Shown: one piece after another, positions 1-4,004 of the stretch | Numbering within the stretch: position 1 is the stretch's first letter | Layout: every line of letters begins with the position of its first letter | Virus record (IMG/VR): IMGVR_UViG_2802429253_000007 | From: a virus | Lineage: Duplodnaviria > Heunggongvirae > Uroviricota > Caudoviricetes | Direction: 5' to 3' (one strand) | DNA length: 4,004 nt | The notes under the pieces: generated by a model | Databases searched by the model: none | The model's input: the letters and a program-made list of their open reading frames with translations, nothing else | Told to the model about the DNA's origin: nothing | Program-made: the position numbers and the translations under genes

Positions 1-27
1 CCCACAGAATGGGCCAGTTGGCTCTGA

Positions 28-255
28 TCATTTCCCAGGACACGTTTTCCTCCTGCGTTCCCGCATCTGCTGACAGTCAATACAGGTCACCACATCCGGC
101 AGCGCCGCAAGGCGCTGTGCCGGAATAACGTTCCCGCAGTCATTGCAGAAGCCCCGGCTGTGGGGCGCTTCTTTTGTCCGTGTCTGCCAGGCTTTAACGA
201 CGCTCTGACGCTCGTTCAGAACCACTTCACTGATGCGATCGATTTCGTCGGTCAT
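28..255 (-). CDS. DksA/TraR-family C4-type zinc-finger protein (75 aa)
   Basis: Translation contains C-x2-C-x17-C-x2-C (CNDC...17 aa...CIDC), the spacing typical of DksA/TraR zinc fingers; size fits phage/plasmid TraR-like proteins. ATG at 255-253 overlaps the upstream stop (ATGA), and a G-rich stretch (GCGGGG) lies about 5 nt upstream. Confidence 0.8.
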   Translation of the reverse strand: MTDEIDRISEVVLNERQSVVKAWQTRTKEAPHSRGFCNDCGNVIPAQRLAALPDVVTCIDCQQMRERRRKTCPGK

Positions 256-860
256 TTCGGCCCCGCAGACATTTTGTGACGGCTTGATTTGCTGTAACGG
301 GCAAAGCCGTCAAGGGTTCTTACACCGAGATAGCCCAGCGCCGGGGTAAGCAACATCAGCGTGATATCCCAGTCCGGTGATGGCATATGCAGCGTGATAC
401 CTCTGGCACCGGCAATGGCTCCGGCAATCTGGCCGCAGGAGAGCAACAGCACATAGGCCAGACTGCTGTAACAGGAAAGGCGGGCCAGCAGCGGGCGTGT
501 CTGGCGCACATAGCTGTCCGTGGCGTTGTCACCATTGCGGATGGTTTCCTGCTGTTCGTGGTGTGCGGCCTGCTGGTCAGCCAGCACCAGCTTCTGCCGT
601 TCCACCTCCAGCTGTTGCAGCTGAATTTTCAGGGTTTCCAGTTGCACCAGTTGCTCCGGTGACAGCATCACCAGTTTTTGTTCCAGAATGCGTTGCTGTT
701 CAGCAACGGGAAGGCTTTCCCGGACGCTTTCCACCATACCGGCCACCGAGTCAGCGGCGGCAGATGTACTGCCACCAAACCAGCGCCCGACGGAACGAAT
801 CAGCCCCGGCCCGGCTTTCAGCAGAACAGAGGCGATGCCTGAAAGGGTTAACGGATCCAT
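252..860 (-). CDS. Hypothetical protein, 202 aa: soluble N-terminal region with Gln/Leu-rich coiled-coil-like segment and two predicted C-terminal transmembrane helices; possible lysis-module accessory protein
   Basis: ATG at 860 preceded by AGAGGG about 4-5 nt upstream; overlaps the 3' end of the upstream gene by 13 nt. Central heptad-like region (EQQRILEQKLVMLSPEQLVQLETLKIQLQQLEVERQKL); C-terminal hydrophobic stretches (LAYVLLLSCGQIAGAIAGA and ITLMLLTPALGYLGV) followed by a basic tail. Function not recognised. Confidence 0.6.
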   Translation of the reverse strand: MDPLTLSGIASVLLKAGPGLIRSVGRWFGGSTSAAADSVAGMVESVRESLPVAEQQRILEQKLVMLSPEQLVQLETLKIQLQQLEVERQKLVLADQQAAHHEQQETIRNGDNATDSYVRQTRPLLARLSCYSSLAYVLLLSCGQIAGAIAGARGITLHMPSPDWDITLMLLTPALGYLGVRTLDGFARYSKSSRHKMSAGPK

Positions 861-1258
861 GAATCCCTCTTATGAAAACGGCGCTGATGTTTATAAAGTG
901 CCGCGCAAAAAATACCGCCCAGCCAGAACGCCAGCTGATAAGGCTCCTTCAGATAAAGAATGCCGAATGTCAGCATGAAAAAACCAACGGCCCAGACCAC
1001 CCATGACCACACGACAATTCGAAGGGAGGCGGCCCGGAAACGCCTTTTGGGCTGCAGGCGATAAGGTACGTTGCCCAGCTGGAAACTGTGAATCAGGCAG
1101 AGTGTCGCGCCGTATGCCAGCACCATGACCGCAAACGCCCGCCATCCGGCAAAACAGCTCGCCAGAAAAAGTACTGCCGACAGTCCCAGAAACGACCACT
1201 GGCACAACATAAAGCGGGAGTAAATAACGCGAACAAAAAGACTATTCATTCTGTGCAT
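848..1258 (-). CDS. Hypothetical integral membrane protein, 136 aa, about four predicted TM helices (holin-like or immunity-like candidate)
   Basis: Start placed at internal ATG 1258 (MHRMNS...) because AAGGA lies about 8 nt upstream; the longer track ORF (to 1429) has an Arg/Pro/Thr/Trp-rich junk-like N-terminal translation. Four hydrophobic segments separated by basic loops (QPKRRFRAAS; C-terminal KHQRRFHKRDSWIR). Confidence 0.55.
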   Translation of the reverse strand: MHRMNSLFVRVIYSRFMLCQWSFLGLSAVLFLASCFAGWRAFAVMVLAYGATLCLIHSFQLGNVPYRLQPKRRFRAASLRIVVWSWVVWAVGFFMLTFGILYLKEPYQLAFWLGGIFCAALYKHQRRFHKRDSWIR

Positions 1259-1469
1259 TGAGTTTTTCCTTGTACTTCTGGCACTGCCAGAAAATGTCCC
1301 GTGTATCCACGGAGTTCCAGCCACGCATGTAGTAGCTGGCGTGTGTGCCGTCATGGCCGGTATAGTCCAGCGGTTTCGGGGGCGGACCTCCGGCCATGCG
1401 GTGTAAAACCTCCTGACGCAGGCGGTCACGCCGCCCGGCTTTCAGTGAGGCATCCCAGCCTTTGCCCAT
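1242..1469 (-). CDS. Hypothetical small basic soluble protein (75 aa)
   Basis: ATG at 1469 lies 1 nt after the lysozyme stop (TGAtATG), with a G-rich stretch just upstream. Translation is hydrophilic and protein-like with no hydrophobic segment, whereas the overlapping alternative frames look like junk. No family recognised. Confidence 0.5.
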   Translation of the reverse strand: MGKGWDASLKAGRRDRLRQEVLHRMAGGPPPKPLDYTGHDGTHASYYMRGWNSVDTRDIFWQCQKYKEKLNAQNE

Positions 1470-1470
1470 A

Positions 1471-2067
1471 TCACCCCCGCGTGGCGGACATGATGCCCAA
1501 AGGGGTATCGATGATTTCCAGACAGGCGTCGGTCAGCTTTTCCATGCGGTTAAACCAGCCGTTCAGGTATTTGCCCTGGGCGGGTTTTGATTTGATGATG
1601 TCGGCATAAAAGCGGGAACGACGGACAATACAGCGGGCCAGCAACCAGTCCGGGGTGGACAGGCTCACGGCCTTACGGGTACGCGGGCCGATGATGCCGT
1701 CAGCATCCACATCCGCGGCTTCCTGCAAAATTCTGATGGCTTTTTTAACGCCATGCTGAACCGCCGCATCGAACACAAACATCGCCACGCCATCAGGCCA
1801 CTGGTCACATCCGGCAGGCAGCCAGTAATCGCGCCAGTAAATCTGCGCAACCTGTTCGCGGGTTAAGTCCCTGATGCGGGTATCCGGTTTGCCGTCGCCG
1901 TTGACATCGGTTTTGCCGTCAATCACACCGTCGCGGCGGTCAGAAATGCCGTATTTGGTTTCGCCGCCACGGTCAGTGGGGTCATTGACATAAACGCCTT
2001 CGATATCAGGACGCAGAATAAAATTCAGCGCATGTTCAAAGGCCGGGGAGAATTTTTGATTTTCCAT
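1471..2067 (-). CDS. Glycoside hydrolase family 108 lysozyme (endolysin candidate) with C-terminal peptidoglycan-binding (PG_binding_3-like) domain, 198 aa
   Basis: N-terminal motif EGVYVNDPTDRGGETKYGI matches the conserved GH108 catalytic signature; C-terminal DADGIIGPRTRKAV resembles the PG_binding_3 motif. AGGTG lies 5 nt upstream of ATG 2067. There is no N-terminal hydrophobic/SAR segment, so it is presumably cytoplasmic and holin-dependent. Confidence 0.9.
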   Translation of the reverse strand: MENQKFSPAFEHALNFILRPDIEGVYVNDPTDRGGETKYGISDRRDGVIDGKTDVNGDGKPDTRIRDLTREQVAQIYWRDYWLPAGCDQWPDGVAMFVFDAAVQHGVKKAIRILQEAADVDADGIIGPRTRKAVSLSTPDWLLARCIVRRSRFYADIIKSKPAQGKYLNGWFNRMEKLTDACLEIIDTPLGIMSATRG

Positions 2068-2079
2068 AAAAGCACCTGT

Positions 2080-2106
2080 GAAGCAGAGTTAAACGTGGTC
2101 TGCTTC
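2080..2106. promoter_or_regulatory. Perfect 8-bp inverted repeat GAAGCAGA-N11-TCTGCTTC immediately upstream of the lysozyme RBS (candidate operator or 5'-UTR hairpin)
   Basis: Read directly from the sequence: 2080-2087 GAAGCAGA and 2099-2106 TCTGCTTC are exact reverse complements. It sits between the mor terminator and the lysozyme SD. Function is inferred only. Confidence 0.3.
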
Positions 2107-2120
2107 ATGGTGCCGGAGGC

Positions 2121-2146
2121 ATAAAAAAAGCCGGATTTACCGGCTT
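2121..2146 (-). terminator. Rho-independent terminator downstream of mor
   Basis: On the minus strand: stem AAGCCGG / loop TAAAT / stem CCGGCTT followed by TTTTTAT, starting 6 nt after the mor stop codon. The stem is short (5 GC pairs plus 2 AU pairs) but the U-tract is clear. Confidence 0.6.
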
Positions 2147-2152
2147 CATTGA

Positions 2153-2602
2153 TTAAGGGCGTCGTGGCGGACGACGAACGGGATGAGGCAGGTTCGGGGA
2201 GGGGTAAAACAAATCCGGCTGGTATTTATTGCGCTCCAGACGTCGCATCCGTTTGATGGCCTTGTAGACGGTTTTATACGTCACTCCGTAACGCTGAACC
2301 AGTTCAGGAATATTATGGCCGTTAAAATCACGCCAGATACGCATATCCCGGACAAGATTCTCCAGAATATTCCCCCTCGGAACATAAACCTGCATCCCGC
2401 CGATATGGCGACAAATCGCCACAACCAGCTCAAGGGAATGAGCAGGGTCTGCGCCAATCCGGGCCAGCTCTTTACGCAGCAGTGCGTTCAGTTCAGAAAG
2501 TAACGCCGGATAAGCGGTGTTTTCCTGGTAATCATGAAGATATTCCAGAACGCTGTCGTCCCGGAGGTCTTCGAATAAATCCTGCTCTTTCATCTGTTTC
2601 AT
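2153..2602 (-). CDS. mor: Mor (middle operon regulator) / Mor-C family transcription activator, 149 aa
   Basis: Translation closely resembles phage Mu Mor as I recall it (DLFEDLRDD..., PALLSELNALLRKELARIGADPAHSLELVVAICRHIGG.QVYVPRG, RDFNGHNIPELVQRYGVTYKTVYKAIKRMRR). ATG at 2602-2600 overlaps the gemA stop (ATGA), the same gemA-mor arrangement as in Mu. It carries a C-terminal Pro/Arg-rich extension. Confidence 0.88.
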   Translation of the reverse strand: MKQMKEQDLFEDLRDDSVLEYLHDYQENTAYPALLSELNALLRKELARIGADPAHSLELVVAICRHIGGMQVYVPRGNILENLVRDMRIWRDFNGHNIPELVQRYGVTYKTVYKAIKRMRRLERNKYQPDLFYPSPNLPHPVRRPPRRP

Positions 2603-3150
2603 ACAGCAATTCTCCCGCTGTTTCGTGCGCGGGCATATGCACTGGTCAGTGCATCATAGCCGCGCAGCTCCCGCCCGGTTTCGCTCACAGGTAAAGGCAC
2701 ACCATGTCGGGCAAAGGCTTCCCGGATGCAGCGCATGTGCCACTGTTTGAGCGTTTCGAGCACAACATGCAACGATTCCCCGTGACACCATGCCAGCGTG
2801 GAAACACCCTGACCGCCATTACGTCTGGCCGTCAGGCGTTCAACGTATTTGTCCAGCGCGGCGTCGCTGATATCGGAGACGAAACCATCAAGAAACATCT
2901 GCTGCCAGATTTTATAAATCTTCTCGCGCGGTGTGACATGCCCCTTAAAGCGACGGCGGGGATGTTTTTTCTGCTTCTTAAAACCGCGCTCTTTCATGGC
3001 ATCGAGCACCTGTTCCAGTTGTGCAACGGACAGCTCGCGGCAACTGGTCTTGCCTGTGCACTGCACCAGAAAGGCGCGGTAAGTGTCATCGTCGAGTTGT
3101 AGATCACGACGGGCGACATGAATTAATTTAATCAGGGATGTGCGATTCAT
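2599..3150 (-). CDS. gemA: GemA / Mu gp16-like protein (DUF1018 family), 183 aa
   Basis: Start placed at ATG 3150 (MNRTSLIK...) because GGAGG lies 7 nt upstream; the track ORF begins 18 codons earlier without an SD. Motif LIKLIHVARRDLQLDDDTYRAFLVQCTGKTSCRELS is characteristic of the Mu gp16/GemA family, and the gene is immediately upstream of and overlapping mor. Confidence 0.85.
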   Translation of the reverse strand: MNRTSLIKLIHVARRDLQLDDDTYRAFLVQCTGKTSCRELSVAQLEQVLDAMKERGFKKQKKHPRRRFKGHVTPREKIYKIWQQMFLDGFVSDISDAALDKYVERLTARRNGGQGVSTLAWCHGESLHVVLETLKQWHMRCIREAFARHGVPLPVSETGRELRGYDALTSAYARARNSGRIAV

Positions 3151-3164
3151 TATCGTACCTCCAG

Positions 3165-3191
3165 AAAAGGGGGCGGTGCGGCAACACCGCC
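3165..3191 (-). terminator. GC-rich hairpin plus short T-tract just upstream of the gemA RBS (weak intrinsic terminator or attenuator candidate, or mRNA structural element)
   Basis: Minus strand reads GGCGGTG-TTGCCG-CACCGCC (7-bp stem, 6-nt loop) followed by CCCTTTTCT, then the GGAGG SD of gemA. The 3-nt spacer and only four T residues make it suboptimal as a terminator. Confidence 0.3.
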
Positions 3192-3223
3192 AGAATTCAC
3201 TCACTAAACAGAGGAAACTTTTT

Positions 3224-3490
3224 ATGAAAAACAGTGAACAGCCTTATGATGTTGCAGGGTATGTCATTGCCTCAAGGTTGCTGATACTCCTTGTCAGAAA
3301 GGGGCTAATTACCGCAGAGGAAGGCAAAACGATCCTCGAAGCCGCAGCAAGCGGAGCGGCAGAGGCTCCGGCATTGAGAACAACGAATAATCCCATCCTG
3401 CAAATATCACAGCTAATCACTGATACCATCAGTTTGTTAGACCAAGATTCTGATGAATATCAAAAGCCTCAGCCATCTGAGCATCCGTAA
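3224..3490 (+). CDS. Candidate small protein (88 aa) encoded opposite to the surrounding operon; hypothetical
   Basis: ATG 3224 preceded by AGAGGAAA (SD with about 8-9 nt spacing, AT-rich spacer). Product is hydrophilic and helix-like (MKNSEQPYDVAGYVIASRLLILLVRKGLITAEEGKTILEAAASGAAEA...). Against it: the 3' end overlaps the minus-strand 104-aa gene by about 60 nt, it contains several rare codons, and a competing minus-strand ORF covers the same DNA. Confidence 0.35.
   Translation: MKNSEQPYDVAGYVIASRLLILLVRKGLITAEEGKTILEAAASGAAEAPALRTTNNPILQISQLITDTISLLDQDSDEYQKPQPSEHP
3244..3429 (-). CDS. Alternative candidate small ORF (61 aa), mutually exclusive with the plus-strand ORF at 3224-3490
   Basis: ATG at 3429-3427 overlaps the stop of the upstream 104-aa gene (TGATG), an arrangement typical of translational coupling. 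No SD; product is Ser/Ala/Val/Leu-rich with almost no charged residues, which could be a small membrane peptide or an antisense shadow. Confidence 0.2.
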   Translation of the reverse strand: MVSVISCDICRMGLFVVLNAGASAAPLAAASRIVLPSSAVISPFLTRSISNLEAMTYPATS

Positions 3491-3743
3491 GAATATCTTT
3501 ATTTGATAGTCCCAGCCTGCGACGAATGTATTCCTCGCGGGCTGCTTCATTTTGTAGCGCCACGGCAGTTTCCACCTGGTTCATTTCACGGTTAATAATG
3601 CTCCGGACTTCTCTGGCGGTGAGGTCATGCTCAATACCATATTTAACGATATCGTGCATACGTTCCAGCATCCTTAAATTAGCCATGACGCCATCAATAT
3701 CAACTGGTGTGAATTTCATTTCTTTTTTCTCTGGTTTATTCAT
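3429..3743 (-). CDS. Hypothetical protein, 104 aa (Mu-like early-region protein of unknown function)
   Basis: ATG at 3743 with GAGGT about 8 nt upstream. Hydrophilic, charged, helix-like translation (MNKPEKKEMKFTPVDIDGVMANLRMLERMHDIVKYG...). Start overlaps the stop of the upstream ORF by 8 nt. No family recognised. Confidence 0.7.
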   Translation of the reverse strand: MNKPEKKEMKFTPVDIDGVMANLRMLERMHDIVKYGIEHDLTAREVRSIINREMNQVETAVALQNEAAREEYIRRRLGLSNKDILTDAQMAEAFDIHQNLGLTN

Positions 3744-3918
3744 TTCGTAATACCTCTTCGCAATAAAAGATTTTACCGGGATAACGTTTTTGTATGCGCT
3801 CCATCACCTGCATACATGCCTGTTCTGTGGGCCAGATTTTTTCTGTTACCGGGATAGCATCACAGGCATCATTCCCGCAGGTGCCAACCAGCAGGACAAA
3901 GCCAATTGACTTAATCAC
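3736..3918 (-). CDS. Small Cys-containing protein (about 60 aa) with N-terminal hydrophobic segment (possible secreted or membrane-anchored peptide)
   Basis: Preferred start is GTG 3918 with GGAGA 7 nt upstream (product MIKSIGFVLLVGTCGNDACDAIPV...). The track ORF starts at TTG 3972 with no SD. The hydrophobic stretch after a basic N-terminus is signal-peptide-like, but the lipobox is non-canonical (VGTC), so lipoprotein status is not supported. Confidence 0.45.
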   Translation of the reverse strand: MIKSIGFVLLVGTCGNDACDAIPVTEKIWPTEQACMQVMERIQKRYPGKIFYCEEVLRNE

Positions 3919-4004
3919 CGCTCGTCTCCATCTGTTCCAGACGCTGTGCTTCGCGCATACACAGCTGCGCAATCATCATCTGGCGGGTAATGCCTGCACG
4001 AATA
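3911..4004 (-). CDS. 3' end of an upstream gene running off the right edge of the window (partial)
   Basis: Open minus-strand frame from the window edge to TAA at 3913-3911, giving ...IRAGITRQMMIAQLCMREAQRLEQMETSGD*. It contains the SD for the next gene and overlaps its GTG start by 8 nt. Only 31 codons are visible, so the frame assignment is tentative. Confidence 0.3.
   Translation of the reverse strand, partial: IRAGITRQMMIAQLCMREAQRLEQMETSGD

What the first reader, a model, noticed from the sequence alone, without database searches (positions are those of the whole stretch)
252..860. Tail-anchored coiled-coil protein (N-terminal soluble domain, two C-terminal TM helices) of unknown function in the lysis module
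The architecture is the reverse of an i-spanin (which has an N-terminal TM helix and a periplasmic coiled coil): here about 110 soluble residues with a Gln/Leu-rich heptad region precede two C-terminal hydrophobic helices and a basic tail. The gene is translationally coupled on both sides (13-nt overlap upstream, ATGA overlap with the TraR-like gene). It could be an antiholin or lysis-timing regulator, a releasin-like factor, or an unrelated membrane-anchored protein.
Basis: inference. Interest (0 to 1): 0.55.

Follow-up and report, generated by a model that had tools for sequence, protein, structure and literature searches.

The report
Divergent GTA-type holin in Mu-like prophage
The "unknown" membrane protein is a divergent member of a known phage holin family (Pfam PF11351, related to the cholera-phage holin TeaA), and it is most likely the protein that opens the inner membrane so this Mu-like prophage's soluble lysozyme can reach the cell wall; a useful annotation fix, not a new kind of system.

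Summary
The ORF at 252-860 (minus strand, 202 aa) is real, and both overlaps are as described. It is conserved across Escherichia, Klebsiella, Citrobacter, Yersinia, Vibrio and Shewanella Mu-like phages.

The architecture mostly holds. There is a helical N-terminal region of about 120 aa, one clear TM helix (about aa 121-152), a weaker second one (about 164-184) and a basic tail. Heptad periodicity is not above chance. The first 28 residues form an amphipathic, borderline-hydrophobic helix.

The function is not unknown. The protein scores just under threshold for Pfam PF11351 GTA_holin_3TM (19.6 vs 24.8 bits). A profile of its own orthologs recovers proteins that pass that threshold. The family aligns with the ICP1 TeaA holin family (hhalign 96%, E 3e-9). 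The best structural matches are "Holin of 3TMs".

In 12 of 13 loci examined, family members sit directly or nearly directly downstream of an endolysin. Five enzyme types are represented, and none of the ten endolysins scanned (four types) has an N-terminal membrane or SAR segment.

The real releasin homolog (DUF2730) is a separate gene two positions downstream.

Best reading: this is the holin for the soluble GH108 endolysin (confidence about 0.6). It is a new member of a known kind and of modest interest.

The parts
252..860 (-). Target CDS, 202 aa: divergent PF11351 (GTA_holin_3TM)/TeaA-superfamily protein and candidate holin
   Evidence: ORF. PF11351 19.6 bits, E 1.4e-3. phrog_1544 E 1.8e-59. 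Profile links to proteins that pass the Pfam threshold. hhalign to the TeaA family 96.1%. Foldseek top hit 'Holin of 3TMs'.
777..854 (-). aa 3-28: N-terminal amphipathic, borderline-hydrophobic helix with the conserved GP..R..G.FGG motif. It is either an interfacial helix or the first of the family's nominal three TM segments.
   Evidence: KD 1.33, WW -0.3, hydrophobic moment 0.46-0.61. AF2 helix 3-28. The motif is conserved in A1/A2 and aligns with the TeaA N-terminus.
528..773 (-). aa 30-111: acidic, Q/L/E-rich helical region, predicted cytoplasmic
   Evidence: AF2 helices 30-47, 52-64 and 68-111. Family net charge -4.5. Heptad periodicity not above shuffles.
474..554 (-). aa 103-129: most conserved family motif, QxTIRxxDxxxDxYVRxTRPxxARxS, just before and running into the first TM helix
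   Evidence: R122 and P123 are invariant; A126 and S129 are nearly invariant across 61 sequences. The motif aligns to the D.FSKRF region of TeaA.
405..500 (-). aa 121-152: clear transmembrane helix
   Evidence: WW 19-residue sum down to -6.0; KD up to 1.74; family mean KD 1.1-1.3. AF2 helix 116-152.
372..404 (-). aa 153-163: short loop, predicted periplasmic (family net charge -1.0)
   Evidence: Charge analysis. Non-helical in AF2.
321..371 (-). aa 164-180: second, weakly hydrophobic helix with the conserved (S/T)PxLxY(L/M)GxR motif
   Evidence: WW -2.2; KD ~1.1; P173 and Y177 nearly invariant, R181 invariant.
255..320 (-). aa 181-202: basic C-terminal tail (6 K/R, 1 D/E), predicted cytoplasmic
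1471..2067 (-). Soluble endolysin (GH108 + PG_binding_3), with no N-terminal TM or SAR segment. First gene after the terminator that follows mor.
   Evidence: Pfam 84.1 and 63 bits. Maximum KD19 in the first 60 aa is 0.48. NCBIfam 'holin-associated N-acetylmuramidase' 74 bits, below its cut-off.
1242..1469 (-). 75-aa soluble protein, homolog of Mu gp18 (E18)
   Evidence: tblastn 70% identity to Mu, D108 and SfMu gp18. Matches phrog_2121 positions 3-75.
848..1258 (-). 136-aa protein with 3-4 hydrophobic helices. Lineage-restricted accessory gene in the slot that Mu gp19 occupies.
   Evidence: Hydropathy. Only 13 clusters found. Absent from the Vibrio and Shewanella relatives. No similarity to the target, ArrA or Mu gp19.
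28..255 (-). TraR/DksA C4 zinc-finger protein, ATGA-coupled to the target
   Evidence: PF01258 42.3 bits; TIGR02419 61.6 bits.
1..43 (-). 5' end of the DUF2730 (Mu gp25 releasin family) gene, which runs off the window
   Evidence: Annotated in the 97%-identical E. coli PSS-15 prophage. 27% identity to Mu gp25, E 5e-12.
2127..2147 (-). Intrinsic-terminator-like hairpin plus T-run after mor. The lysis genes therefore appear to begin a separate (late) transcription unit.

Best explanation
The gene encodes an inner-membrane protein of the PF11351 (GTA_holin_3TM, TC 1.E.54-type) / ICP1 TeaA superfamily. It most likely acts as the holin of this Mu-like prophage.

Shown:
- homology to that superfamily;
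- a helical N-terminal region of about 120 aa, followed by one strong and one weak hydrophobic helix and a basic tail;
- a near-invariant position downstream of endolysins that lack export signals;
- a soluble GH108 endolysin in this prophage.

Inferred mechanism:
- The protein inserts as a helical hairpin. The Arg-rich pre-TM segment and the basic tail are cytoplasmic, the short acidic loop is periplasmic, and the acidic helical N-domain lies in the cytoplasm.
- The N-terminal amphipathic helix lies on or in the membrane.
- The protein accumulates during late transcription without harm. At a set time it oligomerises into lesions that collapse the proton-motive force and let the folded ~22-kDa muramidase reach the peptidoglycan.
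- The cytoplasmic domain and the neighbouring small proteins (the DUF2730 protein, the 136-aa membrane protein, the gp18-like protein) are candidate timing modulators.
For: (1) Pfam: PF11351 is the only hit for the target (19.6 bits, E 1.4e-3, aa 69-162). It is also the only family hit by more than one of 61 family members (30/61 at E<=0.01).

(2) Reciprocal link: a profile built only from enterobacterial orthologs (A1) finds P0124 (E 4e-41), P0160 (5e-23), P0213 (2.5e-10), P0249, P0255, P0261, P0264 and P0265. Each of these passes the PF11351 gathering score at 31-37 bits. P0213 in turn hits the Klebsiella ortholog by tblastn (E 6e-8).

(3) hhalign: family alignment A2 against the ICP1 TeaA family alignment A3 gives probability 96.1%, E 3e-9 over 116 columns. 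Against TeaA alone it gives 86.6%. TeaA collapses the PMF and is DNP-triggerable (bioRxiv 10.1101/790493). The RcGTA pair rcc00555-rcc00556 is required for lysis and is described as an endolysin-holin locus (PMC5026251).

(4) Structure: the AF2 model has pLDDT 91.8. The best BFVD matches are 'Holin of 3TMs, for gene-transfer release' (E 7e-7) and an unnamed phage protein.

(5) Context: family members lie directly after an endolysin in L005, L009, L011, L013, L014, L015, L017, L019 and L020. They lie 1-2 small genes after it in the window, L003, L004 and L008. The enzymes are GH108, GH19-like, SLT-like, M15 peptidase and amidase.

(6) A holin is needed: the GH108 endolysin has no TM or SAR segment. 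In the Vibrio and Shewanella relatives, the only membrane proteins called near the endolysin are this protein and DUF2730. Mu's DUF2730 protein showed no holin behaviour (PMC9239132).

(7) The positive-inside rule fits an N-in/C-in hairpin.
Against: - The target itself scores below Pfam's gathering threshold (19.6 vs 24.8 bits).
- No member of this Mu-like subfamily has been tested. Holin activity in the superfamily rests on two distant members.
- The second TM helix is marginal.
- Several relatives carry another small TM protein upstream of the endolysin that could be the holin (L005 'holin protein III', L009, L011, L017, L018). This prophage also has an adjacent 136-aa multi-TM protein.
- No spanin was found, so the step this protein serves is not fixed by elimination.
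- At 202 aa with a large cytoplasmic domain, it is atypical of classical small holins.
Confidence: 0.6

Rival explanations
1. Antiholin or lysis-timing regulator. The real hole-former would be another membrane protein (the 136-aa protein here, the small TM proteins upstream of the endolysin in other phages, or the DUF2730 protein). This protein would bind it through its TM hairpin or cytoplasmic domain to delay or tune triggering.
For: A second membrane protein is translationally coupled to it here. Small TM proteins lie upstream of the endolysin in L005, L009, L011, L017 and L018. A large cytoplasmic domain suits a regulatory role. Holins and antiholins are often homologous or adjacent, as with the ICP1 TeaA/ArrA pair.
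Against: The 136-aa protein is confined to about 13 clusters and is absent from the Vibrio, Shewanella and L014 Mu-like relatives, which keep the target. The tested relatives in the superfamily behave as holins, not antiholins. Mu gp25 (DUF2730) and the positional analogs gp19/gp20 showed no holin activity.
Confidence: 0.15
2. A post-endolysin envelope-disruption factor that substitutes for spanins. The gene sits where Rz/Rz1 sit in classical cassettes, and where Mu has gp23/23.1. These phages show no recognisable spanin.
For: The order small TM protein - endolysin - family member is seen in L005 and L009. In Mu the spanin occupies the slot between the endolysin and gp24/gp25. No lipobox ORF, nested or separate, appears in the window, in 22 kb of L001, or in L003, L004, L008 or L013.
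Against: The positive-inside rule puts the N-domain in the cytoplasm. There is no signal peptide, no lipobox and no N-terminal type-II anchor, so the protein cannot span the periplasm. The endolysin-then-family-member order is also that of the RcGTA endolysin-holin pair, so position alone is uninformative. TeaA acts on the inner membrane. L015 and L017 carry i-spanin-like type-II coiled-coil proteins as well.
Confidence: 0.08
3. Releasin-like helper that assists release or activation of the endolysin without forming holes.
For: It is a membrane-tethered protein with a cytoplasmic helical domain in a Mu-like lysis cluster, loosely like Mu gp25.
Against: There is no PF10805/DUF2730 match. A genuine DUF2730 gene is present separately. 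The endolysin has no SAR anchor to be released.
Confidence: 0.05
4. A membrane protein unrelated to lysis: a moron, a superinfection-exclusion protein, or a TatA/TatE-like subunit as one RefSeq ortholog is named.
For: RefSeq calls WP_032239570.1 (95% identical) a 'twin-arginine translocase TatA/TatE family subunit'.
Against: No Tat model in NCBIfam or Pfam matches, even at E<=10. There are no PADLOC hits. The gene is conserved in the core late operon across genera and is tied to endolysins in unrelated phage types.
Confidence: 0.04

Closest known systems
[quoted passage not shown]
   Same: Only Pfam hit. Close relatives (P0124, 40% identical) pass the gathering score. Same layout: N-terminal helix, long helix, conserved Arg-Pro motif entering the first TM helix, second TM helix, basic tail. 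Same gene order, endolysin then this gene. The partner endolysin is of the same GH108/PG_binding_3 type.
   Different: The target itself is sub-threshold (19.6 vs 24.8 bits). The subfamily motif is D.YVR.TRP..AR.S, where some distant members such as P0248 have W.RP instead. It is prophage-borne in a Mu-like late operon rather than at a chromosomal GTA locus. It is accompanied by TraR and DUF2730 genes.
ICP1 TeaA (gp137/ORF137), the experimentally supported holin of the Vibrio cholerae phage ICP1
   Same: Profile-profile homology of 96.1%, E 3e-9, over the N-terminal FGG motif, the helical region and the first TM helix. Similar length (182 vs 202 aa) and architecture. TeaA depolarises cells and is DNP-triggerable.
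   Different: Pairwise identity is only ~16-17%. TeaA itself does not hit PF11351 by hmmscan. TeaA's neighbour ArrA (antiholin) has no similarity to the 136-aa neighbour here. ICP1 is a large lytic myovirus, not a transposable phage.
Class II holins and pinholins (e.g. phage 21 S68): two TM domains, N-in/C-in
   Same: Predicted two-helix hairpin with both ends cytoplasmic. One helix is weakly hydrophobic. The C-terminal tail is basic. This comparison rests on general knowledge of holin classes.
   Different: No sequence relationship was tested or found. This protein has an extra ~120-aa cytoplasmic N-domain and no dual-start motif. The partner endolysin is soluble, so large holes rather than pinholes are required.
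Mu gp25 releasin (DUF2730, PF10805) and the Mu lysis cassette
   Same: Same phage type and neighbourhood: GemA, Mor, gp18 homolog and a DUF2730 gene are present.
   Different: Mu has a SAR endolysin, gp23/23.1 spanins and no holin (PMC9239132). This prophage has a soluble GH108 endolysin, no recognisable spanin, and this PF11351-type protein. The target is not a DUF2730 protein.
i-spanins (Rz family)
   Same: Membrane-anchored, helix-rich protein encoded after the endolysin.
   Different: Opposite polarity: no N-terminal TM anchor, and the helical domain is predicted cytoplasmic. No o-spanin partner ORF. No Pfam or PHROG spanin match.

Membership tests
Pfam PF11351 GTA_holin_3TM | Score at or above the curated gathering threshold (24.8 bits) | tested here: not met
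   The target scores 19.6 bits, E 1.4e-3. The Shewanella and Janthinobacterium homologs score 18.4 and 19.0 bits.
Pfam PF11351 GTA_holin_3TM | Homology to bona fide members shown by profile or transitive search | tested here: met
   The ortholog-only profile A1 recovers P0124, P0160, P0213, P0249, P0255, P0261, P0264 and P0265, all at 31-37 bits, above threshold. 30 of 61 family members hit PF11351, and no other family recurs. P0213 hits the Klebsiella ortholog reciprocally.
Pfam PF11351 GTA_holin_3TM | Architecture: N-terminal hydrophobic/amphipathic helix, helical linker, two further hydrophobic helices near the C-terminus (the nominal 3 TM) | tested here: met
   Hydropathy and AF2 model. 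Whether helix 1 and helix 3 actually span the membrane is unresolved.
Pfam PF11351 GTA_holin_3TM | Encoded next to an endolysin gene | tested here: met
   12 of 13 loci, covering five endolysin types. L018 was too short to judge.
ICP1 TeaA holin family | Sequence-profile homology | tested here: met
   hhalign A2 vs A3: 96.1%, E 3e-9, 116 columns. A1 vs TeaA alone gives only 34%.
Holins (functional class) | Lethal inner-membrane lesion formation with PMF collapse, triggerable early by energy poisons | not testable with these tools
   Needs expression experiments. Known only for the distant relative TeaA.
Holins (functional class) | Late-gene membrane protein required by an endolysin that has no export signal | tested here: met
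   The endolysin lacks a TM or SAR segment. The gene lies in the unit downstream of the terminator after mor. Actual expression timing was not measured.
i-spanin / u-spanin | N-terminal type-II TM anchor (or lipoprotein signal) with a periplasmic domain, plus an o-spanin lipoprotein partner | tested here: not met
   No signal peptide or lipobox. Charge distribution places the N-domain in the cytoplasm. No lipobox ORF is nested or nearby.
Releasin (DUF2730, PF10805) | PF10805 match over the whole length, with an N-terminal TM domain | tested here: not met
   No PF10805 hit. A separate DUF2730 gene follows TraR.
TatA/TatE (RefSeq name of an ortholog) | Match to Tat subunit models | tested here: not met
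   No Tat model matches at E<=10 in NCBIfam or E<=0.1 in Pfam.
Tail-anchored membrane proteins (strict sense) | A single TM helix within about 30 residues of the C-terminus and no other membrane segment | tested here: not met
   There are two C-terminal hydrophobic helices plus a borderline N-terminal one. 'C-terminally anchored' is a fair description; 'tail-anchored' in the strict sense is not.

The most novel reading that the evidence does not exclude
Mu-like phages that carry soluble endolysins are not holin-less like Mu. They use this PF11351-type holin inside a conserved trio: holin, TraR-like zinc finger, DUF2730 protein. In this reading the releasin-family DUF2730 protein acts on the holin, as a trigger or antiholin, instead of on a SAR endolysin. 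That would answer the question Chamblee et al. 2022 left open about what DUF2730 proteins do in phages without SAR endolysins. A more radical variant is that the same protein also serves the outer-membrane step in these apparently spanin-less cassettes.
Probability: 0.15. Interest if true: 0.6.

Novelty: new member of a known kind. Interest (0 to 1): 0.3.

Why it matters
It gives a testable function to a protein now labelled hypothetical, placed in a PHROG of unknown function, or mislabelled TatA/TatE. The protein occurs in Mu-like prophages of E. coli, Klebsiella and other Enterobacteriaceae, and in plaque-forming Vibrio Mu-like phages and a Shewanella Mu-like prophage.

It shows that the "holin-less" lysis scheme of Mu does not extend to its relatives with soluble GH108 endolysins.

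It identifies the likely partner for the still-unexplained DUF2730 proteins of those phages.

It also extends the PF11351 family beyond the reach of its current Pfam threshold. The biology itself, holin plus endolysin, is conventional.

Tried and rejected
- TatA/TatE identity (the RefSeq name of an ortholog): no model support.
- Releasin identity: a separate DUF2730 gene exists.
- Spanin: a lipobox scan of all frames found only the in-frame LLLSC inside the first TM helix. That motif is absent from Klebsiella orthologs (MSLGQ), so it is coincidental.
- The embedded 59-aa ORF at 356-535 has no signal-like N-terminus.
- Similarity of the 136-aa neighbour to the target, to ICP1 ArrA or to Mu gp19: none.
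- Mu gp24 is not TraR-like.
- Defence-system models (PADLOC): no hits.
- Solved structures: no sequence match and no fold match.
- Heptad coiled-coil test: not above shuffles.
- NCBIfam: nothing for the target.
- The afdb50 fold library was unavailable.
- The primary RcGTA holin paper (PMC3811591) is not held, so the rcc00556 evidence is cited second-hand.
- The shallow-alignment AF2 run (pLDDT 72) was superseded by the deep-alignment run.
Full report
**Source and layout.** The window is part of a Mu-like (transposable) prophage. It is 97% identical over 98% of its length to a prophage in E. coli PSS-15, and related prophages occur in 82 of 5,426 complete E. coli genomes. All genes relevant here are on the minus strand. 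In order they are:
- GemA (2599-3150) and Mor (2153-2602);
- a terminator-like hairpin (2147-2127);
- a GH108 + PG_binding_3 endolysin (1471-2067);
- a 75-aa homolog of Mu gp18 (1242-1469; 70% identity);
- a 136-aa protein with 3-4 hydrophobic helices (848-1258);
- the target (252-860);
- a TraR/DksA zinc-finger protein (28-255);
- the start of a DUF2730 gene, running off the window (1-43; 27% identical to the Mu releasin gp25, E 5e-12).

The gp26-like, gp27 and terminase genes follow in the E. coli PSS-15 locus.

**Checking the observation.** The ORF, its ATG start, a Shine-Dalgarno-like AAGAGGGA, the 13-nt overlap upstream and the ATGA overlap downstream are all as described. The gene is real. 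Orthologs of 70-99% identity occur in many enterobacterial genera, and a profile of them finds 153 representatives at 50% identity in a 1.8-billion-protein library.

Hydropathy shows one unambiguous TM helix at about aa 121-152 (White-Wimley sum -6.0 kcal/mol). A second helix at about aa 164-184 is marginal (-2.2). The N-terminal helix at aa 3-28 is borderline (-0.3) and strongly amphipathic (hydrophobic moment 0.46-0.61).

The charge pattern fits a hairpin with both ends in the cytoplasm:
- Arg-rich segment before the first TM helix;
- loop between the helices with net charge about -1;
- tail with 6 K/R.

AlphaFold2 with a 61-sequence alignment gives an all-helical model at mean pLDDT 91.8, with helices 3-28, 30-47, 52-64, 68-111, 116-152 and 164-178.

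The Q/L/E richness is real. In a simple shuffle test, however, a/d heptad periodicity is not above chance. "Coiled coil" is therefore not established.

**What it is.** Pfam gives a single sub-threshold hit, PF11351 GTA_holin_3TM (19.6 bits against a 24.8 cut-off, E 1.4e-3). PHROGs places the protein in phrog_1544, function unknown (E 1.8e-59). Five further results turn the weak Pfam hit into a firm family assignment.
- The profile built only from enterobacterial orthologs recovers proteins that each pass the PF11351 gathering score. Examples are P0124 (E 4e-41 to the profile, 36.4 bits to PF11351), P0160, P0213, P0249, P0255, P0261, P0264 and P0265.
- Of 61 diverse family members, 30 hit PF11351 at E<=0.01. 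No other Pfam family is hit by more than one member.
- P0213, which passes the threshold, hits the Klebsiella ortholog in return by tblastn (E 6e-8).
- I retrieved ICP1 ORF137 (TeaA) from the ICP1 genome and built an alignment of its family. hhalign of the target family against it gives probability 96.1%, E 3e-9 over 116 columns. The aligned region covers the N-terminal FGG motif, the helical region and the first TM helix.
- The best structural matches among viral models are "Holin of 3TMs, for gene-transfer release" (E 7e-7, 31% identity over 200 columns). Solved structures give nothing, by sequence or by fold.

**What the family is known to do.** TeaA depolarises V. cholerae when expressed alone and is triggered by DNP (bioRxiv 10.1101/790493). 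The RcGTA pair rcc00555-rcc00556 is required for lysis and GTA release, and is described as an endolysin-holin locus (PMC5026251). I could not read the primary paper.

**Genomic context.** In 12 of 13 loci examined, a family member lies directly downstream of an endolysin, or one to two small genes downstream. The thirteenth contig (L018) was too short to judge.
- GH108: the window, Klebsiella phage Kp4866-3, Vibrio phage 1.028.O, Shewanella MuM16-2, L013.
- GH19-like: L009.
- SLT-like: L011.
- M15 peptidases: Janthinobacterium phage Donnerlittchen, L014, L015, L017.
- Amidase: Vibrio phage 219E41.2.
- A protein annotated only as 'Bbp2', which I did not classify: Vibrio phage LP.1.

None of the ten endolysins I scanned (all but those of Vibrio phages LP.1 and 219E41.2 and Klebsiella phage Kp4866-3) has an N-terminal TM or SAR segment. 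Each cassette therefore needs a hole-forming holin.

In Mu-like phages, the order target, TraR, DUF2730 is conserved in E. coli, Klebsiella, Vibrio, Shewanella and a metagenomic contig. The 136-aa membrane protein is confined to a few enterobacterial clusters. It is absent from the Vibrio and Shewanella phages, where the target and the DUF2730 protein are the only membrane proteins near the endolysin.

In Mu itself, gp25 (DUF2730) and the membrane proteins gp19 and gp20, which follow gp18, showed no holin behaviour. Mu uses a SAR endolysin and no holin (PMC9239132). The Vibrio phages listed in that paper's Table S1 as pairing GH108 endolysins with DUF2730 carry a homolog of the target. It is 39% identical and annotated "coil containing protein".

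**Most likely mechanism.** This is inferred. The protein is the holin. It inserts as a two-helix hairpin with a roughly 120-aa acidic helical cytoplasmic domain. The N-terminal amphipathic helix lies at or in the membrane. The protein accumulates during late expression. It then oligomerises into lesions that collapse the PMF and release the soluble GH108 muramidase. I put this at about 0.6. Homology to the PF11351/TeaA superfamily I put at about 0.9.

**Rivals.**
- Antiholin or timing regulator (0.15). Other small TM proteins precede the endolysin in several relatives, and a multi-TM neighbour exists here.
- Spanin substitute (0.08). The gene sits where Rz/Rz1, or Mu gp23/23.1, would be, and no lipobox ORF was found in any frame. 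Against this, the predicted topology keeps the N-domain cytoplasmic, and the endolysin-then-holin order is also that of RcGTA.
- Releasin-like (0.05) and unrelated or TatA-like (0.04). Both are poorly supported.

**Novelty.** This is a divergent subfamily of a known holin family that current Pfam, NCBIfam and PHROG annotation misses. It is a new member of a known kind. The modest wider point is that Mu's holin-less scheme does not apply to its GH108-bearing relatives. In those phages the unexplained DUF2730 proteins sit two genes from a holin candidate.

Noticed in passing
window 848-1258 (-): A 136-aa protein with 3-4 hydrophobic helices and a basic tail is translationally coupled on both sides (17-nt and 13-nt overlaps). 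It has a very narrow distribution: 13 clusters, mostly E. coli, and 30% identity in Klebsiella phage Kp4866-3. It occupies the slot after the gp18 homolog that Mu fills with the unrelated membrane protein gp19. Function unknown; it could be an antiholin, an exclusion protein or a moron.
   Followed up: partly
window 1242-1469 (-); L003 2238-2501; L004 2235-2495: A homolog of Mu gp18 (E18) lies after the endolysin here, instead of after mor as in Mu. It directly precedes and overlaps the holin-family gene in the Vibrio and Shewanella phages. The 284-position profile phrog_2121 matches this protein at positions 3-75 and the target at 91-273, which hints that fused or merged forms exist somewhere.
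   Followed up: partly
window 1-860 (-) and L001 8738-9860; L003, L004, L008, L014: The gene trio holin-family protein, TraR/DksA zinc finger, DUF2730 (releasin family) is conserved in Mu-like phages of E. coli, Klebsiella, Vibrio and Shewanella and in a metagenomic contig. All of these have endolysins lacking SAR domains.
   Followed up: partly
window 1-2100 and L001 1-21917; L003, L004, L008: No spanin candidate (lipobox ORF in any frame, or type-II coiled-coil protein) was found in or near the lysis cluster of these Mu-like phages. How the outer membrane is breached is unexplained.
   Followed up: partly
window 1870-1941 (-), endolysin aa ~43-66: The GH108 endolysin carries an Asp/Gly-rich insertion, DRRDGVIDGKTDVNGDGKPDTRIRD, that resembles a calcium-binding or dockerin-type loop (weak Dockerin_1 hit, E 0.085). 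It is conserved in Klebsiella phage Kp4866-3 but absent from the Vibrio and Shewanella GH108 enzymes.
   Followed up: no
L002 3252-3860 (RefSeq WP_032239570.1): A 95%-identical ortholog is annotated in RefSeq as a 'twin-arginine translocase TatA/TatE family subunit'. No Tat model supports this, so it looks like a mis-annotation.
   Followed up: yes
protein P0262 (593 aa): A secreted-looking repeat protein has eight copies of a peptide...SIFSTIAKAIPSVISGISSLFGG..., separated by KR sites. The peptide resembles the target's N-terminal amphipathic GP/FGG helix (E 1e-4). This suggests the N-terminal motif is a generic membrane-active amphipathic peptide, though the match may be chance.
   Followed up: no
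L002 5167-5646; L003 1139-1591; L004 1122-1571; L014 2393-2884: Related Mu-like phages carry a variable ~150-160-aa signal-peptide protein between mor and the endolysin; in L002, L003 and L004 these are unrelated in sequence. This window lacks the gene; only ~85 nt containing the terminator lie there. It looks like a moron slot.
   Followed up: no
window 252-509 (-): An in-frame GTG at Val118 would give an 85-aa product consisting only of the Arg-rich motif, both TM helices and the tail, which is class-II-holin-sized. There is no convincing ribosome-binding site, and conservation of the start was not tested.
   Followed up: no
window 3224-3490 (+): This is the only plus-strand gene in the window (88 aa, phrog_8747). 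It overlaps the 3' end of the convergent 104-aa gene (3429-3743) and is the positional equivalent of the oppositely oriented Mu gp15.
   Followed up: no

What the first reader, a model, noticed from the sequence alone, without database searches (positions are those of the whole stretch)
848..1258. Unassigned four-TM membrane protein in the position where holin or spanin genes are expected
The GH108 lysozyme has no N-terminal signal or SAR segment, so it should need a holin to reach the periplasm. The only multi-pass membrane protein nearby is this 136-aa protein with about four hydrophobic helices and basic cytoplasmic loops, located downstream rather than upstream of the endolysin. No canonical spanin pair (N-terminal-TM coiled-coil protein plus lipoprotein) is evident in the module. 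This may be a non-canonical holin, or something else such as a superinfection-exclusion or immunity protein.
Basis: inference. Interest (0 to 1): 0.5.

Follow-up and report, generated by a model that had tools for sequence, protein, structure and literature searches.

The report
Mu gp19-like membrane protein, not holin
The four-helix membrane protein is real, but it is a fast-evolving relative of phage Mu gp19, which has been tested and is not a holin, so it is most likely an accessory lysis-timing protein, and the neighbouring 202-aa protein is the better holin candidate.

Summary
The ORF at 848-1258 (minus strand, 136 aa) is a real gene under purifying selection. It encodes an N-in/C-in protein with four membrane helices. 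The window is the Mor-GH108 module of a Mu-like E. coli prophage. The gene sits between a 70%-identical homolog of Mu gp18 and a 202-aa membrane protein, p202, overlapping both. p202 has C-terminal TM segments, weak GTA-holin similarity, and lies next to endolysins in unrelated phages. A DUF2730 ("releasin" family) gene follows.

A census of 90 gp18-anchored loci shows a 115-136-aa 4-TM gene after gp18 in every enterobacterial GH108 module. Mu relatives carrying GH108-gp18-gp19-gp20 link this slot to Mu gp19. Profile comparison supports distant homology (hhalign P about 1e-4, z about 6.9 against decoys). Mu gp19 is published as dispensable for lysis and non-lethal after depolarisation. Vibrio and Shewanella phages with the same module and cytoplasmic endolysins lack the 4-TM gene entirely. 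The gene is swapped as a cassette: 39-40% identity between flanks that are mostly 93-100% identical.

Best reading: an accessory, antiholin-like modulator rather than the holin. Its function is unproven.

The parts
848..1258 (-). p136, the finding. A 136-aa inner-membrane protein with four helices, N-in/C-in. Member of PHROG 12596 and a distant homolog and positional counterpart of Mu gp19. Its start overlaps the gp18 homolog by 17 nt and its stop overlaps p202 by 13 nt.
   Evidence: phrog_12596, E 5.3e-53; AF2; gp19 link; dN/dS 0.17-0.24.
1267..1271 (-). Shine-Dalgarno sequence AAGGA, 8 nt upstream of the p136 ATG at 1258. It lies inside the 3' end of the gp18-homolog gene.
   Evidence: Read directly from the sequence.
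860..1290 (.). Cassette-exchange zone. DNA identity to allele-B prophages (L017, L022, L024) falls to 47-63% here, against mostly 93-100% on both sides.
   Evidence: sliding identity; protein identities.
1242..1469 (-). p75, a homolog of Mu gp18 (PF26867 Phage_Mu_gp18). Soluble, 75 aa.
   Evidence: 70% identity, E 3e-37; Pfam label on the ortholog in L006.
252..860 (-). p202, a 202-aa protein with an amphipathic N-terminus, a coiled-coil middle and weakly hydrophobic C-terminal TM segments. It is the best holin candidate of the module (GTA_holin_3TM-like, below threshold).
   Evidence: PF11351, E 1.4e-3 to 4.8e-3 in 4 of 8 diverse members; 215 clusters; adjacent to endolysins in unrelated phages.
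1471..2067 (-). GH108 + PG_binding_3 endolysin with no signal or SAR segment.
28..255 (-). TraR/DksA-type zinc-finger protein, a conserved member of the module.
1..43 (-). First 14 codons (GTG start) of the DUF2730 protein, the Mu gp25 'releasin' family. One N-terminal TM. The rest lies outside the window.
   Evidence: PF10805, E 1.7e-30; PMC9239132.
2127..2147 (-). Intrinsic terminator-like hairpin plus T-run just after Mor. It marks the start of a separate transcription unit: GH108-gp18-p136-p202-TraR and onward.
2153..2602 (-). Mor-family transcription activator, the presumed activator of the downstream lysis/late operon.

Best explanation
p136 is the counterpart, in a GH108-type Mu-like prophage, of phage Mu gp19. 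It is a small N-in/C-in inner-membrane protein with four helices. It is co-transcribed from the Mor-dependent operon with the cytoplasmic GH108 endolysin. It is probably translationally coupled to the gp18 homolog upstream and to p202 downstream.

It is most likely not the holin. The membrane lesion that lets the endolysin out is more plausibly made by p202 (GTA-holin-like), possibly together with the DUF2730 protein. p136 is proposed to be an accessory, non-essential modulator of that step. It would act as an antiholin-like timing factor in the membrane, analogous in architecture and gene position to P2 LysA but not homologous to it.

**Shown:**
- gene reality and topology
- synteny
- family membership
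- cassette-like hypervariability
- absence from related functional phages

**Inferred:**
- co-transcription and translational coupling
- p202 as the holin
- the modulatory, antiholin-like role of p136

**Component confidences:**
- gp19-family membership: about 0.8
- not the essential holin: about 0.75
- antiholin-like role: about 0.35
For: 1. **Synteny with Mu gp19.** p75 is Mu gp18 (70% identity). In Mu, gp18 is followed, with an overlapping start, by gp19: 120 aa, four hydrophobic helices, a GWR turn. Ten Mu relatives carry Mor-GH108-gp18-(gp19)-gp20-C-lys. One is L082, which has an intact 186-aa GH108 and a gp19 100% identical to Mu's.
2. **Sequence link to gp19.**
   - An HMM built from non-gp19 slot proteins scores Mu gp19 at 15.7 bits. 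The best of 8,000 decoys scores 13.4 and the reversed sequence scores -5.9.
   - hhalign gives P = 9.6e-5 over 92 colinear columns covering TM1-TM4.
   - The score of 29.8 compares with 300 segment-preserving decoys (max 22.7, mean 12.6, sd 2.5).
   - The 4-TM control P2 LysA gives P = 0.25.
3. **Mu gp19 is not a holin.** It is non-lethal after DNP, alone or with gp20, and it is dispensable for lysis (PMC9239132).
4. **Related phages do without it.** Vibrio and Shewanella Mu-like phages with cytoplasmic endolysins have endolysin-gp18-like-p202-like-TraR-DUF2730 with no 4-TM gene. Their only membrane proteins in the region are p202-like and DUF2730.
5. **p202 is linked to lysis.** It is conserved (about 70% E. 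coli to Klebsiella; 215 clusters). It lies right after endolysins in unrelated phages. It repeatedly touches PF11351. The RcGTA endolysin-holin locus has the same gene order (PMC5026251).
6. **Operon structure.** Overlapping start and stop codons, no promoter or terminator around p136, and a terminator after Mor.
7. **Precedent.** A separately encoded 4-TM antiholin downstream of an endolysin exists in P2 LysA (PMC3091744).
Against: - The gp19 homology is distant (about 17% identity, hhalign probability 48-58%). Membrane proteins are prone to spurious profile matches.
- Mu uses a SAR endolysin and needs no holin, so gp19's negative result may not transfer to a phage with a cytoplasmic endolysin.
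- p136 meets all the sequence-level hallmarks used to nominate holins: small size, TMDs, a basic C-tail, a position next to the endolysin, and an M-H-R-M dual-start-like N-terminus.
- p202's GTA-holin match is below Pfam's threshold in every member tested.
- In the Janthinobacterium phage a bona fide LydA-type holin coexists with the p202 homolog, so p202 may not be a holin.
- Two p136 alleles only 39-40% identical coexist with p202 proteins that are 94-100% identical. This argues against a tightly co-evolving specific p136-p202 contact.
- Every enterobacterial GH108-type locus retains an intact slot gene, so it is not freely dispensable in that lineage.
- No experiment exists for any member other than Mu gp19.
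Confidence: 0.45

Rival explanations
1. p136 is the holin, or an obligatory co-holin with p202, that releases the cytoplasmic GH108 endolysin. Mu gp19 would then be a decayed or redundant relic of that function.
For: - It is a small protein with four TMDs, a highly basic C-tail and a dual-start-like MHRM N-terminus.
- It sits in the same operon, two genes after the endolysin.
- It is retained intact in all enterobacterial GH108-type loci.
- The hybrid Mu relatives show that gp18-gp19-gp20 once travelled with GH108.
Against: - The homolog Mu gp19 is non-lethal on depolarisation and dispensable (PMC9239132).
- The gene is absent from Vibrio and Shewanella phages with the same module and cytoplasmic endolysins.
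- gp19 is deleted in 7 hybrid loci that keep GH108.
- It matches no holin family in Pfam.
- p202 is an alternative candidate with independent linkage to endolysins.
Confidence: 0.15
2. p136 is a late-expressed exclusion or protection protein in the inner membrane. For example, it could block DNA entry or premature lysis triggering by superinfecting phages. Its alleles would be exchanged in an arms race.
For: - Sharp cassette-like replacement: 47-63% DNA identity across 860-1290 between mostly 93-100% flanks.
- Many deeply divergent alleles in one conserved slot.
- The family is tiny and lineage-restricted: 12 representatives among 1.84 billion proteins.
- The Mu homolog has no lysis phenotype.
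Against: - It has no promoter of its own, and its codons overlap both neighbours, so it is not expressed from the repressed prophage as classic exclusion morons are.
- There are no PADLOC hits.
- Within alleles, selection is purifying (dN/dS about 0.2), not diversifying.
Confidence: 0.2
3. p136 is the membrane partner of the soluble gp18 protein. [quoted passage not shown]
For: - The gp18 to 4-TM gene adjacency, with overlapping codons, is conserved from this prophage to Mu.
- A conserved cytoplasmic-loop motif, LGN(V/L)PYRL, could be a docking site.
- In Mu the pair lies in the middle operon (PMC9239132).
Against: - gp18-like genes persist without any 4-TM partner in Vibrio and Shewanella phages and in 7 Mu hybrids.
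- gp18 is linked at least as tightly to p202: PHROG 2121 spans both.
- The loop motif is missing in gp19 and in the 115-aa alleles.
Confidence: 0.2

Closest known systems
Phage Mu gp19 (E19, Mup19; 120 aa)
   Same: - It immediately follows gp18 with an overlapping start.
- It has four hydrophobic helices with an F-x-G-W-R-A turn between TM1 and TM2 and a basic C-tail.
- Profile-profile similarity is colinear over all four helices.
- In Mu relatives such as L082 the gp18-gp19 pair lies directly behind a GH108 gene, as here.
   Different: - Identity is only about 17%.
- gp19 lacks the LGN(V/L)PYRL loop motif.
- In Mu it lies in the middle operon, followed by gp20 (39 aa) and C. Here it lies in the endolysin operon, followed by p202.
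- Mu has a SAR endolysin and spanins, which this module lacks.
Phage P2 LysA (141 aa, separately encoded antiholin)
   Same: - It has four TM helices and a similar size.
- It is encoded downstream of the endolysin.
- It is non-essential and affects the timing of lysis (PMC3091744).
- It is the closest functional analog for the proposed role.
   Different: - There is no sequence relationship (hhalign P = 0.25).
- P2 has a canonical class I holin upstream and Rz/Rz1-like spanins downstream.
RcGTA endolysin-holin locus rcc00555-rcc00556 (Pfam GTA_holin_3TM, PF11351)
   Same: It concerns the neighbour p202, not p136. The gene order is endolysin first, then a membrane protein with a coiled-coil and TM segments. 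PF11351 matches in p202 and its relatives are weak.
   Different: - p136 itself has no similarity to PF11351 or to p202's membrane domain.
- p202's matches are all below the gathering score.
Mu gp25 releasin (DUF2730)
   Same: It belongs to the same conserved module. A DUF2730 gene lies two genes downstream of p136. Its role with cytoplasmic endolysins is an explicitly open question (PMC9239132).
   Different: It is a different protein: single N-terminal TM, N-out/C-in, and unrelated to p136.

Membership tests
Mu gp19 / PHROG 12596 family (4-TM protein encoded after gp18) | The gene lies immediately downstream of a gp18 (PF26867) homolog, with overlapping start and stop codons. | tested here: met
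   p75 is 70% identical to Mu gp18. p136's start overlaps p75 by 17 nt. The arrangement is the same in Mu and in the roughly 80 loci that carry a slot gene.
Mu gp19 / PHROG 12596 family (4-TM protein encoded after gp18) | 115-136 aa, four membrane helices, N-in/C-in, with a basic residue at the tight TM1-TM2 turn. | tested here: met
Mu gp19 / PHROG 12596 family (4-TM protein encoded after gp18) | Detectable sequence or profile similarity. | tested here: met
   PHROG 12596 at E 5.3e-53. To Mu gp19: HMM 15.7 bits, above all 8,000 decoys; hhalign P 9.6e-5; z about 6.9 against 300 decoys. BLASTP alone is not significant, so the relationship is distant.
Holins (functional class) | A small membrane protein with at least one TMD and a charged C-terminus, encoded next to and co-expressed with the endolysin. 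| tested here: met
   Co-expression is inferred from the operon structure.
Holins (functional class) | Match to a curated holin family. | tested here: not met
   No holin family at E <= 0.1 in Pfam. Nothing in NCBIfam. PHROG 12596 has unknown function.
Holins (functional class) | Lethal hole formation that can be triggered by membrane depolarisation, and a requirement for lysis. | not testable with these tools
   The only experimental data concern the distant homolog Mu gp19: no lethality after DNP and dispensable for lysis (PMC9239132).
Holins (functional class) | Present wherever the same module has to export a cytoplasmic endolysin. | tested here: not met
   It is absent from Vibrio and Shewanella Mu-like phages with the same module.
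P2 LysA-type antiholin | Sequence homology to LysA. | tested here: not met
   hhalign P = 0.25.
P2 LysA-type antiholin | Four TMDs, encoded downstream of the endolysin, non-essential, delays lysis. | tested here: inconclusive
   Architecture and position are met. The effect on timing cannot be tested here.
Spanins (i-spanin/o-spanin or u-spanin) | An N-terminal TM plus a periplasmic coiled-coil (i-spanin), or a lipobox lipoprotein (o-/u-spanin). | tested here: not met
   p136 has four TMs, minimal periplasmic loops and no lipobox. There is no lipobox ORF in the module.
GTA_holin_3TM (PF11351) | Pfam match at or above the gathering score. | tested here: not met
   p136 has no match and no similarity to the p202-family HMM. 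For the neighbour p202, matches stay below threshold, 17.8-19.6 bits against a cutoff of 24.8.
Known anti-phage defence / exclusion proteins (PADLOC) | Match to a defence-system model. | tested here: not met
   No hit for p136 or for alleles P0014 and P0016.

The most novel reading that the evidence does not exclude
The gp18-linked 4-TM slot could be a recombining cassette locus that sets allele-specific lysis timing, or phage-phage exclusion, in enterobacterial Mu-like phages. Mu's enigmatic middle genes 18-19-20 would then be the relic of an ancestral, holin-dependent GH108 lysis cassette that was later supplemented by the SAR endolysin, releasin and spanin set. Under this reading, p136 and p202 would give an experimental handle on how Mu-like phages with cytoplasmic endolysins breach the inner membrane, a question Chamblee et al. 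left open.
Probability: 0.25. Interest if true: 0.55.

Novelty: new member of a known kind. Interest (0 to 1): 0.33.

Why it matters
**Correcting the annotation.** The finding moves the holin hypothesis for this module away from the conspicuous 4-TM protein. The better candidates are the overlooked and unannotated p202 family (215 clusters across Enterobacterales, Vibrio and Shewanella) and the DUF2730 protein.

**Evolutionary context for Mu genes 18-20.** Some Mu relatives still carry an intact GH108 endolysin in front of these genes. This explains why Mu has membrane proteins that look like lysis proteins but are not needed for lysis.

**An open question.** How Mu-like phages with cytoplasmic endolysins export them is open in the literature (PMC9239132). 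This module offers a compact four-gene test set: GH108, p136, p202 and DUF2730. The finding itself is a hypothetical accessory protein with an already-catalogued family, so the surprise value is modest.

Tried and rejected
- **p136 as a paralog of p202's TM hairpin.** This was suggested by a weak PHROG 2121 hit. The p202-family HMM scores p136 at -2.2 bits, below the decoys. Rejected.
- **Homology to P2 LysA.** None.
- **PADLOC and NCBIfam.** No hits for p136, its alleles, gp18 or p202.
- **An early inference that the slot gene is disrupted in L071, L086 and L087.** This was wrong. They have intact genes with non-ATG starts or another divergent allele.
- **PGAP's 'TatA/TatE family subunit' label on a 95%-identical p202 variant.** It could not be reproduced, even at E <= 10.
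- **Spanin search.** No lipobox ORF. DUF2730 is N-out/C-in per PMC9239132 and is not an i-spanin.
- **BLASTP of p136 against Mu gp19.** Not significant. Only profile methods detect the link.
- **The genome-contig scan.** It added only two loci.
- **Frameshifted database variants (P0007-P0013).** These were considered as evidence of dispensability. They could equally reflect prophage decay or assembly error, so they carry no weight.

Full report
**1. What is in the window**

All genes but one lie on the minus strand. In order they are:
- GemA (2599-3204)
- Mor (2153-2602)
- a GH108 + PG_binding_3 endolysin (1471-2067)
- a 75-aa protein, p75 (1242-1469)
- the finding, p136 (848-1258)
- a 202-aa protein, p202 (252-860)
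- a TraR/DksA zinc-finger protein (28-255)
- the first 14 codons of a DUF2730 gene (43-1)

The window is 97% identical to a Mu-like prophage inserted in aaeB of E. coli PSS-15. RefSeq annotates exactly the same ORFs there.

**2. The observation**

The ORF 848-1258 encodes 136 aa. An AAGGA Shine-Dalgarno sequence lies 8 nt before the ATG. The hydropathy and charge distribution show 15 of 17 K/R residues in the N-terminus, the central loop and the C-tail. An AlphaFold2 model (pLDDT 76.6; helices 20-37, 39-60, 79-101, 106-129) gives a four-helix N-in/C-in inner-membrane protein.

Among close alleles, dN/dS is 0.17-0.24, against about 0.1 for GH108, gp18 and p202. It is therefore a real, constrained gene. 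The endolysin has no hydrophobic N-terminus. No lipobox ORF exists in any frame of the module.

The statement that p136 is the only multi-pass membrane protein nearby is not correct. In the sequenced part of the prophage exactly three proteins have TM-like segments: p136, p202 and DUF2730.

**3. Family size**

The word-indexed search found 13 clusters. About half of them are frameshifted or truncated versions. An exhaustive HMMER scan of 1.84 billion representative proteins found only 12 at E <= 1e-3. Among 50,697 phage records only Klebsiella phage Kp4866-3 has a homolog. It is 31% identical and sits in the same position. The PHROG family 12596 is of unknown function. Nothing matches in the Pfam holin families, NCBIfam or PADLOC.

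**4. The key lead: gp18**

p75 is 70% identical to Mu gp18 (E 3e-37; Pfam PF26867 Phage_Mu_gp18). In Mu, gp18 is followed, with an overlapping start, by gp19 (120 aa, four hydrophobic helices) and then by gp20.

I used gp18 as an anchor and collected 82 further loci. I mapped marker genes in all 90 sequences. Three layouts emerge:

- **(i) Enterobacterial GH108 modules.** GH108, gp18, a 4-TM 'slot' gene, p202, TraR, DUF2730, gp26. This is found in E. coli, Klebsiella, Raoultella and others.
- **(ii) Mu hybrids.** Ten relatives of Mu read Mor, GH108, gp18, (gp19), gp20, C, Mu-lys, gp23 and onward. One is L082, which has an intact 186-aa GH108 and a gp19 identical to Mu's. Seven of the ten have gp19 deleted.
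- **(iii) Vibrio and Shewanella Mu-like phages.** Endolysin, gp18-like, p202-like, TraR, DUF2730, with no slot gene.

Every layout-(i) locus has an intact slot gene of 115-136 aa with four helices. One search corrected my earlier impression that three loci were disrupted.

**5. Is p136 homologous to Mu gp19?**

BLASTP is not significant, but three profile tests agree.
- An HMM built only from non-gp19 slot proteins scores Mu gp19 at 15.7 bits. That is above all 8,000 composition- or segment-preserving decoys (max 13.4) and above the reversed sequence (-5.9).
- hhalign of the two family alignments gives P = 9.6e-5 over 92 colinear columns spanning TM1-TM4.
- Against 300 segment-preserving column shuffles, the real score of 29.8 exceeds the maximum of 22.7 (mean 12.6, sd 2.5). 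The reversed alignment scores 14.3.

P2 LysA, a same-sized 4-TM protein, serves as a negative control and gives P = 0.25. A shared motif, [CS]-x-F-x-G-[WRL]-[RQ]-A-[FLV], sits at the TM1-TM2 turn in all types. Together with the exact positional equivalence, I rate homology at about 0.8.

**6. Why this weakens the holin reading**

- Chamblee et al. 2022 (PMC9239132) tested Mu gp19 and gp20, alone and together. Unlike lambda S105 and phage 21 S68, they were not lethal after DNP. Earlier genetics had shown both genes to be dispensable for lysis.
- The Vibrio phages of layout (iii) were sequenced from plaques and have GH108 endolysins without SAR domains (the paper's sections 10 and 14). They lack the slot gene. 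The only membrane proteins near their endolysins are the p202-like and DUF2730 proteins.

The 4-TM protein therefore cannot be the essential holin of this module type.

**7. The neighbour p202**

- It is well conserved: about 70% identity between E. coli and Klebsiella, and 215 clusters, all 'hypothetical'.
- It has an amphipathic N-terminus, a Q/E-rich coiled-coil, and weakly hydrophobic Gly/Ala-rich C-terminal TM segments.
- Four of eight diverse members hit PF11351 (GTA_holin_3TM) at E 1.4e-3 to 4.8e-3. All are below the gathering score.
- Homologs lie immediately after the endolysin in unrelated phages:
  - Janthinobacterium Donnerlittchen: LydA-type holin, LD-endopeptidase, then p202-like
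  - Vibrio LP.1: GH108, then p202-like
  - Vibrio D65: amidase, then p202-like
- The RcGTA lysis locus has the same endolysin-then-holin order and is required for release (PMC5026251).

p202 is thus the better holin candidate. It remains unproven, and its coexistence with a canonical holin in the Janthinobacterium phage is a caveat.

**8. Evolutionary behaviour of the slot**

E. coli prophages L017-L026 have GH108, gp18, p202 and TraR proteins mostly 93-100% identical to the window, with a few GH108 and gp18 values at 89-90%. Their slot protein is only 39-40% identical. A sliding DNA comparison of three of them (L017, L022, L024) shows identity falling to 47-63% across window positions 860-1290. 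This is a clean cassette replacement of p136 plus the last codons of gp18.

The conserved C-terminal 'WIR' is imposed by the overlap with the p202 start codon region. Within an allele class, selection is purifying.

This pattern fits a protein whose exact sequence matters little beyond its topology and a few motifs (W21, G38, LGN(V/L)PYRL, W89, G92). It also fits a protein involved in allele-specific interactions.

**9. Expression**

An intrinsic terminator follows Mor (2147-2127). There is no promoter-like site or convincing terminator near p136. Its codons overlap both neighbours. Co-transcription with the endolysin and translational coupling are inferred, not shown.

**10. Conclusion**

p136 is a divergent member of the Mu gp19 family. 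It is most likely an accessory, antiholin-like modulator of a lysis step carried out by p202, possibly with DUF2730. P2 LysA is the closest functional analog but not a homolog.

Three rivals cannot be excluded without experiments:
- a genuine holin or co-holin
- a late exclusion or protection protein
- a gp18 partner unrelated to lysis

The finding is real. It is ordinary in kind, and useful mainly for redirecting the holin hypothesis and for connecting Mu genes 18-20 to a GH108 lysis cassette.

Noticed in passing
window 252-860 (-): p202 is an unannotated family conserved across the Enterobacterales (215 clusters). It has sub-threshold GTA_holin_3TM similarity. It lies directly after the endolysin gene in unrelated phages (Janthinobacterium Donnerlittchen, Vibrio LP.1, Vibrio D65). 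It is probably the real inner-membrane lysis effector of the module.
   Followed up: partly
L094 905-1513 (the p202 ortholog in E. coli RIVM_C019217 and many other genomes): PGAP names a 95%-identical p202 variant 'twin-arginine translocase TatA/TatE family subunit'. No Tat model matched in NCBIfam, even at E <= 10, so the label looks unreliable. The N-terminus (hydrophobic stretch, G-P-G, amphipathic helix) is loosely TatA-like.
   Followed up: partly
L070, L073, L075-L082 (for example L082 2448-3008): Relatives of phage Mu carry an intact GH108 endolysin gene between Mor and gp18, in addition to the Mu SAR endolysin gp22. That means two endolysins in one phage. Seven of these loci have gp19 cleanly deleted, so gp18 abuts gp20.
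   Followed up: partly
window 1242-1469 and 252-860; L003-L005: PHROG 2121 (284 positions) spans both the gp18-like and p202-like proteins. In the window the two genes are in the same reading frame, separated by p136. In Vibrio and Shewanella phages they overlap by 16-28 nt, with p202 in the -1 frame. Fusion proteins or a programmed frameshift may exist in some phages.
   Followed up: no
window 1247-1258 (-): p136 starts M-H-R-M. Allele B can be read as M-W-K-K-V-M. This arrangement, with basic residues between two Met codons, recalls the dual-start motifs of the lambda S107/S105 holin-antiholin pair. The Shine-Dalgarno spacing favours the first ATG.
   Followed up: no
window 3224-3490 (+): This is the only plus-strand gene of the window (88 aa, PHROG 8747, unknown function). 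It is convergent with and overlaps the 104-aa minus-strand gene at 3429-3743. It is annotated in PSS-15.
   Followed up: no
E. coli strains 48956 and 47258 (hits H13, H14) and the RIVM strains (L094 2820-3299): Some E. coli copies of this prophage region carry an IS21-like ISEc62 insertion. Others have an extra 159-aa hypothetical gene between Mor and GH108.
   Followed up: no
proteins P0007-P0013: About half of the database clusters related to p136 are frameshifted or truncated versions. They include a gp18-p136 read-through (P0011, P0017). The cause could be prophage decay or assembly and annotation artefacts.
   Followed up: no

Follow-up and report, generated by a model that had tools for sequence, protein, structure and literature searches.

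A conserved aspartate-rich insertion in the catalytic domain of a Mu-like prophage GH108 endolysin, a candidate divalent-cation site

Results

The endolysin gene and its neighbourhood

The window, by which we mean the whole stretch of 4,004 nucleotides that was analysed, came from a Mu-like prophage of Escherichia coli, and 82 of 5,426 complete E. coli genomes matched it, the best at 97.3% identity. All of the genes listed in the window, from GemA through TraR, were on the minus strand. GemA (2599-3150) and Mor (2153-2602) were followed by the endolysin gene (1471-2067), which encodes a protein of 198 residues, and by a 75-residue open reading frame directly downstream of it (1242-1469). Beyond these were the genes of a 136-residue membrane protein (848-1258), a 202-residue protein with a weak match to 3TM holins (252-860) and TraR (28-255). 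In the prophage of E. coli PSS-15, which was 97% identical, the same gene had been annotated as “glycoside hydrolase family 108 protein”, and the genes around it were those of Gam, gp16/GemA and a Mor-family activator, four small lysis-region genes, TraR/DksA, DUF2730, DUF3486 and the large terminase. The GH108 gene belongs to the lysis module of this Mu-like prophage. Neither a signal peptide nor a hydrophobic membrane segment was found at the N-terminus of the protein, which therefore resembles an ordinary holin-dependent endolysin; it is an ordinary GH108 enzyme that had been annotated before.

Domains, fold and catalytic residues of the endolysin

Pfam analysis placed the GH108 domain (PF05838) at residues 22-106, with 84.1 bits against a cut-off of 21.2, and the peptidoglycan-binding domain PG_binding_3 (PF09374) at residues 110-175 (1543-1740, minus strand), with 63.0 bits against a cut-off of 24.6; the gene was also assigned to the endolysin family phrog_315. 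An ion-free AlphaFold2 model was built from a 34-sequence alignment and had a mean pLDDT of 93.6 and a pTM of 0.88 (a single-sequence run gave a pLDDT of 47.6 and was not used). The model showed a two-domain helical fold like that of the solved GH108 members. When it was used as the query, Foldseek returned 7DNP with an E-value of 5.7e-9 and TM-scores of 0.73/0.82, and the probability was 1.00 for 2IKB, 6V3Z, 6V40 and 2NR7. The founding member of the GH108 family is gp61 of coliphage N4. Burkholderia AP3gp15 was considered as a further GH108 enzyme and was dropped, as its paper describes it as DUF3380.

The catalytic stretch E23-T37, EGVYVNDPTDRGGET, encoded at 1957-2001 on the minus strand, was located by alignment to 7DNP. 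Residues E23, D32 and T37 aligned with Glu17, Asp26 and Thr31, the catalytic residues of Brucella SagA (PMC8334348), and all three were invariant in an alignment of 34 representatives that share the loop described below. The protein is a predicted N-acetylmuramidase. Salmonella TtsA/Sen1395 (6V40, 6V3Z), Brucella SagA (7DNP) and Neisseria NMB1012 (2IKB, 2IS5) were like the endolysin in the two-domain fold and in the catalytic Glu/Asp/Thr positions, but they had 14-20 residues in place of its 26-residue loop, and the Asp/Gly block was absent from all of them.

Sequence and predicted structure of the loop

Residues 42-67 of the endolysin were SDRRDGVIDGKTDVNGDGKPDTRIRD, and the minus-strand translation of 1864-1944 was SDRRDGVIDGKTDVNGDGKPDTRIRDL. 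The loop was located within the GH108 Pfam match, with GETKYGI (34-41) before it and LTREQ...IYW (68-78) after it. Positions 1867-1941 encoded D43-D67 (25 residues), with Ser42 one codon outside at 1942-1944, and the Asp-rich segment with a DxNxDG motif that the original prediction had placed here in the lysozyme catalytic domain was found as it had been described. Asp accounted for 7 of the 26 loop residues, compared with 14 of the 172 residues elsewhere in the protein, and was spaced every four residues at positions 46, 50, 54, 58 and 62.

The loop could be divided into three parts. Module 1, S42-G51 (SDRRDGVIDG; 1915-1944, minus strand), contained the invariant residues D43, D46, G47, D50 and G51. 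Module 2, K52-D62 (1882-1914, minus strand), carried the tip D54-V-N56-G-D58-G59-K60-P61-D62, which reads Dx[DN]xDGxxD. The return strand and linker, T63-D67 (TRIRD; 1867-1881, minus strand), ran into the LTREQ helix and corresponded in the MAFFT alignment to the L-D-I-K end of the 11-residue linker found in short-loop GH108 proteins. In the AlphaFold2 model, in which the block means of pLDDT over residues 41-70 were 91, 94 and 96, a one-turn helix (43-46) was followed by coil (47-51), by beta-bridges at 52-53 and 63-64, and then by the LTREQ helix. The two bridges bracketed the nine-residue tip D54-D62 (loop pLDDT 91-96), so a beta-hairpin with a Dx[DN]xDGxxD tip is predicted.

Four residues of SagA (Ile35, Thr39, Tyr65 and Tyr69) touch a bound peptidoglycan fragment (PMC8334348). 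By alignment these were equivalent to I41, approximately R45, Y77 and Y81 of the endolysin, so that the insertion would be flanked by residues matching the substrate contacts of SagA, inside the catalytic domain. It stood where SagA has a helix-containing segment. Module 1 (SDxRDGxxDG) is a unit separate from the Dx[DN]xDG hairpin, being kept without module 2 in one of the loop classes described below (class E) and in two lytic phages, LIMEzero (SDNRDGVRDGMVSGVPGAPGPVPVK) and Lidtsur, whose endolysins lack the hairpin.

The loop as an insertion into a short linker

A search of 1.84 billion cluster representatives gave 16,443 matches at E <= 0.001, and the best 150 were analysed. The 143 full-length sequences among these, the endolysin included, were classed by the loop between the GI and LT anchors. 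Class A (49 of the 143) had 11 residues, SKRSYPxLDIK, and class B (44) about 20, TQRTYDAWR... The endolysin fell into class C (34), with 25 residues in the pattern SDxRDGxxDGxxDxDGDGxxDxxIx. Class D (8) carried an EF-hand-like DxNxDGxxDxxD of the 2NR7 type and class E (3) had 18 residues, SDxADGxRDGKYxGxxIK; the remaining five sequences had other loops. The length and Asp pattern of the endolysin loop were not universal in the family, being those of class C, 34 of the 143 sequences from the best 150 of 16,443 matches. About two thirds of the sampled GH108 proteins (classes A and B) were entirely without the loop Asp residues.

In the MAFFT alignment, class C differed from class A by a single clean gap of 14 residues, equal to R45-D58 of the endolysin. 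P61 aligned with a Pro that was invariant in all 49 class A linkers, I65-K/R66 aligned with the class A I-K, and class E was equal to class C less seven residues. Among the solved GH108 structures, the loop was shorter in NMB1012 (2IKB) by 12 residues, in Sen1395 (6V3Z) by 10 and in SagA (7DNP) by 6, and 2NR7 of Porphyromonas gingivalis was about equal in length to the endolysin, with YDKDGDGDIDVED at the loop site; the class C loop was unrepresented among the structures compared. The original prediction had proposed a shorter linker in GH108 members, which was borne out by the 11-residue class A linker with its 14-residue block and by the three shorter structures. Because the alignment gave a short linker and a clean block, and because class C was numerous, the segment is a true insertion into a short linker that marks a large subclass rather than a peculiarity of one gene. 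Class C is a large and old subclass of GH108, making up about 24% of the representatives in the best 150 of 16,443 matches and spanning Gammaproteobacteria and Bacteroidota; the idea that the loop was special to this protein was not upheld.

Conservation and distribution of the loop

Loop length was identical in all 120 of the closest relatives (59-98% identity; Enterobacterales), and the 25-residue form was present at its exact length in 129 enterobacterial cluster representatives. Residues D43, R45, D46, G47, D50, G51, D54, G57, D58, P61 and D62 were invariant in 128 of these 129, and the last had Glu at position 62. Within the 128, position 56 was limited to D/N/S, position 59 was Gly in 103 and N/K/D/S/A/E in 25, and position 65 was Ile in 126.

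The pattern was also kept at greater distance. The 34 class C representatives were 32-62% identical to the endolysin, and their alignment (A1) contained 15 invariant columns over the whole protein, six of which were in the loop (D43, D46, G47, D50, G51 and D54); D58, G59 and D62 were at least 90% conserved. In the loop alignment (A2), 8 of 30 columns were invariant. Mean column identity was 68% for the loop (A2) and 25% for the whole protein (A1), a comparison that is partly circular since class C was chosen by pattern, yet 34 of the 37 loops of that length fitted the pattern in full. Outside the loop, the class C proteins shared 37% mutual identity. Conservation is far higher in the loop than in other parts of the protein. 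Chance clearly does not account for the peptide motif, because the same length and register were kept in 128 of 129 enterobacterial representatives and in 34 of the 143 divergent representatives from the best 150 of 16,443 matches.

When one genome per species was scanned, the loop turned up again in Pluralibacter, Raoultella, Klebsiella, Serratia, Kluyvera, Aeromonas, Rheinheimera, Alishewanella, Marinomonas and Alteromonadaceae, and in metagenome-assembled genomes of Bacteroidota/Bacteroidales. A second large search with a class C profile gave nearly the same enterobacterial sequences as the first, with little gain in diversity. Neighbouring Mor, GemA or TraR genes were present at most class C loci, not at all of them. 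A tie between the loop class and the Mu-like phage context was considered and rejected, since the syntenic endolysins of Shewanella MuM16-2 and Vibrio 1.028.O had a class A linker and several class C loci had no Mu-like neighbours. Co-variation of the loop with the downstream 75-residue gene was rejected as well; this gene was found equally beside short-loop endolysins of Shewanella and Vibrio Mu-like phages.

In a neighbour-joining tree with the loop masked, class B was coherent and classes A and C were intermixed. For 16 of the 34 class C sequences (bootstrap range 8-20) the nearest neighbour was a class A sequence, and mean identity without the loop columns was 37.0% within class C, compared with 38.2% between classes C and A. 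The intermixing of A and C suggests, as a lead only, that the insertion was gained or lost repeatedly or exchanged; the tree was a simple one of 148 columns, and its sample was biased in that all sequences were top matches to a class C query.

The DNA near-repeat within the loop

The original prediction had also noticed a near-direct DNA repeat encoding two DGK[TP]D units, and this repeat was present. GGTTTGCCGTC was located at 1886-1896 and GGTTTTGCCGTC at 1909-1920. In codon register on the plus strand, copy 1, ATCCGGTTTGCCGTC (1882-1896), encodes D58-G-K-P-D62 in its reverse complement, and copy 2, ATCGGTTTTGCCGTC (1906-1920), encodes D50-G-K-T-D54; the copies were identical at 13 of 15 positions and were 24 nt apart. 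With the codon usage of the window, the probability that all four residues shared by DGKTD and DGKPD (D, G, K and D) use the same codons was 0.054, so that chance at the DNA level is borderline. At 24 homologous loci in which the peptide pattern is preserved, the two 15-nt units were identical at 6 to 12 of 15 positions, and at 10-12 of 15 even where the homologues encode the same peptides as the window. Because unit identity decays in the homologues and because of the codon coincidence (P = 0.054), the near-repeat is a by-product of the repeated peptide DGKxD and no trace of a recent duplication, and the proposal that the segment was built by such an event was not sustained. The segment may have originated in an ancient expansion of DG units, which the four-residue Asp period would suit; such expansion has been proposed as a route to Dx[DN]xDG motifs (PMC3123361).

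Comparison with known calcium-binding loops

The sequence D54-V-N56-G-D58-G59 fitted the linear motif D-x-[DN]-x-D-G, which forms a self-contained calcium-binding loop in 16 structural contexts (Rigden and Galperin, PMC3123361). In the integrin-type calcium blade, a later ligand is located two residues after the motif (PMC3123361). Residue D62 was two residues past the motif (after K60-P61), a spacing as in the calcium blades, and was invariant in 128 relatives and Glu in one more. The D/N/S found at position 56 falls within the set accepted for that ligand position in the search of PMC3123361. The ligand positions were conserved among the homologues that keep the loop, with the exception of G59, which was Gly in only 80% of the close relatives. 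By analogy with these sites, the predicted metal ligands in module 2 are the side chains of D54, N56 and D58, the carbonyl of K60 and the side chain of D62.

The original prediction had compared the segment with dockerin or EF-hand loops. The likeness to a calcium loop stood, in that the Dx[DN]xDG motif was present and the ligand positions were conserved as for a calcium site, but the EF-hand/dockerin type did not: position 12 was I65 (Ile in 126 of 128), the flanks were predicted beta-bridges and not helices, and the motif occurred in a single copy. The only Pfam matches of the loop were to FG-GAP (E 0.022; 15.1 bits, below the cut-off of 22.1) and EF-hand_5 (E 1.9), and no match was obtained with the Pfam Dockerin model. 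With the 33-residue loop as the phmmer query, the PDB gave no match. When a profile of 32 class C loops was searched against the PDB, the best match was integrin alpha-6, with DINQDGYPDIAV against DLDGDGkGDVKI, at an E-value of 0.15, which was not significant, and the next was an esterase with FG-GAP-like repeats. The resemblance to integrin/FG-GAP took in the hydrophobic positions 2, 10 and 12 (residues 55, 63 and 65 of the endolysin). Segment DVNGDGKPDTRI matched the blade pattern D-hydrophobic-[DN]-x-D-G-x-x-D-hydrophobic-x-hydrophobic within the predicted beta-hairpin, and the integrin FG-GAP calcium blade is a better analogue than the EF-hand or dockerin. The host there is a propeller, whereas here it is an alpha-helical lysozyme-like domain, and the sequence matches were sub-threshold. 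The likeness is most likely convergent, an analogy and not homology, and the loop lies outside the FG-GAP family, although it may function in the manner of a calcium blade.

A related motif was found at the same site of the domain in class D. The loop of P. gingivalis PG_0293 (2NR7) was also Asp-rich, and the Dx[DN]xDG cores of the two loops fell into the same MAFFT columns. Class D differed in having an acidic position 12 and a helix-like SLRYLR segment in place of module 1, while the endolysin had Ile at position 12 and was one residue shorter ahead of the LT helix. The class D loops, 2NR7 included, weakly matched EF-hand and dockerin models. The loop site of GH108 seems to tolerate or favour motifs of the Dx[DN]xDG type. 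Although 2NR7, with its similar motif, was released in 2006, a survey of Dx[DN]xDG loops with bound metal published in 2011 (PMC3123361) does not name it, which weakly hints that 2NR7 was modelled without metal.

Two enzymes outside the family offered precedents. Like the endolysin, EndoT5, the M15 peptidase of phage T5, is a phage enzyme that degrades the cell wall of a Gram-negative host; a regulatory Ca2+, which the cell wall can supply, binds to its mobile loop and fixes the active conformation (PMC10487532). It differs in its unrelated fold and chemistry (a zinc peptidase), and its calcium dependence is experimental, whereas that of the endolysin is predicted. The subtilisin of Thermococcus kodakarensis (Tk-subtilisin) likewise has a 25-residue Dx[DN]xDG insertion within the catalytic domain that is absent from its relatives, and calcium bound by the insertion is needed for folding (PMC3123361). 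Differences here were the other fold, the four crystallographic calcium ions and the narrow phyletic range, in contrast to the wide spread of the endolysin loop in GH108. The literature searched on GH108 enzymes contained no report of metal binding or calcium dependence, and an integrin-like putative calcium hairpin in GH108 appears to be undescribed there.

Discussion

The explanation that fits best, and to which we give about an even chance, is that the loop is a conserved 14-residue insertion (approximately R45-D58) in the linker after the catalytic Thr that forms a divalent-cation (Ca2+) site stiffening the catalytic domain. The 14-residue block and the 11-residue linker together would make a 25-residue mini-module, a one-turn helix (SDxRD) followed by a beta-hairpin. 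We infer that D54, N56, D58, the K60 carbonyl and D62 of the hairpin would coordinate a single divalent cation, most likely Ca2+, and that in module 1 the invariant residues D43, D46 and D50 would provide a second site or a structural cap. The bound ion would stiffen this part of the N-terminal “flap/hammer” domain, where the module would replace the helix of the SagA type between the residues aligned to the peptidoglycan contacts of SagA (I41, Y77 and Y81 of the endolysin). The site may also affect activity. Because there is no signal sequence and a holin-like gene adjoins, the enzyme would fold in a cytoplasm poor in calcium and would not encounter plentiful Ca2+/Mg2+ until it reached the cell envelope. 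Several observations weigh against a cation site: G59 was replaced in 25 of 128 relatives, whereas Gly occupied this position in every metal-binding match of PMC3123361, all of the FG-GAP/integrin matches of the loop were below significance, the GH108 literature searched contained no report of metal, and, as a weak hint, 2NR7 was unnamed in the survey of metal-bound loops. Moreover, the metal hairpin cannot account for all of the Asp conservation, because module 1 was conserved even without module 2.

The main rival, which we consider possible but distinctly doubtful, is a metal-free structural hairpin in which the Asp-Gly pairs form tight turns and Asx caps and the loop projects from the catalytic domain as a rigid, acidic and ion-free element. 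D-G is a strong beta-turn-forming pair, and the conservation could be purely conformational. The loop folded confidently in the ion-free AlphaFold2 model, and both the replaceable G59 (20% of the close relatives) and the persistence of module 1 without module 2 would agree with such a hairpin. However, turn propensity leaves unexplained the restriction of position 56 to D/N/S, the invariance of D54, D58 and D62 at the exact 1, 5, 9 spacing and the hydrophobic pattern at 55, 63 and 65 that is common to the calcium blades.

The cation site could also be extended to a calcium switch, in which the loop would be empty and the flap loose or inactive in the cytoplasm until, after holin release, Ca2+ locked the hairpin and turned the muramidase on; the motif would have arisen by DG-unit expansion in the 11-residue linker and been gained or lost repeatedly. 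This proposal is improbable. A conditional, calcium-dependent stabilisation of the endolysin, for which EndoT5 would be the precedent, is conceivable and goes beyond the evidence.

A direct role in substrate binding or catalysis, with the acidic residues contacting peptidoglycan (for example, stem-peptide amino groups or hydroxyls of the sugars) or helping to position the catalytic water, is a rather remote prospect. The loop begins right after the catalytic Thr37, the SagA contacts Ile35 and Thr39 (PMC8334348) align with I41 and approximately R45, and module 1 is retained independently of module 2, all of which would suit such a role. The loop Asp residues cannot, however, be general catalytic residues, because classes A and B, about two thirds of the sampled GH108 proteins, are without them, and the hairpin tip was predicted to be a self-contained loop and not a lining of the groove.

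We think it very unlikely that the loop is a dockerin-like docking site for a partner protein such as a holin, a regulator or an endolysin inhibitor. The dockerin analogy of the original prediction and the conserved 75-residue gene of unassigned function directly downstream pointed in this direction, but position 12 is Ile, there is neither a duplicated segment nor flanking helices, and the 75-residue neighbour was equally next to short-loop endolysins and hence did not co-vary with the loop. A recent lineage-specific insertion through a short DNA duplication, with no selected function, can be given almost no credence in spite of the 13/15 near-repeat and the four-residue Asp period, since the same length and pattern occurred in proteins only 32-45% identical (Aeromonas, Alteromonadales and Bacteroidota), an identity that excludes recent horizontal copies, and the unit DNA identity fell to 6-12 of 15 in homologues, with a codon coincidence of P ~0.05.

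If no metal is bound, the loop amounts to nothing more than a conserved structural hairpin, and the endolysin is an ordinary one. If, as the cation-site reading holds, it binds calcium, about a quarter of the nearest family representatives would be metal-dependent, including many Mu-like prophage endolysins of Enterobacterales and Aeromonas. This would bear on the antibacterial use of these enzymes, since the outer membrane is routinely permeabilised with EDTA-containing buffers, and on how a lysozyme made in the cytoplasm stays harmless before lysis. It would also provide a clean natural case of a Dx[DN]xDG site arising from a short insertion, with the insertion-free counterparts still present in the family.

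Variable insertions in the GH108 catalytic flap

The SDxRDGxxDG motif, the first module of the Asp/Gly-rich loop in the window endolysin, was also retained in the GH108 endolysins of two lytic Autographiviridae, Pantoea phage LIMEzero (locus L029, 426-953) and Escherichia phage Lidtsur (locus L030, 426-962). Instead of the acidic hairpin that forms the second module, these proteins carried a segment rich in Gly and Pro, either GMVSGVPGAPGPVPVK or the two-Cys version GRACGVPTGLGGTICVPIK, and so add another variant of the loop at this position. A different insertion of ~12 residues, GNWTGGKVGVGQLKG, was found in some short-loop GH108 endolysins (Acinetobacter phage IME-AB2, locus L028, 304-816; cluster representatives P0226, P0237, and P0252). 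Because this type of insertion occupies the catalytic GGxT motif region, the catalytic flap of GH108 has at least two variable insertion sites.

Genes surrounding the endolysin

Two ORFs on the minus strand matched different parts of the same 284-position profile, phrog_2121: the 75-aa ORF (1242-1469) covered positions 3-75, and the 202-aa holin-like protein (252-860) covered positions 91-273. In the window, they were separated by the gene of a 136-aa membrane protein (848-1258, minus strand; phrog_12596), whereas Shewanella phage MuM16-2 and Vibrio phage 1.028.O had their homologues side by side. This arrangement points to a pair of lysis genes that is split or interrupted, or to a fused form elsewhere.

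In some E. coli strains (NZ_CM135148.1 and NZ_CM135147.1), the homologous prophage region was interrupted by an IS21-like ISEc62 element (istA/istB), and a small gene lying under the match was annotated as a TatA/TatE-family subunit. Further along the window, an 88-aa ORF (3224-3490, plus strand; phrog_8747, with a weak SHOCT-like match) and a 104-aa ORF (3429-3743, minus strand; phrog_6075) were convergent and overlapped by ~60 nt; both were hypothetical proteins in RefSeq.

Immediately 3' of the Mor-family gene and ~60 nt upstream of the endolysin start codon, an intrinsic-terminator-like hairpin was located at 2127-2147 on the minus strand (GAAGCCGG-TAAAT-CCGGCTTT, followed by the T-run TTTTAT). 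A search of the gap between the two genes for a sigma-70-like promoter found none, a result that would be consistent with an activator-dependent late promoter.

Follow-up and report, generated by a model that had tools for sequence, protein, structure and literature searches.

The locus described here raises the question of how a Mu-like phage with a single Mor/C-family activator gene turns on its lysis genes. The early-middle-late cascade of Mu is the textbook model for transposable phages: Mor acts at Pm, which drives E18-E19-gp20-C, and C in turn activates Plys, PI, PP and Pmom. The DNA that we analysed, hereafter the window, is a 4,004-nt stretch of IMG/VR record IMGVR_UViG_2802429253_000007 (Caudoviricetes), and it contains the early/late junction of a Mu-related transposable prophage. 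On its minus strand, gemA is followed by mor, an 85-nt gap and a GH108 endolysin gene (lys). A sequence-only reading had pointed out that one Mor/C-family gene, with no second one beside it, lies between gemA and the endolysin gene, and gene calls and Pfam agree on this arrangement. That reading had left two possibilities: either the cascade is collapsed to two tiers, with this activator driving the lysis operon directly, or a C-like gene is located elsewhere in the element. We consider it likely, from gene content, the single Mor/C gene, homology and register with Mu Pm, the presence of two promoter copies and the pattern of conservation, all of which are seen directly in the DNA, that the cascade has two tiers and that Mor directly drives Pm-type promoters of the lysis and head operons.

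The genes of the window are as follows.

3743-3429, minus strand: gp14-like ORF
3224-3490, plus strand: gp15-like ORF, antisense
3150-2599, minus strand: gemA (gp16) homologue (Pfam GemA, E = 7e-33)
2602-2153, minus strand: mor, 149 aa (Pfam Mor PF08765 and a PHROG match)
2067-1471, minus strand: endolysin gene with its ATG at 2067 (Pfam Glyco_hydro_108, E = 1e-23; PG_binding_3, E = 3e-17)
1469-1242, minus strand: 75-aa ORF, E18 homologue (70% amino acid identity to gp18 of Mu)
1249-848, minus strand: 133-aa hydrophobic protein, holin candidate (PHROG 12596, unknown function)
860-252, minus strand: 202-aa protein (weak, sub-cutoff match to Pfam GTA_holin_3TM, E = 1.4e-3; PHROG 1544)
255-28, minus strand: TraR/DksA-type C4 zinc-finger protein (Pfam zf-dskA_traR, E = 7e-11; PHROG 54, E = 4e-20)

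The last early-region gene before mor is gemA, which overlaps the mor start by 4 nt and encodes a protein with 80% amino acid identity to Mu GemA. The endolysin has a PHROG endolysin match (E = 3e-54), and no N-terminal membrane segment was seen in it by inspection. By inspection, too, the 133-aa protein is hydrophobic and occupies the position of Mu E19, and no sequence similarity to Mu gp19 was found in it; Mu E19 is annotated as a protein with four transmembrane segments (AF083977.1). The TraR/DksA gene is present in the lys operon of all 12 relatives.

By sequence comparison, the activator of the window is a Mor orthologue and not a generic Mor/C member, because it is 63% identical to Mu Mor versus 32% to Mu C and because its recognition helix is Mor-like: VTYKTVYKAIKRMRRL is nearly the same as VTFNTVYKAIRRMRRL of Mu Mor and unlike LSQPQIYQIIARQRKL of Mu C. 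It matches Pfam Mor over residues 31-131 with 104.6 bits, where the cutoff is 24.9 (E = 3.6e-30), and PHROG 532, “late transcriptional activator” (E = 5e-41). The invariant linker reads GGxQxYxPxG, and G68, G69, Y73, P75 and G77 are fixed in the alignment with Mor and C; HTH_28 and HTH_23 give weak matches at residues 94-121. Members of the Mor/C family are described as small proteins of about 100-150 aa, acidic in the N-terminal half and basic in the C-terminal half (PMC2582627). The window protein has the same division of charge, with 13 D+E versus 7 K+R in its N-terminal half and 6 D+E versus 17 K+R in its C-terminal half; it ends in a lineage-specific Pro/Arg-rich tail of 17 aa. As in Mu, the mor start overlaps the gemA stop.

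To look for a second Mor/C gene, we ran tblastn with three queries, the Mor proteins of the window and of Mu and the C protein of Mu, at permissive E-values and a word size of 2. One complete element is a prophage of about 34 kb in E. coli PSS-15, which is 97.3% identical to the window, is inserted in aaeB, spans the c repressor gene to com-mom, and encodes a Mor that is 62% identical to that of Mu. Scanning this prophage for a second paralogue, a check that the sequence-only reading had suggested, returned the mor locus and nothing else across its whole length, right end included. Likewise, no second Mor/C paralogue was found in the complete 33-kb genome of Klebsiella phage Kp4866-3 or within 10 kb on either side of mor in ten relatives, from Pluralibacter, Raoultella, Klebsiella, Serratia, Kluyvera and Brenneria. 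Apart from mor itself, no match in any of these targets was better than E ~0.01. The idea of a C-like gene elsewhere in the element thus found no backing in the PSS-15 prophage, in Kp4866-3 or in the searched regions of the ten relatives. Single matches also predominate in a phage collection, being seen in 36 of the 50 records that match the window Mor; among these 50, two matches occur only in Mu, D108, SfMu and Yersinia Mu relatives. One Mor/C gene is therefore the rule outside Muvirus. Inspection of the 85-nt mor-lys gap showed that the C-type dyad ATTAT-N6-ATAA[C/T], as in Mu Pmom and Plys, is absent from it.

The elements of the gap, which begins after the mor stop codon TAA (2155-2153), are listed here.

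2156-2151, minus strand: A/T-rich TTAATC, overlapping the mor stop, at the position of Mu Pm -57 to -52
2150-2135, minus strand: putative Mor-binding 16-bp dyad AATGAAGCCGGTAAAT, equivalent of Mu Pm -51 to -36
2147-2123, minus strand: hairpin and T7 run, with an 8-bp stem and a 5-nt loop (GAAGCCGG-TAAAT-CCGGCTTT)
2112-2107, minus strand: candidate -10 hexamer CACCAT, 22 bp downstream of the dyad, in the same place as TATCCT in Mu
2106-2080, minus strand: folded inverted repeat GAAGCAGA...TCTGCTTC, starting just past the -10 hexamer
2099, minus strand: predicted transcription start, 7 nt past the hexamer, in the register of Mu Pm +1

No minus-strand ORF of at least 30 aa lies inside the gap, and a consensus scan found no constitutive sigma-70 promoter in it. 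The hairpin, with five GC pairs in its stem, has a minimum free energy of -12.6 kcal/mol and a z-score of -3.2 against shuffled sequences. It is not a chance structure, because nearly every base of it recurs upstream of lys in 12 prophages or phages related to the window, and the element is likewise kept in Mu. In an Rfam scan, the only match over the hairpin was to sroD, which at 25 bits fell short of the gathering score of 50 and is put down to chance. Together with the T7 run, the hairpin is a predicted intrinsic terminator of the early operon that would be nested inside a promoter. A terminator just after mor had been proposed from the sequence before, and a hairpin with T7 is indeed present, although it begins 5 nt past the stop codon and not 6. 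Similarly, the figure of 85 bp given earlier for the distance from the terminator to the lysozyme ATG is correct as a number, but it equals the entire mor-lys gap; 55 nt separate the end of the T-run from the endolysin ATG. The hairpin of Mu may be the early terminator “t9.2”; the terminator annotation used here is that of AF083977.1.

The comparison with Mu Pm places these elements in register. The Mor-binding dyad of Mu Pm extends from -51 to -36, is centred at -43.5, and consists of 5-bp inverted repeats flanking a GC-rich 6-bp spacer (PMC4390567, PMC4287176). In mutagenic primers for Mu Pm, positions -57 to -52 read GTAAAC and the sequence from -51 starts with AGTA (PMC4390567); from this register and the span of the dyad, the Mu site is therefore AGTAAAGCCGGTTAAT. 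AF083977.1, the curated record of Mu, places a predicted terminator (9179-9200) inside Pm (9163-9233), so that the Mor site overlaps the 5' arm and loop of the hairpin. The Mu mor-E18 gap reads TAA-ac-AGTAAAGCCGGTTAATCCGGCTTTTTTTACGTCCTCAA-TATCCT, where TATCCT is the Pm -10 hexamer, and the window mor-lys gap reads TAA-tc-AATGAAGCCGGTAAATCCGGCTTTTTTTATGCCTCCGG-CACCAT. In both, the dyad begins 2 nt past the mor stop codon. The two dyads are identical at 13 of 16 bases, with weaker symmetry in the window (AATGA and TAAAT, versus AGTAA and TTAAT in Mu). The -35 region is CCGGCT, as in Mu, and CACCAT matches the -10 consensus at three of six positions. By analogy with Mu, transcription is predicted to start near 2099, and TTAATC may be the equivalent of a proximal UP-element subsite. 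We infer from this homology that the gap contains a Pm-type promoter with an embedded terminator, to which Mor would bind and on which the promoter would depend. The earlier proposal of a promoter squeezed into the roughly 55 bp after the terminator does not hold in this respect, since homology to Mu Pm places the activator site over the 5' arm and loop of the hairpin. The two-tier collapse itself is favored by the lack of a second Mor/C gene in the PSS-15 prophage, in Kp4866-3 and near mor in the ten relatives, and by the homology to Pm, whereas the promoter anatomy that had been proposed with it was wrong.

A second copy of the element lies outside the window. The PSS-15 prophage has two exact copies of the 26-mer TGAAGCCGGTAAATCCGGCTTTTTTT, where 0 are expected by chance: one in the mor-lys gap and one, about 7.7 kb downstream, in the 214-bp gap upstream of the head-protease gene, which corresponds in position to Mu PI. 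This two-copy pattern, in the lys and protease gaps, recurs in the relatives and in Kp4866-3. With 0-1 mismatch, the core GAA[AG][GC]CGGT[AT]AATCC is found exactly twice per complete genome; when up to three mismatches were allowed in a search for further Pm-type sites, the matches with two or three mismatches were all intragenic and noise-like. We aligned 21 promoter sequences (10 lys copies, 10 protease copies and Mu Pm). The columns that are invariant in all 21 are the dyad core and A2 and T6 of the hexamer, at fixed spacing, and the flanks are unconserved. A2 and T6 are the two key bases of the sigma-70 -10 element.

Two kinds of variation among the relatives bear on the function of the element. 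In six relatives, the protease copy lacks the T-run (e.g., TTTCTTCTCCC) and part of the stem is gone, and these same six copies retain the core, followed at 22-23 bp by the hexamer GACACT or CACACT. Decay of the T-run with retention of core and hexamer suggests that the promoter, and not a terminator alone, is under selection. The other kind of variation concerns what precedes the element. In E. coli RIVM_C019217 and in every one of the 10 relatives outside E. coli, mor and the hairpin are separated by a variable extra ORF that encodes either a 107-aa membrane protein or a secreted protein of 160-170 aa. Wherever this ORF is present, the hairpin element adjoins lys and not mor; direct adjacency of mor and hairpin is confined to the E. 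coli sub-lineage of the window. Both copies are present in 11 genomes, and in each of these they carry the same loop variant, TAAAT or TTAAT, an agreement that could stem from shared ancestry or gene conversion. No column of the Mor alignment splits the two loop-variant groups, that is, no residue was found to co-vary with the loop. The stems of the second copies show symmetric base changes, which fit a conserved RNA hairpin equally as well as a palindromic protein site.

We propose that the cascade would work as follows. Early transcription from Pe would lead to production of Mor and would stop at the hairpin. The 16-bp dyad would take the place of a -35 element, and Mor bound there would recruit sigma-70 RNA polymerase to the weak hexamer CACCAT, so that transcription would proceed from about position 2099 into lys and downstream genes. 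The operon driven in this way would include lys, the E18 homologue, the membrane proteins, TraR and a releasin homologue, and continue onward. The second, identical module would turn on the head-protease/capsid operon. Such a compact module would both insulate the late genes from early read-through and serve as a Mor-operated switch; the two functions would be combined in one module because the dyad overlaps the 5' arm and loop of the hairpin.

Three other explanations have to be weighed against direct activation by Mor. The hairpin could be a terminator and nothing more, with the lysis genes expressed by partial read-through or antitermination of the early transcript and Mor acting elsewhere or being vestigial. 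The hairpin with its T7 run is canonical in form, the -10 candidate is weak, and some of the changes in the stems of the second copies are compensatory, as an RNA hairpin would lead one to expect; all of this is consistent with the explanation. However, conservation includes bases 5' of the stem and continues for about 30 bp past the T-run, up to the hexamer with its invariant A and T, and the six protease copies that have lost the T-run keep both core and hexamer. Stem and loop are invariant between hosts in which the flanking proteins are only about 65% identical, which exceeds the needs of a terminator, and the element shares sequence homology and register with Mu Pm, whose dependence on Mor has been defined by experiment. 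We therefore regard the terminator-only explanation as quite unlikely. It is more improbable still that the 26-bp repeat serves a protein other than Mor for binding or recombination, or that it is a small repeat unrelated to transcription activation. That interpretation would account for a perfect palindrome-like repeat present twice per genome, and for the second copy adjoining a block that resembles the region of the strong gyrase site of Mu. Yet the element always directly precedes the first gene of an operon and is oriented with transcription, with a -10-like hexamer following at Pm spacing, and its Mu counterpart has been mapped as a Mor site by genetics and footprinting.

The remaining explanation concerns genes beyond the lysis and head operons. 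Once Mor has turned on the lys operon, a product of that operon that does not belong to the Mor/C family, for example the TraR/DksA protein encoded at 255-28 acting through RNA polymerase, could add a further tier for the tail and mom genes. In the PSS-15 prophage, no Pm-type site was found before the tail genes or com-mom. The sequence upstream of com-mom in this prophage was considered as a Pm- or C-type site and set aside on inspection, having a single ATTAA/TAAAT half-site and no correctly spaced hexamer. The tail and mom genes may be co-transcribed, or another factor may be needed. In favor of such a factor are the missing Pm-type sites, the conservation of the TraR/DksA gene in the lys operon of every relative and the requirement of Mu Pmom for C, a gene that is lacking here. 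Against it, only short gaps separate the genes from protease to tail fibre, so that one long transcript from the second Pm-type promoter could suffice. We consider a further tier unlikely. A further tier of this kind would be compatible with direct action of Mor at lys.

The inverted repeat at 2106-2080 might add a third element to the module. It ends 2 nt before the ribosome-binding site AGGTG (2077-2073), and an equivalent stem is present in all 21 promoters, with a sequence that varies by lineage and arms that always pair. In 19 of these promoters the stem starts at the base directly past the hexamer; in the other two, the PSS-15-type protease copies, it starts two bases further on. The 5' arm lies upstream of the predicted start, and the stem could therefore form only in read-through RNA. 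There it would lie beside or over the ribosome-binding site, covering the Shine-Dalgarno sequence in the protease copies and the start codon in Mu E18. We speculate, while holding it to be doubtful, that the hairpin terminator, the Mor site in the same DNA and the inverted repeat form a three-part gate in which late expression depends on the origin of the transcript. If so, only Mor-initiated transcripts would be translated efficiently.

Among known systems, the closest counterpart to direct activation of lys by Mor is Mu Pm itself. The two share an orthologous activator, the position, the GC-rich spacer and most of the sequence of the dyad, a nested hairpin with T7, the lack of a -35 element and the spacing of 22 bp from the dyad to the -10 hexamer, which in the window is a candidate. 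They differ in that Mu Pm drives E18-E19-gp20-C and is present as a single copy, whereas the promoter of the window precedes the endolysin operon and has a second copy at the protease gene; the hexamer and left half-site are TATCCT and AGTAA in Mu and CACCAT and AATGA in the window. The E18 homologue is first in the middle operon of Mu, in contrast to its place after lys in the window. Compared with the window family, Mu has E18-E19-gp20-C, a terminator and Plys between the Pm module and an endolysin gene of another, SAR type. The C/Plys system of Mu is alike in having an activator-dependent promoter without a -35 element directly upstream of the endolysin gene and preceded by a terminator, as predicted for the window, but there the likeness ends: the window protein is distant from C in overall identity and recognition helix, and neither a C-type site nor a C gene accompanies it.

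In Klebsiella phage Kp4866-3 the arrangement is the same throughout, down to the two promoter copies. A single Mor/C gene is also found in BcepMu (gp01), in Vibrio phage martha 12B12 and in Pasteurella and Shewanella Mu-like phages; in most single-Mor/C phages, Mor is only 30-39% identical, and the likeness consists in having one gene per genome. Our literature searches found no published promoter analysis of single-Mor Mu-like phages. The PSS-15 prophage is a mosaic with respect to Mu, with c, ner and A 98-100% identical, gam 92% and gemA 82% identical, compared to only about 27-50% identity for the head and tail proteins. As a single Mor/C gene is found in most Mu-like phages, a two-tier ancestor, with C arising by duplication in the Mu lineage, is the more parsimonious scenario. 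C and the middle operon may thus be a Mu-specific elaboration, plausibly by duplication of Mor.

Two-tier wiring would be a modest variant of the well-known Mor/Pm system, common in enterobacterial prophages, and it would come as no surprise to specialists and alter no major concept. It does provide a testable rule for prophage annotation: the core given above, followed after 22-23 bp by a hexamer nAnnnT. The natural variants of the Mor site could be useful for structure-function work, for which cryo-EM models now exist. Taken together, the analysis suggests that in widespread enterobacterial relatives of Mu, the Mor/Pm hardware is wired straight to the lysis and head operons.

Among the 21 aligned Pm-type promoters (ten lys copies, ten protease copies and Mu Pm), the inverted repeat opens at the first base past the -10 hexamer in 19 and two bases further on in the other two. 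Its arms pair in every one of these promoters, though their sequence varies by lineage. What the 3' arm overlaps differs: the Shine-Dalgarno sequence for the protease copies, the start codon of E18 for Mu. With the transcription start placed from the mapped +1 of Mu, the 5' arm falls upstream of it, and the stem would therefore be formable only in read-through RNA. The repeat and the other features discussed here are as follows.

Features of the window, the PSS-15 prophage and relatives
Window 2080-2106, minus strand: inverted repeat after the -10 hexamer, with counterparts in L001 (PSS-15 prophage), L005 (Mu Pm) and L007-L016 (ten non-E. coli relatives)
Window 2153-2206, minus strand: C-terminal tail of Mor, 17 aa, Pro/Arg-rich, YPSPNLPHPVRRPPRRP
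L009 10387-10707 (example from L007-L016) and L017 1923-2402 (E. coli variant): moron-like ORF in the mor-promoter interval
Window 3172-3191, minus strand: terminator-like GC-rich hairpin, GGCGGTGTTGCCGCACCGCC then CCCTTTTCTG
L002 4399-5353: com-mom genes, right end of the PSS-15 prophage
Window 28-255, minus strand: TraR/DksA-type zinc-finger gene of the lysis operon

In one E. coli variant, as in each of the ten non-E. coli relatives, mor is separated from the promoter module by a variable moron-like ORF. Its product is either a membrane protein of 107 aa or a secreted one of 160-170 aa. This ORF is missing from the window lineage. The Pro/Arg-rich tail of the window's Mor is found neither in Mu Mor nor in any relative, and it probably originated when a deletion took out the moron.

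A conserved block, TGTGRTACGATG ... TTAAACG-N10-CGTTTTTAAACG (L001 29380-29480, with a counterpart in L007-L016), lies upstream of the promoter copy at the protease gene and is similar to the stretch of Mu that surrounds the annotated strong gyrase cut site (L004 4380-4440). Mu also carries a second near-perfect core, AAAGCCGGTAAATCC, with one mismatch, at 30679 inside the baseplate gene gp47. This core lacks a -10 hexamer at the right spacing and is possibly a chance match.

The PSS-15 prophage is a mosaic relative to Mu (L001 14014-43537). The c, ner and A proteins of the two are 98-100% identical. Identity then drops to 82% for gemA and 62% for mor, and is just ~27-50% for head and tail proteins. 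A cluster of GATC sites upstream of com-mom is common to both. A C gene was not found in the PSS-15 prophage, and its com-mom genes lack any correctly spaced site of the Pm or C type. Its tail-fibre gene contains a collagen-like tandem repeat of ~1.2 kb (GPQGE/GPKGDT units; L002 2140-3340).

Within the early operon of the window, the terminator-like hairpin is located just upstream of gemA, opposite the start of the antisense gp15-like ORF. In the lysis operon, the TraR/DksA-type zinc-finger gene is kept in all relatives examined, and its product could modulate RNA polymerase in late infection.

Follow-up and report, generated by a model that had tools for sequence, protein, structure and literature searches.

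A promoter-overlapping hairpin that may restrict lysozyme translation to Mor-initiated mRNA in Mu-like phages

The intergenic region preceding the lysozyme gene in a 4,004-nt stretch of viral DNA (IMG/VR record IMGVR_UViG_2802429253_000007; hereafter the window) contains an inverted repeat that is the inner part of a larger hairpin, in which bases of a predicted promoter core pair with the ribosome-binding site of the gene. With moderate confidence we propose that this arrangement constitutes start-site-gated insulation, as at gene e of phage T4, by which the lysozyme would be translated only from mRNA that is initiated under the control of the activator Mor. The analyses described below concern the anatomy of this region, its homology with the middle promoter Pm of phage Mu, the conservation of the fold in related promoters and the predicted accessibility of the ribosome-binding site.

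The genes concerned are located on the minus strand of the window in the order gemA, mor, an 85-nt gap and a gene for a GH108 lysozyme (lys):

2599-3150, minus strand: gemA, encoding GemA
2153-2602, minus strand: mor, encoding a Mor-family transcription activator of 149 aa (Pfam PF08765, E = 3.6e-30)
1471-2067, minus strand: GH108 lysozyme gene with a PG_binding_3 domain (Pfam PF05838 and PF09374), ATG at 2065-2067

The Shine-Dalgarno sequence of the lysozyme gene is AGGTG (2073-2077, minus strand), and the lysozyme is annotated alike in E. coli prophages. Small lysis-cassette ORFs and a gene encoding a TraR/DksA zinc-finger protein are also on the minus strand. The window DNA is 95-99% identical to Mu-like prophages carried by some 40 completely sequenced E. 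coli strains. The phage collection contained no cultured phage with such a lys region; Mu, D108 and SfMu matched in the gemA part only. Among the Mu-like prophages, the complete annotated one of E. coli strain PSS-15 (L001) has a single gene annotated as belonging to the Mor/C family, and no C homologue is annotated in it. In some E. coli relatives (L002-L005) an extra ORF of 108-169 aa is present between mor and the terminator/promoter module described below; wherever such a gene follows mor, the module as a whole is found next to lys. Two further observations were made around gemA. The sole plus-strand gene of the window (3224-3490, 88 aa) converges on the minus-strand gene 3429-3743 and overlaps its 3' end by 62 nt, and gp15 of Mu has a similar opposite-strand placement beside gemA. 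In addition, a G+C-rich hairpin, GGCGGTGTTGCCGCACCGCC followed by CCCTTTTCTGGAGG (3172-3191, minus strand), lies directly 5' of the gemA start (3150); it resembles a terminator and adjoins the gemA Shine-Dalgarno sequence.

The gap between mor and lys contains the following elements, given in the order in which they occur on the coding strand:

2135-2150, minus strand: predicted Mor-binding dyad AATGA-AGCCGG-TAAAT, homologous to positions -51 to -36 of Mu Pm (AGTAA-AGCCGG-TTAAT)
2123-2147, minus strand: terminator-like hairpin GAAGCCGG-TAAAT-CCGGCTTT followed by T7 (terminator scan; RNAfold, -12.6 kcal/mol)
2107-2112, minus strand: predicted -10 hexamer CACCAT, located 10 nt past the T7 tract, as is TATCCT in Mu Pm
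2099-2100, minus strand: predicted transcription start (+1), A2099 or G2100, 7-8 nt past the hexamer by homology with Mu Pm

The coding strand of the first half of the gap reads TAA (mor stop codon) - tcAATGAAGCCGGTAAATCCGGCTTTTTTT - ATGCCTCCGG - CACCAT - GAAGCAGA, and continues after GAAGCAGA with ccacgtttaac - TCTGCTTC - ac - AGGTG - ctttt - ATG. The predicted dyad matches the Mu Pm dyad at 13 of the 16 positions, the next 13 nt are identical, and the spacing to the hexamer is the same; on the basis of this homology the dyad is the predicted binding site of Mor. The Mu region just after mor, AGTAAAGCCGGTTAATCCGGCTTTTTTT, is nearly identical to the Mor-box/hairpin/T7 block of the window. The published cloning primer 'Mu Pm nt9163' covers this Mu region, identifying it as the middle promoter Pm. 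In the literature the Mor dyad of Mu Pm is located at -51 to -36 and consists of two 5-bp inverted repeats round a G/C-rich hexamer, with its centre at -43.5. When Mu Pm was numbered from this published dyad, the mutant positions -57G and -54A were reproduced, TATCCT was placed at -13 to -8, and +1 corresponded to the eighth base after the hexamer. Within the hexamer, A in the second and T in the sixth position are nearly invariant in 42 aligned lys-type promoters, and a promoter scan of the mor-lys gap detected no sigma-70 promoter with a -35 box. Mor of the window is 63% identical to Mu Mor, with a near-identical helix-turn-helix, and just 32% identical to Mu C, which at the sequence level identifies the window activator as a Mor orthologue. 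As part of our proposal, and held with equally moderate confidence, the 85-nt gap would thus be a Mu Pm-type, Mor-dependent sigma-70 promoter superimposed on the upstream operon's terminator.

The hairpin at 2123-2147, an 8-bp stem followed by T7, is an intrinsic terminator according to the definition used, and all relatives have retained it. It shares bases with the Mor dyad, and its T7 tract is at the same time the promoter spacer. Judging from the copies outside a Mu context described below, the Mor box of Pm resembles a generic terminator hairpin. The hairpin of the Mor-box region is presumably the mapped early terminator of Mu; a literature search for the Mu early terminator 't9.2' gave no match.

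An identical Mor box, again with the hairpin and T7, is present in the PSS-15 prophage (14406-14425, minus strand), 60 nt before the start of a protease (gene I-like) gene. This box (within 14352-14430, minus strand) is homologous to window 2127-2146 and is followed by a 6-bp stem, CCGTCG...CGACGG, with an 11-nt loop. Just upstream of it we observed three direct repeats of TTTTGAAGG(T/G)G (14470-14515, minus strand), which might function as an UP-like element or be bound by a different factor. Because of this second box before the protease gene, Pm-type promoters appear to be used directly for late genes. Together with the single annotated Mor/C-family gene of that prophage, this points to a cascade of two tiers, in which late genes would be driven by Mor itself and no C protein would take part.

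The repeat itself overlaps the downstream part of this predicted promoter. Its arms are:

2099-2107, minus strand: 5' arm, TGAAGCAGA in the mRNA sense, from the last base of the -10 hexamer through the predicted +1 (-8 to +1)
2079-2087, minus strand: 3' arm, TCTGCTTCA in the mRNA sense, within the 5' UTR and ending 1 nt short of the Shine-Dalgarno sequence

Sequence reading and a repeat search confirmed that a perfect inverted repeat exists; the 8 bp given for it in the original prediction was one pair too short, as the arms are 9 bp on each side (TGAAGCAGA-N11-TCTGCTTCA, 2079-2107), separated by a loop of 11 nt. In agreement with that prediction, the repeat adjoins the lysozyme ribosome-binding site (the 3' arm ends 1 nt before the AGGTG), and, as far as position is concerned, it does overlap the promoter core. 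By Mu Pm spacing we infer that +1 coincides with the final one or two bases of the 5' arm. Viewed against the window in its entirety, the repeat is unremarkable: two perfect repeats of at least 9 bp with a loop of 3-20 nt were observed versus 0.26 in dinucleotide shuffles of the 4-kb window, and other repeats of 8-9 bp occur in coding DNA. When the 85-nt intergenic region was dinucleotide-shuffled, a repeat of at least 9 bp appeared in 0.4% of the trials and one of 8 bp in 1.7%. The mini-ORF reported to run through the repeat is present (2025-2108, minus strand, 27 codons plus stop). As a candidate gene it was rejected: among 75 related promoters neither its start codon nor its length nor its frame is conserved. 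In about 30 of them CTG, TTG or another triplet takes the place of the ATG, and where the ATG is kept the ORF can be as short as 4 or longer than 39 codons and occurs in each of the three frames with respect to lys.

RNAfold minimum free energy (MFE) and centroid structures both placed the repeat in the inner part of a hairpin of about 50 nt, the outer helix of which is formed by:

2109-2114, minus strand: 5' strand GGCACC, the anti-Shine-Dalgarno segment, overlapping the -10 hexamer
2071-2076, minus strand: 3' strand GGUGCU, comprising four of the five bases of the Shine-Dalgarno sequence AGGUG

Three additional pairs of the outer fold reach just beyond the AUG. RNA reading through the region (2062-2122) folded with -22.9 kcal/mol (z = -4.66), a stability reached by none of 200 shuffled sequences, and RNA starting at the predicted +1 (2099) was essentially unstructured (-6.0 kcal/mol, z = +1.14). 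The outer helix can, according to these predictions, form only in transcripts starting upstream of the promoter. The suggestion that the repeat is a translational control element is thereby supported, though with a modification: the repeat itself forms the inner stem, and the -10 region and the Shine-Dalgarno sequence are paired by the outer helix. The repeat does not conform to the definition of an intrinsic terminator, having an 11-nt loop and no U-tract adjoining the inner stem. The possibility of a second terminator was also considered and rejected, UUUU after the extended stem being confined to two families (those of the window and L004). An Rfam scan gave nothing at threshold; its best match, sroD with 25 bits versus a threshold of 50, was on the terminator rather than on the repeat.

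Conservation of the hairpin was analyzed using a scan for the box plus T-run pattern in IMG/VR, supplemented with E. coli prophages and Mu, which yielded 133 occurrences with 75 distinct downstream sequences. Nearly all genes behind these Pm-type promoters encode a GH108 lysozyme; 11 encode the protease and four, those of Mu and close relatives, gp18. A hexamer of the form yAnnnT is present at a fixed distance in all 75 promoters, and in almost all of them a hairpin starts 0-2 nt past the hexamer and ends at the Shine-Dalgarno sequence, with a mean z of -3.2 relative to dinucleotide shuffles. The stems have unrelated sequences (GAAGCAGA, GGAAGGG, GGAACA, GAGAAGG, GGGAUU, GAGGAAAGUG, UGAAAA, CUGUCCGUC and UGAUGA). 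Moreover, in 73 of the 75 promoters four or more nucleotides of the translation-initiation region (TIR) are paired with sequence upstream of the predicted +1. The way in which the ribosome site is occluded differs between families. In most of them GCAC(C) pairs with (G)GUGC, in the SfMu-like group the spacer sequence GCCCUC pairs with GAGGGC, and in several families AUGCCUGC just past the T-run pairs with GCAGGCAU across the start codon. The anti-Shine-Dalgarno segment also shifts relative to the hexamer, being the CAC of the hexamer in the window, a GGCAC straddling it in L004, and the spacer CCCTC, opposite GGAGGG, in L006.

Chimeras in which the 5' half of one promoter was joined to the 3' half of another had a mean MFE of -11.1 kcal/mol versus -19.7 kcal/mol for the native sequences, a loss of about 8.6 kcal/mol, and none of the 62 arm swaps involving the window was as stable as the native hairpin. 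This loss of stability indicates that the two arms co-evolved. RNAalifold applied to a plain MAFFT alignment of 42 promoters returned no consensus structure, since neither the length nor the register of the arms is constant and the anti-Shine-Dalgarno segment shifts relative to the hexamer; the evidence for co-variation is that of the refolding and arm-swap tests rather than of a column-wise test. Sense and antisense strands did not differ in MFE (paired Wilcoxon p = 0.67), and G-U pairs therefore do not identify the RNA strand. In a separate scan of one genome per species the 22-mer AGCCGGTWAATCCGGCTTTTTT was found at 83 loci. The 13 Mu-like copies, from Klebsiella, Raoultella, Serratia, Pluralibacter, Trabulsiella, Brenneria and Kluyvera, included new stem variants, and the 60 nt past the T-run of these enterobacterial copies had z values of -1.6 to -4.9. 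As controls, 58 loci in Bacteroidota and other phyla and seven chromosomal loci in Pantoea/Enterobacter, all having the 22-mer without a Mu-type promoter, had downstream z values of about 0 and about +0.8, respectively. These non-Mu copies (among loci L130-L211) are apparently ordinary terminators.

To express the accessibility of the ribosome site we used the ensemble cost of unpairing the TIR from -14 to +3; all energies are predicted values. For the Pm-type promoters the mean cost of opening the TIR was 13.5 kcal/mol in RNA starting after the T-run versus 7.0 kcal/mol in RNA starting at the predicted +1, and the other 41 genes of the PSS-15 prophage gave 7.1 and 6.6 kcal/mol in the corresponding contexts. 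Both the long-context cost and the difference distinguished the Pm-type genes from the other genes of this prophage (Mann-Whitney p ~2e-14 for each). The lys gene of the PSS-15 prophage itself had the highest opening cost (12.5 kcal/mol) and the largest drop (6.4 kcal/mol) among its 43 genes, and a relief of at least 3 kcal/mol was obtained in nine of ten sequence families. A scan of 5' ends showed that the cost falls stepwise through the spacer and the hexamer and is at baseline 2 nt past the hexamer. Since occlusion is gone for any 5' end at least 2 nt past the hexamer, the conclusion is independent of the exact start site. The same scan showed that the inner stem, that is, the repeat originally reported, does not itself occlude the ribosome site; its role is likely to be that of holding the strands of the outer helix together. 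At the protease-gene promoters the inner hairpin is kept and the relief is weak or absent, TIR opening costing 8.8 and 9.8 kcal/mol in read-through and +1-initiated RNA of the PSS-15 prophage, and 9.1 and 7.7 kcal/mol on average for the family. There, the 3' arm of the inner stem covers the first two G's of GGAG. The small relief at these promoters implies that the inner stem may have an additional or different role.

On the basis of these results we propose the following course of events. The 5' half of the hairpin would be the promoter core, from the spacer through the -10 hexamer as far as +1, and the 3' half would correspond to the 5' UTR of lys together with its Shine-Dalgarno sequence. 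The inner stem of 9 bp would join the strands of the outer helix GGCACC/GGUGCU, with the start codon also being covered in many relatives. RNA coming from upstream, either by leakage of early-operon transcription through the terminator or from a spurious start, would carry both halves, fold, hide the ribosome-binding site and remain untranslated; such untranslated read-through RNA might in addition be exposed to Rho. Mor-activated RNA, starting at about 2099-2100, would be devoid of the 5' half, essentially unstructured and hence translated, so that lysozyme synthesis would be tied to Mor-dependent initiation. Read-through may be rare because a strong-looking terminator (8-bp stem plus U7) is located immediately upstream.

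Other explanations of the hairpin have to be weighed against start-site gating. It might be formed in read-through or processed RNA for a different purpose, for instance as an RNase III or RNase E target that splits early from late RNA, as a protective 3' stem, or as a back-up terminator. The fold is indeed stable and conserved, and UUUUAU follows the extended stem in the window and L004 families. The U-run is missing after the stem in most families, however, so termination is not what is conserved; helices of 14-18 bp with internal loops are short for RNase III; and what is consistent is the pairing of the Shine-Dalgarno sequence or AUG with promoter sequence, in 73 of 75 cases. We therefore consider a different purpose in such RNA unlikely. 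It is also quite unlikely, in our estimation, that the repeat acts at the DNA level in the Mor-dependent promoter by affecting melting, promoter escape or the response to supercoiling near +1. Such a role would be in line with the position of the 5' arm at -8 to +1 in every promoter of this type, including the low-occlusion ones of the protease genes, and with the equal folding of both strands. Yet the arms, being 11-19 nt or more apart, would never be single-stranded together in a bubble of 12-14 nt, and loops of such length disfavour cruciform extrusion. Moreover, the outer helix specifically involves the Shine-Dalgarno sequence or AUG, and a shifting anti-Shine-Dalgarno segment fits selection for RNA pairing, not for promoter geometry.

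A 9-bp stem near the 5' end of a message has the classic shape of a stabilising hairpin, and a 5'-UTR stabilising or processing hairpin was among the roles originally suggested for the repeat. For the lysozyme mRNA this would require a start upstream of the 5' arm, and the promoter's own mRNA, starting at the last base or two of that arm by Mu Pm spacing, would lack it. The -10 hexamer, at the exact Mu Pm spacing and with conserved A2 and T6, has the first base of the arm as its own last base and is itself part of the extended helix; and a start further upstream would need a different promoter, none being visible in the promoter scan of the gap. A 5'-terminal stabiliser is consequently very unlikely. 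Even less probable is the reading originally put first, in which the repeat would be an operator bound by a dimeric protein, either Mor or some other regulator of the phage. It is a perfect palindrome with an 11-bp spacer that overlaps the promoter core, as might be expected of an operator. Among relatives with the same gene order, however, complementarity is conserved and arm sequence is not, the arms having been replaced by unrelated sequences that still pair. Furthermore, the half-site does not recur as a pair: of the five exact copies of GAAGCAGA found with the complete PSS-15 prophage, two are the arms, two fall in coding sequence and one in host DNA. At the co-regulated promoter of the protease gene the stem is an unrelated one (CCGTCG/CGACGG), and the site homologous to the mapped Mu Mor dyad is located about 30 nt further upstream (2135-2150), which also argues against binding of the Mor-like protein to the repeat. 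Finally, a palindrome arising by chance and having no function might be considered, given that the window has three perfect 9-bp repeats within 40 nt, two of them in coding DNA. The value for the intergenic region (p ~0.004), the maintenance of the fold by differing sequences in at least 10 families and the lack of excess structure in the non-Mu controls make this the least credible of the readings discussed.

Premature synthesis of lysozyme or holin kills the host before phage assembly, and phages layer the controls of their lysis genes. If start-site gating is correct, the gap would be a three-in-one insulator of about 85 nt, combining a terminator that is also the activator site, the activator site itself and start-site-gated translation, with terminator, activator site, promoter and translational gate all packed into that length. 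It would explain the non-consensus -10 hexamers starting with C and the AGGUG Shine-Dalgarno sequence, would provide a concrete prediction for the classic Mu Pm region, and would constitute a small natural part for synthetic biology in which expression is set by the position of the transcription start. For annotation it would be a caution that palindromes beside ribosome-binding sites in phage late regions need not be operators.

The similarity to Mu Pm comprises the Mor dyad with its AGCCGG core, the CCGGC plus T7 tract and the distance to the -10 hexamer, and it extends to the RNA level, where a helix CCUGUGAUGA/UCAUCAUGGG pairs positions -10 to -1 with the gp18 start codon. Opening the TIR of Mu Pm-gp18 has a predicted cost of 11.1 kcal/mol in the long RNA versus 3.7 kcal/mol in the +1-initiated RNA. 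In Mu, Pm drives the middle operon (gp18-C) and the C-dependent promoter Plys drives the lysozyme gene, whereas here a Pm-type promoter would drive the lysozyme gene directly. At Mu Plys (C-lys intergenic region, L008 2440-2490) we observed that a GCCATC situated past the putative -10 TAGACT and before the lys leader has its complement, GATGGC, at the lys start codon, and that the predicted cost of opening the TIR is 8.9-11 kcal/mol for 5' ends at least 30 nt upstream and 2.4 kcal/mol for one at 25 nt. The same gating may operate at C-dependent promoters. Whether there is a general Mu-like device, including Mu Pm-gp18 and possibly Plys-lys, in which the core of an activator-dependent promoter doubles as anti-ribosome-binding-site strand and the first gene of each Mor- or C-dependent operon is translatable only from activator-initiated mRNA, is in our view evenly balanced. 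We found no description of a leader hairpin of this kind in the Mu-like phage literature searched (older primary Mu papers lay outside the search). Translation of the mom gene of Mu is subject to a hairpin that is opened by binding of the Com protein to the mRNA. The present case resembles Com/mom in that a hairpin occludes the translation start in a phage of the Mu family, but here no trans-acting factor would be needed, as the choice of transcription start would decide.

The closest resemblance is to the T4 genes e, soc, 49 and I-TevI, for which transcripts coming from upstream sequester the ribosome-binding site in a hairpin, and transcripts from the gene's own promoter, located inside the DNA for the 5' strand, are translated (PMC3014915). 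As at T4 gene e, the ribosome-binding site of a lysis gene is paired in upstream transcripts, here according to prediction, and the hexamer and predicted +1 lie inside the DNA for the 5' strand. This type of control is thus already known from T4, and as part of our proposal we regard the Mu-like case, with moderate confidence again, as a new example of it. Several differences are apparent. The T4 genes have gp55-dependent late promoters (TATAAATA) and no upstream terminator, whereas here the promoter would be an activator-dependent sigma-70 promoter, with an intrinsic terminator overlapping the activator site immediately upstream, and the anti-Shine-Dalgarno bases come from the -10 region itself. 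The two systems are not homologous in sequence, and the effect was measured in T4 and is predicted here. If the proposal is correct, Mu-like phages would have reached the solution of T4 independently, with very different transcription machinery.

Follow-up and report, generated by a model that had tools for sequence, protein, structure and literature searches.

Which strand is coding in the interval between gemA and the early gene that precedes it is the question raised by this locus. The window (the whole 4,004-nt stretch analyzed) carries on its minus strand a Mu-like prophage segment, in which two small early genes come first, followed by gemA and mor; the GH108 lysozyme gene is found beyond a terminator 3' of mor, and lysis and late genes come next (Table 1). 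The first-pass annotation had proposed for the interval (3151-3490) a possible small plus-strand gene, preceded by a Shine-Dalgarno (SD) sequence and converging on the 104-aa gene, here called gp14-like. Start codon, SD, product length and gemA start are as given there, and the overlap, put at about 60 nt, measures 62 nt and corresponds to the last 20 codons of the plus-strand ORF. The ATG of the competing 61-codon ORF on the minus strand shares its A with the TGA of the gp14-like gene, and no SD was found within 20 nt before this ATG; both the coupling and the lack of an SD, pointed out at first pass, are seen in the sequence. E. coli FDAARGOS_943 holds a 99.6% identical copy, in which PGAP calls exactly the same genes, the plus-strand ORF, hereafter gp15-like, being the sole gene annotated on that strand.

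Table 1. Features of the locus, in window coordinates
Feature	Position	Strand	Basis
Small early gene	3972..3736	-	ORF
gp14-like gene, 104 aa, convergent partner of the gp15-like gene	3743..3429	-	phrog_6075, E 2e-42
Intrinsic-terminator-like element, hairpin 3513-3544 plus T-rich tail	3513..3553	+	fold, conservation
gp15-like gene, 88 aa	ATG 3224..TAA 3490	+	ORF, phrog_8747, homology to Mu gp15
61-codon ORF, counterpart of Mu_54 (updated AF083977), judged a shadow ORF	3429..3244	-	ORF list
Shine-Dalgarno GAGGA, 8-9 nt before ATG 3224	3211..3215	+	read from sequence
Hairpin GGCGGTG-N6-CACCGCC between gemA start and gp15-like SD	3172..3191		terminator scan
gemA, downstream neighbour fixing the position of the slot	3150..2599	-	Pfam GemA, E 7e-33; PGAP 'gp16 family protein'
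mor	2602..2153	-	ORF
GH108 lysozyme	2067..1471	-	beyond terminator 3' of mor; lysis and late genes next

Length by itself is weak evidence for the gp15-like gene. The probability of 88 open codons, calculated from composition, is about 0.009, yet five plus-strand ORFs starting with ATG and reaching at least 88 aa occur in the window. The other four are all antisense to minus-strand genes, and the gp15-like ORF is set apart from them by its SD, the absence of a credible opposite gene, and conservation. The interval had also been described as AT-richer than its flanks. This holds true when it is compared with the gemA side (GC content 0.471 vs. 0.543), and fails when it is compared with positions 3491-4004 (0.461) or with the gp14-like gene (0.425). 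Being no AT-richer than its gp14-side flank, the interval does not form a compositional island and lies at a composition boundary instead.

The two frames were aligned across three lineages of syntenic Mu-like prophages (the window prophage, Mu/SfMu, and a Salmonella prophage), which share about 60% nucleotide identity. The Salmonella lineage (protein P0004, 86 aa; loci L026-L031) features GemA on the minus strand, the 86-aa product on the plus strand, and a 104-aa product on the minus strand, with a convergent overlap of 56 nt. ATG, SD, open frame and synteny of the plus ORF are kept in all three lineages; the plus frame has no stops, scores 2.3-2.6 per site by BLOSUM, and shows the highest identity. 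The minus frame has 1-3 stops and scores 1.5-1.9 per site. It is broken in the Salmonella lineage, where stops are found inside and the start codon is absent, and the position of its stop differs between Mu and the window. SD-like purine blocks reside 5-9 nt before the ATG of the plus ORF in Mu (GAGAGGA), in the Salmonella lineage (GAAGG), in D108 (AAGGA), and also in cassettes of the C and D types. Identity of window products to those of the Salmonella lineage is 45% for the gp15-like protein, 40% for GemA, 42% for gp14, and 23% for Mor.

The two frames share their third codon positions, which makes periodicity and dN/dS weak discriminators, and several independent lines were used for this reason. 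dN/dS as sole arbiter of the strand was set aside as only moderately discriminating. The comparison of window and Mu over N-terminal codons 8-38 gives pN and pS of 0.16 and 0.65 for the plus frame, and of 0.28 and 0.41 for the minus frame; the Mu-Salmonella pair, with N-domain ratios of 0.43 and 0.44, does not discriminate the frames. Codon usage was scored by a measure trained on the other genes of the prophage. Plus ORFs score +0.05 in the window, +0.24 in Mu (gp15), +0.17 in the Salmonella lineage, and +0.28 in the D108 type; minus ORFs score -0.11 in the window and +0.01 in Mu (Mu_54), and antisense frames of known genes range from -0.02 to -0.38. The score of the window's own plus ORF is weakly positive.

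Both translations were searched against protein and profile collections. The gp15-like product matches phrog_8747 (E 7.1e-26, residues 1-86 on positions 1-86 of the 88 of the profile), and the product of the minus 61-codon ORF has no PHROG, NCBIfam or significant Pfam match. By tblastn, the 88-aa protein is 52-54% identical to sequences of Mu, SfMu and Yersinia Mu-like phages (E 1e-18), and phmmer matches it to the Mu-type representative (4.8e-18). Mu gp15 (NP_050619) shares 54% of its amino acids. In the RefSeq record of Mu (NC_000929) the homologue is gene 15 (Mup15, NP_050619.1, complement 7896..8162), located between gp14 and GemA; the same protein was called F-134 in the 1991 left-end record M64097, and its SfMu counterpart, SfMu_16, has the same place and strand. 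A longer version of the gp15-like ORF starting at GTG 3140 (116 aa, similar to Mu F-134) was rejected, the upstream extension being out of frame in Mu. The succession of a gp14-like gene, an opposite-strand gp15-like gene overlapping its 3' end, and gemA is found in Mu, SfMu, Tongde, and E. coli and Salmonella prophages. PGAP calls the gp15-like ORF here (WP_072035588.1), as in all the fetched E. coli prophages having the interval. The gp15-like gene is hence this prophage's copy of Mu gene 15, already known and listed in RefSeq and PHROGs. The updated GenBank record of Mu (AF083977) reports instead a 55-aa same-strand ORF, Mu_54 (AAF01092.2), along with a 'semi-early promoter'. The conflict between Mu gp15 and Mu_54 was thus already public, and the first-pass annotation had rediscovered it.

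Additional support comes from D108. The similarity of D108 to the window ends exactly at position 3192, and the cassettes of D108, L047 and L064 have no DNA similarity to it beyond this point. At the place and on the strand of the gp15-like gene, D108 carries a 119-aa ORF that is preceded by an SD and left out of its annotation, and two more prophage types in IMG/VR have ORFs of 80 and 79 aa in the same slot. The profile built on these three products and the gp15 profile can be aligned along the 45 N-terminal residues (hhalign probability 94.5%, E 8e-8). D108-type products fall in phrog_38610/phrog_32893, and phrog_32893 is matched by both the gp15 and the D108-type groups. A shadow ORF could not exhibit, as D108-type and gp15 products do, amino-acid homology without DNA similarity. 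D108-type cassettes are devoid of a counterpart of the minus 61-codon ORF.

Just beyond the stop codon of the gp15-like ORF, the plus strand is predicted to fold into a hairpin (CAGCCTGCG...CGCGGGCTG) followed by CTTCATTTT, with a folding energy of -19.9 kcal/mol (z -4.3). A hairpin and a T-run are found at the equivalent place in Mu, the Salmonella lineage, D108, and the C and D types, and the T-run is better in these than in the window, where the T-tract is interrupted (CTTCATTTT). The RNAalifold consensus includes 13 pairs, three of which show compensatory double changes. The hairpin lies antisense inside codons of the gp14-like gene (AAREEYIRRRLG here, KKAHNNIVCREL in D108), and the structure is kept despite the residue change. 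The minus strand has no T-run after this stem, so that the element, if a terminator, serves plus-strand transcription; it is predicted to be the intrinsic terminator of the gp15-like gene itself.

A second hairpin, located between the gemA start and the SD of the gp15-like gene, has a stem that never varies and a loop that does when the window, Mu and Salmonella lineages are compared. Read on the minus strand, it precedes CCCTTTTCT and the SD of gemA, and resembles a terminator or attenuator; on the plus strand it would fall within the gp15 leader. All 19 full-length cassette loci of the A, B and D types have it, as does the A-type deletion remnant L073; it is found as a 6-bp variant in C, and is absent from the 11 loci with a DUF2513-like gene and from 12 of the 14 loci having no slot gene. 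A consensus scan of positions 2900-3800 found no sigma-70-like promoter on the plus strand. Inspection of positions 3090-3223 by hand revealed at most 3-4 matches out of six per hexamer, and these were not counted as promoter sites.

Taken as a coding sequence, the 61-codon ORF would be TGATG-coupled to the gp14-like gene, would preserve the unidirectional logic of the operon, and would make the plus ORF its antisense shadow. The frame is open both in the window lineage (61 codons) and in Mu (55 codons), it was given preference in the curated update of the Mu record, and dN/dS is below 1 in this frame as well, wobble positions being coincident. We regard this reading as extremely doubtful: in the Salmonella lineage the frame lacks a start codon and is interrupted by stops, between Mu and the window its end differs, and an ORF with neither SD, PHROG family nor D108-type counterpart shows the codon usage typical of antisense frames. 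When the 61-aa peptide was run by tblastn in phages in which that DNA is present, no match was found at E<=1, against 1e-18 for the plus protein on the same DNA. That both strands code, as a fully overlapping antisense pair in part of the family, is suggested by the absence of stops from either frame in two lineages out of three and by the minus ATG abutting the gp14-like stop. The objections to the minus ORF apply here too, and the conservation of its frame does not exceed what shared wobble positions impose, which makes an antisense pair scarcely credible.

The interval might otherwise be mainly regulatory, hosting a semi-early gem promoter and an attenuator-like hairpin, or encode an antisense RNA directed against gp14 or the early transcript, the ORF being secondary or untranslated. 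In line with this, the 'semi-early promoter' of the Mu annotation corresponds to about 3167-3235 in the window, the hairpin next to gemA is conserved, and a plus-strand transcript must cover at least about 125 nt of gp14-like mRNA (3429-3553); constitutive expression of the gem operon in lysogens has been described in the literature. A purely non-coding role leaves unexplained why ATG and SD are found in every cassette type, why cassettes which cannot be aligned as DNA are homologous, and why the N-domain is under purifying selection, and no Rfam family matches the interval. As the main account of the interval it is very unlikely; regulatory elements and a gene can coexist, and the proposal is more a complement than an alternative. 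The plus ORF is, as judged from sequence comparison, a genuine strand-switched protein gene, to be preferred to the minus 61-codon ORF. The core of what had been proposed at first pass is thereby borne out. That it corresponds to a real gp15 gene provided with its own terminator is very probable, and the Mu_54 call in the curated Mu record is, on the same comparative grounds, probably wrong.

The gp15-like protein has 88 residues and a net charge of about -5. The AlphaFold2 model (mean pLDDT 75.5, from a shallow alignment) includes three helices, at residues 10-25, 31-47 and 61-76. A conserved N-terminal core, spanning approximately residues 6-38, is followed by a variable middle region (39-68). 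The N-terminal 40 residues or so contain the motif Q-x-YDVAGY-x-IAS-x-L-x-x-LLV-x-K-x-IT-x-x-EG and are under purifying selection. Divergence is greatest at 3290-3400: the near relative L008 is 83% identical there and 97-100% identical in the flanks, and Mu 50-57% and 75-90%, respectively. In close comparisons, whole-gene dN/dS is high (0.60), and pN is 0.167 vs. a pS of 0.124 in the middle third (11 nonsynonymous, 3 synonymous changes), values that fit diversifying selection and relaxed selection or weak constraint alike, the data being unable to separate them. The first helix is hydrophobic, with charged residues at shifting positions, and so looks like an amphipathic packing helix rather than a membrane span. 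The product is in all likelihood an acidic, helical, cytoplasmic protein. For the gp14-like protein, AlphaFold2 predicts a helical hairpin and one further helix, the third (pLDDT 73).

The immunity, anti-defence or toxin-like roles suggested at first pass gained no support. PADLOC models gave no match at E<=1 with the window protein or with that of any cassette type, Pfam and NCBIfam nothing above threshold for either translation, and no match to PDB sequences was found for the gp15-like and gp14-like proteins. Structure searches of PDB and BFVD with the AlphaFold2 model retrieved generic helical matches and Mu F-134 itself, and no informative fold. Membership in the SHOCT-like family PF22746 was considered and dropped, the score (17.5 bits over 18 residues) being below the Pfam gathering cut-off of 27; the resemblance concerns the motif LLVxKGxITxEE. 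Word-indexed protein searches returned near-identical proteins alone, and exhaustive HMMER searches added a few true relatives; matches to an ankyrin-like 2209-aa protein and to a 561-aa repeat protein were discarded as repeat-protein artefacts. A scan of genome contigs found no relative, and the literature searched yielded nothing on the function or expression of Mu gp15. The gp14-like and gp15-like genes are two small, adjacent, co-inherited genes, as toxin-antitoxin pairs are; being convergent and not co-transcribed, they are atypical for type II systems, and neither product matches a known toxin or antitoxin family in Pfam, NCBIfam or PDB sequences.

The distribution of the gene was monitored in a survey of IMG/VR anchored on gemA, in which 45 enterobacterial loci were classified. 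Members of the gp15 superfamily reside in 20 loci, 15 of gp15 type (one being a deletion remnant) and five of distant D108-like type; 11 loci carry an unrelated opposite-strand ORF of 134-138 aa (phrog_585, with weak DUF2513 similarity), and 14 carry none. All the matched slot genes sit on the strand opposite to gemA. The gp14-like gene accompanies the gp15-superfamily gene in 20 loci out of 20 and is missing in all the 25 loci lacking the latter; given this strict co-occurrence, what is inherited as a unit is the convergent gp14/gp15 pair. Members of the family are confined to Mu-like elements of E. coli, Shigella, Salmonella and Yersinia phages, and at least 80% of a 461-nt query spanning the interval is carried by 39 of 5,426 complete E. 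coli genomes. Two plaque-forming Yersinia phages, vB_YpM_3 and vB_YpM_23 (PMC10434027), have a 223-nt deletion corresponding to window positions 3204-3426, and the interval is absent from STEC1575. A frameshifted allele and a copy disrupted by an IS256-family element were also found. Deletions in viable phages and frameshifted or IS-disrupted copies indicate that the gp15-like gene is dispensable for lytic growth. It is, to judge from these sequence data, a separately terminated accessory gene.

The gp15-like gene runs counter to the early operon, has an SD of its own for translation, and very probably ends at the terminator lying within the gp14-like gene; the two genes form a single co-inherited, 3'-overlapping convergent module in a variable slot just upstream of gemA. 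How such a gene may work can be outlined as follows. The gp15-like gene points towards Pe, the strong early promoter, and is provided with a terminator apart, so that it would probably be expressed mainly when Pe is repressed, that is, in the lysogen. Firing of the early operon would shut it off by convergent transcription and antisense pairing. The product may act as an accessory factor through protein-protein binding mediated by the conserved N-terminal domain, with gp14 as one possible partner and, as another, some factor of host or phage origin under an arms race. As a whole, this lysogen-expressed accessory mechanism is offered tentatively, as possible rather than probable. A more elaborate version, in which gp14 and gp15 would form a coupled switch phased with lysis and lysogeny or a toxin/neutraliser-like pair, gp15 being made in the lysogen and silenced by collision and antisense pairing on Pe firing, its middle region shaped by an arms race against host defences or rival Mu-like phages (exclusion or anti-defence specificity, for instance), and the 5' hairpin working as an attenuator gating read-through into gemA-mor, is unlikely.

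Mu is a reference phage, and its public annotations clash at this site, RefSeq reporting gp15 on the reverse strand and the updated GenBank record having Mu_54 on the forward one. Sequence comparison favours gp15, so that PGAP is right on Mu-like prophages, and the curated update probably is not. What is added here is the evidence on gp15 vs. Mu_54, the link to D108-type cassettes, the embedded putative terminator, and the gp14/gp15 module. A small, fast-evolving family restricted to Enterobacteriaceae, sharing with gp14 a replaceable slot that precedes gemA, emerges from the analysis. In E. coli, Shigella and Salmonella, the gp15-like gene of Mu-like prophages is a plausible candidate for an accessory role exerted in the lysogen; the practical value lies for now in a cleaner annotation and a testable target.

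Among known systems, Mu gp15 is matched in position, opposite orientation, 88-aa length and 3' overlap with gp14, and the two proteins align over the full length. The window protein has diverged from it mostly at residues 39-68, and the window prophage further differs from Mu by its GH108 lysozyme and by its Mor, which is 54% identical. D108-type ORFs share slot, strand, SD, convergent overlap with the gp14-like gene, putative downstream plus-strand terminator and the N-terminal core of about 45 residues, and differ because they have no DNA similarity, other lengths, and other C-terminal halves. In the Mu-like Pseudomonas phage Fc02, small genes overlapping the early operon from the opposite strand are expressed in the lysogen and act in superinfection exclusion (PMC9936078). 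They provide an analogy for how the gp15-like gene could work, as a lead only; these genes are located elsewhere, beside ner and the repressor gene, and would not be expected to be related in sequence. Morons, or lysogenic-conversion genes, are independently transcribed extra genes inside the operons of temperate phages, and a moron-type variable insert is what had been suggested at first pass. The suggestion holds in part. The composition of the gp15-like gene is not distinct from that of the neighbouring early genes, the gene travels with the gp14-like gene rather than being free-standing, and the promoter scan found none. It shares with morons the polymorphism of the slot, where it may be present, absent or replaced, an apparent terminator of its own, dispensability for plaque formation, and an orientation allowing expression apart from the lytic operon.

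Two plaque-forming Mu-like phages of Yersinia share a clean 223-nt deletion (at 1597-1600 in vB_YpM_3, corresponding to window 3204-3426), by which the gp15 homologue loses its SD together with codons 1-68; the gp14-like gene and the two hairpins are spared. In one Salmonella prophage (locus L032) an IS256-family transposase (Transposase_mut; 3236-4444) interrupts the gp15-like gene within its 3' end, altering the C-terminus of the product and parting the gene from its gp14-like neighbour. The gp15-like gene has a local divergence hot spot at window 3290-3400, where identity to one relative, 97-100% elsewhere, falls to 83%, substitutions being mostly nonsynonymous (11 vs. 3 synonymous).

An alternative ORF of 134-138 aa, on the strand opposite to gemA, fills the gp15 slot in 11 of the 45 gemA-anchored loci classified (L037, L042, L054 and L055 among them), none of which carries the gp14-like gene. 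The ORF starts 31 nt upstream of gemA, from which it diverges, and is followed by a GC-rich hairpin 3' of its stop codon. It matches phrog_585 (E 3e-23), the similarity to DUF2513 being weak.

The hairpin preceding gemA accompanies the gp15-superfamily cassettes, and is missing in most of the loci lacking such cassettes. In the Mu record it is enclosed by the 'semi-early promoter'. Because the stem is followed on the minus strand by CCCTTTTCT, and then by the gemA SD, the element resembles a weak attenuator or terminator ahead of gemA-mor. At the other end of this unit, the stem-loop found after mor (window 2122-2172, minus strand) gave a sub-threshold match to Rfam sroD (25 bits vs. a gathering score of 50), and is most likely just the terminator ending gemA-mor.

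Coordinates of the hairpin and of small ORFs of the region
Feature	Location	Strand	Remarks
Hairpin GGCGGTG-N6-CACCGCC	window 3172-3191		stem invariant, loop variable
Next gene upstream of the gp14-like gene	window 3736-3972	-	78-aa ORF from a putative TTG start; phrog_16556, E 1e-28
Salmonella 111-aa ORF	L026/L027/L031 2052-2387	+ in locus	
D108 119-aa ORF	L004 (NC_013594) 1621-1980	+ in locus	phrog_38610, E 8e-83

The counterpart of the 78-aa gene is called 'frameshifted' by PGAP in the near-identical prophage of E. coli FDAARGOS_943 (L002 3637-3820). In the Salmonella lineage a second opposite-strand ORF, 111 aa long and assigned to no family, lies between mor and gemA, adjoined by a 63-aa same-strand ORF; it is a further reversed small gene of the same region.

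In D108 the 'empty' gap of 376 nt between gene 14 and gemA holds an unannotated ORF of 119 aa, provided with an SD and distantly homologous to Mu gp15. The two public annotations of Mu itself conflict, the region being assigned to the same-strand Mu_54 in AF083977.1 (7960-8127; AAF01092.2), and to the reverse-strand gp15 in NC_000929.1 (7896-8162; NP_050619). Comparative sequence data favour gp15 over Mu_54 as the probable Mu gene.
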